64,000 nt of DNA from Nitrosopumilus sp. (GTDB lineage: Archaea > Thermoproteota > Nitrososphaeria > Nitrososphaerales > Nitrosopumilaceae), in the NCBI GenBank assembly GCA_965223425.1, contig CBDCWS010000001.1, positions 40,572 to 104,571 on the forward strand, given 5' to 3'. Shown here piece after piece: positions 1-64,000 of this stretch (position 1 is the first letter of the stretch; each line of letters starts with the position of its first letter). The notes below the pieces were generated by a model. The model was not told where the DNA came from and did no database searches. It saw only the letters and a list, made by a program, of their open reading frames with translations. A program made the translations under genes and the position numbers.

Positions 1-784
1 ATCCGATAGTGGCGTCTTTCCACTTTCTGTTTCTGCTTATACCAGTTGTTAGAGAGAAACACTTTCTTACTAAGCCTGCGTTGCTCACGTTTGAGTTTTC
101 GCTCATTCGGACGGGCGAGAGTTGCTTCGCGAAGCCGAATCAACGGAAACCGCAGGATTGGCTTTGCAATCCTGCTCTCGCCCGTCCGCAACGTTTCAAA
201 GGTCTTGGGTTCGGATACTGCTTACCGTTATCAAGTGTGGCGAGTGAGTTGATACCTACGTCTATACCGACAACAGGGAGTCCACGTGTATCACGAGGAA
301 CATTTGGTGTTCCTGTGTCTACCGTTATAGATACAAACCACCTATGTGCCGTTCTTGATATGGTAATCTTTACAATCTCACCTTTAAACCGTAACTTCTG
401 AAACATACGCACCCGCCCAATCTTTGGGAGGCGGATACGTTTACCTTTTATTGTGACCGAGTTCGGGTCAGTGCTATAAGATTGACGGTCTCTGCGTTTC
501 TTTTTCTTTGGAAACCTGCTTTGTCCGCTTCGCCACCGTGATATAGCGTCCCCAAGGTGCTTTATGCCAAATAAGGCTGCGCGCTGATCCATGTCTTTTG
601 CCCATTCTATACCGCGTTTGGCAATGTTAAAACGCTTATTGAGTTCTTTCCAGTGACGAGGCTCGTTTTTAAAATCAGATAGTCCATAGTTATACGCAAA
701 CCGAGAATAACCGCATTGCTGCGAAAACCATGAACGCTGCTCGTCAGTTGTGTCTAATGCTATCTTATGTGATTTGATCGCCAT
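1..784 (-). pseudogene. tnpB: TnpB (IS200/IS605/IS607 OrfB) RNA-guided nuclease, interrupted by an 83-bp insertion; runs off the left edge
   Basis: N-terminal HTH (QQCGYSRFAYN), LPKIG and RuvC-I VGIDVG motifs. Removing 107-189 restores the frame RPLKR-Y-ERKLKREQRRLSKK...HYRI, which parallels the TnpB at 6222-7316. Confidence 0.9.
107..189. repeat. Cruciform MITE/REP-like insertion inside tnpB
   Basis: 14-bp perfect terminal inverted repeat CGGACGGGCGAGAG (108-121 / 175-188); internal hairpins GCTTCGCGAAGC and GCAGGATTG..CAATCCTGC. Confidence 0.85.
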
Positions 785-808
785 TTGGGTTGCTCACGTA
801 TCACGCCG

Positions 809-872
809 TTAACCCCTTTCCAGTGGGTAGGCAAGCACGCCACCGAGAGGTGACGCTGGAAATACTTGCCAA
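809..872 (-). ncRNA. Putative pseudoknotted RNA in the tnpB 5' leader (copy 1)
   Basis: 64-nt block homologous to 7337-7400, with compensatory changes in P1, P2 and P3. Confidence 0.7.
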
Positions 873-1014
873 GACGAAAAAAGTCAAATCTTTTTTGGAC
901 TCCTGCACGAGCGTTACAGGGCTGGACCCCGGTTTATGCCATAAGGCATAAATACCGTTGATTCACCTAAAGGATTGGGATTGTTAAGGAAGTCCCTTCA
1001 TAGGTATATCCAAT

Positions 1015-1050
1015 AAAAAAAGGGAGTGTGTAGGGACACACCCCCTTTTT
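1015..1050 (-). terminator. Intrinsic terminator downstream of the large LTD protein gene
   Basis: Minus strand GGGGGTGTGT-CCCT-ACACACTCCC followed by a T-run; T-run also on the other strand. Confidence 0.8.
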
Positions 1051-1124
1051 CTTTTTAACAAAAGGTTAGTTCAAACATTATTTCATCCCTGAAATAACCT
1101 ATTTAGTTCTGCAAGCCTCGATTC

Positions 1125-4100
1125 TTATTGGTTCTTCAAGTCACCCCATGTCGTGGTAACTTTACCGGCTGCAGAAACATGTCCTTTCAGACGAGTGGTT
1201 GCCAACGCTGTGCGTTTACCATCCAAAGAAACATCTTCGATCTGGTAGTAGTAAACGACGTTGGGTTTCGCGGTTGTGTCTTTCCACTCGTAGACGTGCT
1301 GTTCAGACGTTGTGCCGTGTCCAGCAACGATGCCTTTGAGGTTGACAACCTTGTATTCGCCTTTCTTCGTTTCACTCCGCAAGATATTGAATCCAGCGTT
1401 GTTCAACTCAGATTGCGTGATCCAACGGATAACAACATCACCAGTGGCTTGGTCGCGCAACGGACGGAAACTCGACAGTGAAACTGGGAGTGGACTTCCT
1501 TGACGATGTCCGGGCGACGCTATATCATCGGTATCACCGTAATAGGTTTGCGGCACGAGATTCGTCATTGAAGCGAGAATCCAACCCGCTGCGGTTGTGC
1601 CATCATCGGCATCGCTACTGGTATACCGCCTTAGGAGAGAACTCCGTCCATCGTCGGACATTGGCAATGCCCATGCCGGCGCATCGTCAGTCTTTGCATT
1701 GCTGTCAATGTTTCCAACCGAATCCGCTACAACATCGCGTGCATCACTTAGCGAGATGTAGAAACCTTCAATGCTCAGTATGCTATCGCGCTGGCTGTTC
1801 ATCTCAAGCTTCTGACGATGTTTGGCGTAGAGGTTATAGACACTGGTATCCGGAATATCCGAAGAACGTCTACCGCTACCGGAGACAATCAAAGCTGTCT
1901 GGTTCGGCGCGACAATCAGGTCGCCATCAATTTTCAGCGTCGTGCTTGTGCGGCCATCCAAGTCTGCGGAATTGACGTTTAGAATCTTCAATTCCCAACC
2001 GTTGATGTTAATCGCCTGTGTCCGCGAGGCGTTGTAAATCTCAATCCACTGTGGCAGATTCCGCCGTGTTTGATCAACCATAACTTCGCTGATACTGATC
2101 ATGCCTGTGAACTTCGCCTTACTGTCGGCATCAAAGTACTCAGCTTGGACAGCGTCGTTGGCATAGCCGGGTGTGCCAGAATTGAAAGTGGTTTTGTTCC
2201 GATCAACACCTAAACCCGTGACACCAGCATCACCTACCCAAGAATCACCGTGGAAAAGGGCTTTAGCTGTGTCAAGTCTCCAGGTCTTGTCATCGTTCAT
2301 ACCCAGATCATCCTTTGCACCAGCACCAACGGATCTCAGGGGCCAGGCATCGGTGTTATAATTCGGGTCGTCATCCACTAATCCGAAATACCCACCATTA
2401 CCGGCTGCGACATCAACAATCTTCTCATGCGACCCCGCTTTTACCTCTGTCCGAAGGATAAGGAAGAACTTACCCGTGTCGGGCAGCTCCAAGTCGGCAT
2501 CTACATAATACAGCGTGTCAACGCCCTGCTTGGACGAATTCGGATCCGCAACGTTCTGACCCACAGCGAGACTTGTATCGGCAGGATCGGTGTTTACGAT
2601 AACCAGATACCCACCCCCAGGGATCACGATGTCTTCATCTGCGTCAGCAAAAGTAACAATCGCCACATCCTTCTTAGCGTGAGCGTCAGTATCATCAGTG
2701 GCAACCAATTCCGCGCTAACCATGCTAAGCACATATTTCTTGATATCCACCGATCCGGTCTTCTGATTGTGGAGTTCAATCCACTCATGCTTGGCTGCAG
2801 AACGGTTGGCGATCTCGTTGAAGATAACACCATCACGAGCAACGGTATCTGCTGCGTCTGCAGAGATGATGTTTATGATCTGATCTTGACCCGGTGTGGC
2901 ATAGCGATTACCTGTCTGGTACCTGCCACGGTTGGCTTCGTCTTCCTTCCAGCTCCCATTACGAGTGCCATCGGGAATCGCATTCAACTGATCTGCGCGA
3001 TTCTTATCGGTCTTCACGCGATCCTTGTGGTTGATGTTACGATACATTGAGACGAACGCTATGGGTGAAGAAGCAGGAATACCATTACCCGCTAAGTTCC
3101 CAAGGCTACCGTTTTGACCGTAACTGCCTGATGTGACATTCCATTGACCTAAGCCCCAGTTGCTCATCCTATCAGTCGTATTCGCAGCTTTGTCTCCGGG
3201 GTTCCCACTGGTCATATTCAATGTCCACATCCCAGGTTTTGCATTGGCAACGACTACACTATCTTTACTTACCTGTGTCGAATCCGCTGCAACATAGAGC
3301 TCAATCCACTGACTCTGTGTCTGGACTATGCCTGGAAGCGGAGTCGCATCGGCAGCCCACATGATTTCACTGATAACGACATCCTTATCGAGAGATCCCG
3401 TCGGACCTACTAGGTCGATAGCACCACCGCCGAAGCGGAAGAACCCTTCTAAGTCTGTCCACAGCGCATCAGGAACTACAGTTGTCGATACGTTGGCAGC
3501 AGCAAGCTTAATATCATTCAGCGCCGTTGCGGGCTGAAGAATTATATAGTCACCTGCTTGTAATGCAGCGGCATCAAGCATAAATGTTATCGCACCAGCT
3601 GCACCAGCAGCGACTGGGTTCATCGTGCCACCTATCACCACAGGCACAGGCGTTTCACCGCTTGTCGTAGCGACAGTGATCGTAAACGTCAGCGTGGCTG
3701 CTGTCTCTGCTGCATCTGACGACGTGGCTGTATAGGTATACATCGTTGCTGCCATCGCCGCAGTTGGCGTGCCAGAGAGCATACGCGTCGCCGCAGTGAA
3801 AGTTAAACCCGCAGGGAGTGTCGGGGTGATTGTGTAAGTGGTCGTGTCAGTAGCGTCTGCGTCTGTCGCCGCAGGCAACGTCACAGATGCAATCGCTGTG
3901 CCGGCAGTCGCGGATACAGCTGTAATAGATGTACCTGCTGCGAACGCAGGATTGTTCTGAGTAACAACGGCAGGTGCCGTCCGTGCTGCCAAGGTAACAG
4001 TAGCCGTCGCCGTTCCTGTGTTGCCTGACATATCGGAACCAGTCACTGTGAGTGTAACTGCGGTTTCGGCAATATCGCCCGTCGTCGCAGTCGCAGCTAA

Positions 4101-5468
4101 CGGTGTAATCGTAACCATGTAGGTATCGGTAGTTGCTCCAGCAGCAACAGCTGAAATCATGTAATTACCGGCTGCGGGTGTTGGGCTTCCTGTAACCGTC
4201 GGCATCCCTGTAGCAGGATTGACTTCGGTAACTCTGAAGGCAAGCGTAACCGCAGCACTTTGTGCCGCCGTAGGCGGTGCTGTGATAGCCACAACCGGAT
4301 CTGTAGTGTCTGGTGTTGGTGGACCCATGCCAACCATCGTCGTTGGAGGTGCCGTATTAGTAATCTTCTTGGAATACGCTTCTGACGTGGTTAGAGTCAG
4401 CGGCGGGTCTGCCAAACGATCATACTGTACAATTGCCACATACGTTTGACTTGCATCCGTTGGCATACGCTCGGCTTTTGGTGTAACGTGACTCAGCTCA
4501 ACCGTTGCCATATTTTTGTCTGTCGCAACAAGATTTTCAAGATCAAAATCCTTTATAATAGGATCAGCCCCTGTGAATGTAACCTCCACCTTGAAAGTCC
4601 TTGCTTCAGGATCATGGCTATCGTCAACAATATTAATGGCTACAGCGGGATTAACCTTTATTACTGGCGGAATTGTTTCAGATGTGACATCTTTTGCCGC
4701 CACATAAGATTCCTCCAATGTTACTGTTAAGTCAGGTGCGCCGGCTGGGTGGGTTATGCTTCCTGTGAAGACCCAATCACCATCTGCATTTACGGCGGTA
4801 GGAGCAGCGTTAAGTGTAGGAGCAGCATCAATATAACTGGGTTCGACCTTAACCTTAGCATCCGTAAGCCCTGGATCCGCATCTGCATCTGTAAACGTGA
4901 AAGTCAGCTTATAATTCTGACCGTCAGTGGGGTCCGTGTCGGTATCATCCAGTTCTGCCGTAATGACAACCTTTTGATCAAGCAATTCAGGCGGAAGGGA
5001 GAACCGCATGCTATTCTCAACGTTCCCTTTACCACCAACCAAAGTGCTGGTAAACGCATCTTCTGGTACGGATACGTGAAAGCCAACAGCAGTAGCAGCA
5101 ACAGCTGGGGTAAGAGTACCCAACCCTGTTGTAAGATTAATAGTCTTGCTGTAACTTTTATTGTCGGTACTTCTATCATTTGTAACAAGATTCGCGTCTA
5201 TAGGATCAGCACCTAACCCCACATCGTCCTTATCATAGAATTGGTAAGTAACCTCTTTATCAGCCGCAGTACTAGGATCACCAACAGGCTCTGTCAAAGC
5301 GATTTTCAGTATAAAAGCACCTCGCTCTGACGGTGCAGTAGCCGTACCAGCATCCGTAATCGTCACCGTTGGCCCGCCCTCCGCTGCCATCACAGAAGTC
5401 GCAACGAAAGCGAACATTAGTAAAAAAACTAAACTCGTCAAGGAAAATGTCAATTTATTTGACAACAT
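1125..5468 (-). CDS. Large secreted/surface protein with Ig-like (He_PIG-like) and lamin-tail domains and a Poribacteria-type C-terminal module
   Basis: Signal peptide after MLSNK (AGGAGG RBS upstream, so start placed at 5468); LPAGLTFTAATRMLSGTPT Ig motif; three LTD-like segments (VVISEIMW..QWIELY, VIFNEI..EWIELHN, ISISEVM..QWIEIYN); ends PVSLSSF...GKVTTTWGDLK. Confidence 0.85.
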   Translation of the reverse strand: MLSNKLTFSLTSLVFLLMFAFVATSVMAAEGGPTVTITDAGTATAPSERGAFILKIALTEPVGDPSTAADKEVTYQFYDKDDVGLGADPIDANLVTNDRSTDNKSYSKTINLTTGLGTLTPAVAATAVGFHVSVPEDAFTSTLVGGKGNVENSMRFSLPPELLDQKVVITAELDDTDTDPTDGQNYKLTFTFTDADADPGLTDAKVKVEPSYIDAAPTLNAAPTAVNADGDWVFTGSITHPAGAPDLTVTLEESYVAAKDVTSETIPPVIKVNPAVAINIVDDSHDPEARTFKVEVTFTGADPIIKDFDLENLVATDKNMATVELSHVTPKAERMPTDASQTYVAIVQYDRLADPPLTLTTSEAYSKKITNTAPPTTMVGMGPPTPDTTDPVVAITAPPTAAQSAAVTLAFRVTEVNPATGMPTVTGSPTPAAGNYMISAVAAGATTDTYMVTITPLAATATTGDIAETAVTLTVTGSDMSGNTGTATATVTLAARTAPAVVTQNNPAFAAGTSITAVSATAGTAIASVTLPAATDADATDTTTYTITPTLPAGLTFTAATRMLSGTPTAAMAATMYTYTATSSDAAETAATLTFTITVATTSGETPVPVVIGGTMNPVAAGAAGAITFMLDAAALQAGDYIILQPATALNDIKLAAANVSTTVVPDALWTDLEGFFRFGGGAIDLVGPTGSLDKDVVISEIMWAADATPLPGIVQTQSQWIELYVAADSTQVSKDSVVVANAKPGMWTLNMTSGNPGDKAANTTDRMSNWGLGQWNVTSGSYGQNGSLGNLAGNGIPASSPIAFVSMYRNINHKDRVKTDKNRADQLNAIPDGTRNGSWKEDEANRGRYQTGNRYATPGQDQIINIISADAADTVARDGVIFNEIANRSAAKHEWIELHNQKTGSVDIKKYVLSMVSAELVATDDTDAHAKKDVAIVTFADADEDIVIPGGGYLVIVNTDPADTSLAVGQNVADPNSSKQGVDTLYYVDADLELPDTGKFFLILRTEVKAGSHEKIVDVAAGNGGYFGLVDDDPNYNTDAWPLRSVGAGAKDDLGMNDDKTWRLDTAKALFHGDSWVGDAGVTGLGVDRNKTTFNSGTPGYANDAVQAEYFDADSKAKFTGMISISEVMVDQTRRNLPQWIEIYNASRTQAININGWELKILNVNSADLDGRTSTTLKIDGDLIVAPNQTALIVSGSGRRSSDIPDTSVYNLYAKHRQKLEMNSQRDSILSIEGFYISLSDARDVVADSVGNIDSNAKTDDAPAWALPMSDDGRSSLLRRYTSSDADDGTTAAGWILASMTNLVPQTYYGDTDDIASPGHRQGSPLPVSLSSFRPLRDQATGDVVIRWITQSELNNAGFNILRSETKKGEYKVVNLKGIVAGHGTTSEQHVYEWKDTTAKPNVVYYYQIEDVSLDGKRTALATTRLKGHVSAAGKVTTTWGDLKNQ

Positions 5469-5647
5469 TACGTATTTTCCTCCTAATCTATAGGAAATAA
5501 AAAACATTTACAATACACAGCACCGGTTTTGTACAACCCATGCCGTATCAAAACACTTTGGGAAATGTGAACCTCGTTTAGATATGACTCGCATTCCCAC
5601 GTAAAAACAAAGAACGGATCAGGGATTCTTTGACCATTCTCTTTGAT

Positions 5648-5878
5648 CTAACCTTGCGCCAACACCTTATTGGCATTGTCGCGCATAGCGAGGTGTTTTT
5701 CAACGACCGCCTTTTTCTCAGCGGCGATGAGGTCTTTTTCGGTCTCTATCCACAAAGGATGTTTTTTCATGCGAACGACTGTCGGCTTAGATGCGCCGAT
5801 TGTAACGGCGATCTCGTCATTGCTTTTTCCATTGAAAGCCAAATAACAGGCTTTAATAATGTCGCGATGTGAATACAT
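5648..5878 (-). CDS. Small HTH-type protein
   Basis: GAGGAG RBS; KSNDEIAVTIGASKPTVVRMK helix-turn-helix pattern. Confidence 0.55.
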   Translation of the reverse strand: MYSHRDIIKACYLAFNGKSNDEIAVTIGASKPTVVRMKKHPLWIETEKDLIAAEKKAVVEKHLAMRDNANKVLAQG

Positions 5879-6073
5879 CCTTATATCTCCTCTATATAGC
5901 CATGAATCAACCGAATCAATCAACCTTACCCCCTGCTATGTATATAGAATACAATTTTTAACGTATTAAGTCAAGAAAAATTACAAAAAATTTCAATTTT
6001 TATGCAGAATTGTTGAAAAAAGTCTAATTTTCACCAAATTTTACCCTAAAAAAGCGTTAAAGCCGACCAGAGT

Positions 6074-6240
6074 CCGTTGTGTAGGACTTAAACAAACCTT
6101 ACATTTCTGTTTGATTGTTGCCATGCTTCCTGTTTCAACGTCCACTGCCTCCAAACGAGGTCTTATATGAACTCCACAGGCGTTTTACTTCTCCTCGCAA
6201 CTCGTGGCGAAGTGTTAAAGGTTAAGTGGGACACAGATTG
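6074..6240 (-). ncRNA. Putative TnpB omega/reRNA scaffold at the element right end
   Basis: Directly follows the tnpB stop: ...AAACGCCTGTGGAG...TAAGACC...GTTGAAACAGGAAGC...GTAAGGTTTGTTTAAGTCCTACACAACGG, a pattern typical of TnpB right ends. Confidence 0.6.
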
Positions 6241-7316
6241 ATAGCCGCGTTGTGATCTCGATCGCATTCAAAACCGCATTCAGAACAGTGATAGGTGCGA
6301 TCCGAGAGCGTGAGGTCATCTTTCTTGTGTCCACAACTGCTACACGTTTTGCTACTCGCAAAGAACATATCGGCTTGTGTTATCGGTATACCGCGACGCT
6401 CTGCCTTGTATTTCAACATCGTTAGAAAGCGAGAAAAAGCCGAGTCGGATAAAGCCTTTGCCAACCTACGATTTTTCAAAAGTCCGCTGATATTCAGTGT
6501 TTCTATACCGATAGCAGCGGCACTTTTGACGATAGCCGTTGACGCTTTATGGTGTGCGTCCTCACGTATACAGGCAATGCGATAGTGGACTGCACCGAGT
6601 CGTTTCTTTGCTTTCTGCCAATTCTGTGAGCCTTTGCACTTACGTGATAAATCCTTGTTAGCACGTCTCAATTTGCGTTGATACCGCTTCAGAGGGCGTG
6701 GATTATCGTATACAACGCCATCAGAACACGTAGCGAGGGTGTTGATACCTACGTCAACGCCTATCGGCTCTCTATCGTCAAACAGGAGCGTTTGGTGTGT
6801 GTAATTGCTTTCGTTACACCGAACCAGTATAGAAACGAACCAGCGATCGTTACGCTTGGATACCACAACCTTAGAGACATCACCTTTAAACCGCAGTTCC
6901 TCACGCATCCGCACCCAGCCGATCTTGGGCAGATTGATACGCTTTTTGTAAACTTCAACCGTTCCTACGCCATTGTCGGCTTGATAGGAGATTCTATCAG
7001 ATCGTTTCTTATAGACGGGGAATCGGTTCTGTTTACTTTTCCAACGTTTCACGGCATCACCAAAGTTGTGGATAGCATTCTTGGACGCGTTCTGTGAGAG
7101 ATCGTTACACCATGCAAACTTATCAGGTTTGACGGCGTTAAACTCACGCTTGATGCCGTAAAGACTCCGCCATTCGTCAGCATCTAAGCCTGTCTTGAAA
7201 GACGACAAAGCAAAGTTGAAAGCAACGCGGGTATAGCCACAATGCTGCGCCATCAACGTGGATTGCTTGTTATTCGGGTTAAGTTCGATTTTCTGAGTTC
7301 GTAAAGGCAGCGTCAT
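6222..7316 (-). CDS. tnpB: TnpB RNA-guided endonuclease, apparently intact
   Basis: HTH, RuvC-I GVDVG, RuvC-II IETL, Zn ribbon CSSCG..CSECG, RuvC-III DRDHNAAIN. Confidence 0.95.
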   Translation of the reverse strand: MTLPLRTQKIELNPNNKQSTLMAQHCGYTRVAFNFALSSFKTGLDADEWRSLYGIKREFNAVKPDKFAWCNDLSQNASKNAIHNFGDAVKRWKSKQNRFPVYKKRSDRISYQADNGVGTVEVYKKRINLPKIGWVRMREELRFKGDVSKVVVSKRNDRWFVSILVRCNESNYTHQTLLFDDREPIGVDVGINTLATCSDGVVYDNPRPLKRYQRKLRRANKDLSRKCKGSQNWQKAKKRLGAVHYRIACIREDAHHKASTAIVKSAAAIGIETLNISGLLKNRRLAKALSDSAFSRFLTMLKYKAERRGIPITQADMFFASSKTCSSCGHKKDDLTLSDRTYHCSECGFECDRDHNAAINLCPT

Positions 7317-7336
7317 TGGTTACCAGTTACCAGCGT

Positions 7337-7400
7337 TTAACCCCTATCCAGTGGGTAGGCAGACACGCCACCTTGCAGTGACGCTGGATATGTCTGCCAA
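7337..7400 (-). ncRNA. Putative pseudoknotted RNA in the tnpB 5' leader (copy 2)
   Basis: See 809-872; G-U wobbles and a GCAA tetraloop favour the minus strand. Confidence 0.7.
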
Positions 7401-7411
7401 CTGGTATATAT

Positions 7412-7440
7412 ATTCTAACATTTGTGTGTTATTTTGTCAA
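7412..7440 (-). promoter_or_regulatory. Sigma70-type promoter driving the leader RNA and tnpB
   Basis: TTGACA-17 bp-TAGAAT on the minus strand, ending about 12 nt before the motif. Confidence 0.7.
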
Positions 7441-7899
7441 GAAAAAAGCCGAAGCCAATAGGAGTCCCAAGTTCCCATCGGCTTCAACATTTTAGTTTGA
7501 ATTTGGAGGAGTGAATGTTGCCAAACACTCAACCAATATTAACAATACGTTATTTATCACTTTTTGTCAAATTAAATCATAATAGAATGTAGTATACTCC
7601 TTATATCCGTTGGACAGGAATGCAAACGCCTGCATTCCTTGCAGGTGTCCTGTCCATCCTTTTGCATGGATAGAACGGATACGGATATTTTCCGTGGATA
7701 CTACATTCGGTCTATGAGTTATGGGGTTATGATCCCCCAATCGTTTGTAATGAGAGGTAGTTGCCTCTATAGGATTGTGTAGGTGTTCCCTCCACAACTG
7801 GCATATTAGAACCTCAACGATGAACCTAAGTATCAGTATATCTTGTGGGATTTAGAGATATTCTGTAGTTGTGCTTTGGCTGGCACCGCGATGTTTTGC

Positions 7900-8018
7900 G
7901 ATCGTGTCGGTCTGAGAAATCAGACAATCGGTCTATAAGAATGAAAGAGATACCCCACTCGCTGAAATAGGACGGGCATCTAAAGGAATCCCACTCCTTT
8001 AGGTGTGGGAGCAGTCAA
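7900..8018 (+). mobile_element. Orphan IS200/IS605-type right end (omega-RNA-like tail)
   Basis: GAATCCCACTCCTTTAGGTGTGGGAGCAGTCAA: subterminal hairpin plus terminal TCAA; no plus-strand tnpB nearby. Confidence 0.6.
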
Positions 8019-8188
8019 CGCTGTATTTGACGGTATTTCGGTTATGCCTGCCCTGTCTGCGTTCATGCTATTCTATGCGCGCCTCAAGACATTCGATCTC
8101 TTTTAGTTTCGAGTAGTATTCAGCGAAGTTTTCACCACCGCGTGGTCGCTTATGCCAACGCCAAAGTTTGCGCTTAGACTGCTGATAC

Positions 8189-8728
8189 TTACGTGCCAGG
8201 CTCTCCGCTCCTTACAGGAGGCACTTCATTGCCCCAGTAATCCCAGTCATTGTCGAAGTCAAAGATAGTTGGACGGGCAAAGAGTTCGATTTTCGGTAGG
8301 TTCGGGTGTGTTTTATCTATTGCTGTTCTTACTTGTAAAGGTTTCACGCTGTGTGTTCCTCGCCTAACTGATAAAACATACCCGTGGGTTTCCTCTATAG
8401 TGGATTCAGTAAAATTGCCGCGTGTACCTACAAGTATGAGTTCATGCTGATTGCGCGCCCAATATCCCATACCTGCAACCTTCTTATCCCATAGTATGTT
8501 GGTTTTGTATTCAAAGCCCCAAGCGTTCATTACTTCAAATGCTTCGGGAAATTTCGGTGCGGTTGCCCAAAGGTAAAGCACAGCATCCGTATGGCAAAAT
8601 TCCCCAACGTCAATCGCCTTGATGTCCTCTATAGCCATTGTAGGATAATGGTTTTCAATCTTACGGCTGTCTGATCTGCTAAAATCATACCGCCACGGGG
8701 GGTCGGCATAAATTACTTGATATTTCAA
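8189..8728 (-). CDS. MT-A70 family adenine methyltransferase
   Basis: IYADPPW catalytic motif, LYLW, WGFEYKT, HSVKP, IELFAR. Confidence 0.9.
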   Translation of the reverse strand: MKYQVIYADPPWRYDFSRSDSRKIENHYPTMAIEDIKAIDVGEFCHTDAVLYLWATAPKFPEAFEVMNAWGFEYKTNILWDKKVAGMGYWARNQHELILVGTRGNFTESTIEETHGYVLSVRRGTHSVKPLQVRTAIDKTHPNLPKIELFARPTIFDFDNDWDYWGNEVPPVRSGEPGT

Positions 8729-8956
8729 TGTCTAACCCCTTTTGAAGCGTTTTCCGCGCCTTCTTTTACGTGCCATGTTATCCACTTTTAGCTTGTGGAC
8801 ATTTCCAATCAGGGCATTCCTGCGCCATTTCAGTAAAAAATGTCCTACCAAGATTCGTAGTTATCAATGGATTCCCGTTCAAAAATCATCCCCCGCACTG
8901 CCTACCACTGCTCGGTGCTGTCGGCTTCCGGTTTGGCAACCCCGTAGAATACTGAG

Positions 8957-9997
8957 TTACGCTTGGGTATTAGTTTCGTTTTGTGCATTATGCTTCCCCC
9001 GGAGCAGACTCTCGTCTATTCGGTTACCATTCTGCGCTTCTACTAAAATCTGCGCAATTTGGTCATCTGTAAGGTGATCGAGATTCTTTATAATAAAGTA
9101 TTCCGCATCCATCATTATTTTGCTGGCATCAACTGATATTTTTCTTAGTTGATCCAATGCGTCAGGATTTTCTGCCAATAATTTGGCTGTTTCAGCGGAA
9201 TCTTTTGTCAACTCATTGATAATACTATCAACTTCGTCAAGATGTGTGCCAATTGTGTCACAGCCCGCACCATAATAATTGTCCATTTCAAAACAGTTTT
9301 TACACCGTGTAAATTCACACTTCCCATTAGGGCGTTCTATATAGAATGCATACTCTGAATAATTCCCACTGCGACAGTATAATTCGTGTAACAGGGTTTG
9401 AATATTAGCGAAACAGATACTTCTATTGATTTCATAATGTTCCAAAGTATGAGGTTCTATGTAGCATAATCTGACGCTATCCTGTTCCTTTAGGACTTGG
9501 AAAACCGATTTTTTGTGCTTTATCACCTCATCTGCTAATCCAAGTTTGACAACCTTTCTCGCTGCATCCATTATGCGTGTGGATACTTGCACTTCCTTAG
9601 CCATTTGCGATGACGACTTGGGTCTGTAATTTTGCAGACCCTCTATATGCTGATTATCGCCTAACTGCATCCATTCGCTCTGGTGTGCAAGTGCCTTGAC
9701 GACTGCCCTATGGCTTGCGGTCATGTGCCGTCTAAAGTAGTTTACCCCCATTGCGAAGCCCAACGGGTTCTGAATACCATCGAGTGGCGTGAACTCAAGT
9801 TCTGAAACCTTCTCAAGATTTACTGCCACTTGATACCTATGCCAACCGTCTAATATCTTGCCTTCATAGACGTAAATGATAGGCTGTGCAAAGCCGTTCT
9901 GTTCTATATCAGTATTCAGTTCCGAAAACTCCAATTCGGTCATATCTCCAAAGAGACTTGATAATTCATGCCTTTCAAAGTGATTCTTACTTGTCAT
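8957..9997 (-). CDS. ParB-like N-terminal domain protein (phage/MGE type)
   Basis: HELSSLFGDM..DIEQNG..PI..YEGKILDGWHRY..RRHMTASHRA; N-terminus homologous to 50544-51779. Confidence 0.75.
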   Translation of the reverse strand: MTSKNHFERHELSSLFGDMTELEFSELNTDIEQNGFAQPIIYVYEGKILDGWHRYQVAVNLEKVSELEFTPLDGIQNPLGFAMGVNYFRRHMTASHRAVVKALAHQSEWMQLGDNQHIEGLQNYRPKSSSQMAKEVQVSTRIMDAARKVVKLGLADEVIKHKKSVFQVLKEQDSVRLCYIEPHTLEHYEINRSICFANIQTLLHELYCRSGNYSEYAFYIERPNGKCEFTRCKNCFEMDNYYGAGCDTIGTHLDEVDSIINELTKDSAETAKLLAENPDALDQLRKISVDASKIMMDAEYFIIKNLDHLTDDQIAQILVEAQNGNRIDESLLRGKHNAQNETNTQA

Positions 9998-10012
9998 GTG
10001 CTAACCCCTTTT

Positions 10013-10453
10013 TTAATGTGTCTCAAATGTCTCAAAATTTCCCGCTGGCACAATGGCGGGCATACCGCAGACGTTTTCATATCGCAACCTATGTAATTCC
10101 CATAATGCTTCGATTGCCTCATGATCATCGGGGTTGCGCCCGATGCACCTCTCCAGTTTCGTCCGTGGTTTTCCACAGATGATCTCAAATTTTTCTCTGC
10201 TATCCATTTCGGGTATCTCTGCAACCGCTTGACGTTCTGATTCAATAATGCCATCGGCGGTCTGCTCAAGGTGTTGGAGGTGTGTGAGTGTGTAATCTCG
10301 TGTATTGTCAACGACCCACGTCCACGGCAGTTTGCTATCCTCTCGCATTTCTCCGATCAGGTCGCTCACTATATCAAAATCTCGCTCTTTCTTCTCAATC
10401 AGTCCTTCGCTGGATAGGTGGTAAGCGACTTGTCGGACACCGACGGGGTACAC
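10013..10453 (-). pseudogene. Fragment of a phage topoisomerase-VI-like/DUF2399-associated protein (N-terminal wHTH)
   Basis: PVGVRQVAYHL..GLIEK..LPWTWVVDNTR motif; downstream sequence looks degraded. Confidence 0.4.
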
Positions 10454-10655
10454 ACTCTACAAAACGATATATCGCTTGTTTGCGTTCCTCTCATCGCTGT
10501 TGCCATGTTCGGATTCTGCATGCTTTGCGTAGTTCCGTCCTGAGTGTCCCCACATATCTGGTATCTGCTGCAGTCGCTTTGGGGTAAATCTTGCTCGGTT
10601 AAACCAAAACTGCGCCTTTATCGCTCAATGGGGCTGTGTGCGTGCCTCATGAAAT

Positions 10656-10916
10656 TTACGAATGCCGTCGGCTGCTCTTTGGGCTTGTAATGCCCTCAAA
10701 CGATTTGAGGAGCTCAATCTTTTCTCCGATTTCACCGATACTCGCACTCACCTTGGAAGTGTTGCTGTCAATTTCAGAGAGAAGTCGTCGGCGTTGAATG
10801 TCTGCCATATTCTGGCTCGGCACAGTGTTCATTTGAATGTCTGTGAGCGTGTCGTCAAACCCCGATAGCGCGTCTGATAGCTTCTGCAATGCCTGCTCTA
10901 ATCTTACAGAATTCAT
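10656..10916 (-). CDS. Hypothetical coiled-coil protein
   Basis: GGAGG RBS, 86-aa helical ORF. Confidence 0.5.
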   Translation of the reverse strand: MNSVRLEQALQKLSDALSGFDDTLTDIQMNTVPSQNMADIQRRRLLSEIDSNTSKVSASIGEIGEKIELLKSFEGITSPKSSRRHS

Positions 10917-11253
10917 ACATTAGAACCTCCGAGCAGGGCGCGTTGACCCCACTGGTCGTGTTTATCTGCTTTGAAATGATATAGGGTGTGACGCTTATGG
11001 TAAGTAGTGTAGTATAGTGGTTGCCTAATAGTTGCGTCAGTTATCCTTTAGACGTGCAGCCCTGCTGATTTGTTCGGGTAGCAACGCAAAAAAAATCACA
11101 CTCTTTTCGCTTGTGTTTCCTGCGGAATTTCTGGGTTTTTTTCATTCTACACTTCAGAATAAGGTGGGGTTGAATTGTGGGCGGGTATGTGGTATAACGG
11201 AATACAAGAAAAGTTTTGGACTTATTTTGAATTTAAAAGTGAGGTTTATATCA

Positions 11254-11568
11254 ATGAATGAGAAGAAAAAAGTTTTTATCTCGTGCGTAGAGGAAGACCG
11301 ACCGTTTATTGAAGGATTGCATCGTGATTTAGAAAACTATGGATTTGAGACTTTCTGGTATGCAGAAGATTCGCCTGCCGGAGTAAGTTTTAAAAATCAT
11401 ACCGAAAAGGAAATAAACAGCTGTGATCATTTTTTAGCGTGTTTTTCGGAAACCTCAACAAAAAAAGAACAGAGCGATATGAGAAGGGAACTGACTCTGG
11501 CATGTGAAAAACATAAAACACTGCCACTGGACACCAACTGGTTAATATGTTTAACGTGGGTTCCATAA
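11254..11568 (+). pseudogene. TIR-domain protein truncated by IS982
   Basis: KVFISC..DRPFIEGLHRDL..GFETFW..D..AG..IN.CDHFLACFS..RREL; the ORF ends inside the IS982 left IR. Confidence 0.8.
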
Positions 11569-12562
11569 AAAATAGGAGTTTTTTAGAGAGAACTCCTTTG
11601 GTATAATAAGGTAAGCAAACCTATACCAAAAGGAGTTCTCCATGCCTATTGTATCACTTTTTTGCGAAATAGACGACTTTTTTCTGGCGTTTGAAAAATA
11701 TCAGGCACGCCAGCAACTCCCCGCAACCGCGTGTGAAAAACGGGGTCGGCCCCGGAGGATGCATCCCAGCGAGGTGATGACGATCCTCGTAGACTTTCAT
11801 CAAAGTCGGTATCGGACTTTCAAAGACTATTACCTGAAACAAGTTTGCCTAGGTTTGCGGTGGGCGTTTCCAAACCTTGTCAGCTACAACCGCTTTGTTG
11901 CGCTGATGCCAGAGACACTTTTGCCGTTGTCTGTTTATCTTTACACCCGGTTCGGCACCTGCGATGGAGTTTCTTTCATGGATTCAACCCGACTCCGGGT
12001 CTGCGAGAATCGGCGTATCCCAACGCATCGCGTCTTTCTCGAACACGCTGAACGTGGCAAAACCTCGCTCGGATGGTTCTATGGGTTCAAACTTCATCTA
12101 CTCATCAATACCCATGGGGATATCCTTGGGGCTGAGTTGACCCCCGGAAATATAGATGACCGGGTGCCGGTTGAAAAGTTGACGCAATCCGTGTTTGGCA
12201 AACTTTACGCCGATAAGGGATATATCTCCAAAGAGTTGCGACAGACGTTGAATAGCCAAGGGGTTGACTTGATTTACAAGGTTCGCAAGAACATGAAACC
12301 TCAACCGTTGTCCACCTATGATGAGGCGATGCTCAAGAAGCGTATGCTCATTGAGACGGTCATTGGACAACTCAAAAGTCAGACGCAACTTGAACATACC
12401 CGTCATCGGAGTTTCCAAAACTTTCAAGTCAATAGCGTCTCAGCGTTGATTGCTTATACGTATTTGGAAAAGAAACCGACACTGAAGTTGCGAGTGATTG
12501 ACGAAATCAAGCATGAGTTGCCGGGGACCGAAAAACCCTAAAACCTTTTATGGAACTCACGT
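11554..12562 (+). mobile_element. IS982-family element
   Basis: IRs ACGTGGGTTCCATAAAA / TTTTATGGAACTCACGT. Confidence 0.9.
11642..12541 (+). CDS. IS982 transposase
   Basis: DST..C.NRRI..HRVF..GK...GWFYGFKLHL, YADKGY, KRMLIETV. Confidence 0.95.
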   Translation: MPIVSLFCEIDDFFLAFEKYQARQQLPATACEKRGRPRRMHPSEVMTILVDFHQSRYRTFKDYYLKQVCLGLRWAFPNLVSYNRFVALMPETLLPLSVYLYTRFGTCDGVSFMDSTRLRVCENRRIPTHRVFLEHAERGKTSLGWFYGFKLHLLINTHGDILGAELTPGNIDDRVPVEKLTQSVFGKLYADKGYISKELRQTLNSQGVDLIYKVRKNMKPQPLSTYDEAMLKKRMLIETVIGQLKSQTQLEHTRHRSFQNFQVNSVSALIAYTYLEKKPTLKLRVIDEIKHELPGTEKP

Positions 12563-12607
12563 TAAGAATATGAAAACCAGACCGTTGTCCGACTTCGACG
12601 CAATCCT

Positions 12608-12708
12608 TAGGACTTACACAAATTTAGGATGTGGAGCGAGATTTTTTATTTTTAACCCCCTAAATCTCCCTTATCAGGGGGACTTCTAAACCAACTGCGT
12701 AAGTCCTA
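12608..12708. mobile_element. MITE sharing termini with the IS701 at 15100-16197
   Basis: TAGGACTTACACA...TGCGTAAGTCCTA, with an internal CCCCCTAAATCTCCCTTATCAGGGGG hairpin. Confidence 0.75.
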
Positions 12709-12715
12709 TTTATTA

Positions 12716-12880
12716 GACATGAACGACACGAGTCTCGCGACCTTGTTAAGATCTGTTTCATGCCACCACTCTTTGAATTCTTTAAGGCGAAATCCGCTGA
12801 TTTTAGCGGCATTCTGGAAATCCGATATGTGATGCCCGAATGCCTGAATTTCAAGGGAAAGTCACATTGCTGGATTTCAA
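12716..12880 (-). pseudogene. C-terminal remnant, probably of a class I SAM methyltransferase
   Basis: Translates LEIQAFGHHISDFQNAAKISGFRLKEFKEWWHE...RLVSFM*. Confidence 0.35.
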
Positions 12881-12971
12881 ACTATGGTGAATTACCAAAT
12901 AAGGGGAGTTAGGGGGTTGAGCATTGATCGAGAGGGCATAGGTAATTGTATAAAATCCACTATAACTGACT

Positions 12972-13015
12972 AAATGTAGCGATGGGAGATGTCAACATCT
13001 CCCATCGCTACATTT
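12972..13015. repeat. REPIN-like perfect palindrome
   Basis: AAATGTAGCGATGGGAGATG-TCAA-CATCTCCCATCGCTACATTT; GTAG near the foot on both strands. Confidence 0.75.
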
Positions 13016-13215
13016 GATCAGTTACGCGCATTACGCGCATGGCCCCCTGACCGCCAGTATTTAGTTTGAATTTAGGAGGTTAATGTCATCCTAAAAAGAC
13101 AGGGTGAGTTTATAACGTCATCCCAGGACGTGCTTGAAAAAATCAAAAACCGTCTTTGAAAGTGTTTTGTTGGCAAGATTAACAAATCCTGTATTTTCTG
13201 TCAAGAAAGATGCAT

Positions 13216-13785
13216 TATAGTAAAGCCCATAATTAATTATACACTTTTATAATTTCATCAATAGATACCTCAGCGTTGTATTGACGTATCAGCTTGATAT
13301 TAGCGAAATCCTTCTCAATCGGATTCAACTCCGGTGAGTACGGCGGTAAAAACAATAAACTCGCACCGCTACCCCGGATCAATGCCGCTGTCTCTGAACC
13401 TTTGTGGAAGGAGGCATTATCCATAATCACAACGTATCTGTCATCTAGCAAAGGACACAACATCTCCGAAAGCCATGTATTGAATGCAACCGCATCGCAA
13501 CTCCCCTCGAAAAGCACAGGCGCAGTGAAACACCCGTCAAGTCGTGCAGCAATCAAGGTCGTGTTGCTATACCGATGACTGGGCACTTTATCTTCAACAC
13601 AGACACCTTTCGGGGCATAAGCATACCGACGGAAATCGGTTTTGCTGAAACCACTCTCGTCAATATAAACCGGCTTTTTGCCACGCTTTTCTGTCTCTTG
13701 CTGAAGTGCTGAGAGATACTCTTGGCGTTTTACCGGACACTGTTCTTTGTAGGTTTGCGTCTTTTTTTCGCGTGATATGGAGATG
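13216..13785 (-). mobile_element. IS630-family 3' fragment
   Basis: ORF 13233-13586 (VIMDNASFHK, LPPYSPELNPIE) is nearly identical in motif to 39326-39901; same right IR TATAGTAAAGCCCATAAT. Confidence 0.85.
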
Positions 13786-13863
13786 GACGGTATGTGGCGA
13801 TACCCGTTCTGTGTACTCGATATGATCTGTTTCTATTAGAACATTTCCGACGCGTAGTTTCAT
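13786..13863 (-). pseudogene. Small gene (MKLRVGNVLIETDHIE...) truncated by the IS630 fragment
   Basis: Paralog of the 16934 gene; homology stops at SPHTV. Confidence 0.65.
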
Positions 13864-13891
13864 TTACTTTCCTCCAAACGTGCGGACAGTC

Positions 13892-15085
13892 CTACAATGG
13901 ATTTGTTTGATACGTCACACCTTCTGGACTCGTTTTGACAGGCAAACCCATCTCAAAGGTTACCGTCTCCGAAGCAGAGACCAATCCTGTCACCTCTATT
14001 GTCAATGACGATGTGTCTGTTTCTCCAGTTGGATAGAAGAATTGGACACCGAGTGGTGGTTCAACTCTCGCAAAACCCTGAATATCTGCGCTTGTTATCT
14101 GTTTGTCATTGATCGTAATTGTTAGTCCACTGCCTTCAAGGGTGTATGCCTCTGGTGGCGCATCGTAGTTTATCCAGATAATCCAGCCGTCATTATAGAC
14201 GTGATGTGCGTCTATTTCGCCAACATTATTTGTTTGTGGCGGTGTTTGTGGCGGTGACACAGGATTACTGGGTGGCGGTTGTTGAGTCACGACAGGCGGT
14301 TGGGTATTCACAGGCGGCGGTGTGTCATCAACGACAGGCGGATTGTTATCCGTTGGCACGAGCGGCGGCGGATCCTGTTTAGGCGGATCATCCTTAGGTG
14401 GCATCGTATTCACAGGCGGATTGTTATCCGTTGGCACGAGCGGCGGCGGATCCTGTTTAGGCGGATCATCCTTAGGTGGCATCGTATTCACAGGCGGATT
14501 GTTATCCGTTGGCACGAGCGGCGGCGGATCCTGTTTAGGCGGATCATCCTTAGGTGGCATCGTATTCACAGGCGGATTGTTATCCGTTGGCACGAGCGGC
14601 GGCGGATCCTGTTTAGGCGGATCATCCTTAGGTGGCATCGTATTCACAGGCGGATTGTTATCCGTTGGCACAACTGGCGGGTCAGCAGTGCTATCATCGT
14701 TGCCATTATCTGAAGTATCATCACTCGGCGGTGAATCATCAAGAATTTGTGTTGGGTAGTCAAATGCTTTGCGGATGTTTGTGGTATCGGTCGCACGCTC
14801 AGCACGCAGGATCGGCTTGCCCTCATAATAGAAGATATACACCAATTTTTGAGGGTGAACATGGATAATAGGGGCATTGATGTTTTTATCGGTGTTTTTC
14901 GGTATAAGGGTTAGGCAGACTGTTTCTATGCCGCTTTCAAGGCAGACCTGTCCATCATCGGCGTGTGTGATATACCGGTCCACATCGTCAGGCGTGAGCA
15001 TGGAATTCAGAATTGAATCACTACAGCCAGCCAGAATGAAAAGGATGATGAGAATGACGCTGATGGGGATTAGTCGGTTTTTCAT
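13892..15085 (-). CDS. Lipoprotein with a Pro/Asp-rich tandem-repeat stalk
   Basis: Lipobox LAGC; 26-aa repeats VPTDNNPPVNTMPPKDDPPKQDPPPL. Confidence 0.85.
   Translation of the reverse strand: MKNRLIPISVILIILFILAGCSDSILNSMLTPDDVDRYITHADDGQVCLESGIETVCLTLIPKNTDKNINAPIIHVHPQKLVYIFYYEGKPILRAERATDTTNIRKAFDYPTQILDDSPPSDDTSDNGNDDSTADPPVVPTDNNPPVNTMPPKDDPPKQDPPPLVPTDNNPPVNTMPPKDDPPKQDPPPLVPTDNNPPVNTMPPKDDPPKQDPPPLVPTDNNPPVNTMPPKDDPPKQDPPPLVPTDNNPPVVDDTPPPVNTQPPVVTQQPPPSNPVSPPQTPPQTNNVGEIDAHHVYNDGWIIWINYDAPPEAYTLEGSGLTITINDKQITSADIQGFARVEPPLGVQFFYPTGETDTSSLTIEVTGLVSASETVTFEMGLPVKTSPEGVTYQTNPL
14335..14671. repeat. Coding tandem repeat, 78-bp unit x4 plus a partial copy
   Basis: GATTGTTATCC recurs at 14341, 14419, 14497, 14575, 14653. 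Confidence 0.9.
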
Positions 15086-15099
15086 GGGTTCAGCCTCTT

Positions 15100-16197
15100 T
15101 AGGACTTACGCAGCATTAATTTTCAGCGCAGGTGATTTGAGTTGTTGACACAGATACTCAGAGAGTAATCCATGTTTGAGTTGATAAAGCGTTTGACGCG
15201 TCTCATGTGCCTTACGCATCAGATGAACCCAAACCAAAAACGCAGCAGCAATGTGATTACGAACAATACGCGCCAGACGACATTGGCATTTTTCAAGTCC
15301 TGTCAACTGTTTAGCTTCACGATGAAATTGTTCAATCTCCCAGCGCACGTCGCACACCTGCCGCACGACGGAGACATCGGATTGACTCAAGTCGTTAGTC
15401 ACAACATAATCCGTGCGTCGAGAAGATGCCACCCGGAAAACTTTCACCTTGTGATTTTTTGGAAACTTGTTGAGTTTCACGCGTTTGCCAAAGGTCTGTT
15501 CAGCGGCTGTCCACTGTAGCGTGTCAATGCGTTGGTAAGGTTTGCTACCATTAGCATCGTCAACGAGACGATTGGATTTCAAGGGACAATAATACGTCTT
15601 GTCAAGACTCTCAATGTAGAGCAGCAGCGATTTGCTGGCATACCAGGAATCCATCAACACTGTAGAAAAAGCAACATTGCGAGCGTTTACCAAGACCGAG
15701 AGCATATCTCTCACATGATCCAACTTCGATTTACCGTCGCCTTGTTTATCGTAAATGCGATAATCAATCAACCAATATCGGTCTAACGCCCGATTGACAT
15801 ACACACACGTCACAAGGTTTCCGATACCGTTTATCGTTTTCCCAGCGTTGCCACTATATTGTTGTTTCGCCAAGGAGACCATCTCTTTGGCATACCGTTT
15901 GTCTAAGACAGTATCATCAAAGATCAGACATCCATCCGGGGTCTGTTCCAAGTGGGGTTTGACATGTTCCCAGACGTGGCGGGGTCTGAGACGGGCGTTG
16001 GCGAGATACCGGTTTATCTGATCATGACTGAATTTCTCAGAATGTTCTCCGAAATGCCTCAGCGTATAGTTAATAGGTGTGCTGAGTAAATACTGACAGT
16101 AATCAACACGTGTCGGTTTCGTCATTTTTATTTACCTCCTCACACACCATAATAATGGATGACGGAGGATATGTCAATGAGTTTTGCGTAAGTCCTA
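15100..16197 (-). mobile_element. IS701-family element
   Basis: IRs TAGGACTTACGCA / TGCGTAAGTCCTA. Confidence 0.85.
15106..16125 (-). CDS. IS701 transposase
   Basis: LIFDDTV.DK..QYSGNAG, VLMDSWY, RWEIEQFHREAKQLTG.E.CQ.R. Confidence 0.9.
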   Translation of the reverse strand: MTKPTRVDYCQYLLSTPINYTLRHFGEHSEKFSHDQINRYLANARLRPRHVWEHVKPHLEQTPDGCLIFDDTVLDKRYAKEMVSLAKQQYSGNAGKTINGIGNLVTCVYVNRALDRYWLIDYRIYDKQGDGKSKLDHVRDMLSVLVNARNVAFSTVLMDSWYASKSLLLYIESLDKTYYCPLKSNRLVDDANGSKPYQRIDTLQWTAAEQTFGKRVKLNKFPKNHKVKVFRVASSRRTDYVVTNDLSQSDVSVVRQVCDVRWEIEQFHREAKQLTGLEKCQCRLARIVRNHIAAAFLVWVHLMRKAHETRQTLYQLKHGLLSEYLCQQLKSPALKINAA

Positions 16198-16937
16198 AAA
16201 AGTAACGAAGGCAAGCAAATCCTGCGTGCTGAACACGTAACGGATACCACCGAGATTGTTAAAACATTGACAGAAACGACAGAAGATGTCGTGCCGTCAG
16301 ATGGTGAGATGCCCGATCCCGATATTGCTCTCAATGCTGACGATACGAGTGATAACGATACCGCTGCTGCTGATACCGACGATACTCTCAAGGATCCACC
16401 AGTGGAGGCGACACCGCCGGTCTACATCCAACCACCGGTCTATATCCCGCCAGTAGCACCACCAGCAGTGCCCGACACACAAGATGATGAAGATACTCGT
16501 GATGATGATACCGACGTTACACTCGATGATGACAAACCCGTACCCGAATCACCACCGCCACTGTCACCACCTACAGTTAAAAATCCGCCGAGTGGCGTGT
16601 CTACTGATATAGACGCCATCACGTTTATAATGACAGCTGGATCATCTGGATAAACTACGATGCGCCACCAGATGCCTATACACTCGAAGGCAGTGGGCTC
16701 ACAATCAAAATAAATGGACAAACGATGACGAGTGGAGACTTAAGCAGCTTTGCGCGTGTGGAGGGTTCCAGCGGTCCCGGCATCCAGTTCTTTTATGAAA
16801 CCGGGCAAACAGACGATTCGTCGCTAACCATAGATGTCAAAGGTTTGGTTGCCGCAGGAAAGACGGTAACCTTTCGCATGAACTCACCTGTGGAAACATC
16901 TCCAGAAGGCGTTACCTACCAAATGAGTCCGCTATGA
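16198..16937 (+). pseudogene. Paralog of the 13892 lipoprotein, N-truncated at IS701 and frameshifted near 16615
   Basis: EGKQILRAEHVTDTT matches EGKPILRAERATDTT; a 1-bp loss at DAHHVYND; C-terminus SPEGVTYQMSPL. Confidence 0.8.
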
Positions 16938-17040
16938 AACTACGATTAGATAAAGTCTTAATTGAAACCGATCATATCGAACACATCGAAAAAGTATCAC
17001 CCCACACCGTTAAAGTCTACTTTATATCAGGGAATGTACT

Positions 17041-18515
17041 CAATACCTTCGCCAAATTATGATGTATTGAGTTGAGCGGGTGTATGATGAATGGTTTCCC
17101 CGATTGAACCGAGACGTTCAGCGATTTCATCAATAACAATAGCATCAGGTTTTTGGGGCAGTATTTTTAATGTTTCGCGCAAATACTTCACGCCTCGGTA
17201 GTGTGCTTTGAGATCTAAGGTGCTACACTTGGCGTGTGCTAAACGCAAGGGTGCTAAAAGTTTCGCAGACACATTGACCATGAACATTGATAGATTCGCC
17301 GCAGTGTTCACGGGTGTCTTGTTGACATTCATAAAATCCTCTAACCCCCAATACTGTTTCGCATCGCGGAAGTTGAACTCGATTTGAAAGCGGAGTCGGT
17401 AAGAGTGAATCACTTTTTCCGCCGCCAATGCTAAGTCAGAACTGAACAATAAGACGTGTGATTTTTTCTCCGTCAACAGATGTGTCTTGAGAATACAGAC
17501 CACATTTAGTGGATCCGGGAACTTTTTATGGCGCAACTTTGAAACCTGATAGACTTCGGTTGTAATGTTTCCTTGCGTCTCGGTAGAGACCCGGTATTTG
17601 GTATCCATCTGCTGCGGATTGAAACGCTGCCCGTAGATACGCGGGCGTCCACGTCCGGCGTAAGGCGCTGTAGCTGGAAAATAAAGGGAAACCGTATTGA
17701 CGCGCAACTTTGAGATCAGTGCTAATCCACATTCTTGCGTCATCTGTAGCGCATGATTGTCTCCAAAGTATCCATCAAGCACAAGGTAGCGCAGCGGTAT
17801 CAAATCATCAATACGTCTCAGCAACGCCTTGACCATCGTTTGAAGATGTTTCAATGTATCGCTGAGCTGGACCTCCGTCTTGTCTCGGTTCCGACTTCCC
17901 TTTGGGCGTCCGCGTTTGCGTCGGGGAGCGGGTTTTGGCGGGTCCTCAGGGTGTTCAGAGGTTTCCACTGGACTTCGGAGACCGCGCGTGTCGCCACGAA
18001 CGATTTGCTCCATAGCCAGTGGGTAAGAACGCCGCTCCTTGACGCTCACTAACGATAAACTAAAGAACGCTAATCCCGGGAGCGTTTTGCCATACACAGA
18101 CGAGAAAAAACGCGATAAACCGTAAGTCGATTGACCTGATTTTGAGACCACGGTTTCGTCGCCAGCGAGGATATAGGTGCTTTCAGCATCCAGCAGATAC
18201 GTCCTAAAAAACACCCAGTAAATAGGCCCCCAAGGGATAACGGTGTTGAAGAAGCGTTGGACCGTCCGGTAACTCCCGCCTTCTGATGTCCAACGTGAGA
18301 TATTTAGCATGCTGACCCGCCCCGTCATCACAAGCAATCCCAAAACCACGCGAGAAAACTGACGCACCGTGGTCGTTGATAAATGTGGATACAAAACACT
18401 AAAGACTGATAGAATGTCATACATGGGCGAAGGTCCTTTCTCAGTTATGGGTTTGGTCATTCATAACTTTAGGACGGTTGCCCTATTTATTCAACCTTTT
18501 TTGGCGAAGGTATTG
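17041..18515 (-). mobile_element. IS4/IS701-superfamily element with a 5-bp TSD (GTACT)
   Basis: IRs CAATACCTTCGCCAAA / TTTGGCGAAGGTATTG; GTACT at 17036-17040 and 18516-18520. Confidence 0.9.
17057..18424 (-). CDS. DDE transposase
   Basis: LAGDETV, VLDGYF, YRLRFQIEFNFRDAKQYWG. Confidence 0.9.
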   Translation of the reverse strand: MYDILSVFSVLYPHLSTTTVRQFSRVVLGLLVMTGRVSMLNISRWTSEGGSYRTVQRFFNTVIPWGPIYWVFFRTYLLDAESTYILAGDETVVSKSGQSTYGLSRFFSSVYGKTLPGLAFFSLSLVSVKERRSYPLAMEQIVRGDTRGLRSPVETSEHPEDPPKPAPRRKRGRPKGSRNRDKTEVQLSDTLKHLQTMVKALLRRIDDLIPLRYLVLDGYFGDNHALQMTQECGLALISKLRVNTVSLYFPATAPYAGRGRPRIYGQRFNPQQMDTKYRVSTETQGNITTEVYQVSKLRHKKFPDPLNVVCILKTHLLTEKKSHVLLFSSDLALAAEKVIHSYRLRFQIEFNFRDAKQYWGLEDFMNVNKTPVNTAANLSMFMVNVSAKLLAPLRLAHAKCSTLDLKAHYRGVKYLRETLKILPQKPDAIVIDEIAERLGSIGETIHHTPAQLNTS

Positions 18516-18824
18516 GTACTTGAAGTTATTTGCGGTGTTAAGTCAACCTCTCACATCAGAGAAGCAATAATACTCCATCATAAATTTGCCCGCACGCTCG
18601 GAATGGAAAGCGGTTTGACGGGTGTCATCAGAGTAGGATACCCTCGCTTTGCAGGTTGTGCGAGGCTTTGGCGGAAACCTTTGTTTTTCCGTGAAAACAG
18701 CCTGCTTTTATACAGAGGAAACCTTCACAACGGATGAAATAACTATTGAACCAACCTAACCAAAATGAGGCGGTGTGCTGCGGCGCATCACCTTGTTTTT
18801 TTATACACAGAGGGGCTATACCAA

Positions 18825-19217
18825 ATGAAATCAATCGAAGGCACTTCTAAATATCCTTTACAAGAAGCAAGGTATAAATATGCTACGGCAGTCCTTTTGT
18901 ACTATGCAGCGGGATACGAGTCTCCTACTCCTGAATTATATGAATCAGCCACTCGTTTACTTGACCGAACACTAAAACTCATTCCTGATTTTTCAGATGC
19001 CTCTGATCTCAGAGAAGAAATATGGCACCGATTCCTTCGTCTATCAAAAGGCACAGATGAGCAAAATGAGCAATATAATGCCTACATTAAATCGGATGCG
19101 TGGGCTAAGAAAAGAGAAGAGAGGATGGAAACTGACGGATATACCTGTGCTTGTGGCAATCCTGCTGAAGAGGTCCATCTTGACATACTCCCCAAACTAA
19201 AGCATGGGGATTCTTGA
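18825..19217 (+). pseudogene. Truncated HNH-endonuclease-like protein
   Basis: YNAYIKSDAWAKKR..DGYTCACG..EEVH, then breaks off before the HNH motif is complete. Confidence 0.5.
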
Positions 19218-19535
19218 GAGTTTCCCCAACGCTTGGCAGATTGTGGGATCAACAAGGGTTGCTTGCGATCACAACTCTGACACCCTCTCCTCCAGAGGAC
19301 AACGCCCTGCCCTCTCGCCCGAAGGCGACTTCGTATATCTGAGAGTGCTTGTTTCGGGATGCACCTTTAAGTGTCTTTCCCATTACACTCAAGTTTTCCT
19401 CCAGTATCTATCTGGTGTCAAAGACTTCTACCGCTTGTGTCGCAACTTTACGTGAGTCCACTCGGTATGTAGCATCAGAACGCATGCTCACAACCCCACA
19501 CGCGAGCGCGTGATCGAGTTACTATGTGTATTCTA

Positions 19536-20631
19536 ACGTGAGTTCGGAATAAAGATCTAGTTAACGGTAACCGGTAAGTCCTTGATTTCATCAAGTGCTC
19601 GCAGATTCAGTGATGGTTTTTTCTCCTGCCAAGTATAAGCAATCAACGCACATACTGTGTTGACTTGAAAGTTGACGAAACTCCGGTGGCGGGTATGTTC
19701 AAGTTGACTCTGGTTCTTTAGTTGATTAATAACCGACTCAACGAGCATCCGCTTTTTCAGCATGACTGCGTCGAAATCCGACAAGGGTTTGGGTTTCATA
19801 TGCTTACGAACCTTGTAGACTCAGAACAGACCTTGGGTTTCTAACGCCTCAGCGAGTTTCTGGGAAATATATCCCTTATCGCCATAAAGTTTTCCAAAGA
19901 GGCGTTGGGTCAACTTTGCGACGGGTCTGCGATCGTCTATGTTTGCGGGTGTTAACGCAACCCATAGAAGTTCGCCACGTTCGTTGATAACCAGATGGAG
20001 TTTGAACCCATAGAACCATCCCAGAGAGTTTTTTGAAAGTGCTGCCTCCTCAGCTCGGAAGTTGGAGAGGTTGCGAGGCTTCGGCTCGCAACCGATATAT
20101 CGGCGGTTGGCTGAAACCCAACCGCCTCTTCAACTTCCGCAGAAGACGCGATGCGCCGGGATGCGTCGGTTCTTACAGACTGCCACCGGTGTTGAGTCAA
20201 TGAATGAAAGACCGCTGCACTCTCGAAATCGCGTCTGAAGATAGACAGACAAGGGCAGCAATGCTTCTGACATGAGTTCAACGAAGCGGTTGTAGCTAAC
20301 CAGGTATGGAAATGCCCATCGCAGCTGAACCGCAACATGCTTTTGGTAATAGTGCTTGAAACTTCGATACCGACTTTGATGAAAGTCTACGAGTATCGTC
20401 ATCACCTCGCTAGTATGTAGGCGTCGGGTGCGTCGGCGTTTTTTCGCTGGATCCGAAACCGGTAGCGATCGTGGCATCATTTGTTTTTCAAACGCAAGAA
20501 AAAAGTCGTCAATCTCACAGAAAAGTGATATAATCGGCATGGAGAATTCCTTTGGGTAATGGGTTTAGCTTACCTCATTATACCAGAGGAGTTCTCTTTA
20601 TACGACACCCTATTTTTTATCGAACTCACGT
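19536..20631 (-). mobile_element. IS982-family element, inactivated by a cruciform insert and a TGA nonsense codon
   Basis: IRs ACGTGAGTTCG..AAA; ORF pieces 20130-20540 and 19557-19799 are homologous to 11642-12541. Confidence 0.9.
20055..20141. repeat. Cruciform MITE/REP-like insertion inside the IS982 transposase
   Basis: Terminal IR CGGAAGTTGGAGAGG / CCTCTTCAACTTCCG plus two inner hairpins; removal restores HRVF-AEEAALSKN-SLGW. Confidence 0.85.
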
Positions 20632-20728
20632 TAGTTTAACGCCTATAGATTTGAGTATACGGCTGATTACAGAGGAATCACACCTATATTTTTCTGCTAT
20701 CCTAACTGTTGACTAAAGTTTGGACAAT

Positions 20729-21776
20729 ATTAGACATTATAACGATTTAATTGTAGGTTTAGTTGGTTTATGATAAACTCAGAAGAAATACCGTCTTGGA
20801 GACCAACTGATGACCCGCTATGAAACACTCAAGACTAAACCAAAACGATTCCTGTCGCTGACAGGATATACACCCGAGGAGTTTTCGGCACTTCTTCCGT
20901 CCTTCTCCAAACGATTTTTAGAGTTCGTCGAAACACAGACGCTTGATGGCAAACGCCGAAAGAAGCGTCGGTACACTCTCTATAAAAACAGTTGCTTACC
21001 GAGTCGGGAAGATCAATTGCTCTTTATTTTGATTTACCTGCGAAAAGCCATGACGCAAGATGTCCTTGGTGAACTCTTCGGTATGTCTCAACCTGTCGCC
21101 AACAAATGGATTCATCGACTCTTGCCTGTGTTGAATCGTGCTTTGGCAGACCTTGGAGAGTTGCCATCACGGGAGACGACTCTCTCAACTGTTGACGCAT
21201 CTACGCAGATCTCGGCTAATACTCAGGCTTTGAAACACTTTTTTTCATGATGCCACGGAACGTCCGATTCAACGTCCAAAAGACGTAGAAGCACAACAGG
21301 CACATTACAGTGGTAAAAAGAAGCAACACACCGTCAAGAATAACTTGATGATTAATACCGATAGCAAAGTGGTGTTATTGACGCCTTGCTATGAAGGCAG
21401 GATACACGACAAGCGCATCGCCGATATGACGATCTATTTCCTGCCACGCGGTAGTTATTTGTATCAAGATTCAGGTTTTCAAGGTTTTTCAGTTCCGGGT
21501 GTCAAGATGATTCAACCAACGAAGAAACCCAAAGGTCGAGATCTGACGGTTCAAGAGAAAGCGAAGAATCGCGAGATTTCGTCAATACGCATACGCATTG
21601 AACACGCTATTAGTGGTATCAAAAGATACCGTATCGTCAAAGACAAGTTGCGCAACTACAAAAAAGGATTTACCGATTTAGTCATGGAAACTTGTTGTGG
21701 GTTACACAACTTTAGATTAAACTTCAGACCTTGGTCTTATCAGATACCTTGCGAGTAAATCATTATAATGTCTAAT
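20729..21776 (+). mobile_element. IS5-like (ISL2-type, HTH + DDE_4) element, two ORFs joined at a T7 run
   Basis: IRs ATTAGACATTATAACGATTTA / TAAATCATTATAATGTCTAAT; orfs 20810-21250 and ~21243-21758 (HDATERPIQRP..YSGKKK.HT, QDSGFQG, RIRIEH). Confidence 0.85.
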
Positions 21777-22520
21777 GACAAAATGGATGATGTTCTCACA
21801 CTAAAACGCCAGCGCGAGATTCAAGAAGTAGTCAAGCGACTTAAAGCATTTAAACCTACCAAGATAGCACTTGAGGTGGATTCAAAGCGCGACACTGAAG
21901 TCAATGCAAAATATCAAGGTTATATGAATGGGACATATAAACTCAAGCGGGGCGAAGGAGATCAGATTGGGTTTCGATTGGCAAAAGAGATGGAACATTC
22001 AAAGGTATATTGTGTGGATCATTTCCGCGATGATCATATGATTCGGAAGGATCGGGATCCACGTTTGACAGACCGTAGGGCATTTGCAAAGGCGCATAAT
22101 CAAGAGCATCTACTGTATACGCCGCCTGTTATCAATGGAAAAATGACAGAAGATGAAGAGGGTAAAACTTGGATTGAGTCTGAGAAATATGAGTCGATAC
22201 TCGACATGTATATCCAACACAACCGACCTGAATGGAACAATTTAAACCATCAGGCGTATCTACGACAGGCGCGTGTAGGGTTAGATGACGAATATCCGGG
22301 TGCGAATTGGCTGGCGTACTTTTGGTATCCTCGGAATCTGAAAATCTTCGTAAATCTGACGCGGATCACTGAGTCTACCGGCGATCGAATTCTGCTAATT
22401 ATCGGTGCTGGACATGGTTTCCTGATTCGGCAGTTCCTTGAGGACTCAGGAGATTACATCCTCGAAAGTCCCCTGAAATACTTGAATGCGAGCGATGCAG
22501 AGAAATCTTCATCCGAGTAG
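21768..22520 (+). CDS. DUF5694-like (TraB/GumN-related) protein, probably N-truncated by the IS
   Basis: DDVL..KRQREIQEVV.RL.AFKPTKIALE; WY.RNLKIF.NL; DRILLIIGAGH. Confidence 0.7.
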   Translation: MSNDKMDDVLTLKRQREIQEVVKRLKAFKPTKIALEVDSKRDTEVNAKYQGYMNGTYKLKRGEGDQIGFRLAKEMEHSKVYCVDHFRDDHMIRKDRDPRLTDRRAFAKAHNQEHLLYTPPVINGKMTEDEEGKTWIESEKYESILDMYIQHNRPEWNNLNHQAYLRQARVGLDDEYPGANWLAYFWYPRNLKIFVNLTRITESTGDRILLIIGAGHGFLIRQFLEDSGDYILESPLKYLNASDAEKSSSE

Positions 22521-22596
22521 ACCGATTGAGCGGATAATTTGCGGAACTCGTGTGGTGTGCTTACGCACTACTCCGATGCCTGATTCTATGTAACTA

Positions 22597-22746
22597 TTAT
22601 CGCTTCCCATCCTTAAACCGTGCGATAGTGTCCCGTTCGGCTAACTCTGCCTTGGCGTAATGGGCAGGCATCTCGGACAACTTCCAACGTCCTGCGACTT
22701 GCATATCGACGACGGTTGCCCCGGCTTGGGCAAGTGAGACGGCAGA
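22597..22746 (-). pseudogene. 3' tail of a Cre-like tyrosine recombinase (remnant A)
   Basis: Translates SAVSLAQAGATVVDMQVAGRWKLSEMPAHYAKAELAERDTIARFKDGKR*, homologous to the end of 35709-36480. Confidence 0.85.
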
Positions 22747-22851
22747 GAGACTAATTGTTGTGTTGCTGAATGTAACGAAAATAGACGAATGTTATCTTCA
22801 TAATGTGGTTTTGCGGAATATACACCAAAAACGCATCAAGCCGTCAGTCCA

Positions 22852-23625
22852 TCAAAAAGTGCTATATTTGGGATCCGTTTTTAGTGCTGCCCAAGTGATA
22901 GCGAGTTTTCCGGCACTTTCGACAGATACACCGATGGTTGCTAGCTTTTTGATTTCATCGGCGTTGAGTGTGAGATTATAAATCATGACTTCGTCGATTA
23001 CCCCTCGGAAATATCTGGCACCACAGCATTCATCCCAACCGAATTTTAGGTTCATGACTGTCTGTTGGATATGCTCAATCTCATTCACTGGAGTTTCAAG
23101 TGTGTCGGTCGCTGCGTGATAAACGTAACTTGTTGCTTTCTCGGGTTGAATCGTTATCGCGACGAAAGCCCATTCATCTTGCGGAATGCGCGGTGCGCCT
23201 TGCCAACCATAGGTATGTGCTGAATTATTGTTCCATACATACGCCAAGGTGCCGTTCTCGGAAACTCCCATCCAGAACGGGGTTTGACTTCGGCCGACAA
23301 CGATACCTGACCAGTCCTCGGTTTTCTAACCGTTGATCCAAGCACCTACCGTAATCGTGTCTGTAAGGAGATAAAACGCATCGTTAACGACGACATGTCC
23401 GTCAAACCCGTTAACTTCAACGGCACCATTTACTTGACCATTGGCAGTCCACTTTGCCCCGTTCTTCAATTCAACATGGTTTCCATTACCGGATCTATCT
23501 TCCCCATTACCATCCAGTGGCCAGTAGCCGACAAGTCCTTCCATGAGTTCTGCCGCTGGGTCGTTGATACACCAAACGCTCATGGCGAATGCAAGGACAG
23601 TAATAACTCGCAAATTTTCTGACAC
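22852..23625 (-). pseudogene. LamG/concanavalin-like secreted protein with an in-frame TAG (23326-23328)
   Basis: LVGYWPLDG..D.SGNGNH; FRGVIDEVMIYNLTL; C-terminal GKLAITWAALK; the two ORF pieces are in the same frame. Confidence 0.85.
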
Positions 23626-23664
23626 TTCAGGTCTTCTCCTTGTTTGATATTATTGTGCGCTTGT

Positions 23665-23853
23665 GCCGCGTTCGGCGAGTTCAGTTTTAGCGTAGTGTGC
23701 TGGCATTTGTGAGGATTTCCAGCGTCCTGCGACTTGCATATCGACGACAGTTGCGCCGGCTTGTGCGAGCGAGACCGCTGAACCGACGCGCAGGGAATGC
23801 CCGGATATGAAACCATCCACGCCAGCATCAGCTGCCCGCTTTTTGATATGCGT
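23665..23853 (-). pseudogene. Near-3' fragment of a Cre-like tyrosine recombinase (remnant B)
   Basis: IKKRAADAGVDGFISGHSLRVGSAVSLAQAG...HYAKTELAERG. Confidence 0.85.
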
Positions 23854-23889
23854 AGAATAAGTGTATGGGATGTATCCTGATTATCGCTA

Positions 23890-26871
23890 CTAATTGGATT
23901 CTTCAAGTGTAAAACGTAGCACGCCGCTGCCTATAGTGCCGACATAAAGCACATTTCTATCAACAGCGAGAGAGGTAATGAGGACGGGAATCGCCGGTGT
24001 AACTTGTTGCCATGTATCAGAATTCTCTTTCAGTTGATATACCTGTTGATTGCTTGTTCCATACACTGTTGTTCCGTCCACAGCGAATTTGTCTATAATG
24101 ACTGGTGTGCCTTCCAGATCGGTTGCCGTATGCCAGTGCATCCCGTCGTCCGAATGTACGACACCCTTATCGGTTGCGACATAGACAGTTGATCCAGCAA
24201 AGACGATTGTGTTGAAGGCGGTAACAGAAAACGGGAGATCCGCGGTGACATCGCTCCACGTGTTTCCTTCATCAAAAGATTGAAAGAGGCGTCCATCGTG
24301 TTTGCCAACGTAAACGATTTCATCTAAGGCGGCAAGTTTGAGAGATAAGGTAGAAAAATCGCTTACACTATCAAAATCGTAAGTCGAATTACCTTCATCT
24401 GTTAATCCGGTATCATACCATTCAGTCATGCCGGGTTTCCATCTGAGGAGTTTCTGACCGAATGGCATATAGTAAGCAGAATTGCTGACGGCGAAACTCC
24501 CGAAAAGCGAGTACATAAGTTCAGCCAAGCTTTCCTCTATGATTTCACTGTAATCTTCACTGGATGTATCTACATTAACATCTTTAGTATTTAGTTTTTT
24601 CCTTTCTCCAATGTTTTTCTGGTCATCATCTTGAACTGTTTCCGAAAACATATTTTTATTTTTTTCTTTTATCAACTCGTTATAGTCTGATATCTTTAAA
24701 ACTGGCATTCCTGAGACAGAGAGTAATGTGTTGTCCTCGGCAGATAGATGGAAAAGTTGAGGCGATATTTCTTTTACTCCTCTGGCATAAACCACATCCT
24801 CGAATTTCATAATACTTGTGACGTTGTCTATTCCAGCCGAAACATCGACCCACGATTCACCACCATCAGATGAAGAGACTAGCGTTCCTTCAATGTTCGC
24901 GTAGAGTACATTATCCGCAGAAACCAAATTTAGCACAGTTGTCTTTACCAAACCTGTATTAAATGGGTGCCATGTTCTGCCCGCATCGGTCGTGTGATAG
25001 ATCCCAGACGTCCCGCTTTTGTAGAAAGTATTCGCATCCAAAGACACAAGCGTGGAGACGTCTCCTATATTCGGGGTATTTGCCCAAGTTTCACCTGAAT
25101 CGTTTGAGTAATAAGTATTTCTTATGTCTACAATCAAAAGGTTATTTTCTGATGCTATCATTATAATGTCCAAAATCTTTTCTATTTCTGCCGTGTTAAA
25201 GTCAAAGCCATTTTCGTCTGAGGAATCTATCTTCGTGAAGTCTAATGGCTGCCACGAATCGCCTAAATCCCCTGACCGATAAAGTGAGGGAGACACCTCA
25301 TCTCTCTCTCTTATTGACATTGCTATGAAGGACGGCGAAATGGTCTGACTCTTGGGCTCTCGTCCTACAACAACATAGAGTTGATCTTCAGCACTTGTTA
25401 ATGCTCTAATATTCTCAGCATTTCCCACTGATAAATGTTCCCAACCCTCTGAACGGCGACGATAGAGTCCAGCATCGGTCCCGACAAACAGTGTGTTTCC
25501 AATGGCGGTGATTGCATGAATCTTTCTATCACTAATGTCGTCGTTCAATGATGTCCAAGATTTCCCAGCATCTGCAGATTGGAATACACCATTAACAAGC
25601 CCTAAGTAAAGTGCCTCATCCGTTATGACGATTCCAATTAACTGTCCCTCTGGGCGCGTTCCCAACATATTCCACGTCTCACCCCTATCAAGGGATGTGA
25701 GCACCTGTGTATCGGAGATGGCGTAGAGGGTATTATTCTGTTCTGTCATTTGCCACGATCCTTGAATAGGAATACTACTGTTGACACGACGCCACGCGTT
25801 TGTGTCGTCGGTTGATCTGTAGAGATCTGTGTTTGCTACAGCGTAAAGATCTCTGTTAGATGCAATAAACAGATTTTGCACGCTACCGCCTTCGGGACCG
25901 CCTGTCTGTACCCATTGAGGACTTGGAGTCGGAATCTCTGTTGTGTCAACAGGTACTGTGGTAAAAAGCGATGCGTCTGGTTTCTGTCCTGCCCCTGGAT
26001 TTTTACCCGGAGTATCTGAGTTTCCCGCTTGACTCCGAACCGCAGGTTTCGCGGGTGAATCTAAAACGAAAACCGCATCAATAATTTCAACCTTCGGTTC
26101 CGAAACAGCGTCGAGGCTGTAAGGCTTCTGGAAACGTGAGAGGTACTGTGTCCCAACACCCATCAGTAGGAAAATCAAAACAGCAGAAGCGGCAGAAAGT
26201 GCCAAAGGTGCTATAGGTTTACTCACAGAGGTTGAAATCGGGGGCATACGCGAAACTTCGCGCATGATGTTTTCCGCCCACTGATCCGGGAGTTGGAAGC
26301 TCCCAAGATTGTGTTGAATCACGTCTTCCTCTGTTCTCAGGCGATTGCGTGCGCGACTGAGACGACTTTTAACCGTATTCTGGGAGACACCGAGAAACTC
26401 GCTAATGACTTTGATCGTCATCTCACCGAGATAATAGAGCGTCATTACCGTCCGTTCACTTTCTGGCAGTTTTTCGAGCAGTTCCTTGACGACTTCGCGC
26501 CGCGTTTCATCAGCATCCGCTTCCCGTTTTTCTTCTACATATTGAGAATATGACACTTGATCCACCTCGCTAGCATCGGTTTCCTCCAAGGACTGTTCCG
26601 GTAGGGCACGCTTTCGGAGCCAATCACGACTCATGTTCGCGGCAATCACATAGAGCCATCCCGGGAATTGCTTATGATTTTTCAATGTTCCGAGCTTCTC
26701 ATACGCTTTGAGAAATGCATCTTGGGCAATCTCTTGCGCGATGTGAAAGTCGCCGACCTTCCGCCATACAAGCGCGTGTACCCCTTTCTGATACTTCTTA
26801 ACTAACGGACCGAATGCGTCCTGATTTCCCTGTAATATCTGTTGAATGAGTTCAGCATCGCTTTGTGCCAC
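23890..26871 (-). CDS. ECF sigma-70 factor fused through a TM segment to a BNR/YCF48-like beta-propeller
   Basis: Region 2 (AQEIAQDAFLKAY) and region 4 (IKVISEFLGVSQNTVKSRLSRAR); TM at about aa 225-245; repeated S.D.G.TW motifs. Confidence 0.9.
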   Translation of the reverse strand: MAQSDAELIQQILQGNQDAFGPLVKKYQKGVHALVWRKVGDFHIAQEIAQDAFLKAYEKLGTLKNHKQFPGWLYVIAANMSRDWLRKRALPEQSLEETDASEVDQVSYSQYVEEKREADADETRREVVKELLEKLPESERTVMTLYYLGEMTIKVISEFLGVSQNTVKSRLSRARNRLRTEEDVIQHNLGSFQLPDQWAENIMREVSRMPPISTSVSKPIAPLALSAASAVLIFLLMGVGTQYLSRFQKPYSLDAVSEPKVEIIDAVFVLDSPAKPAVRSQAGNSDTPGKNPGAGQKPDASLFTTVPVDTTEIPTPSPQWVQTGGPEGGSVQNLFIASNRDLYAVANTDLYRSTDDTNAWRRVNSSIPIQGSWQMTEQNNTLYAISDTQVLTSLDRGETWNMLGTRPEGQLIGIVITDEALYLGLVNGVFQSADAGKSWTSLNDDISDRKIHAITAIGNTLFVGTDAGLYRRRSEGWEHLSVGNAENIRALTSAEDQLYVVVGREPKSQTISPSFIAMSIRERDEVSPSLYRSGDLGDSWQPLDFTKIDSSDENGFDFNTAEIEKILDIIMIASENNLLIVDIRNTYYSNDSGETWANTPNIGDVSTLVSLDANTFYKSGTSGIYHTTDAGRTWHPFNTGLVKTTVLNLVSADNVLYANIEGTLVSSSDGGESWVDVSAGIDNVTSIMKFEDVVYARGVKEISPQLFHLSAEDNTLLSVSGMPVLKISDYNELIKEKNKNMFSETVQDDDQKNIGERKKLNTKDVNVDTSSEDYSEIIEESLAELMYSLFGSFAVSNSAYYMPFGQKLLRWKPGMTEWYDTGLTDEGNSTYDFDSVSDFSTLSLKLAALDEIVYVGKHDGRLFQSFDEGNTWSDVTADLPFSVTAFNTIVFAGSTVYVATDKGVVHSDDGMHWHTATDLEGTPVIIDKFAVDGTTVYGTSNQQVYQLKENSDTWQQVTPAIPVLITSLAVDRNVLYVGTIGSGVLRFTLEESN

Positions 26872-27018
26872 TACAAGTATCCTCCGGAATCATAATTGTC
26901 TCTTAATTTACTAAACTTTGGACAATTTTCAGTAAGTTGCTTGAAGCCGCGTGAAACCCAACGACTGTCATAGAATCTCTGCTTATGTTTTAGAATGCGG
27001 CGTATCCTTTCAGGGCAC

Positions 27019-27099
27019 ATAGCACTCCGCTGGCGTGCGAGGGTTTGTGTATACTTTTTCTATTCTCACTGTGAAGCAATAGCACTCCGCTGGCGTGCG
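27019..27099. repeat. Two direct copies of ATAGCACTCCGCTGGCGTGCG (REP/MITE-like)
   Basis: Copies at 27019-27039 and 27079-27099. Confidence 0.65.
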
Positions 27100-27720
27100 G
27101 TATTTTTCTCAGAGTTCCGAGAGTTGTGAAACCTGCGGAAAAATACACAATCCTTTGAAAACTCAACTTGCACGTGACATGAATTGTCCAAACTTTAGTC
27201 TTAATTTAGGTGACGTAATTTTAATATCAAAAGGTTGCAAGCCTCATAGGGAATGTGGAAACGATCCGGAAATTAATGCTATTAAATGCGATCAAAGAAG
27301 CAGCAAACATCGTAATTTCAATTTTGTGTAAAGGCGTAAACCCGCGTGTGCATTGGGTTTGTTGGTAAACCGATGTCCTCGTTTTTCCACACGATGCAAC
27401 CTTCCCACAGCCGAAAATCGTCACCTTAATCAAAGGCGGTTAGATTCAGCGAAGTTGCTACTGGCTATCTAAAAGCACTTCTATTTTATACGACACAACT
27501 TTCATTTTACAGGAGAAAACCATGCGATTTGTAATAATTAACCTGTTTCTGGTCTGTTTGCTACTGCTCGGCATCGGTTACCTTGCTTTCGGTGATGCTG
27601 TGTGTGTAACAAAACCTAAATCCAACAATCACCTGTACATTCACCATGTAGACGCTATGTTCTGTGAAGTATCTTTAGAAACCTTCTGAGATATATGCAC
27701 GATTTAAGGAGATTTAGAAA

Positions 27721-28989
27721 ATGACTACAGTAATTTTGCAATCAAAAACTCGCGATTCCATCCGCTTGTGGGGCAAGACAATAACGCTTCTGTTAGCAGC
27801 TTTATTGATGACTTTGGGTTTTCAACTTTCACCTCATACCGAGGCAAATCAGTTTCTCTTTGATATGGAGGCGATTAAAGATGCGGGCAGCTTAGCAGTG
27901 AAACTCCAAGATACACGCGCTATGGTATCCAAATCTATCAGTGTGCAATTATCCAATGATACACAGGGATTGTTGGTTGCATACAATGGTACCAGCAGCC
28001 CGTCCACGGAGCTACAGAAGGCACTGCTTTCAGATCTGAATCGGCTTCTTCAAGTCGGATCACTCTACGATGCCCAACTGTTCGCCGGTGTTGAACTTAG
28101 CGAACAGACGCAGGTACTCATCGCGCAAAACCCACAAAATCAGGATGCGCTGGTTCATCTAAACCGTCTTCTCTTAGCAGATGCCTACCCTCATGAATTT
28201 GCATCGCTTTCAGAGCAACAACCCTATCAACATTCTAAAGGGATCGAGGCATGCAGAGAAAATCTGAGGCAGATAACACTCGCGCGTAAAAACTACCAGT
28301 CTTCCAACGCAAATTCCGAGCCGCGGTGGCTTTCTGAACTGTCTCCGCAATATTTGGACGAAAAAATGCTTCTCTGCCCTGCAGACGCAACAGCAGGGAG
28401 ACCCGGTGTTCTCACCGAAGATGCCGCAGACCCAGCACTGCCGTGCAGTTATCTCTATGAGGCGCGCCCCTCCAAGAAAACAGATCAAGAAATTCTCTGG
28501 GCGGACGAAGGTAAGATGACCCCCATCGTGCGATGCCAACACCATCATCTCAATTTAAGCCTCAGCGGTAAACTCTATCGGAACGGACCGCAAAGAGGCA
28601 TCTATACGAGTAACAAAACGGGATTTTCCTTGCTAAATGACTTCTTGCGGGACTTAAGCACACAACGTGGAGAAGCATTTCTCAAGACGCAAGAGGGTAG
28701 GATCCAACTAAAACGAGCAACCGAAGAATTAATTCTCAATAAATTTGTGCCAAAAATGCTTAGAAACGTGAAGAAAGAAATCACTTCTCAGCTTGAAGCG
28801 CAACTCGGAAAAGACCTACTCAAAACCCCAATGGGCACAGATATATTCAAACAAGTATACGTGCAGGTAACCGATGTTATTGAGGAAAAACTACTCGCTC
28901 AACTTCAAGCACAACTTGGAGCAGAATTTTTTCAGACGCAAGAGGGGCAAGGTGTCCAACAGCAGTTGTCTGCGTTAATGTCGCCTTGA
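27721..28989 (+). CDS. Secreted protein with a pseudopilin-like core
   Basis: Signal/TM N-terminus; C.ENLRQI..A..NY...P.WLSEL.P.YL....LLCPAD motif. Confidence 0.6.
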   Translation: MTTVILQSKTRDSIRLWGKTITLLLAALLMTLGFQLSPHTEANQFLFDMEAIKDAGSLAVKLQDTRAMVSKSISVQLSNDTQGLLVAYNGTSSPSTELQKALLSDLNRLLQVGSLYDAQLFAGVELSEQTQVLIAQNPQNQDALVHLNRLLLADAYPHEFASLSEQQPYQHSKGIEACRENLRQITLARKNYQSSNANSEPRWLSELSPQYLDEKMLLCPADATAGRPGVLTEDAADPALPCSYLYEARPSKKTDQEILWADEGKMTPIVRCQHHHLNLSLSGKLYRNGPQRGIYTSNKTGFSLLNDFLRDLSTQRGEAFLKTQEGRIQLKRATEELILNKFVPKMLRNVKKEITSQLEAQLGKDLLKTPMGTDIFKQVYVQVTDVIEEKLLAQLQAQLGAEFFQTQEGQGVQQQLSALMSP

Positions 28990-29072
28990 TGGACTACCCT
29001 TCAAAGGAATCTATGTACGATTGCTATTTCAAAGATTAACGACTCATCTAAAAAAATAGAGGAGAAAAGACC

Positions 29073-30503
29073 ATGTTAATGACTTTGATTCAAAAAGAGA
29101 TTATGCATCATGTTCTCAGCGTCCGGTTCGTCGCACTCCTGATAATGTGTATGCTCCTTGTCCCGCTCACCCTTTCTATCAATTATCGTAGGTATAACCA
29201 GAACCTCGTTGACTACCAGGAATCGGTGAAACGCACACAGGCAGAAGCGAAGGAAAATCCACCGAATGCGCAGGATCCAAATGCAGAGGTATCCAAACTT
29301 TTCCTCAAGCCGACACCGTTAAGCATCTTCGCAAATGGTTTAGAGGAGGCACTGCCTACCTACCTTGGTATGACACGTAATGGGGTTCGGCAAGGTTCAA
29401 CAGGGCTTGCGCAGGCATCCCTGTCATACGCGCTCGGGAATCTTGATTTTCTGTTTATTGTGGGAACTGTATTCAGTTTGCTGGCACTGCTGTTTACGTT
29501 TGACGCTGTTGCCGGAGAGAGAGAAGCTGGAACACTTCGGATAAACCTATCGAATTCGCTTCCTCGAGATGTGTTCTTGTGGAGCAAGTTGATCGGAGGA
29601 TACACTGTATTTGTTATTCCGTTTTTGGTGTCTTTCCTTTTGGGGTTGCTTTTTCTCGTCTGGCAGGGCTTTCCATTAGGCGAATTCAAGATTGCGCTGC
29701 CAGTGGTGGGTCTCACGGTTATATCGTTGCTCTACATTGCCGTATTTTTTGCAATAGGCGTGTTCATTTCAACCTATCTCGACAATTCCAAGACTGCACT
29801 CATCATTGCTTTTACCTTTTGGGTGTTTGCGGTGCTGATTGTGCCACGCGGGGCGTTTGTGATTGCTAAACTTGTCGCACCCACTCGGACAGAGCAGTCT
29901 GTTTATACGGAAAAGATGGCACTTCGCAATAACTTGACGAAAGATAAGGAAGAAAAGATTCAGAAAAAGATGGTTGGCACCTTGGGGACCAGTTTTACGC
30001 TAAACGACCCAAAGACGCAAGAAAGATTGGACGAAATCAGAAAACCGATTGAGGAACAGTTTCGAGTAAATTTCCAGAATCAAACCGAGAAGATTGACAA
30101 GAACTACCAGCGCGAGAAGGATCGGCAAGAGCAAGTTGGAGAGATGCTTTCTCGGATCGCACCCACGTCTTCTCTGATCTATTGTGTGATGAACCTAACA
30201 CAAACGGGCAAGTTGAAGAGGGATGTCTACTTTCAAACCGGTGAGCGGTACTACAATCAACTGGATGGTTCGTATTTCAGCGAAATTTCTGACGATACGC
30301 TGGCACAGCTACTACAATTGACGAATCGGATGAATTCCGATTCTGAGTCAGAAAAAAATAAAATCACGCCGCCACCAACGCTGGCAGAACCGGCTTTATC
30401 GGAAACGTTGCGTGGTTCTACAGCAGACGTGTTCTTGCTCTGTCTTTTTGCCTTAGTGTTTACGACGGTAGCTTTTCTGAAGTTCTTCAGGTCCGATATT
30501 TAA
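29073..30503 (+). CDS. ABC-2 type transporter permease
   Basis: LI.KE N-terminus, FDAVAGEREAGTLR motif, multiple TM helices. Confidence 0.9.
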   Translation: MLMTLIQKEIMHHVLSVRFVALLIMCMLLVPLTLSINYRRYNQNLVDYQESVKRTQAEAKENPPNAQDPNAEVSKLFLKPTPLSIFANGLEEALPTYLGMTRNGVRQGSTGLAQASLSYALGNLDFLFIVGTVFSLLALLFTFDAVAGEREAGTLRINLSNSLPRDVFLWSKLIGGYTVFVIPFLVSFLLGLLFLVWQGFPLGEFKIALPVVGLTVISLLYIAVFFAIGVFISTYLDNSKTALIIAFTFWVFAVLIVPRGAFVIAKLVAPTRTEQSVYTEKMALRNNLTKDKEEKIQKKMVGTLGTSFTLNDPKTQERLDEIRKPIEEQFRVNFQNQTEKIDKNYQREKDRQEQVGEMLSRIAPTSSLIYCVMNLTQTGKLKRDVYFQTGERYYNQLDGSYFSEISDDTLAQLLQLTNRMNSDSESEKNKITPPPTLAEPALSETLRGSTADVFLLCLFALVFTTVAFLKFFRSDI

Positions 30504-30546
30504 TACAGTCACACCCCATAAACAAATGAACCAGAGGAGAAAACCC

Positions 30547-31281
30547 ATGTTAGAAACCCGCGACCTTACGAAAGTCTACAACGAAGACGTTTTAGCCGTC
30601 AACAATTTGAATCTGAAAGTAGACGACGGCGAAATCTATGTCGTTCTCGGTGCGAATGGTGCCGGGAAAAGCACGACGATGTCGATGCTCCTGAACTTCA
30701 TCGAACCCTCAAGCGGTACGGCACTTGTAGATGATATCGAGATTCCAAAGTTCCCACTTGAGGCAAAAAAGCACCTCGCTTACATCTCCGAGAACGTCGA
30801 ACTTTATCGCAACTTCACGGCGCGGCAAAACCTGACCTTCTTCGCGAAACTCGGTGGACGCAAGAAGGTATCCAATGCAGAAATTGATGCCACCCTTGGA
30901 CGTGTCGGTTTGCCGGAGGCGGCTTTTGGGTGGCGCGTCAAAACCTTCTCCAAAGGGATGCGTCAACGTCTGGGTATCGCGATCACAATTATGAAGAACG
31001 CACGAGCCATATTACTTGATGAACCGACCTCAGGGCTGGATCCCAAGGGCGGTGCCGATTTCCTGAATCTGCTCCGCGAGTTAAGAGAAGAAGGGAAATC
31101 TGTCTTTATGTCCACGCACGACATCTTCCGAGCAAAGGAGATCGCCGACAGAATCGGTATCCTCGTGCAAGGCAATCTCGAACGAGAGTTAACCCGCGAA
31201 GAAATCCAAAAAGAAGACCTTGAGGCGTTGTATCTCCACTATGTTGCTGGATACGAACCTGAAGAAGATGCCGCCGCATAG
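30547..31281 (+). CDS. ABC transporter ATP-binding protein
   Basis: Walker A GANGAGKS, signature FSKGMRQR, Walker B LLDEPT. Confidence 0.95.
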   Translation: MLETRDLTKVYNEDVLAVNNLNLKVDDGEIYVVLGANGAGKSTTMSMLLNFIEPSSGTALVDDIEIPKFPLEAKKHLAYISENVELYRNFTARQNLTFFAKLGGRKKVSNAEIDATLGRVGLPEAAFGWRVKTFSKGMRQRLGIAITIMKNARAILLDEPTSGLDPKGGADFLNLLRELREEGKSVFMSTHDIFRAKEIADRIGILVQGNLERELTREEIQKEDLEALYLHYVAGYEPEEDAAA

Positions 31282-31304
31282 CGTCCACGGGACTTAGTAC
31301 CTAC

Positions 31305-31334
31305 CGATTAGCCAAATCGCGGTTTGGCTAATCG
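31305..31334. repeat. Intergenic palindrome
   Basis: CGATTAGCCAAA-TCGCGG-TTTGGCTAATCG. Confidence 0.65.
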
Positions 31335-31365
31335 ATAACAAGTCTTGACAAGGGAACTAATAAAA

Positions 31366-33621
31366 ATGCGAATAAATATCCTTATGACTGTTTTCATTAC
31401 CTCAATCGGAATGCTGCTCTCTATATACACATCAATGGTATTTGCAGTAGACCCTCAACCCGCTAATGGGAACAGTCCGAAAACCAAAGATGAACAGAGC
31501 CGTCAAATCAAGATAGAAGTCGAACGTCTGAAAATGGAACTCGCAGAAAACCTAATGAAAAAGAAACTCGTTGAACTTGAAAATCTCAAGGCGATGATGA
31601 TGGAGGCAAACAACATTGTCACCGTCTCTGAAGTCAATAAAGCCGAGGAGGATTATGAAACTGCCGTCTCCGACTATGAACAAGCGAAACTAACGCTGCA
31701 ACAGGTGGAACTCGACTCGCTCCAAGATGAATGGCATATCACCGTCGAAAACACAAACTTGTATGAATCTGCCGATGGAAAGGAAACCTTCTCGATCACC
31801 TTGCGGAATAGTTCATCGCCTGTCAAGCTCGTTGAAAGTTCCAAAGTGCTGGAAAGAGATATTATCATCAGCGCACAGATCGATGACATCTTCGTCTCGA
31901 TTAAAGAACAGGAAGATTTTGGCTCAAGTGGCGCGATTATAGCCGAACCTTATGAACAACGAATTCCGACGCTCAAAGAGGGTGAATCCATTACGTTGGT
32001 GTTTGAACTCATAAAAGAGAACGTGCAAGATGTCGTCGTAGAACTGGAATACTCGGATCGTGTTGAAGATCACAATATTCACCTCAAACAGGAGGATCCG
32101 TATATTTCCGTCGTATCCGCACGGCGATATAAGGAAGGCGACCGGCGGCGTTTGGAAGTTGTCCTTACCTACGGTGCACTGAATGGCGAAATGGAAAAAA
32201 CAGACACTAACACCGCACAAGAAATCAATAACGTTTATGTCTCCATTAAAGACGACACGGACGCAATCATCGGATTCCCTTACGAATACCGCATCCCAAA
32301 CCTGAAAGATAAGCAAGAAAAAATACTCGATTTTGAACTCCGGCGAAATGTCGATAGTCTTACTGTTAATCTTAGGTACCTCGACACCGACCATCCCTAT
32401 AACATCCACTTAGAAGAGGACACACGCCACATCTCTATCCTCAGTGCGAAGAAGTTTCGCGTCGAGAACCAGATGATGGTGACAATTCAACTCAAGAACA
32501 CCTCCACGACGGAGGCGATGCCGAGCAATGCTACCCCCGAAGAGATCGCAGCAGCGAATGAGATTCGCGGCATTTATGTCTCCTTACTCGATGTCACCGA
32601 CGACACAAACATCGTCAAACCGTATGAAGAGAAAATCCAAGTTATCGGCTACAACGAAACCGTGGAATTGACGTTCCAACTCCAGAAAGATGTCGAGAGC
32701 CTCAAGGTATCACTGGATTACCCCGAACTCGCCGAACCCGATACACGACTCATCTATTTACAAAAAGAATCCGCATTGGATGTCGTAAACGTTAGTTCGC
32801 TACGCTTCTCGCAAGAGGGAAACTTGGGGAGCAGTGTCACCTACGACTTAACGCTCGATCGGTTGGCAGAAACGGAGAATACATTCCAACTACGCGTCAT
32901 TAACCTACTCAACCGACTCTCTTATGAATTCCAAGACCCCGAGACGAAATCTCGGCAGTCTCAGGTGAAGTTCACGCAAGAACAGTCGAAACGGAATCTG
33001 TCCCTGATTGTCTACCTACCGGAAGAATTGGATGCCTCCTATCTCGACAGCACGCTTGAATTCTATGTCGCTGTCCTTGACGAAGCCGAAGCAACCGAAC
33101 TCGGCGGTGTCAACAACCGGTTGGACCTCCCTGCGGATAGGATTGCAAGTATACAAGGCGGTGTCGAGCGGTTTGAACTGATTCCAAAAGGTGTTCCAGA
33201 GATTGAGGTATTTGTGCCGAATGCGTTCCAGACTATCAAAATCGGGGAAGCGGTCAACATGACAGCGACGCTACAGAACATCGGCACCCGCGACCTCGTC
33301 GATATTCGCATGCTCGTCGATGTCAACACCGATTGGAAATACATCGTTACGCCAGAAGTTATCGGTTCGCTCAAACGGAATGAGGAAAAAGAGATACAGT
33401 TAACGCTGAGTCCACCTGCGGACATCGGGGTCGGTGAATATCAGGCGAAGTTGAACGCTGAAGTCACAGTGGATAACCGAAAATTTGAGGCACGCGATCG
33501 GTCAATCACCGTGCAGATCAAGTCAAAGACGCAAATGTCGGTGACGACCCTGCTCTTCGGCGCGTTAATACTCCTCATGATTGCGATTGTCATTGTCACA
33601 ATCCGCATTAGTAGACGTTAG
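31366..33621 (+). CDS. Membrane-anchored periplasmic protein with internal Ig-like repeats and a NEW3-like domain
   Basis: Signal peptide, coiled coil, 3 repeats (I..VYVSI..PYE.RI..L..L.FEL), NEW3-like C-terminal domain, C-terminal TM ending ISRR. Confidence 0.8.
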   Translation: MRINILMTVFITSIGMLLSIYTSMVFAVDPQPANGNSPKTKDEQSRQIKIEVERLKMELAENLMKKKLVELENLKAMMMEANNIVTVSEVNKAEEDYETAVSDYEQAKLTLQQVELDSLQDEWHITVENTNLYESADGKETFSITLRNSSSPVKLVESSKVLERDIIISAQIDDIFVSIKEQEDFGSSGAIIAEPYEQRIPTLKEGESITLVFELIKENVQDVVVELEYSDRVEDHNIHLKQEDPYISVVSARRYKEGDRRRLEVVLTYGALNGEMEKTDTNTAQEINNVYVSIKDDTDAIIGFPYEYRIPNLKDKQEKILDFELRRNVDSLTVNLRYLDTDHPYNIHLEEDTRHISILSAKKFRVENQMMVTIQLKNTSTTEAMPSNATPEEIAAANEIRGIYVSLLDVTDDTNIVKPYEEKIQVIGYNETVELTFQLQKDVESLKVSLDYPELAEPDTRLIYLQKESALDVVNVSSLRFSQEGNLGSSVTYDLTLDRLAETENTFQLRVINLLNRLSYEFQDPETKSRQSQVKFTQEQSKRNLSLIVYLPEELDASYLDSTLEFYVAVLDEAEATELGGVNNRLDLPADRIASIQGGVERFELIPKGVPEIEVFVPNAFQTIKIGEAVNMTATLQNIGTRDLVDIRMLVDVNTDWKYIVTPEVIGSLKRNEEKEIQLTLSPPADIGVGEYQAKLNAEVTVDNRKFEARDRSITVQIKSKTQMSVTTLLFGALILLMIAIVIVTIRISRR

Positions 33622-33631
33622 AGAAAAACAC

Positions 33632-34993
33632 ATGAAAATTGTAATGAACAAAAGATTGACGGCACTTGCAGTCTGTTTATTTTTTAGTATTGCAGGTGCC
33701 GTTTCAGCGCAGCGACTCGTCTCGCTTCAGCCAAAACGCGCAATAGAACTCGCTTTACAAAATAACGAAGCGGTAAAAAAAGCAGAGAAAGTGGTAGAAC
33801 GCGCCAAGGCGAACCTTCGCGTGTCCAAAGCCGTTTACCTACCACAAATAGGGCTCACCGGCGAATATCAACGCCAAAAGGATGGCGATATCGACGAGAG
33901 AGATTATCTCACTCGCGCACAGATGAGCATGCTCTTCGCACAATTCGGCGAGATTCCCCAAGGACTTGATGACGCCCAGGAAGAGATGCGTAAAGCCGAA
34001 ATTGAATACGAACGCGTGAGAAAAGAGAGTGTTCACACCGTTCGGAATCTCTGGAATAATATTATTCTCACACAAGAAGAGATTGAAGAACGCGGTGCGA
34101 TTGCCGCGGAACTTGAGAAAAAACTCGAAGGCACACAAATCAAACAAACCCAAAAGCGGATCCCGTTCCTCAGTCAACTCAACACGGAACTTGAATTGTC
34201 GGAACAGCAACTCGCACTCAACACACTCCAGCGACAACTCGATGTAGACACCGCCGAACTCATCAGTCTCATTGGACTCGACCCACTGGTACAGGTCATC
34301 CTTTCACAGTCGCTCCCTGACGATGACGTGACATTGGAAGCTGCCGTTGAACTCGCACTCATCAGCAACCTTGACCTGCGCGACTTACAAGGTGACATCG
34401 CCCGCCAAGAACGTCTTGCTGGAGAGACAATCTGGTATCGAATCCCTGAACTCTCAGCTGCAGCGCGCTACAAAGATTTTGGCGTGCAGTTGGAACAGCA
34501 TCAACAGAACCAGACGTGGGACGCAAAAGCCTTCTACGATCCAGTGATACTTGACCGCGGACAAGATGTACGCCATCAAGACGGATGGGAACTGCGTTTC
34601 AACCTCAATATTCCGCTATACGATGGGAACAAGACGAGGCATCTCCGCTCCCGAGAACTCGCCGAACTTGAGTGGCTCCAGTTGGAATACATCGAAAAAA
34701 CGAAGTCAATCCGTGTAGAGGTACGACGTGACTACCGTGCGGTCACAAATGCGAAAGAACGGATGGAGATCGAGGAAAAGCGTGTGAGAATCCGTGAGCA
34801 ACATTTACGGACAATAGAGCGCGTGCTTGATGAAGTCACAGTTGAAATACCCGGTTATCAAAGTTTGACTTACAACGACGCCTTTCAAACACAAGCCCAA
34901 TTTACGGAGGCACAACGCGTCTATTACCAGACGCGTCGAGACTATGCAAAGGCAAAGGAACGACTCCGAGAAACAATGCAATGGATCGAATAA
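33632..34993 (+). CDS. TolC-family outer-membrane efflux protein
   Basis: AIELALQNNE, YLPQIGL, LNIPLYDGNK repeat architecture. Confidence 0.85.
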   Translation: MKIVMNKRLTALAVCLFFSIAGAVSAQRLVSLQPKRAIELALQNNEAVKKAEKVVERAKANLRVSKAVYLPQIGLTGEYQRQKDGDIDERDYLTRAQMSMLFAQFGEIPQGLDDAQEEMRKAEIEYERVRKESVHTVRNLWNNIILTQEEIEERGAIAAELEKKLEGTQIKQTQKRIPFLSQLNTELELSEQQLALNTLQRQLDVDTAELISLIGLDPLVQVILSQSLPDDDVTLEAAVELALISNLDLRDLQGDIARQERLAGETIWYRIPELSAAARYKDFGVQLEQHQQNQTWDAKAFYDPVILDRGQDVRHQDGWELRFNLNIPLYDGNKTRHLRSRELAELEWLQLEYIEKTKSIRVEVRRDYRAVTNAKERMEIEEKRVRIREQHLRTIERVLDEVTVEIPGYQSLTYNDAFQTQAQFTEAQRVYYQTRRDYAKAKERLRETMQWIE

Positions 34994-35027
34994 AATACTA
35001 TTCATAATCACACATAGGGAGAAAAAA

Positions 35028-35645
35028 ATGAGAAATCCTCTAACGATACACACTGAAATCAAGCATTTCGATGAACAGGAATTTGTCACACGTGCTCAAA
35101 ATGGTGATGCCGAGGCGTTTAATCCACTTGTAAACAAATATCAGCACAAAATCTATAACTTGATTTACCAACAGCTTCGCGACCGAGAAACAGCAGAAGA
35201 TCTCAGTCAAGAAGTTTTTCTGAAGGCGTGGCGAGCGCTGCCGGACCTCAAAGACCAGTCTATATTCTATACTTGGATTTACAAAATCGCTGTTAATTGT
35301 TGTATTGATTACATCCGGAAACGAAAAAGGCAATTTGTTTATGCGTGCGAGGAATTGCCAGAAAATCCAGACGATGTTCTGCCGATGCTCCAGACACAGC
35401 CATCGCCTTGTGAAATCCTTGAGAAAGAGGAACTCGGAGAGATTATCCGCAGAGCGGTGCATAAACTACCATCTGGACAGCGCAGTGCGTTCCGTTTGCG
35501 GTACTTTCAAGAAATCCCAATAAAAGAGATTGCCGTGCGTATGAACAGGACGGAAGGCACGATTAAAACGCACCTGCACCACGCACGTCGAAATCTCCGA
35601 AATATGTTGCTTCCTTATCTCCAAGATGAACCGATTGCATGGTAA
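35028..35645 (+). CDS. ECF sigma-70 factor
   Basis: AEDLSQEVFLKAW, FYTWIYKIAVN, IKEIAVRMNRTEGTIKTHLHHAR. Confidence 0.9.
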   Translation: MRNPLTIHTEIKHFDEQEFVTRAQNGDAEAFNPLVNKYQHKIYNLIYQQLRDRETAEDLSQEVFLKAWRALPDLKDQSIFYTWIYKIAVNCCIDYIRKRKRQFVYACEELPENPDDVLPMLQTQPSPCEILEKEELGEIIRRAVHKLPSGQRSAFRLRYFQEIPIKEIAVRMNRTEGTIKTHLHHARRNLRNMLLPYLQDEPIAW

Positions 35646-35708
35646 TGATTTGCTATCACTTCAGACAATGCTGTTGGAGTCTATCACTTGATTAAGTGTG
35701 CATCCTGC

Positions 35709-36480
35709 TTATCGCTTTCCATCTTTGAATCGTGCGATTGCGCCACGTTCAGCGAGTTCTGCTTTTGCGTAGTGTGCGGGCCTCTGTGAGGATTTCCAGC
35801 GTCCTGCGACTTGCATATCAACGACGGTTGCGCCGGCTTGTGCGAGTGAGATGGCTGATCCGACGCGTAGGGAATGCCCGGAGATAAAACCTTCCACGCC
35901 AGTATGTGCGCGTTTCTGAATAATACGCCGTGCGGAGACAGTTGTGAGGCGTTCCGACTGGACGTGCCCACCGCGACGGATATGACGGAACACCGCACCG
36001 CGCGTGATCTCTGCACGTTCGCGATACTGCTTTAGGAGCTCACGGGTATTCTCACAGACATACAGCGTTTCGCCCGCACCCTCTTGATCGGTTTTTGACG
36101 ATCGGAGCGTAAGCGTACTGCCTTTGAAGTCACCGACGTTCACAGCCACTACCTCAGAGATCCGCAACAGACAATCGCTCATCAGCCGGATCATCACCGA
36201 ATCCCGCAGTCCGATAAGCGTGCCTTCCGTTTCCGCATAGATACAGACCCTTTCCACATCCTGCCATATCAACCCGTCTACCTGTCCGCGTCCTCTGTCC
36301 TTACCCTCTCTGCGGATACCCGCCAGTGTCGCCTGCGTGATAGGGAAGTTGAGGGTTTCCTGTGATTGGTGTTTGAGTTGCCACTTCACTGCGGCGACGA
36401 GCTGTCCGATCGTTGCCGGGGATTTGCCGTTATCGTGCAGGCTGGTGATGTATTTGAAAGCAAATAGCGTTGTATAAACG
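35709..36480 (-). pseudogene. Cre-like tyrosine recombinase, N-terminus replaced by AT-rich DNA, catalytic domain intact
   Basis: LLRISE, SKTDQ, GHSLRVG, GRW, HYA; the ORF-track N-terminus lies in unrelated AT-rich sequence. Confidence 0.8.
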
Positions 36481-36951
36481 CTTTTATATAACGCTAAAAA
36501 CACAGATTTAGATACGAGTTTTTGTGGTTTTTGAAAATAACAGGGAAGGCAGAGACCTAATTCTGTTTGCCCGTTTTTTCGGTGTATTTTATATGTAGGG
36601 ACAATAGATAATTTCGGAATTGACATTTAATTTGAAGATAAAGAAGGGGACAAATCTCAAAAAGGTAGGAATCATGAATGGATAGAAATCAACGAGGGTT
36701 TTCATAAGTTAATCAAAGATGAATTTACTGAAATATATGAGAGTATGCCGAATGAAAAGGAATATGATAAATAGTCAAGATTGTAACTTATTGATATTAT
36801 CGATGCATTCAAGAAACGCTTGTGAATCGCCATCAAAGCCTCCGACTCCTATTCGGCTTGTTTTAACAGCAGACGGCTTTACTGCTCAGAAAACGTTCAT
36901 TTTGAAATAGTAGACACACACGAAGTTTATAGATGCTGTCGGGGGAATGTT

Positions 36952-37449
36952 ATGCGACTTTCAGATCGCTGTGTACACATCGCTATTATATTCTATCTAC
37001 TGATAAGCATAGGTTGCTCGGAGTCTGCGGTACCGGAGGATTCCGTTTTGTTGATTCAAATACGGCTTCGAGGTCCATATTCTGAAACTCATACAGCATT
37101 TTACGAACACATTGATAAATATCTTCAACTCAAGGAGACGCATCCAGCGTTAGCATTAGAGGAGCTGAAGAAAGCTGTATGGATCCAGTATGAAGGGCAT
37201 CCGAAGTCCCACGAATATCTGATCCTGTTATTTAAGTTGGACACCGCAGGTAAAGCAACACTCCCACAGACACTGGCAGGCAACAAACTCGTCCTTGAAA
37301 TGGTGGTTGACAACGGTTTTTCCGATGAGATAATCCGGCTTCAGAGACGATCGGTGGAAAGAGATGAGCAACGCATCCGAGCTTTGAAAGCCGAAGGAAA
37401 AGATCCCGACGGACAATATTTTAGGTTTATTTTATTTCCAACACACTAG
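36952..37449 (+). CDS. Putative lipoprotein
   Basis: Lipobox-like SIGC after a hydrophobic stretch. Confidence 0.6.
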   Translation: MRLSDRCVHIAIIFYLLISIGCSESAVPEDSVLLIQIRLRGPYSETHTAFYEHIDKYLQLKETHPALALEELKKAVWIQYEGHPKSHEYLILLFKLDTAGKATLPQTLAGNKLVLEMVVDNGFSDEIIRLQRRSVERDEQRIRALKAEGKDPDGQYFRFILFPTH

Positions 37450-37615
37450 GCGTCTTGGATGTTATTCTCAATAAACTGTCTCTTTTTTGATTCAACTGCC
37501 AAAAACAAGTCAAACTCAGTCCTCAATGAGCGATACGCCGTTGGATGTGACCTGCCTCCGATCTCTTTGTGTCTTCCACATACCCTCAGCTTCGAGATAA
37601 GGCAATTTATAGTCT

Positions 37616-37810
37616 TCAATTTTTTGTGAGAAAACTATTTCTCCTGAGATGGATTTCACCGGCAATGGAGCGCAATTTTAGCAACGGTCCGCCGCCATTA
37701 ACCATTCCCTTTAAGACACCTCTGTTAGGTTGAACGGGAAAGTCGCTTGATATGTTGCCTTGCGTTTGGGCATCTACGCTAACTGCGATACCCGGATGGA
37801 GCGCGACATC
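37616..37810 (-). pseudogene. DUF4097-like C-terminal remnant
   Basis: SGGEIDV..VDAQTQGNISSDFPV..LKGMVNGGGPLLKLRSIAGEIHL. Confidence 0.5.
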
Positions 37811-38009
37811 TATCTCTCCACCACTGGACGTGTGGCACTTCTTACGCCCGATACGACTCGATTCGGTTAAGTTCACAAGAAAGGAAGGATATGATGTCAA
37901 TATTAAGACGATCAACACTTCTTATGTTCACGCTGATACTACTCCTGCTCATCTGATGCATAATATGAGCGTGCAGGCGATTCTCGAAAGGATTTTTTGG
38001 ATGTTTCTA

Positions 38010-38429
38010 ATGAAAAGAATTGTACTATTCATAATTTTGTTGTTTAGTTTTTCAATGATCTCTTTAGCGGATAACGCCAGATTAGAAGCACAGATAGATG
38101 CTAAGCAAGATGTCAACGAAACTGTATGGGCTTTGACTGGGTTTTCGGTCCCATTACTTATTGGTGGCTATTATATGGCTGGTGGTACGACAGGCGGTAC
38201 AATCTCATATAGTGTGTTTGTTCCGGGTGTGTTGGTTGGCGTGAGTACCCACTATTATCCGATTTCGCCTCAATCTGACCGATTTTTAGGGAAATCGCCG
38301 GCTTATGTCTCGGCGTATGTAGCCGCTTATGAATCCGAAGTCAAATCACTTCGGCGGCGGTCTCTACTTTGGGGCTTTGGATCGGGCGTTGGCTTGTTGA
38401 TTGTTTTAAGAGCGATGGGGATTCTATAA
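38010..38429 (+). CDS. Membrane/secreted hypothetical protein
   Basis: MKRIVLFIILLF signal peptide; P..RFLGKSP.YV..Y..AY motif; C-terminal TM. Confidence 0.6.
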   Translation: MKRIVLFIILLFSFSMISLADNARLEAQIDAKQDVNETVWALTGFSVPLLIGGYYMAGGTTGGTISYSVFVPGVLVGVSTHYYPISPQSDRFLGKSPAYVSAYVAAYESEVKSLRRRSLLWGFGSGVGLLIVLRAMGIL

Positions 38430-38538
38430 TTGTACTTTTTTGCGCATGCTACTTCGTGGAGATGTTCGAGAAATCTGTTAAAGCAGCTTCAAAGATTTTA
38501 GGATTCAAGTCCAGGCTGCTAACACGGAAGGTGTTATT

Positions 38539-39971
38539 ATGAATTTGGTTTTGCAGTTTTCGGAAGCGGATATTGGTTACTGGGCAAGTGTGTATAGCGG
38601 TGTTTGGACGCGTCGGCAGCGTGAAAGAGAAGATCATCTTATGGGGCTTGTCGATGAGATTCAAAAGTGTGGCGAGATGACGAGTAAAGAATTGGGTGAT
38701 GTGCAGAGGTGGAAGTCTCCGCGTGGGATTAAGCTTTTAGATGATAACACGGATTCGGAGATTCGTGCAATTACCAGAGATGCGTTTGATGCTACGGACG
38801 ACTGGAAGAAATTATCGCTCCTAACGGCTCTTAGCGGGATGCGTGTGCCTCGTGCGTCTGTCGTATTGCATTTATATGATAAAAAGCCGTTTCCGATGGC
38901 AGATCGGTACGCCAAGAAATCTATCGGTTTTTCCGGTAGTTATACACAACGCTTTTGGCGGTCGTATTGCGAATTTACGCGTGATATTGCTAATAGGAAC
39001 GGTATTATAGTGAAGCCCAGAAATAAGTTAGCATATTCTAAGATTTATGCTATCCTCTAAGTCTTATGAGCTATTCAACAGATTTACGCAAACGCGTCCT
39101 CGACTTCGTTAGCAGTGAGGGCAGCATCGCAGAAGCCTCACGAAGATTCGGTATCTCTCGAACCTGCATCTATAAGTGGTTGAATGCTGAAGACCCCTTC
39201 AGCTGTAAAAAGCCGGGACCCCGAGGCCCCCGATCCATTGATTATGATGCGCTCAAAGCACATGTCGCTGATTTTCCAGATGCCACACAAATTGAGCGTG
39301 CGACTCACTTTGGCGTCTCGAAGCATTGTATCTGGTACGCACTGAAAAAACTCAATATCACTCGAAAAAAAAACGGCGGACGTACAAAGAACAATGCCCG
39401 CTGAAACGAGAAGCCTATCTCTCCTGGCTTCAGTTAGAAACCGATGTGCGCGGCAAAACACCCGTTTATATTGATGAGACGGGTTTCGCCACATCAGGTT
39501 TCCGTGAGTACACCTATGCGCTGAAAGGGGTTGCTGTCGCAGATCAGGTGTCAGGGAATCGGTATAGGCGGACCTCCTTGATTGCAGCTCGGATTGCCGA
39601 GTGTTTTACAGCACCCGTGCTTTTTGAGGGTGCCTGTGAGAGTCTTGCCTTTAACGCATGGATTGATCAGATGCTATGTCCGTTGCTTGATGACAGGCAC
39701 GTTGTGATTATGGATAATGCCTCCTTCCACAAGGGTTCACAGACAGCAGCGTTGATCAGGGGTTGCGGTGCGAGTTTGCTATTTTTACCCCCCTACTCGC
39801 CGGAGTTGAACCCGATTGAGAAGGATTTCGCCAACCTGAAGCGGATGCGTCAATACAACGCAGAAGCAACGCTTGATGAAATCATAAAAGTGTATCAGTA
39901 ATTATGGGCTTTACTATAATATGCGTACGTTGGATAGGGCATTGTGGGCTTGGGGCTGGTATCACAGTTAA
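38539..39971 (+). pseudogene. HhH-glycosylase-like protein split by IS630
   Basis: Excising the IS and one TA restores NRNGI-NMRTLDRALWAWG; motif LSGMRVPRASVVLH. Confidence 0.65.
39006..39918 (+). mobile_element. IS630-family element (TA target), orfs 39066-39404 and 39326-39901 joined at an A-run
   Basis: TA-TAGTGAAGCCCA...TGGGCTTTACTA-TA; YIDETGF, DNASFHK, YSPELNPIE. Confidence 0.9.
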
Positions 39972-40074
39972 TCTTTAACCGCGCGTGCTGATCTGCTGCC
40001 GCCTCCCATCCTGAAACTTTGAACACAAATTTGCGAAGAAGAGAGACGAATAAAGATCAAGTTGGATAGAAAAT

Positions 40075-41181
40075 TCAAGCACTATTTGTGAGGGCACTCA
40101 ACACAGATCCGAGTTGCTTCGTAAGGTATGGAGATTCCTGTCCCACTTTACTTAGCGACTCCATCAATGGAAAAGCAGACCCGTGCCAGTCTCCGTTCCT
40201 GTCGTTCACCTGTCTCCCTATCACGATCCCCGGACCTCGGGTGAAGCTCTTAAGTCGGTCAATACCTTCCTCAATGATGTCCTTGGGAAGGGGTTTTCCT
40301 CTTCGCCGGGACCACTCCACGAGGTAATGGAGGCCTCGCAGGATGTCATATTCGAAAAAGCGGGGAAAAAACGGCTTCAGCCATTCTGGATTTATAACAC
40401 TCCCACCTTCCTTTGAACAAACCAACCGATGCTCAATCAGGTATCGCGCTCCATTATCGAGGAATCTCTTCTCCGCAGCCGTGTAGTCTCGATCTGTGAA
40501 AAACAACACGGCCTCCAGGGGTGGCAGACTTGATACGATCGAACTCTTACCCGACTTCAGATAAGCGTCCGGCTCACAGTTTAGCCCTCCATCTGAAAGT
40601 TGGTGCTTTAGGAACCACCTTCTGATCCATGGCAGGTCTGCCTCTGTATCGCATCCACAGGTAGAAAGGATCATATAGAACACGCCCAGTTCACAGTGAC
40701 AGCAGTCCATTTTTTTCTTATCTGCTTCAGTCTGTGGAGCATCATGTTCGGTAATAACGAACTCCTGCCAGGCTCCATGCTTGAGCTGCTCCAACGCGCT
40801 GTCGACAGCTGACCGGGGAATCCGCGCGACCTCCCCCATTTCGTAAAGAATAGCCAGCTGCCACCACGGTCCGTCCCATTTCCTTCTGCTCCCGCGGTCC
40901 GGGACTGAGAATGCGCCTTCGGACGATATCACCTCAACTGCTGACTCGATTGCGTTGTCCATGTTGACCCCTTTGTCTGCGAATACTTGGGCATATTCCT
41001 GTTGTGCCTTTATCAAGAATGTCAGCGGCACAAGCAAGAGACTTAATGGTTTCATAACCTCTTTATCAAAATACTCGTTCTGACGCATAATTCCTGCTTG
41101 CATCTGAAACAATGTGCTGTGTGGGTTGTGGATAACAATGCTTTCCAAGTTCTCTACACGCTCAAGATCGGATTCGCACAT
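40075..41181 (-). CDS. Prenyltransferase/terpene-cyclase-like alpha-alpha toroid protein
   Basis: KWDGPWWQL, Q..DGGLNCE, FFEYDILRGL motifs. Confidence 0.6.
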   Translation of the reverse strand: MCESDLERVENLESIVIHNPHSTLFQMQAGIMRQNEYFDKEVMKPLSLLLVPLTFLIKAQQEYAQVFADKGVNMDNAIESAVEVISSEGAFSVPDRGSRRKWDGPWWQLAILYEMGEVARIPRSAVDSALEQLKHGAWQEFVITEHDAPQTEADKKKMDCCHCELGVFYMILSTCGCDTEADLPWIRRWFLKHQLSDGGLNCEPDAYLKSGKSSIVSSLPPLEAVLFFTDRDYTAAEKRFLDNGARYLIEHRLVCSKEGGSVINPEWLKPFFPRFFEYDILRGLHYLVEWSRRRGKPLPKDIIEEGIDRLKSFTRGPGIVIGRQVNDRNGDWHGSAFPLMESLSKVGQESPYLTKQLGSVLSALTNSA

Positions 41182-41408
41182 GTATTTGCTTTTCCGTCAT
41201 GTTTTGTTCTCTCATCAATTGTTCTTTCATTGTTAGTATAACATATAAGGGGGAGGTCAAGTCAAGGTTACTTCCGGGTCAGCTTTTGACTTTTCGCTGA
41301 TGGCTGTGTCAAACGCCTTGCTCTCTCGATATACGCCAGGGGGTAAACACACAGGGGCGTGTCTTGGAGAGGGGCTTAAAAGCGATTCTCGAAAGGATTT
41401 TTTAGTGT

Positions 41409-42187
41409 TTATCCGATTTTGACAATCTCGGCTTCTGTTAGCGGTGTGTCCGGCTCGGTATCATCGCGCAGCCTGGAGAGGTCGTACCCTCTCAATGCGA
41501 GTTCCCGGAAGAGTGTTTCGTCTTGTGTTTCTTTGAGTTCAGCACCTAAAAACTGGAATGACTCTGACGTTTGTATCCTTCTGTAAGGTTCAACACCCGA
41601 CGCCATGTCCTCTAGTGCCTATCGCGCCGAAGCATAATTAATTCCGATATATTTCTGTGTGGTACTGACGTTTTCATGCCCTAAAAGCTCCTGCCCGACA
41701 TAAATGTCGCCCCTCTGCTCATACACCCGCTGTGCAAAAGACTTACGCAGTGAATACGTCGCTAGCTTACCATTCAAGCCAGCGTCCATAAAAGCCACTT
41801 TCAGCATATCGTGGGCCGTCTGCCGATTCATAGGCACCGTTCCACTTCGGTTGCGCGATGGGAATAGTGGACGGTTGGGATCAGTGGAATTGTACTGCTC
41901 GCGATGCCATTCAACCAGACTGTCAATTGCCTCTCTGCCGTCTACGTTCACTGGCACGGCTCTTGATACCTCACCGCCTTTTACGATGGAACGATCGTAG
42001 AGAAGATCCGTTACCGCAGCACCGTTCTGAAAAACGTCCCGATCTGTAGGCTTAAAAGCTCACTAATACGCCCGCCAGTACTCACACCTAACAGGAATAA
42101 ACCGCGATTGCGTACTTCGTACGTGCCGGAAAAGCATGCAGAAACCAGACGGATTTCTGTGTTGTCTAACGGTCTTGTGCCTTTCAT
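41409..42187 (-). pseudogene. Short tyrosine recombinase pseudogene (paralog of 52220-52909)
   Basis: MKGTRPL..RNRGLF.LGVSTGGRISEL; 1-bp frameshift near 42045; HxxR changed to YSLR; in-frame TAG at 41619-41621. Confidence 0.85.
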
Positions 42188-42387
42188 ATACCCTTCCCTC
42201 TCACGTTAGGGCTAATGGCATCCTGCACCGAGGTATAAAGGTGCTGCAATGCCTGAAAATAGTCCATTTCAGCATTCTGAATACGGTCGGGATCACCGGT
42301 TGCGCGCGTCTTGCGGAGTTTAGCTAAACACAACCCCAACTGGCGATTCGCATCTTCTAAGATCGTCCAGTGTATATCTGAGATCAT
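42184..42387 (-). CDS. Hypothetical protein
   Basis: ATGA overlap with the recombinase start. Confidence 0.5.
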   Translation of the reverse strand: MISDIHWTILEDANRQLGLCLAKLRKTRATGDPDRIQNAEMDYFQALQHLYTSVQDAISPNVRGKGI

Positions 42388-42452
42388 ACCTGTTTCTCGA
42401 AAAAAGCTTGCGAGAATACCCTAGAACCGATTTCTGAGCGATCAACACTCTA

Positions 42453-42725
42453 TCATTTAGCGATCGGCGGTTTATTGTAAATGGTAAACAAAGCATTTAA
42501 CGCCTCGCCAAGTAAGACTTGGATTGATTTCCCAGTCTCTAATTTCAGAACAAGCAATTGATGATGTGTGTCTTTGTCAAAATGACCACTCACGAGCTTC
42601 TTATCGCGTCTTGCATCTGATTGCTGACTTTTGGGTGCCGGCTTGGATTCTATAGATGCTGGATCAGTGGTAGACGACTCATCCTTTTCAAGGAGATCCT
42701 TAAGGTTGTTTTTCAGTTGATTCAT
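42453..42725 (-). CDS. Small RHH/ParG-like partition partner
   Basis: KKLVSGHFD..H.QL..L...GKSIQ.LLGEALN; directly after parA. Confidence 0.7.
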   Translation of the reverse strand: MNQLKNNLKDLLEKDESSTTDPASIESKPAPKSQQSDARRDKKLVSGHFDKDTHHQLLVLKLETGKSIQVLLGEALNALFTIYNKPPIAK

Positions 42726-42727
42726 GA

Positions 42728-43348
42728 CTATATCTCCATTCGGTTTGCGACGTATTTATAGAGGGTTCGAATCTCGTCGCTGGCTTTGCTGTTAGGGTCT
42801 AACTCTTGGACTGTTTTACCGTCGATAAACACGTGGGAGAATAGGATACGTTGACCGAGCGTACAAGGGGCACAGTCTGTATCATAAATCTCAACAGCAC
42901 GCCTCGCCTGCAAGAGCATAGAAGTCCTAGCGGGCACTGCGTTGAATATCACACTCGACGGTACAGACGCAAAGTTAGTGATTTGGACTGTTGATCCGAC
43001 GGATTGCAAGTCAAGGATGGCAGGCTTGCAAGGGATGAGTGCGAAGGATGCGGATCTAGCAGCATCAAGTGCAGCGGATTCAGTATGTGGAGCAGTGTCA
43101 AGGATCGCTAAAGTCGCACCACTCTGCTCCGCTGTATGTAATATGTCCGGTAAGCGCGAGGAGTGGGCAGAGATCACGACGGGTGAGTCGGCATCTCGGG
43201 TATCACCCCATTTAGCAGCACTCGCCTGTGGATCAAGATCAATAATAGTAGTAGTATGACCGGCTTGCTCCGCAGCAACAGCGAGGTGAACAGCAAGTGT
43301 GGTCTTCCCAGTTCCACCTTTTCGACTCAAGATGGCTAAAGTCTTCAT
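42728..43348 (-). CDS. parA: Short ParA/ParF-type partition ATPase
   Basis: Deviant Walker A KGGTGKTT, IDLDPQAS, ILDTAP; no N-terminal HTH. Confidence 0.9.
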   Translation of the reverse strand: MKTLAILSRKGGTGKTTLAVHLAVAAEQAGHTTTIIDLDPQASAAKWGDTRDADSPVVISAHSSRLPDILHTAEQSGATLAILDTAPHTESAALDAARSASFALIPCKPAILDLQSVGSTVQITNFASVPSSVIFNAVPARTSMLLQARRAVEIYDTDCAPCTLGQRILFSHVFIDGKTVQELDPNSKASDEIRTLYKYVANRMEI

Positions 43349-43365
43349 ATTTACCTCCAAGTCTA

Positions 43366-43506
43366 TACTCGTATGAAATCATACCCGTATAAGTTCATAC
43401 ATGTATAAGTTTATATGTGTATGAAATCATACCCGTATAAAACCATAAGAGTATATATCCATACGTGTATAATTTTATACACGTATGGATATATACGCAG
43501 TTATAG
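43366..43506. repeat. Centromere/operator-like repeat array upstream of parA
   Basis: GTATGAAATCATACCCGTATAA x2, many GTAT/ATAC words, and a 22-bp perfect inverted repeat at 43451-43496. Confidence 0.7.
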
Positions 43507-43831
43507 AGATAAACGTTTCATAGAGTGCCACAAAGCATTCCCTATTTTTTACCTAACAACATACAACTCGGTTCCAGCCGATAGCCAACTACTAAAACAG
43601 GACTCCGTTCTGACATATCTCCAAACACCGACATCGAAAACCCTTGTAGTTGATAGTAGATTTGATTGAAGGCAGCGGGATTGACAATCATCACGATAAC
43701 CTTCTGATCCCGGACGGCTATTGTTCAAATCTGAGATGCTTATGCTCTCTGCTCCGAAAAACCTTGAACTTCAGTGGTATATAGTGTATAATGTGCTAAA
43801 ATCCAATGTCCCTACTACACGGAGATTTCAG

Positions 43832-44161
43832 ATGAAAAGACCCAAACTTGTTGTTGGACACCTAATGAACGACCAATTACTCGTCAAATCTGTCACTACA
43901 CCGAAACACTCTGATTGGCTCAAGTGGTTAGAAATTGAAGAACTTGTTGAGTTTTTCGGGGAACTCCTCAAACTCATGACACAAATTTCGGAAGGAAAAA
44001 AGGATGCGACGATGCTTTCGGCCTTCCTTGCCGATTGGCGTGAAACCGCCATGATTAATTCAGAGCCCGAAGTCTTAGCGGATATTGTTGAGGCAGAACA
44101 GGAATTGGACGCTGGCGGTGGAAAACCGTGGCCACAGATCAAGAAGGAGATCGGTCTGTGA
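43832..44161 (+). CDS. Antitoxin
   Basis: Acidic, ends AEQELDAGGGKPWPQIKKEIGL; overlaps the toxin start (GTGA). Confidence 0.75.
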   Translation: MKRPKLVVGHLMNDQLLVKSVTTPKHSDWLKWLEIEELVEFFGELLKLMTQISEGKKDATMLSAFLADWRETAMINSEPEVLADIVEAEQELDAGGGKPWPQIKKEIGL

Positions 44162-44439
44162 ATCAGCGGCGATACACGCTTGAGCCACTTCCGAGGAAAG
44201 TCGAAAATTTTATCAAACGGCGAGATCAGACAACACAAGAACGCATTAATGCCGCTTTTGAATACATCACCTACTCTCCCTTTCATCACGAAAATCCTAC
44301 AACAATCAGACAACTCCGGGCAAGGAAAAGAGACCGCTATCGTTATCGGATAGGGAATATACGTTTCATTTACCGAGTTGATAGAGACAATCAACGAATC
44401 CGCATTGTTCAAATTGATAATCGTGGTGATATTTATTAA
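44158..44439 (+). CDS. relE: RelE/ParE-family toxin
   Basis: YRYRIGNIRFIYRVD...IVQIDNRGDIY. Confidence 0.85.
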   Translation: MNQRRYTLEPLPRKVENFIKRRDQTTQERINAAFEYITYSPFHHENPTTIRQLRARKRDRYRYRIGNIRFIYRVDRDNQRIRIVQIDNRGDIY

Positions 44440-44755
44440 CCATGGTCTACACAGATTTGGTAGTTCCTCTTTGAACCCACATGAACTAACAGGAAAATGC
44501 CAATACTAACGTTCACAAAACACGCCAATACCTCAATGACTCGGACTTTGAAAAGATGAACAAGTTGCGAAAGAGAAAGTTGGATCGGATGCTCAGAAAG
44601 AGGAAGCGAAGATGCGTATTGACGCTGAGATCGAAGCTGTGAAGGCGCAAGTTGAGAGTGAGAGGATAGCGTGCGTTAGATTCAGGAGTTTGATGGAGTC
44701 CAGTCATCTGGAGACTCGTATATAGAGTGAGGCAGTCTAAATAGGAAGGGGTATT

Positions 44756-45031
44756 ATGAAGTCTATACCAGAACGCCAATTCTTCAAAGAGCAGCTCGTT
44801 GAAGTACTTGACGAAACAGTTGAACCAATAAGTGACGGTGTTGTTGAGGGTGAAATCGAGTGGGGCCGAACAGGGAACTTTGGTAGTTTTACAGTGTTAA
44901 TTGACGCCGAGGGTAAAATTGACATAGCTGTATCTGATTACCGAGAATCAGACTCTGTTTTGAGAGAGGATATTACCGTCGAGCAAGCCCTGCGGGAAGC
45001 GAGAGATTTCAAGTCTAATCGCAGCGTATAA
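44756..45031 (+). CDS. Hypothetical acidic protein
   Basis: 91-aa ORF with upstream GGAAGGGG. Confidence 0.5.
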   Translation: MKSIPERQFFKEQLVEVLDETVEPISDGVVEGEIEWGRTGNFGSFTVLIDAEGKIDIAVSDYRESDSVLREDITVEQALREARDFKSNRSV

Positions 45032-45287
45032 TTTCGGATATGAATCCAAAAAACGAGAAAACCTAAGAACTCAGTGAATATAGGTGTTCATTTCTCGAAG
45101 GGAACATTTTACAGCATATGTTAAGTTCGGTGAATGCGTGGGATCCAGCCAAACTTCCAGTCGAATCGTCTCTCTGGCAGTCGATTTCTTTCCGACCGGT
45201 AAAGCCTTGCAGTTATGCACACAATTGGATGTTAGCACTGCCCAATTGAAGTCACACTGAGCTGCTAACTCACCGTAGGTAATCGTT

Positions 45288-48200
45288 TTAATCAATTAAA
45301 GCATTCAGAGCATCAAAAGCTTTTTGAAATCGTTCAAAATCCGAATCAGACAATTGATTCTCAAGGTTACCGACATTTTTGCTAAAATATAGAGCGGGCG
45401 GCAGATGTGTGAATTTTCTATTGTTTGGCATAGGATTGTTCTCAAAGTGTTCTTTGAGACGTTGTGAAATACAGGGATGCCCCACTTTAATATCTGTTAT
45501 TCTTAAAGATGTCCCAAATTCGTCATTTAACAAACTTAAATAGAAGTCCGGTTCAAACATATCTTCAATATCTGCCTCTTTGTTATTTGCAAAATTAGCG
45601 AAAGTTAGAACTTGACTTTTGTCCAGTGGCGATTCACCATTGTAAAAATTCTTAATTTTTTGCTTATCTCTTGTACTGCCATCGGAAATTCGGGCCACTC
45701 TCTAAGACAAGATTGTGGTATAATATCCATCTACTTGAAAGGAGTATCCGATGGCGAAACGCAAACGAAGAAACTTCACTCCTGAGTTTAAAGCATCAGT
45801 TGTTCTTGAGGCTCTCAGTGGTGAAAGTTCCCAAGCAGAATTGTGTCGTCGACACAACCTCAGCGATGAACAACTCTCGAAGTGGAAGCGACAGCTCCTT
45901 GAAAATGCGGCGAGTCTCTTTGAACCCGCTGATAAGCAGTCTGATGCCTCTGCCGAGCGCATTGCGCACCTTGAGCAACTCGTTGGTAGGTTAACCGTGG
46001 CCCTGGACATCGAAAAAAAAGCCTCGACTTGGTTGAGCTAAGCTCAAGGGAGCAACGAGAAATGGTTGAGGCGTTACAGGCAGATTATTCCGTGCGACAG
46101 ATCTCTGAGACACTGGGGTTCACCCGAAGCAATCTCTATTATCACCCGAAAAGCGACCCGTGTGAAGAAGTCCTCCGGGAGGAAATAGAGCAGTTAGCAC
46201 TACGCTACCCGAAGTATGGTTATAGGCGTATCACAGCGTTGCTACTGCGTCTGGGATACCCCGTTGGGTATAGACGCGTCGCCCGATTGATGAAATCTGC
46301 GAACTTGTCGGTTGCTGTCAAACGGGTTTGCTGCCAAACCACGAACTCCATTGATGATGTGCGTCCGTGGGTGAATCGTCTTCAGACCCTTGAAGTCTCC
46401 CGATGTGATCACGTCTGGGTGGGCGATATTACCTACGTCCGTCTCAAAGGACACTTCATCTATGTTTCTCTGCTCATGGATGTCTTCACTCGTATAATCA
46501 GAGGGTGGCAGATCAGCCAGCACTTGACGCAATCTCTGACGTTGAAACCCTTAGAGGCGGCATTACGTCAAAGTGTCCCAGAGATCCATCATTCGGATCA
46601 AGGCGTTCAATATCTTTCAAATGCCTACATCTCATTGCTCAGGCATCATGACATTGAGATTTCCGTAGCCCGCCGCGGGTGTCCTTGGGAGAACGGATAT
46701 GCTGAAAGACTTATCCGCACCCTCAAGGAGGAAGAAGTTCACCTCAATGACTATGAGGACATCCACGAAGCGAGAGCCCGCATCGGGCATTTTATCACAC
46801 AGGTGTATCATCAGAAACGCCCTCACTCGGCGTTAGGGTATTTGACACCTGTCGAATTTGAGCGAAAAAACTTGTCTTAACTTTGCTTATTTTTTGGTCT
46901 GAATTACCGTTGGCACTTCACTCTGTTTCTATAGTCAACTAGAACAGCAACATTTAAATCTGAATTAGCACTAATCAATGAAACAAAGGTTGGTACTTTA
47001 TCAATACCACCTACTGGGATAATAGACCATCTGGGATTAAGCCCTTTTTCCCCACGCTTAATCAGAAGATCAGACATAATCTGTATGTAAATTTGGTCTG
47101 ATGATCCTTCTACTAACAGATTATTCGGGTTAATAAAAAGAGATTGTGAAACATCATAACCTAATGCTGCTTGAATTGGGAATAAACTGCCTTCACCAAC
47201 TTCAAATACTTGATTATCGACCTTAGTTCCTGATTCTTCATAATTTAAACTGCCACTTCCTATATTCAGGCTTAAATTTTCAACGATTCTTACCTCCTGA
47301 AAATTATTTTTACGATTCATCATGAATGGTGAATGGGTTGTGTAAATAATCTGAAAATTTTGTGAAGCAATTTTCCTAAAATAATTAACTAAATCCTCTT
47401 GTGCTTTCGCATGCAAAGATAATCCTGGTTCATCTAATAGTAATACAATACCTTTATTACCACGTATATTTTCCCTAAACTGCAACAAGAAAGAGAAAAA
47501 CCAAATAAATCCAGCAGACTCTGTGCTAAAATGTTTCTCAGTACCTGATTTCTTATCTTGCAATAGTATCCAAAGATTCAAGCCACTATCCATACCTCCA
47601 GGATCACCTGAATCACCCTCTTGGATGTAGAATCTCATATTGTAATTACTGTGTTGGGTCCAAAAATTGAGTATACTGTCTGCAATAATTTCTAGATTAG
47701 ATTGAGTTTGATCAAATTTATATCTACGATTCATTGAACCTCTTGTATTTATCAATACATCAGGTGATGCGCCAGCCGATCGGAGAGCATCTAAAATCAG
47801 TTTATCTGATTCATTTGGGTTCCGTTGCCGGGTTGAAAGAGTATTCAGATTTATACTACCTGTCATTTGAGGATAATTATTCAGATAAATAAAAGTTGGC
47901 AACTGATTTTTCAAAACATTATTAAAAATGACGGTTGGCAAAGTATTTGTAGTAATACTTAAAAGTATCTCTCTATATTTTTGAGGGAGTTTAGGAGGTT
48001 CTTCCCCGAAAATAGAATTCACTAGATGATTTGCCATTTCTACATTATCTTGTATATCAGAAGGAACATCTACTTTTGACCCCTTGATAACATTTTCCAA
48101 AATAGTACTAATATCAATGTCTAAATCACTTACCTCTAGAAGATTACCGTTATACCCAATTTTTACCGCCATTGTTTGTTTATTACCCTGTAAACATTCA

Positions 48201-48484
48201 CATGTTGTGAATTTATGCACGAGTTCAATATCTTCTGAATCAAGGGTATAAAAGGCATGTACAACTTGGTTTTCAATTTCAGGTCGATGTACATAATCCA
48301 GTGGGCGTACATCATCTACACCAGAATACACTCCATCTATTGGATTTAAGTTATAAAGTGCTTTTAGTATAGCAGTCTTACCAGATTGATTTTTACCCAC
48401 TAAACAGGTAACATCATCTATATCAAACTCGCCAGAATCATGAATGCACAGAAAATTTGTAATACGCACTTTAATAAGTTTCAT
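45288..48484 (-). pseudogene. OLD-family-like ABC ATPase + TOPRIM nuclease (647 aa when restored), split by IS3
   Basis: GKNQSGKT, LLLDEPG, YTTHSP, LLVEGSSD, IPVGG..VLVD; the frame VDYRNR-DKQKIK is restored on IS removal; visibly AT-rich. Confidence 0.85.
45672..46920 (+). mobile_element. IS3-family element with a 4-bp TSD (CTCT); orfA 45751-46041 and orfB to 46880, A-run -1 frameshift site
   Basis: TG..CA imperfect IRs; CTCT at 45668-45671 and 46921-46924; WVGDITY, HHSDQG, WENGYAE. Confidence 0.95.
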
Positions 48485-48563
48485 AACCTGTTCCTATTGT
48501 TTTGTTGTTTTCGACCATTACTAACGGGTTTCTGAACGTAACATATCGCCGTAAACGTTACTT

Positions 48564-48788
48564 TCACCCTTCAACTGAGGCATGGCGGGAGGTGTCTTCA
48601 GACACCTCACTCTCTACGAGATACCAGACACTCTTAGAACCAAAACGACCACCGCCATATTTTTTTCTTTCACTCGGTGTCATCCCGGATATATCCTTAA
48701 TAAGCAAGATGAGACAGAAGCCCGTGAGAATAACCAAACCGATAGATTTCAAAACTTCCACTTCGCATCTCCTTTTTAAAAATACCAT
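48564..48788 (-). CDS. Small membrane protein
   Basis: One TM segment; GGAG RBS inside the 5' end, so the true start may be a GTG a few codons downstream. Confidence 0.4.
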   Translation of the reverse strand: MVFLKRRCEVEVLKSIGLVILTGFCLILLIKDISGMTPSERKKYGGGRFGSKSVWYLVESEVSEDTSRHASVEG

Positions 48789-48816
48789 GGAAATGCCAAA
48801 AACTTGACATTTCCAT

Positions 48817-49242
48817 TCATGGATGTAAATGTTCAATGTATTGCTTTTTGCCAGTTTTTGGATGTATGGCGTAGGTATGTTTATGTACCCAGTCACCCGT
48901 GGCATTTCGTCTCCATCCATAAGAAGTTTTACCGCCTATGGGGGGACGCCGCATATAGGGGTGGGTATGATCTCCCCAGTAATTATTCACAGGTAGGTGA
49001 GAGTGGGTTACCGTTTCTTCTCCTTTCACGCTACGGTGAGTGTGGGTTTTTCCAATATCTCGTTGCACATCATAATCGTAAGAGAATCCCACATGTGTAT
49101 GCGATGACGGATTCCAGTATTGGTAGTCGGGTTCGGGTTTTGGTGTTGGTTTATGTTTTCTCTTGCAGAGATACCAACTCACCAAAGAACTACATGCAAT
49201 GATCAGCACACCCCCAATTATGAAAACGACGACTTTAGACAT
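48817..49242 (-). CDS. Membrane-anchored His-rich (HxH repeat) protein
   Basis: GAGAGG RBS, N-terminal TM, six HxH motifs. Confidence 0.65.
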   Translation of the reverse strand: MSKVVVFIIGGVLIIACSSLVSWYLCKRKHKPTPKPEPDYQYWNPSSHTHVGFSYDYDVQRDIGKTHTHRSVKGEETVTHSHLPVNNYWGDHTHPYMRRPPIGGKTSYGWRRNATGDWVHKHTYAIHPKTGKKQYIEHLHP

Positions 49243-49536
49243 TTTAGAAATACCTCTCTCACTTGAAAAACGCCCGTAAATGCCCTGTAAGCCCCTTGAA
49301 GCGTTTCTCTGCTATCCTACCTTCCCTGATACCCAAACTCACGAAATTTGCGGGAAAACTTTTGAAACTCCCCGATGCTATGCAGATTCATCAAACAGTA
49401 AACGGCAGTTAGGACCCCCGATTTGAAATTGGGGGGTGTCGGGAGAATTTCCCCAGACTTCGGAGACCCTTCGACAGGCATCAATGCGCCGAGTGGGAAG
49501 CGGATCGCGGCAGTGCTGTATCCATTTGGGTGTGGA

Positions 49537-50160
49537 TCAAGAACTTTGCGAAGTTTCGCCTTCGTCTTTTATTGCATCGGGGGTCTGCTTTTTCGGTTTG
49601 TATTTCTCGCACTGTGCCAAACTTTTACCGGTGATAAAGGCAATATCCAAAGTGGAGTTGCCTTCATTATACAAGCGTTGAATTTCAGCGATGCCCTCGT
49701 CGCTGAGTTGAAATCGCTGCGCGCCGATCCCCATTTTTTTCTGCCGTTTTTTGATGACCTCACTCGGCAAGATGTTGGCAACTCTGGCAACGATGAGCGA
49801 GAAATAACGATGTAGCGAGGCAAGCGAAACGCCCGTCTCCACGTGAACATCTTCAAGACATGCGGTGAACCAGCGCGATGGATTCTTTTTGACCCATTGC
49901 CTGATCTTCTTCTGTTGCGTCTGTTGCGACGTGAGTCCCCTTTTTTCCTGCCGTTTTTTCTCAACCTCGCTCGGCAAGATGTTGGCAACTCTGGCAACGA
50001 TGAGTCGGTAATAGCGATACACCGAGACAAGCGAAACGTCCGTCTCCACGTGAATATCTTTGTAAGTTGCGGTAAACCAGCGCGATGGGTTGTTTTCAAC
50101 CCACGTCTTGATTTTGTTCTGTATTTCAGGGTCTTTCCACGGTTTTGGCATCAATTCCAT
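49537..50160 (-). CDS. Protein with two tandem ~70-aa HTH-like repeats plus a C-terminal HTH
   Basis: WV..NPSRWFTA...D.HVET.VSL.S..RY..LIVARVANILPSEV repeated; the DNA duplication is visible. Confidence 0.7.
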   Translation of the reverse strand: MELMPKPWKDPEIQNKIKTWVENNPSRWFTATYKDIHVETDVSLVSVYRYYRLIVARVANILPSEVEKKRQEKRGLTSQQTQQKKIRQWVKKNPSRWFTACLEDVHVETGVSLASLHRYFSLIVARVANILPSEVIKKRQKKMGIGAQRFQLSDEGIAEIQRLYNEGNSTLDIAFITGKSLAQCEKYKPKKQTPDAIKDEGETSQSS

Positions 50161-50202
50161 CTCCTCTCTTTTGTAAGCGTTGAAACGGTTGAGGCACTGT
50201 CA

Positions 50203-50547
50203 TCAGATATATTCGGCAACAATTGCGTTGGCACACTCTAAGAGAATGGAGAGCTGTTCTCGCTCGGTGAGTCCATCGTATTGGTTGATGAATGTCTCAA
50301 AGATCGCACACGAGAGATTATCCAGGACTTGTTGATGTTCAACTTGTCCAACAGTGTCCAAGAGCGCATCGAGTAAGCCCTTCAAAGTCGGTAGGTTCAG
50401 GTCATCGAGGGATGTGTCCTGTGGATCGTCATCTATAGCGTCATCGGTTGAAAGCAGGTGCTGGATCAAATCACTCTCAGGGATTGTGAGTCGCTCATAG
50501 ATGCTTTCTAAGGCTTTCGTCTCATCAACGATCTCTCTGTAACTCAA
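50203..50547 (-). CDS. Hypothetical acidic protein
   Basis: Coupled (GTGA overlap) to the upstream ParB-like gene. Confidence 0.55.
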   Translation of the reverse strand: MSYREIVDETKALESIYERLTIPESDLIQHLLSTDDAIDDDPQDTSLDDLNLPTLKGLLDALLDTVGQVEHQQVLDNLSCAIFETFINQYDGLTEREQLSILLECANAIVAEYI

Positions 50548-51779
50548 CCCGTGAAAGGTTTGCGCGAAAATATTATCGCGCAGCTCGAACAGCCGAAGCA
50601 GTTTTTTTGAAATGCATCCAAGCCAAGCACATCCGAGAGGTTTCGGTTTTCCAAGTAGAACTTAGAGATGTCCTTATGAAGTTGCCCATGCTTCTCCTGG
50701 ACGCGTTTCTGCGCCCTTGAACACACGTCATCGGCAATGGCTTTGATCTCGAGATCCGTGAGGTTGTATTGCGATCTCAGCGCACGATACTCCATATTAC
50801 CCTTGTTCAACTCGCCGTGCAAGTTAAAAAGTCTTTTCAGCTCCTGACGGCATCCGTCTGGATCGGGTTCGACTTCATTGACAGGTTGCTCTGTGTCGGG
50901 TGCTGCCTCGGATGGCTCGGAAACCTTCAGCACTTGACGGACACGTAAGACAAACGAGAAGGTGTCATTTTCCATCAATCTCAGCAATTGCTTGAGTTCC
51001 TTTGCCATTGCTCCGCCTTGCTCGTCAGAGAACATGCTTTGCCGCAACGCTGCAATGAGCATTGACGGACTCGCCTTGTCGATGTGATCGCTTTCATACT
51101 GACACCTTGCCTTGTCCCGTTTCTTCCATTGTGGGATTTCCGTCGAGACTTTTTCCCAAAGCCTTTTCAGGTCATCAGAGGCGTGAGGTATCCCGCTAAC
51201 CTGAAGGTTAGCGAGATCAACTTTTCGCCGCGGCTCCGCGGCGGGTTTCTTCAAGACTTCGGATGCCGTCTTTTCACCGCTGATCACGGCTTCAGACGCA
51301 CCGGCTTTCTCGACTTGAACCGCCGTAGAAATCGTTCGCTTAGAAACACCCGCTTCCTCAGCGAGTTCCGCCTGTGTTTTCAAGTCGCAATCTTGCAACT
51401 TGCTCTGCGTCCTATCACCACCATGCTCAAATCGCGCATTGAAAGATACAACGATCTGCGCACGCTGTGCCGCCGACAAATGCCGACGCTCGATATTCCG
51501 AGCCAGCACAAACGCTGCGGGATCGCCTTCTTCTTTCTCGTTCCATTGCCGAAACCGCAGTTTTCGGAGCAAGTTCAGCTGCTTCGCGGCACGATAGCGA
51601 TACCAGCCATCTAAGACCTCATCGCCAACGAGACGGATCACATCGTCAATGAAACCGTCTTTCTCAACGCTCACAAGCAGCGACGCGTAGTCGGGATCGG
51701 GCATATCCCCAAAGATTGCCGACAACTCATGACGTTGGAGTGTGTCGGAATCGGTGAACTTGCGATCCATTGAGATCAT
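50544..51779 (-). CDS. ParB-like N-terminal domain protein with HTH
   Basis: RHELSAIFGDM..VLDGWYRY..NIERRHLSAAQRA; TQAELAEEAGVSKRTI. Confidence 0.8.
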   Translation of the reverse strand: MISMDRKFTDSDTLQRHELSAIFGDMPDPDYASLLVSVEKDGFIDDVIRLVGDEVLDGWYRYRAAKQLNLLRKLRFRQWNEKEEGDPAAFVLARNIERRHLSAAQRAQIVVSFNARFEHGGDRTQSKLQDCDLKTQAELAEEAGVSKRTISTAVQVEKAGASEAVISGEKTASEVLKKPAAEPRRKVDLANLQVSGIPHASDDLKRLWEKVSTEIPQWKKRDKARCQYESDHIDKASPSMLIAALRQSMFSDEQGGAMAKELKQLLRLMENDTFSFVLRVRQVLKVSEPSEAAPDTEQPVNEVEPDPDGCRQELKRLFNLHGELNKGNMEYRALRSQYNLTDLEIKAIADDVCSRAQKRVQEKHGQLHKDISKFYLENRNLSDVLGLDAFQKNCFGCSSCAIIFSRKPFTG

Positions 51780-51796
51780 CGGTGGGACACAACACG

Positions 51797-52084
51797 TCAG
51801 GGGACGGTATCGGTGAGATCGCCTCCAATCGAGTCTTTATGGTATTCGTGGTAGTCCTGAATCTCGTAAGTCGCGTATCCATCTATGGTGACGCTATCGG
51901 CATTATGTGTCCTTTCATGGATAGGGATTTTAGATGCCATGATGCCCTCAAAGCGTGGCACTTCGCCCGCGTGGTATTTGCTGAACTTCTCAGCGAATTC
52001 ACGCCGTGCTGCGACGCTTGGAAAGCGAAGATTAATATAATGGTAATCGGAATGATATATCCGACCATAGCGATTTTTGGACAT
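51797..52084 (-). CDS. Hypothetical protein
   Basis: AAGGAG RBS before MSKNRY. Confidence 0.55.
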   Translation of the reverse strand: MSKNRYGRIYHSDYHYINLRFPSVAARREFAEKFSKYHAGEVPRFEGIMASKIPIHERTHNADSVTIDGYATYEIQDYHEYHKDSIGGDLTDTVP

Positions 52085-52219
52085 GAGATTTCTCCTTTCT
52101 CCCTGCCTAACGGTGTTGCGGGTAGAAGGGTCTTTGGAAAGTCCACACGGACTTTCTCCTTCCTTGCAACTTTGAGGTTGCGAGGACACCTCTCCATCGA
52201 CCCATTCGCCATTTGGCGA

Positions 52220-52909
52220 TCATACCTCTTTTTTAACCGTGTAGCCGAGTGCGATGACCTTCGCGACAAGTGCTTCGGCTTGAAATTGGTCAAGCGGGTC
52301 GCGTGGGTTATCTTCGGCATCAAGCGACATCGCTTCCACCGCGGCTTGTGCCGAGACATAGTTGACACCGATATAGGCTTGTGTCGTCGAGACGTTCTTG
52401 TGTCCGAGCAGCTCCTTGACCATATAGATGTCGTTACACTTGTCATAAAGCCGTTGTGCGAAGGTTTTCCGCATCGTGTGTGTCGCGAGTTTACCCGTGA
52501 GACCTGCGGCGCGAAACGCTGCGTCGAGTATTTTATGGATGGCGTGGCGTTTCACCGCTTTATCTGTGCCTTTGCGAGACGGAAATAACGGCATATCGGG
52601 ATGCAGGCTGCCAAAGTATGTGCATTGCCAAGCAATAATCTCCGCAATCGCCTTGCGGCCATCAGTGTTGACAGGGATCGTCCGACTGGTTTCACCGCCT
52701 TTGACGATCGACTTATCAAACTGAAAATCGCTCACGGGTTGACCGTTCTGGTAAACATCACTGACTTTGAGGGCAAGCAGTTCTGAAACCCGCCCGCCAA
52801 TCGACACACCGAGCATAAACAGACCACGATTCCGCTTCGCGTATGTACCCTGAAACGCATCACGGACTTTGCGGATCTCATCATTTGTTAGGGGTCTTGT
52901 TCCCTTCAT
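52220..52909 (-). CDS. Short tyrosine recombinase/resolvase (catalytic domain only), intact
   Basis: GGRVSE, IVKGG, THTMRK, LLGH, TQAYIG. Confidence 0.9.
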   Translation of the reverse strand: MKGTRPLTNDEIRKVRDAFQGTYAKRNRGLFMLGVSIGGRVSELLALKVSDVYQNGQPVSDFQFDKSIVKGGETSRTIPVNTDGRKAIAEIIAWQCTYFGSLHPDMPLFPSRKGTDKAVKRHAIHKILDAAFRAAGLTGKLATHTMRKTFAQRLYDKCNDIYMVKELLGHKNVSTTQAYIGVNYVSAQAAVEAMSLDAEDNPRDPLDQFQAEALVAKVIALGYTVKKEV

Positions 52910-53153
52910 TTGTCTTACCTCCGATCCCCGACTGAAATTGCAATAAACCTAATTGTTGCGTGCCAGCGGGGGTTTGAAAGAGTTCGGGTTGTATCGCAAC
53001 GCCCTCAGAGGCTGCAAACATGTCCGCAAGATTCTCAAATTCTTGGTATCCAGCGGGGAGTTGGGGCGAAAACAAGCGATAAATACCGTTGTCAATCTCG
53101 CCATCTGCGAGGGTGTTCCCCACAGTGTCCATCAGTTGAAATGGGGTTACCAT
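52881..53153 (-). CDS. Hypothetical protein
   Basis: AGGAG RBS; ORF track. Confidence 0.45.
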   Translation of the reverse strand: MVTPFQLMDTVGNTLADGEIDNGIYRLFSPQLPAGYQEFENLADMFAASEGVAIQPELFQTPAGTQQLGLLQFQSGIGGKTNEGNKTPNK

Positions 53154-53229
53154 AAACCATTCTCCTATTTGTCAAGCGTTAAGGCGTTGACGCCAACGCA
53201 TATCCAGCGGGATCGGTAAAATGTTGCCA

Positions 53230-53505
53230 TTAGTAGGGTATCTCGTGTTGGAACTCACCCGTAAGCGCGTCAAAGTATCCACTGGCTTTCGGGAGTTTTT
53301 TGGTAATTTGCGCGATAGCGTTGCCATCGCGCATGAGAAAAACTTTCGTGTGTTCAGGTATAAACCGGACATCTGCCACCCGCACATTGCCAACAAAAAC
53401 CGCAGGTCGCTCACAGGGGAATGCCCCTACATGTTCGCACTTGATTTCTGCGCCGGTGTAACGTTGTAGGTAGCGTTGGGCTACCTGTAATCTAATCGTC
53501 TTCAT
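53230..53505 (-). CDS. Hypothetical protein
   Basis: AAGGAG RBS. Confidence 0.55.
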   Translation of the reverse strand: MKTIRLQVAQRYLQRYTGAEIKCEHVGAFPCERPAVFVGNVRVADVRFIPEHTKVFLMRDGNAIAQITKKLPKASGYFDALTGEFQHEIPY

Positions 53506-53514
53506 GTAACTCCT

Positions 53515-53847
53515 TTATATTTCGCGTCTGATGCCAACGACCTTGCCCGCATGGATATGGACATAATCGCCTTTTTGGATACCTTTCGCGTCTATATCCG
53601 TCGCGGCACGGTAAAGATGCGGGATCGGCTTGATCACCTGAATCGCATGCGGTCTTGATGGCTGTTCTTTGAGGTAGCCTTTGCGCGCTAACCGCTGGAT
53701 ATGTTTGTGCGCGGCTTTCTCCGTGATGTCAAGTTCCTTCCCTATTTCCGGTATTGTCGGCGAAAAACGATGCGTCTCGATAAACGCTTGGATACACAGG
53801 ATTATATCACGCTGGCGCGGTGTGAGTACATTTCTTCGCTTTGCCAT
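53515..53847 (-). CDS. LexA-like DNA-binding domain protein lacking the peptidase domain
   Basis: LTPRQRDI..I..FI....SPTI.EIG..L.I...AA.KHI..L.RKGYL..P..AI; only ~35 aa follow. Confidence 0.8.
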   Translation of the reverse strand: MAKRRNVLTPRQRDIILCIQAFIETHRFSPTIPEIGKELDITEKAAHKHIQRLARKGYLKEQPSRPHAIQVIKPIPHLYRAATDIDAKGIQKGDYVHIHAGKVVGIRREI

Positions 53848-53952
53848 TGATTTTCAAGGAGGCATCGCTGCGTAAGAAAGTGGCGAGGCTGCGGAAGTTG
53901 GCAAGTGCTGTTTTCAAAAGCAAAACAGAACGTAACCTTTTGCGAGCCGTGC

Positions 53953-54093
53953 AGAGATGCTGCTGCCGTTGGGCATTCCCGAAGGGAAACATCATCTCTA
54001 TGTAGCCTCACAACCTCGCGACTTTCTAATCCCTGCCTCACAGAAAAGTCGTAGTTTCCGTTCGGCTCGCCCGAAGGGAAACCACGACTTTTC
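53953..54093. repeat. Two REP-like hairpin units sharing CCGTT.GGC...CCCGAAGGGAAAC
   Basis: Units at 53953-53999 and 54043-54093 (17-bp outer stem in the second). Confidence 0.7.
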
Positions 54094-54101
54094 AGATTGG
54101 G

Positions 54102-54554
54102 TTATTCACGTTCATCATCAGATGCGCATGGGTCAGCATTCAGGGTGTCATCCAGACGCGTCACATCCGCCCTTAATCCCTCTTGCCCTTTCGACAACGC
54201 CCTGAAGTTTGAAAACAGAAGTTCCAACCGTTTATACATTTCATTCTGTAGGGTGTCTACCGACTGGACAATCGTCTTGGGATCGGCATTGACATCCTTG
54301 ATAGCAAGGTTCTCATATTGGACATCTCTTATCAGAAAACTATTCCAATACTTGGTATGAATATCCGCACCGATATACACGTGCGTGTTCTTTACACCTA
54401 TCGCTAAATCGCCACTGTCCATAAGCGGACGGACAAGTTTCTCTTTAGAGAAATGTAGCCAGTAAGAACCATCTTCACGGCAACGAAACACCGGAGCATC
54501 TTCGACGATCCCCTTTTGCGTGAAGGTCAATTTTGTTGGATACAAGATTACCAC
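54102..54554 (-). CDS. Hypothetical protein with a C-terminal coiled coil
   Basis: GGAGG RBS, GTG start. Confidence 0.6.
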   Translation of the reverse strand: MVILYPTKLTFTQKGIVEDAPVFRCREDGSYWLHFSKEKLVRPLMDSGDLAIGVKNTHVYIGADIHTKYWNSFLIRDVQYENLAIKDVNADPKTIVQSVDTLQNEMYKRLELLFSNFRALSKGQEGLRADVTRLDDTLNADPCASDDERE

Positions 54555-54566
54555 TGTCTTTGCCTC

Positions 54567-54956
54567 CTAAAGATACCGACGCCAGACTTCGCCGTTGGTA
54601 TGGCGGAATAGGTCAGCCGCGAGGTCTGAATCGTCGATGTCTAACATCCATTCCGATGCCCCGACGTTCCACGTATAGATTTTCAAGGGGATTGGATGTA
54701 CCTTATTTTCGTTGTCGAAAGCCTCGATCCAGTCCCAAAGCCGTTCGTTGATTGTCAGTTGCGTCAGTGTTTCTCCGTTGGCATCAAGGATGGATGCACA
54801 TTCGTTGTCAATACAAGCGTTGCAGTCGGGGAACATCCGTTCTAACGCCCGCGCGACGGGGCATGCTTCGCAACTCCCATGAATGCCGTGTTGAATATCA
54901 GCGTCTGTGACGTTGCCCTTCATGCCGTCGAGTGTTGTGAAATCTAAATACGTCAT
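54567..54956 (-). CDS. Hypothetical phage-type protein
   Basis: DIQHG..GSCEACPVARAL motif; homologous to the N-terminus of 56148 (VTQAHIDGIGADPVTLAM) and to the QADIDKG segment of 57593. Confidence 0.6.
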   Translation of the reverse strand: MTYLDFTTLDGMKGNVTDADIQHGIHGSCEACPVARALERMFPDCNACIDNECASILDANGETLTQLTINERLWDWIEAFDNENKVHPIPLKIYTWNVGASEWMLDIDDSDLAADLFRHTNGEVWRRYL

Positions 54957-54993
54957 TGATTTTCAGGGACGTGTCGCCACGCCCCTGCCCTCA

Positions 54994-56040
54994 TTAGATA
55001 AAACCTTCTTCCTTGAGGCTGACAAATATCCCGTCACCGATGATGACGTGATCCAAAACCTTGATCCCGATGTGGTTGCCCGCCTCTATCAATTGCTTCG
55101 TCGTCTGAATATCCTCTTGGCTCGGCCGTGGATCGCCCGATGGGTGATTATGAACAAGCACGATGGTATTCGCCGATTCCTCAATGGCAAATCTGAAAAT
55201 CTCGCGCGGGTGAAAGACACTGGCATTCAGCGTTCCCTCAAAGACGGTGGACTCGCCAAGTAGTTTGCCCCACGTCAAATCGCCCGCAAGATCGCCCGCT
55301 CTGCCTTTCGTCGTCACGTTGCCCTTCGTGTCAAGACACAACACACAAACGATCTCCTTGTGTAGATACCGCATTTTTGACATCATCAGGTCGGCAACAT
55401 CACTCGGCGCGGTGATCTTATCCTTCTCGGCGTGGCAGCGTGCGAGTCGCTTGCCCAACTCCAACGCCGCGACGATCTTCTCTGCCCGCGTTTTGCCCAT
55501 GCCCTTGACTTTCTGTATGTGCTTGGCTGTTGTCCCTGCTATGCGTGCAAGGTTGCCCTCGTAGGCGATCAGCACGTCCTCAGCGATAGACACAGGCGCA
55601 CCGCTAACTTTTGCCATGAGTTCAGGATCTGTCAAATACTCAATCGGTCGCGCCGCGACTTGTGCCTTGACTTCGGCGAGAATTCGCAGACTTGCCGATG
55701 CCTCCGCTTGCTTTTGCTTGCGTTCGGCTTCGGCTTGCTGATGCGCTGGCGAGTCGCCCCTATGATCTCTGACCTCTTCCACGAACCCGTCAGGACTCAC
55801 AGGTTCATAACGCCGATCCATGAACACGGCGCGGTCTAAGTCCTCAAACGTCATCGCCGAGTCGTCATTGAAATGGACTTTGATCGTTTCGTGTTCCGTG
55901 CCGTCTGTCTCGTCTATCTCGGAGAACCCCGAAAACTTGACGATCTGGATTTCTGTCCCTTCTTCGTTCTTAAAGACACAACCCACATCAAACAAGCCCC
56001 AACCTTCCGAAAAGTGGTCTTGTGAGAGTGCGATTTTCAT
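54994..56040 (-). CDS. radC: RadC-family JAB/MPN protein with HhH and an extra N-terminal domain
   Basis: LTDPELMA, KGMGKTRA..IVAALELG, GTLNASVFHPREIF, VHNHPSGDPRPSQED. Confidence 0.9.
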   Translation of the reverse strand: MKIALSQDHFSEGWGLFDVGCVFKNEEGTEIQIVKFSGFSEIDETDGTEHETIKVHFNDDSAMTFEDLDRAVFMDRRYEPVSPDGFVEEVRDHRGDSPAHQQAEAERKQKQAEASASLRILAEVKAQVAARPIEYLTDPELMAKVSGAPVSIAEDVLIAYEGNLARIAGTTAKHIQKVKGMGKTRAEKIVAALELGKRLARCHAEKDKITAPSDVADLMMSKMRYLHKEIVCVLCLDTKGNVTTKGRAGDLAGDLTWGKLLGESTVFEGTLNASVFHPREIFRFAIEESANTIVLVHNHPSGDPRPSQEDIQTTKQLIEAGNHIGIKVLDHVIIGDGIFVSLKEEGFI

Positions 56041-56147
56041 GATACAATATCCTCTGTAGTGGCTTCACTACGTTATGGATAGGCGCGGGGTGTCTTCCCG
56101 CGCCTGCCCGCGTGAGAGAGGCGCGTCCCGAAGGACACACACTTGCC

Positions 56148-56933
56148 TCATTCGTCATCAATATGCACTTCGTAGCCTGCCTCGATGTATAACTTACTCA
56201 CACCGCGCCGTCTGAGTGCCTCCTTCGTGGTGTAGATACCACCGGCGTTATCACAGAGGTACGTCAGGTGTCCAGCCCGACCCGATGCGCTCCAATTTTC
56301 GCCAGACGCGTCGTCAAATATGACATGGACTGCAATCTGCTCCGGCGTCGGATCAAATTCAATCAGCGTTGCTGCGGGATCGGTTTTCGCACAGCATTCA
56401 ATACATTCGCCGACAAAACCGTGCATGAGTTTGCGAATGTTGAAAAGTGCCGGGACGTGTGAGGCTTGCAAGTCAGCGAAGTGTGCATCGCATAAAATAA
56501 ATGTGCCGACCTCTGCCTTCGTGAATGTGTTCATCACATTTACAAGGATCATTTGTGAGTCCTCCTTTATTCCGATCCAAAGCCGTTCATCGGGTTCTAT
56601 TTCCTGTTCTTCGACTTCTTCTGGGGTGTAGCCGTCGGGTGGAAATTCTTGCCTGTAGATGTGGATTGTGCAGAGTGTCATCTTATGCCCCCACGCATAT
56701 CGCTGAAACCAGCAATCCAGTGTCCCCGCAGTCATCAGCGTGCCAACCACGCCATCGTTTTCGAGTATATCCGCAATTTCATGTGCAGGATAGAGTGCGA
56801 ATTCAACGTCCTTGCCCCCTATCTCTGTCAAGACCTCGTTCATTGCGAGGGTGACGGGATCAGCACCGATCCCGTCGATATGTGCCTGTGTCACAGGTAT
56901 CTCTTTACCAAGCAGTGAGTTGTAGTCAAACAT
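56148..56933 (-). CDS. Hypothetical protein
   Basis: AGAGG RBS; coupled to the upstream gene. Confidence 0.65.
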   Translation of the reverse strand: MFDYNSLLGKEIPVTQAHIDGIGADPVTLAMNEVLTEIGGKDVEFALYPAHEIADILENDGVVGTLMTAGTLDCWFQRYAWGHKMTLCTIHIYRQEFPPDGYTPEEVEEQEIEPDERLWIGIKEDSQMILVNVMNTFTKAEVGTFILCDAHFADLQASHVPALFNIRKLMHGFVGECIECCAKTDPAATLIEFDPTPEQIAVHVIFDDASGENWSASGRAGHLTYLCDNAGGIYTTKEALRRRGVSKLYIEAGYEVHIDDE

Positions 56934-57306
56934 GATACACCTCTTTGAGTTCTTTGAGTTGCCTGTCTATCGTGGATATATCCGCACGAATACTGCGCAT
57001 CAGACTCGGAAAGGCTTGCGCTTGTGCCTTACGGAGCGACATCAGTAAATACAACCGATCTCTTTGGAGTCGGCTTTTCTTTTCTTTGGCTGTGCCGACA
57101 AACATAAAATCCTCGTTGCCTTTGAAAATCTTGGACTTTTGGATCAGCACGCCTCCAATCCCGCTTGGAAACCCGAATAAAAGATCGCGCAAATCCGACT
57201 GTGAAATGTTACGCAACTGTTTTGCCGCGGTACGCATACTCCACCATGTCCCGATCCCTAAAATCCGCTCCAAACGTTGCTGTGTATACCTTGCCATAAT
57301 ACTCAA
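56926..57306 (-). CDS. Hypothetical basic protein
   Basis: Overlap-coupled ORF. Confidence 0.55.
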   Translation of the reverse strand: MSIMARYTQQRLERILGIGTWWSMRTAAKQLRNISQSDLRDLLFGFPSGIGGVLIQKSKIFKGNEDFMFVGTAKEKKSRLQRDRLYLLMSLRKAQAQAFPSLMRSIRADISTIDRQLKELKEVYHV

Positions 57307-57608
57307 TTAACCTCCATGCCTCTTGACTTCATGCTGTAGGTAGTTGATAGCGTGCTTGAGGCGTTCTGTATAGACAAATCGCTCTCTGGATCCTTGCTAT
57401 CCATCGGCACGCTCACAGCCTCGTGAAGACAGCCTAACGCCTTTTGAATGTTCGTTGCCGTGATCTTCTTATGACGCATTAGAATGCTCCTGTAGTGGAA
57501 GGCATCGGTGGCGTAAGGTAAACAACCTTTAGGTGGTTTTCTACCTTTTCGCCCCGATTCAGGTTTAAAAACCTCGCCCTGTCCTGTCTCGGTTATTGGC
57601 GTTGCCAA
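57303..57608 (-). CDS. Hypothetical protein
   Basis: Overlap-coupled ORF. Confidence 0.5.
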   Translation of the reverse strand: MATPITETGQGEVFKPESGRKGRKPPKGCLPYATDAFHYRSILMRHKKITATNIQKALGCLHEAVSVPMDSKDPESDLSIQNASSTLSTTYSMKSRGMEVN

Positions 57609-58360
57609 ACCACCGTGTCCTCGTGTGTGATCTTCACTGTCTTCTTGCCTGCATAAAACTGTAGGTAGAAATCCAATTCCTCTTTATCACCTTCAAGGAT
57701 ACGCTTCGCAGTCCTGCCGTTCACACTGCTCACATGCACCTCACCGGTCGCGGTGTGCAGACTAAAAGGCACGCGCTCATAGACTTTGTAAGGCTCTAAC
57801 ACAAACGTTGCTGGCTCTACGGCTTCACCCGCATCAAAACGTTTCATAAACGCTTGTGCTGCATCACAGAGTTTTGCTAACTGGTAGCCCCCCGGCTTTG
57901 GACACAAATGATAGTAGCAGATCATCTCGCGTGTCTCACGTGTTTGGCGTTTGTAGGCTTCGACAATTGCCCCGCCGTAGTGTCCGCTGTCGCTACTATA
58001 CTGTTTTCTTGGCGACTGTAGACGTTTAAACCAGTTTTCGCCATACAGGGTTTTACGCGTCTCACGTCCCTTGTCAATATCCGCCTGTGTGATGTGCAGT
58101 TCGAGAGGTTCAGGAATCAGGGAAAGTAGCCCCAAGTATTGAAGCACCAACGCCCCGTCTTCGTCTTCCTCGTTCCAGCGCGGTGTCCCTGTGCAAGATT
58201 CGTAGTCGTCTGGCAGTTCTTTGATGCGTTCATCGGATAACCAGATACCGCCATGACCTGCTGTCGAGACGCTGATAACGCCGTCGGCGATACGGTGGTA
58301 GTGTTGAATAGCACCCCACGGGGTTGCTATACGAGGGTAAAAACGATTTTGCGTATTCAT
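57593..58360 (-). CDS. DUF7007-like protein (mobile-element type)
   Basis: TPWG..QH...IADG...VSTAGHGGIWLS..R...W.EED motif; start moved to the ATG with AAGGAG RBS. Confidence 0.7.
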   Translation of the reverse strand: MNTQNRFYPRIATPWGAIQHYHRIADGVISVSTAGHGGIWLSDERIKELPDDYESCTGTPRWNEEDEDGALVLQYLGLLSLIPEPLELHITQADIDKGRETRKTLYGENWFKRLQSPRKQYSSDSGHYGGAIVEAYKRQTRETREMICYYHLCPKPGGYQLAKLCDAAQAFMKRFDAGEAVEPATFVLEPYKVYERVPFSLHTATGEVHVSSVNGRTAKRILEGDKEELDFYLQFYAGKKTVKITHEDTVVWQRQ

Positions 58361-58548
58361 GATACTCCTTGACGGATATATCCGCCCTGTTGTACAATGA
58401 TAGCGAAGGGATAACGCCCCTTCACTGTGATATAGCAATATTTTAGGGTAGGTCTTTGCCTGCCCTAATTTGTATCCGCCCATTACGGATACAATACGCA
58501 AGCGCGGAGTTGAACCGCGCCAAGCGCACCGTCTGCGTTGCGTTGTAT
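58361..58548 (-). promoter_or_regulatory. Multi-hairpin intergenic leader containing a tRNA-like T-arm
   Basis: CGCGG-TTCAACT-CCGCG inside an ACGCAA/TTGCGT stem, followed by four further hairpins. Confidence 0.6.
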
Positions 58549-58549
58549 A

Positions 58550-59059
58550 CTAATACATGTCAATCCCGCGTAGGTATTCCCTGACAATTTCTCGCACAAC
58601 GAGAGAAAACAGGTTATACAGACTGAACCTGTTGCCAAATACAAACTCCAGCCCATCATCGTTGATCAGTTCCTCAACGGCTTCCTCAAATCCCATTGTG
58701 TAGTTGCTGATAGCGTCCATTATCTTGTAAGCAGGATCGTTGCCGTCGGCTATATCAAAGAGGGTTTTGATCCCCTGTGTATTCATGTAGTCAATGACGT
58801 AGCCGTGAAAACTGTTCGGTGGATCGCCGTCAACCCATTTCGCAGACGTTACACGCACATAATCGCCATGCACGCTGTAGTCTTCCAAGTTTTCATCTTC
58901 TGCCACGCCGAATAGCATATTATGAACGTTTGGATCGCCGTTGTTGCGATCTACACATGCCGTGCCAGAAAACACGCTATCAAGTTCCTCGTTTGTCGTG
59001 ATCCCGTTGTCCCATTCAACCGTCACAATCTCGCCAGTGGTAAGTGTCAATCTAATCAT
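58550..59059 (-). CDS. Hypothetical acidic protein
   Basis: AGGAG RBS after a GGCGCG hairpin. Confidence 0.65.
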   Translation of the reverse strand: MIRLTLTTGEIVTVEWDNGITTNEELDSVFSGTACVDRNNGDPNVHNMLFGVAEDENLEDYSVHGDYVRVTSAKWVDGDPPNSFHGYVIDYMNTQGIKTLFDIADGNDPAYKIMDAISNYTMGFEEAVEELINDDGLEFVFGNRFSLYNLFSLVVREIVREYLRGIDMY

Positions 59060-59118
59060 TGATGTATCTCCTGTAAGAAGGACGCGCCCCGAAAGACGCG
59101 CCTCGCTGTTGGTTCGTG

Positions 59119-59351
59119 TTAACTCCTTACCATCCTTACATTGACCTTGAAACCGATTTCCCCAAGCAAAAAATACCGGTGGTGGTTGACGTTATCGTGG
59201 CTGATCCATTCCTTGCCGTTGGGTTTCATGTGTAGTTTCGTAAGGCGTGCCGTGATGCGATACGCTTTGCGATGGATAAATTCATCGTCTTGACGAAAAC
59301 AGGCGCAAAACTGTTCCCGTGTCTGCTACACTTAAAAATCGCTTCATACAT
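59119..59351 (-). pseudogene. Small gene with a probable 1-bp deletion
   Basis: TAATG-coupled start; MYEAIFKCSRHG continues in a shifted frame QFCACFRQDDEF...RMVRS*; span is 233 nt. Confidence 0.45.
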
Positions 59352-59539
59352 TATTTATACCTCTTTGCATACTCTTTGGCGTAGATATTGCGTTCCTCTA
59401 ATACCTTTTGCCGTTCCCGCCAGTTCTCTGTTAGCATTGTCATTGTTGCCCGATGATTGTAGGATTCGATCTTCTCTACCAATTCCCGTTTAACATCTGC
59501 CATGCCCGTTCTTGATGTTGGTATACCTTCATTCGCCAC
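59351..59539 (-). CDS. Hypothetical protein
   Basis: Coupled ORF. Confidence 0.55.
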   Translation of the reverse strand: MANEGIPTSRTGMADVKRELVEKIESYNHRATMTMLTENWRERQKVLEERNIYAKEYAKRYK

Positions 59540-59867
59540 GTTCCAATGCCTGCTTGACTTGTGCGACTTTTAGTAACTTGACGGATTTGCGCACCGCGAC
59601 GATGTTCGCCTCTTTGGCTTTCAGCGTCACAGATAACCCGTTGAATTTCGGAAAATGATCGCTCGTTGTCGTGAAAAAGACGCGCACCTGACCGTCTACG
59701 AGTCTAACCGTCTGCGCCGTGACTCGATAGCCGATCCGATAGAATTTCCGATTGTGCGTTTTCCCGATGTAGTGTGGATTATTCGATTGGATAAATCCAA
59801 GCACGTCATCAGGATTGTCTTTTGTATACTGCTTGCCGTAGGCTGCTAAACCTGTGATTTGTGTCAT
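59529..59867 (-). CDS. Hypothetical basic protein
   Basis: GGAG RBS before MTQITGL. Confidence 0.6.
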   Translation of the reverse strand: MTQITGLAAYGKQYTKDNPDDVLGFIQSNNPHYIGKTHNRKFYRIGYRVTAQTVRLVDGQVRVFFTTTSDHFPKFNGLSVTLKAKEANIVAVRKSVKLLKVAQVKQALERGE

Positions 59868-60058
59868 GATAATCTCCGTTGTGAGTAGGGACACCGTGTT
59901 ATCACCTTGCCCCATGTTCTGAAAACATAAACACGCCTGTTACGGATATTGCGAAACCTGCGCCCCCACCCTTGATAGCGTGTATTGATCCAAAACTCCA
60001 GTCGCCGTTGGCGTTGCGCGTTCAATGCGAGATGCATATAAAAGAATTGCTGATCCAT
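59864..60058 (-). CDS. Hypothetical Arg-rich protein
   Basis: ATGA overlap with the next gene; follows a GGCGCG hairpin. Confidence 0.4.
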   Translation of the reverse strand: MDQQFFYMHLALNAQRQRRLEFWINTRYQGWGRRFRNIRNRRVYVFRTWGKVITRCPYSQRRLS

Positions 60059-60105
60059 ACTTCATCCGTTTTAAATGTGGCGCGCCCTGTGGACGCGCCC
60101 TGTCG

Positions 60106-60495
60106 TTATTTCCAATCCTCTTTGTAGACTTGCCGTAACGCGTCAAAACGCGATTTCATGTGTGGCAGGTTCTGCAATAAGCCGTCATCGACATCGCCGT
60201 TGTGAAAATACCACGATGCCGACTGCCACAAACAGCCGTTTTCTACGCTGTGGCATTTATCAGGGACTATATACCCAACCCGCTTATTCCGTGCGCGATT
60301 CATCACCTTATCAATCGCTCGTTTCTTTTCCGCTGGCACGCGCTTGATGTGCTGATCCGTTAGCATTTCATAGACCGCGTCCTTGCTATCAGCAGAAAGC
60401 GATTTATAGAACGCTTTGCGACTCGTATAGTCTAATGAGAGGTATAAACGCGTTGCTAAACTTTTCGACTTGATAGATCGTGTGTCAATGCCCAT
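60106..60495 (-). CDS. Hypothetical protein
   Basis: GGAG RBS. Confidence 0.6.
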   Translation of the reverse strand: MGIDTRSIKSKSLATRLYLSLDYTSRKAFYKSLSADSKDAVYEMLTDQHIKRVPAEKKRAIDKVMNRARNKRVGYIVPDKCHSVENGCLWQSASWYFHNGDVDDGLLQNLPHMKSRFDALRQVYKEDWK

Positions 60496-60531
60496 TATGA
60501 TCTCCGTAGGTGTGGACGCGCCCGTTGATCG

Positions 60532-60675
60532 TTAGTTATCACCGCGACGGACACATCGGCGTAGCCGTTGCCGTAAACGCTCGGATCGCTCGCGGCGTCG
60601 TTTATACAATTCATACCGCGACAAGACAATGCCCGTCGCGATCAAAAAAGTCATTGCGATAAGTGTATAAATCAT
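60532..60675 (-). CDS. 47-aa membrane peptide with an Arg-rich tail (not in the ORF track)
   Basis: GAGG RBS; MIYTLIAMTFLIATGIVLSRYELYKRRRERSERLRQRLRRCVRRGDN*. Confidence 0.6.
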   Translation of the reverse strand: MIYTLIAMTFLIATGIVLSRYELYKRRRERSERLRQRLRRCVRRGDN

Positions 60676-60689
60676 CGTGTTACCTCTCG

Positions 60690-61034
60690 CTACATCCATG
60701 AACAAATGTCAATCGGAAAGTCGATCGGATCGCTGGGTGCGACGTCTAAAATGACGTGACCTGTGGTATAAATCCCGTTGATCCGCCACGCCTCAATATG
60801 TGCCTGTGTCGCGGGAATTGTCAAGCCTTCGACCTCTACGGCTGCCACAACGCGATCGCGGTATTTCTCGCCAAGTGTGTTTGTTTTCCACTCGCTCCAC
60901 GTCGTATAAACGCGTCCGTCGTAGTTTGTGTCACCGTCCATCGTGATCGTTGCCTCGTGATATTCATTCATACACGCGGGACACGTGCAACATACCTGTA
61001 TCGCGCGACCTTCTTCTGATCTTGTTTCTGGCAT
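60690..61034 (-). CDS. Hypothetical protein with a CxCxxC motif
   Basis: GGAGG RBS; VCCTCPAC. Confidence 0.6.
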   Translation of the reverse strand: MPETRSEEGRAIQVCCTCPACMNEYHEATITMDGDTNYDGRVYTTWSEWKTNTLGEKYRDRVVAAVEVEGLTIPATQAHIEAWRINGIYTTGHVILDVAPSDPIDFPIDICSWM

Positions 61035-61088
61035 TCGATAAACCTCCAAAATAGGACAGGCGCGCCCCGAAAGACGCGCCTGTTATTG

Positions 61089-61319
61089 TTAGTCTTCATC
61101 AACCCAAACAACGTGATGATTAATGAGGGTAAACCTTTCCACGCCAGCGAGTCGTAAACAATTCAGCGTCTCGTAACGCGTGCCGTTACCATCAATCAAA
61201 CGGATAATTTCACCTGTCGCGGCGATCTCGGCTTGCCAATTCTCGCCTGTGTATCCGTCGTCGGCAAAAAATATCTGTGCCTCGCATTCCTCTGGGATTG
61301 TGCAAAATTCAATTGCCAT
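61089..61319 (-). CDS. Hypothetical protein
   Basis: GGAG RBS before MAIEFC. Confidence 0.6.
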   Translation of the reverse strand: MAIEFCTIPEECEAQIFFADDGYTGENWQAEIAATGEIIRLIDGNGTRYETLNCLRLAGVERFTLINHHVVWVDED

Positions 61320-61375
61320 TGTGATAATCTCCAAAATAGGACTGGCGCGCCTTGCAGACGCGCCCATTGTTTGAT

Positions 61376-61567
61376 CTATTTGCTGTATATCTCGATCGTT
61401 TCAGCGTAGAGGGCTTGATATTCTTCTTCGAGTTCCTCAAGTGCGTTCTCCTCTGGATCGTCCTTGAGTTTCTGAATATACAATTCCATCTCCGCGGAAA
61501 GTTCCGTTAAACGACTGATCCGCTTTGTCAGATCACTTTTGCGTTGCATCTGTGCTGTCATCGTCAT
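61376..61567 (-). CDS. Small acidic coiled-coil protein
   Basis: GAGGTG RBS. Confidence 0.6.
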   Translation of the reverse strand: MTMTAQMQRKSDLTKRISRLTELSAEMELYIQKLKDDPEENALEELEEEYQALYAETIEIYSK

Positions 61568-61630
61568 TGTGTCACCTCGTCAAATGAATGAGACGGACAC
61601 AACCGCGCCCGTCTCTGCGTGTTCTCTGTT

Positions 61631-62023
61631 CTACATGCCCAGATCATCAAAATACTGTTCAACCTGTCGGCACGTCTCGGCATCTACCCGCGATCGCACC
61701 TCCTCGTTGCCCCAGTAGCCGATGACCTGTTGCTGTCGTGTATCCAACTCGATACGCGGACCGCCAACGCCTACGATGGCGATAACGCCTCGCAGTTTGC
61801 CATCAGTCCCTCGCGTGATGTCTACATCAAGCAGTGATCCATAATGCGCTTCGCAGTTGCCACATTTACATTCAAAACCCTCGATGCAGTCCTCACAGTC
61901 GCACGGTTCGCTTTTCTGATCCGCTGAATCGCACCACGTGTCTTCATAGCAGAAGTAACCCCAGTGTTCGTTCGCCATGCTGTTTACGCTCTTTTGCAAG
62001 ATTGATCGAATTTCTTGAGACAT
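61631..62023 (-). CDS. Cys-rich phage-type hypothetical protein
   Basis: CDCEDC..CKCGNC; LDVDI..VGVGGPRIELDT..VIGYWG. Confidence 0.65.
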   Translation of the reverse strand: MSQEIRSILQKSVNSMANEHWGYFCYEDTWCDSADQKSEPCDCEDCIEGFECKCGNCEAHYGSLLDVDITRGTDGKLRGVIAIVGVGGPRIELDTRQQQVIGYWGNEEVRSRVDAETCRQVEQYFDDLGM

Positions 62024-62095
62024 GATAGAATATCCTCGTCTGGTAACTAACAGACATTTTCGATAGGCGCGGGATACTCCCCCGCGCCCATCTTA

Positions 62096-62335
62096 TTATT
62101 GGCGTTTATGCCATTGCAGTGCTTGTTTCGCCTCGTGGCATTCATCGGCAACCGCTTTACTCACGATTTCTAACCGCTCTAACGATTCAGCGTCAACGGC
62201 TGAAATGCCCGAATATTCGCTATCAGCGTCTTGCTGGCACGCTTCGTCCATCTTGTTAAGTAGGCTTGAAAGATTTTCAAGTTCCGCTTTGGCACGGCAG
62301 ACGCGCAGGTGGAAGATCGCAGGATAGTTTTTCAT
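62096..62335 (-). CDS. Hypothetical protein
   Basis: ATGA-coupled. Confidence 0.55.
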   Translation of the reverse strand: MKNYPAIFHLRVCRAKAELENLSSLLNKMDEACQQDADSEYSGISAVDAESLERLEIVSKAVADECHEAKQALQWHKRQ

Positions 62336-62874
62336 TGGGATTCTCCTTTGCGTGCTTTCTCGACCTTTATCGCGCTCGCCTCAATCTCGGCAAGCAACTT
62401 AAACACCTCTGCCTCGCCTACATCAAGACTCGACAGACTGAAGGACAGACTACCTAACAACTTATGCAATTCATTCGCAGGCATCGCCTCAAGTCGCTTT
62501 TCAATGTCTAATTTGGGTGGCTTGCGCAGAATTTCATCAACGGTGATCTCATCAAACATCAACGTGATCTCAACGTCTCCTGTGCTGATTGACATCTCAT
62601 TATCAACTTCATCACAGGGAAAATACGCCTTATCAACGGCTTTGCGTCCTTGATCATCAATCCATCTACGGACGATCATCCCGTCACACTTGCCTGTAAA
62701 GAACGCTTTAGCGTCCGCATTCGACATCTGAGGAAATCGCTTTAGCATCTCCGCCACGTCGTAAATCGGAAGATCAACGGCATCACTGCTGCCTTCCTCC
62801 CATTCCGCGACGATGTGAACGCCTAACGCCTTGATCGCTATAACTCTGATCTGTGCTTTGATCTCGGATAACAT
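62332..62874 (-). CDS. Hypothetical protein
   Basis: AGGAG RBS. Confidence 0.65.
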   Translation of the reverse strand: MLSEIKAQIRVIAIKALGVHIVAEWEEGSSDAVDLPIYDVAEMLKRFPQMSNADAKAFFTGKCDGMIVRRWIDDQGRKAVDKAYFPCDEVDNEMSISTGDVEITLMFDEITVDEILRKPPKLDIEKRLEAMPANELHKLLGSLSFSLSSLDVGEAEVFKLLAEIEASAIKVEKARKGESQ

Positions 62875-62914
62875 GCTTTCTCTCCTATAAATGATAAAGG
62901 ACGCGCCTGATCGC

Positions 62915-63226
62915 TTATTCTAACTCAAAACCGATCGCCTTCAAATAAACGGCGTAGGCTTCGGCGACTTGCTTGTGATACATCACGAATGCATCGACTT
63001 CCAAATAACACTTATCAGGAAGATACAGGCTCGCATCCGTCGGATATTGCTTGATCGCGTCATCGCAATCGACGTAACGCTTGTTGATCTCTTTTAACGC
63101 CTGCTGGTAGGTTTTCGCAGGTGTTCTATCTTCTGCCGTCTCCGACGGTGACGAGATCGCTATACACACCGAGACGATCAGCGACACGACGGCGAGACTT
63201 ACGAGTGTATGCACAAAAGTTTTCAT
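62915..63226 (-). CDS. Secreted/membrane hypothetical protein, first gene of the array
   Basis: AAGGAG RBS; N-terminal hydrophobic segment. Confidence 0.65.
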   Translation of the reverse strand: MKTFVHTLVSLAVVSLIVSVCIAISSPSETAEDRTPAKTYQQALKEINKRYVDCDDAIKQYPTDASLYLPDKCYLEVDAFVMYHKQVAEAYAVYLKAIGFELE

Positions 63227-63466
63227 CAGATTGCTCCTTGTTGGTTCTACCGTGCCGTCGCTTGTATGGCACTTGGTAGGTGGACTTGCCTAACCTCTCT
63301 GGGCTGGGGCTGCCTTTTCTTGCTTGATTTGTTCTGGCTTTCGTTGCGCACATTTCCGATAAATGTGCGTCCGTTGGCTGACTTACTAGCGTTTCCCCCT
63401 TTCTCTTTTTTTTTTTTAGACCTTGATTTTCATTGACACCGTTAGCATATCACTATGAGGGTGTCC

Positions 63467-63505
63467 GCTATACCACATTATACCACATTTTTCAAGTTAT
63501 TTCAA
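63467..63505 (-). promoter_or_regulatory. Tandem overlapping sigma70 promoters at the head of the array
   Basis: TTGAAA-17-TATAAT (63505 to 63477, with a TG extension) and TTGAAA-17-TATAGC offset by 10 bp, produced by two 10-bp tandem duplications. Confidence 0.75.
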
Positions 63506-64000
63506 GTTATTTTGTTAGTTTGTTAGGTATTTGTTGCTGTTTTGTTAGTATGTATACCCGAAAAGTGGCAGAAAAGTGGGACAGCGTTGCAAGCACGGAC
63601 GCTGATGTTTAGGGGGTTTTTGGCTTCTGTAGGCGTGATGTTGAATGCTACACAAGCTGTCTTGTGTAGCATTCGGCATCAAACACCGAACACGCAACCT
63701 CGCTTTTCGGAATACTTTCGGCTGGCTGGGCGTGAGAATGCAGAGGATCGGAAAAATGGGACTCCTGAATTTTGGGAGGGGTATCGGCGTGTAGGAAAAT
63801 AACGGGTTTTCCACGCCCGCACGGGGGACTGGTCGTTGAAACGTAAAAATAAGAAAAAAATAAAAAAAAGGAAGAATTGCTTACAGCAGAAAAGAGGATA
63901 TTGGGGTAAATTAGAGGGGTATAAAGTCAAGCGGCACGCGGGTTCGTTCTTACACGGAATTTCATTGTTTTCGGGGTGGAATTGCGGAGGGAAATCCGGT

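Follow-up and report, generated by a model that had tools for sequence, protein, structure and literature searches.

The window, that is the whole 64,000-nucleotide stretch analysed here, corresponds to positions 40572–104571 of a 123,097-bp contig (C2), the second in its assembly. The locus of interest lies within a long co-oriented run of mostly small genes that includes RadC, a LexA-like gene and a tyrosine recombinase gene (52220–52909), and many of the junctions in this array carry GC-rich hairpins. A near-consensus promoter (TTGAAA-17-TATAAT with a TG, 11/12, 63477–63505, minus strand) heads this array, some 5 kb upstream of the tRNA-like module described below. On the minus strand an upstream gene of 169 aa (58550..59059), whose stop codon is a TAG at 58550–58552, is separated by a spacer of 189 nt from the ATG, at 58360, of a DUF7007 gene (57593..58360, 255 aa; PF22653, E 7.6e-18). 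The DUF7007 gene is the first in a tight group of four overlapping genes, so that the spacer forms the leader of the whole group.

The first-pass annotation had described this spacer as containing an acceptor-like stem, a small hairpin and a perfect T loop followed by four more hairpins, and all of these pieces are present on the minus strand where it had placed them. The tRNA-like module (58495..58543, minus strand), as delimited by the sequence, by covariation and by the covariance model R1 introduced below, starts with the 5′ half of a 6-bp acceptor stem (ACGCAA, 58538–58543, pairing with TTGCGT, 58496–58501), which leads into an analogue of the D arm (CGCA-GACGG-TGCG, 58525..58537) with a stem of 3–4 bp, CGC(A)/(T)GCG, and a loop that ends in an invariant GG. 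That the ‘small hairpin’ can be matched to a D arm through this GG had been overlooked. The place of the anticodon arm is taken by a linker of just 4 nt, and this is followed by the T arm (GCGCGG-TTCAACT-CCGCGC, 58502..58520), with a 6-bp stem, a 7-nt loop (TTCAACT) and a closing G…C, by the 3′ half of the acceptor stem and by a discriminator-like A (58495) with an invariant T behind it. As had been noted from the first, there is neither an anticodon arm nor a CCA. The T arm fits the tRNA motif GGTTCRANYCC, reading GGTTCAACTCC at 58506–58516 on the sense strand between two co-oriented genes, and the same motif occurs in real Poribacteria tRNAs (56 compared). In the alignment described below, the 6 bp of the acceptor stem and the 6 bp of the T stem add up to 12 stacked pairs, a total equal to the 7 + 5 of tRNA.

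Programs that recognize known RNAs do not report this module. ARAGORN returned no tRNA and no tmRNA gene in the window, the negative result that the first-pass annotation had expected, and a search against Rfam 15 gave no RF00005 match to the module either at the gathering score or at E values up to 10; at that relaxed cut-off the single Rfam match was a chance fstAT hit on the other strand, and mascRNA-menRNA, TLS and YrlA were not among the matches. The region is nonetheless highly structured: a 206-nt stretch folds as RNA with −79.8 kcal/mol, against −53.8 ± 4.2 for shuffled sequences (z = −6.2; none of 200 shuffles as good), and folding of the leader stretch as DNA gives a similarly low value relative to shuffles (z = −6.3). 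The minimum-energy fold of the single RNA sequence contains a T hairpin extended by GTGCGC/GCGTAT. This alternative was rejected as the acceptor variants found in other copies (ACGGAA/TTCCGT, GCGTAA/TTACGC and ACGGTA/TACCGT) covary solely in the three-helix model.

The T-loop motif by itself carries little weight, since GGTTCRANYCC occurs twice on the 123-kb contig against 0.8 expected. The second occurrence (around 39812) was considered as a further module and discarded because it falls in a gene for a transposase of the IS630/Tc1 type (39326–39901, plus strand), where the codons of the SPELNPIE motif give GGTTCAACTCC by chance on the opposite strand. The significance of the module comes from comparison across copies, for which we assembled a close alignment of 15 copies, consisting of the one in the window and 14 homologous copies from eight Poribacteria genomes. 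All 16 pairs of the acceptor, D-like and T helices are kept in 15/15 copies, without a single unpaired cell, and 8 of the 16 pairs show changes on both sides, although the copies are related by descent and such cell counts exceed the number of independent events. The acceptor variants among these copies are ACGGAA/TTCCGT and GCGTAA/TTACGC, with a third pair that is G-C in every copy; in the D-like stem the compensatory variants CGTA/TACG, CAC/GTG and AACG/CGTT are seen. In the T stem 4/6 pairs have changed on both sides while the loop stays constant except at R57 and Y59, most homologs having GCGGGG, GCGGAG, GGACGG, GCAGGG, GCACGG or GTGGGG where the window copy has GCGCGG. A wider set of 37 distinct sequences has 98.4% of its cells paired and compensatory changes at 13/16 pairs, figures to be read with the fact that this alignment (40 sequences) was fitted to the covariance model; RNAalifold independently yields the same three-helix junction.

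The invariant positions of the module are those that are important in tRNA. They comprise the GG that ends the D-like loop (GG-T in 15/15), the T-loop sequence G-TTCRAYT-C and the A-T that follows the acceptor stem. The T loop, whose conservation in homologs the first-pass annotation had made a test of its proposal, is invariant in 15/15 close copies and is kept in about 40 wider matches, and the tRNA-like interpretation of the structure is upheld. The GG of the D hairpin could dock onto the T loop to form an equivalent of the tRNA elbow. Over the tRNA-like part and the hairpin that follows it (hairpin 2), G-U pairs outnumber A-C mismatches by 13 to 2, which indicates that the fold is selected on the mRNA-sense strand. 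Taken together these data make it very probable that 58495–58543 is a conserved mimic of the ‘top half’ of tRNA on the mRNA-sense strand, in which a 6 + 6-bp stack is combined with a D hairpin in miniature and a T loop of canonical type.

The same comparison bears on the simplest alternative, namely that these are generic intercistronic hairpins and that the T loop arose by coincidence in a hairpin of the GGCGCG family. The near-expected frequency of the T-loop motif on the contig and the GC-rich hairpins at many other junctions of the array are what such a reading would lead one to expect, but the entire three-helix fold is conserved and covaries across genomes, the T stem is not of GGCGCG type in most homologs, and the 2.6-Mb assembly contains a single match to R1. 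The comparative data across copies refute this reading, and we regard its probability as negligible. Membership of the GGCGCG family, which the first-pass annotation had also proposed, does not hold for the module as such: a GCGCGG T stem is present in only 3/15 homologs and the resemblance is particular to the window copy. GGCGCG-type hairpins do occur at gene junctions in related Poribacteria arrays (L007:3870–3900, L096, where they lie upstream of DUF7007 homologs, L119, L121 and L127), and this family of junction hairpins is thus common to those arrays and the array in the window.

The distribution of the family was assessed with R1, a covariance model of the 54-nt module, which scores 80.6 bits at 58493–58546 of the window. 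R1 matches 35/151 Poribacteria genomes, with up to seven copies per genome and many of them on megabase contigs, whereas 150 genomes of the host genome's own phylum, used as a control, gave just two weak matches of 25–26 bits. The wider matches include a second subfamily (ACGGTA … TACCGT), built on the same plan. Where this second subfamily is chromosomal, the module constitutes the 5′ domain of a conserved non-coding unit of about 470 nt (L136:1441–1975, L138–L157; alignment A6), which spans AAGGAGTAGTTCCT to TTTTTTACTAACAG, ends 5–25 nt ahead of the start codons of diverse genes and is present in up to seven copies per genome; numerous columns of its alignment are invariant, compensatory changes can be seen, and it gave no match in Rfam. 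Searches outside these genomes were negative, with no match in a pattern scan of IMG/VR for the module and no DNA match to 57000–60000 of the window in a plasmid database.

Used as a DNA query, the 189-nt spacer matched four Poribacteria genomes at 70–74% identity over about 180 nt and gave partial, multicopy matches to its first 50–90 nt in four more. It was from this intergenic query that the link to the module emerged, as the sequences upstream of DUF7007 homologs are not alike. The DUF7007 gene itself has many protein homologs in ENA/Logan, but a profile scan of genome and metagenome contigs gave two close Poribacteria loci, the others being distant and matching the N-terminal domain alone. 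Homologs were found in Candidatus Poribacteria contigs and in 5/176 genomes of that phylum and were absent from sets of 60 and 400 genomes drawn from the host genome's own genus, order and phylum. For the gene, the leader and the module alike, relatives are found solely in Poribacteria and none in 150–400 genomes of the host's phylum. The contig has a GC content of 46.9%, the 2.5-Mb chromosome one of 41.2%. These observations make the 123-kb contig look foreign to its genome and point either to horizontal transfer or to an artefact of binning or co-assembly; the covariance model ties the contig to Poribacteria rather than to the genome under which it has been filed.

The orientation of the module is always that of the surrounding genes, and related arrays contain two to four modules spaced 1.5–4 kb apart. 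Across the 15 copies the upstream genes are mutually unrelated, and the downstream genes belong to at least six families, of which DUF7007 alone is known to Pfam; nine downstream genes and the gene upstream of the module in the window gave no Pfam match. In four copies the gene right behind the leader encodes a peptide of 45–48 aa that combines a single hydrophobic helix with a strongly basic tail (L123:7743–7880, L122:5402–5539, L125:4820–4954 and L119:3837–3980, all on the minus strand), which belongs to no Pfam family and, as far as can be judged from its sequence, resembles a type I toxin. In two genomes (G627 and G454) the element lies about 500–600 nt downstream of the DUF7007 gene, and it must accordingly be an independent module that is not tied to DUF7007. 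These two genomes have the leader and the downstream gene in common while their sequences diverge immediately upstream of TAACG, and the leader travels with the downstream gene. An upstream open reading frame could be scored for 10 of the 15 copies, and in 8 of these the upstream gene ends in a TAA whose final A is the nucleotide that begins the acceptor stem. The overlap with the stop codon is not universal, and the window copy deviates from it in having its TAG 6 nt before the module.

A sharp 5′ edge of this kind, at which G627 and G454 part company, might also be expected of a site that acts at the level of DNA, either as a recombination or attachment site for a tyrosine recombinase or as a single-strand initiation or promoter structure of a transferred strand. 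tRNA genes are classical targets of integrases and the array does contain a tyrosine recombinase gene. The invariant GG and T loop are features of RNA tertiary contacts, however, which a DNA site would not need, and the compensatory changes speak against recognition of a duplex sequence. In addition, no partial or duplicated copies of the module were found elsewhere on the contig. The ‘ssDNA promoter structure’ that the first-pass annotation had offered as one of its options fares no better: the excess of G-U (13 against 2) places the G-T pairs on the coding strand and not on the template strand that an ssDNA promoter requires, and the coupling protein family PF02534 and the relaxase family PF03432, the two families searched, were not found on the contig. 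We therefore consider a DNA-level function highly unlikely.

The module is the first domain of a portable leader of about 190 nt, placed between unrelated cistrons, in which it is followed by hairpins 2–5 and then by a Shine–Dalgarno site. Covariation is seen in hairpins 2, 3 and 5 as well. The earlier suggestion of a regulatory leader is borne out insofar as the whole of these 190 nt behaves as a conserved, portable unit. Hairpin 2 (TTGTATCCG/CGGATACAA, 58470..58494, minus strand) has a conserved loop, ..TGGG.., and is 92.9% paired with compensatory changes at 8/9 pairs; the 13 to 2 ratio given above places its folding, too, on the sense strand. Hairpin 3 (TTAGGGCAGG/CCTACCCTAA, 58443..58468, minus strand) has one C-A mismatch on the sense strand that becomes G-U on the opposite strand. 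It is kept in the close copies, and in these A-C combinations outnumber G-U by 21 to 5 on the sense strand, because of which it may fold better in an antisense RNA; in the window it scans as a terminator-like site on the plus strand. Hairpin 4 (AGTGAAGGGG/TCCCTTCGCT, 58402..58426, minus strand) was identified by folding, its sequence differs between copies and its region is weakly conserved in alignment A2. Hairpin 5 (GGCGGA-TATA-TCCGTC, 58371..58386, minus strand) lies directly 5′ of the Shine–Dalgarno sequence AAGGAG of the DUF7007 gene (58365..58370, minus strand); its core, GACGG/CCGTC, is kept in eight full-length copies, with GACAG/CTGTC as a compensatory variant, and CGTCAAGGAG at the Shine–Dalgarno site is conserved among the full-length copies.

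The leader also contains, on its opposite strand, a sigma-70-like motif (TTGACG-18-TACAAT, 58369..58398, plus strand; 10/12 in a promoter scan) that faces back across hairpins 4, 3 and 2 as well as the tRNA-like module, and that the first-pass annotation had overlooked. At least 9 of the 15 copies (including L119–L127) have an equivalent motif (TTGACR/TTGAAA-17/18-TAnnnT) at the equivalent place. The first two positions of its −10 element, T1 and A2, are invariant in 15/15 copies and are the sole invariant columns in that part of the alignment, T6 is present in 12/15, and the −35 element abuts the complement of the Shine–Dalgarno site. We had considered a promoter on the sense strand at the TAnAAC box found here and rejected it, as what is conserved there matches TAnnnT read from the opposite strand. 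From its conservation the motif is probably an antisense promoter, which would add control by an antisense RNA to whatever else the leader does.

This raises the question of whether the leader as a whole is best seen as a sense/antisense control module, in which it would be the target of a small antisense RNA and its hairpins would act as kissing or stability elements, an arrangement that is compatible with processing. Such control is well known from hok/sok, FinP/traJ and the type I toxin–antitoxin loci. The recurrence of the motif at the equivalent place with its −35 against the Shine–Dalgarno complement, the constancy of T1, A2 and, to a lesser extent, T6, the bias of hairpin 3 towards pairing on the antisense strand, where a run of U follows it in about six copies, and the toxin-like hydrophobic peptide gene behind 4/15 leaders all argue for it. 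On the other hand, it leaves the long-range acceptor pairing, the GG of the D loop and the T loop unexplained and does not account for the presence of the same module at the head of a different, chromosomal unit of about 470 nt. Neither the Shine–Dalgarno site nor the start codon would be covered by the antisense transcript, for which no conserved terminator was found, and the downstream genes are mostly not toxin-like (in the window it is DUF7007). As an explanation of the leader as a whole, antisense control thus seems unlikely.

For the module itself we favour, tentatively and at a little short of an even chance, the interpretation that it is a processing signal of the ‘t-element’ type, which would be recognized by RNase P (perhaps with a second activity at its 3′ side) and would punctuate the polycistronic RNA. 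An RNase P/Z-type processing signal had been among the options of the first-pass annotation, and of the mechanisms considered it fits best. Bacterial RNase P reads, on tRNA precursors, the 12-bp acceptor/T stack together with the elbow formed by the T and D loops, and these features are all present and conserved in the module. A type A RNase P RNA was found in 4/4 Poribacteria genomes tested. The lack of a CCA would be normal for tRNA-type substrates in these organisms, since few of their tRNA genes encode one: the 3′ CCA is encoded in 17 of 56 distinct tRNA genes (loci L158–L187 of the two genomes G454 and G627), and of the 39 genes lacking it 24 have, like the module, a T after the discriminator. 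According to this scheme RNase P would recognize the acceptor/T stack and the elbow and would cut at the 5′ edge of the acceptor stem (58543/58544), which in most copies lies inside or adjoining the upstream stop codon, and a 3′ activity might cleave past the discriminator. Cleavage would split DUF7007 and the three genes overlapping behind it from the upstream message and would give this downstream sub-operon a defined 5′ end protected by hairpins, with the antisense promoter in the leader probably contributing antisense-RNA control. The 3′ cut is unsupported, since searches for the RNase Z equivalog in four Poribacteria genomes gave sub-threshold matches only (best 76–84 bits, compared with a cut-off of 293).

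Two features of the locus sit uneasily with processing as the whole story. A cut at the predicted site would, in most copies, take the last base of the upstream TAA and create a non-stop message, which would be costly in bacteria unless intended, and a pure processing model does not account for the conserved antisense promoter. Moreover, folds that resemble tRNA can have other uses, among them stabilization and the binding of proteins. The module could accordingly be a tRNA mimic that is not cleaved. It might offer a platform, or act as a decoy, for a protein that binds tRNA, such as a modification enzyme, EF-Tu, the CCA-adding enzyme, or a defence protein or toxin directed against tRNA, or it might be a 5′ or 3′ structural cap that stabilizes or insulates cistrons. 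The structural and covariation evidence applies here too, the surrounding array includes RadC, DUF7007 and a LexA-like gene, and on chromosomes the module is still attached to a long stretch of conserved non-coding sequence, which suggests that it can act as one domain within a larger RNA. Lacking an anticodon arm, it could not be a decoy for anticodon nucleases, though, and without a CCA it could not be charged unless first processed; no candidate for the binding protein is consistently linked to it, the flanking genes being unrelated and without Pfam family. On this evidence an uncleaved mimic does not appear likely, and the processing signal remains the reading that we prefer.

Among known systems the t-elements, which have been described in Haloferax volcanii as well as in plant mitochondria, share with the module a tRNA-like fold around a GGTTCRANYCC T arm and an acceptor stem, located in mRNA adjoining coding regions. 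They differ from it in that the module comes from a bacterial lineage and a plasmid-like element, forms a tight sequence family of fixed architecture with a D-like hairpin carrying GG and no anticodon arm, and is fused to a conserved multi-hairpin leader with an antisense promoter motif; in t-elements cleavage has been proposed and partly shown, whereas here it is predicted from the sequence. The t-elements of plant mitochondria, non-canonical tRNA-like structures with GGTTCRANYCC that direct cleavage of mRNA by RNase P and RNase Z, some of the resulting ends lying inside the reading frame and some at or within the stop region (PMC1920247), are the closest documented parallel; mRNA ends there map to the borders of the element. 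The mascRNA of MALAT1 (RF01684), to which the first-pass annotation had likened the module, is tRNA-like and non-decoding too and is a signal for RNase P and RNase Z, but it comes from eukaryotes and its cloverleaf includes an anticodon arm, if a small one; the module has no match in Rfam, even at E values up to 10. The tRNA-like domain of tmRNA, whose 5′ end is made by RNase P according to PMC3985003, also consists of the upper half of tRNA (acceptor stem, T arm and a reduced D region, with no anticodon arm). In tmRNA, however, the two halves are at both ends of an RNA of about 360 nt, with a CCA and the G3-U70 identity pair for alanine, while the module is contiguous, has G-C as its third pair, lacks CCA and is not reported as tmRNA by ARAGORN. 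Of the features of canonical tRNA, the module has G53-T54-T55-C56-R57-A58…C61 and the GG of the D loop (15/15) but not the cloverleaf with its anticodon arm. The junction units elsewhere in the array that combine a GGCGCG hairpin with a ribosome-binding site have stop codon, structure, Shine–Dalgarno site and start codon in the same order, but they are single hairpins and the module is a three-helix junction. Defining features of tRNA, of the tmRNA domain, of mascRNA and of the GGCGCG hairpin family were looked for and not found, and the module belongs to none of these groups.

With respect to its arrangement the module may also be compared with animal mitochondria, in which tRNAs lie between cistrons and incomplete stop codons (T or TA) abut them and are completed by polyadenylation. 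Both systems have tRNA-shaped units between co-oriented cistrons, and the module often starts on the last base of a TAA, but the mitochondrial units are real decoding tRNAs, and restoration of stop codons by polyadenylation is not, to our knowledge, known for the Poribacteria lineage. It is possible, although we would hesitate to expect it, that Poribacteria and their plasmid-like elements have a bacterial counterpart of ‘tRNA punctuation’ based on a dedicated tRNA mimic without anticodon arm, in which RNase P cuts, often within the upstream TAA, to give separately regulated sub-operon mRNAs and possibly non-stop messages, and in which the same mimic serves as the 5′ domain of the multicopy chromosomal leader RNA of about 470 nt. 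If this were true it would add to the cis-acting RNAs of bacteria a class that is new and that Rfam lacks.

Signals for mRNA processing that have the shape of tRNA are established in organelles, in one archaeon and in mammalian long non-coding RNAs, but Rfam 15 and the literature searched yielded no account of a conserved tRNA mimic without anticodon arm at the cistron junctions of bacteria, and none of the papers searched paired Poribacteria with ‘tRNA-like’. The R1 covariance model already provides an annotation tool for dozens of loci. If cleavage is confirmed, the module, at about 50 nt, would in addition give the design of synthetic operons an RNase P signal that is compact and portable; it would extend punctuation in the style of the mitochondrion to a free bacterial lineage, and it would offer a handle on how the mobile elements of sponge symbionts express long arrays of small genes, possibly with anti-defence functions.
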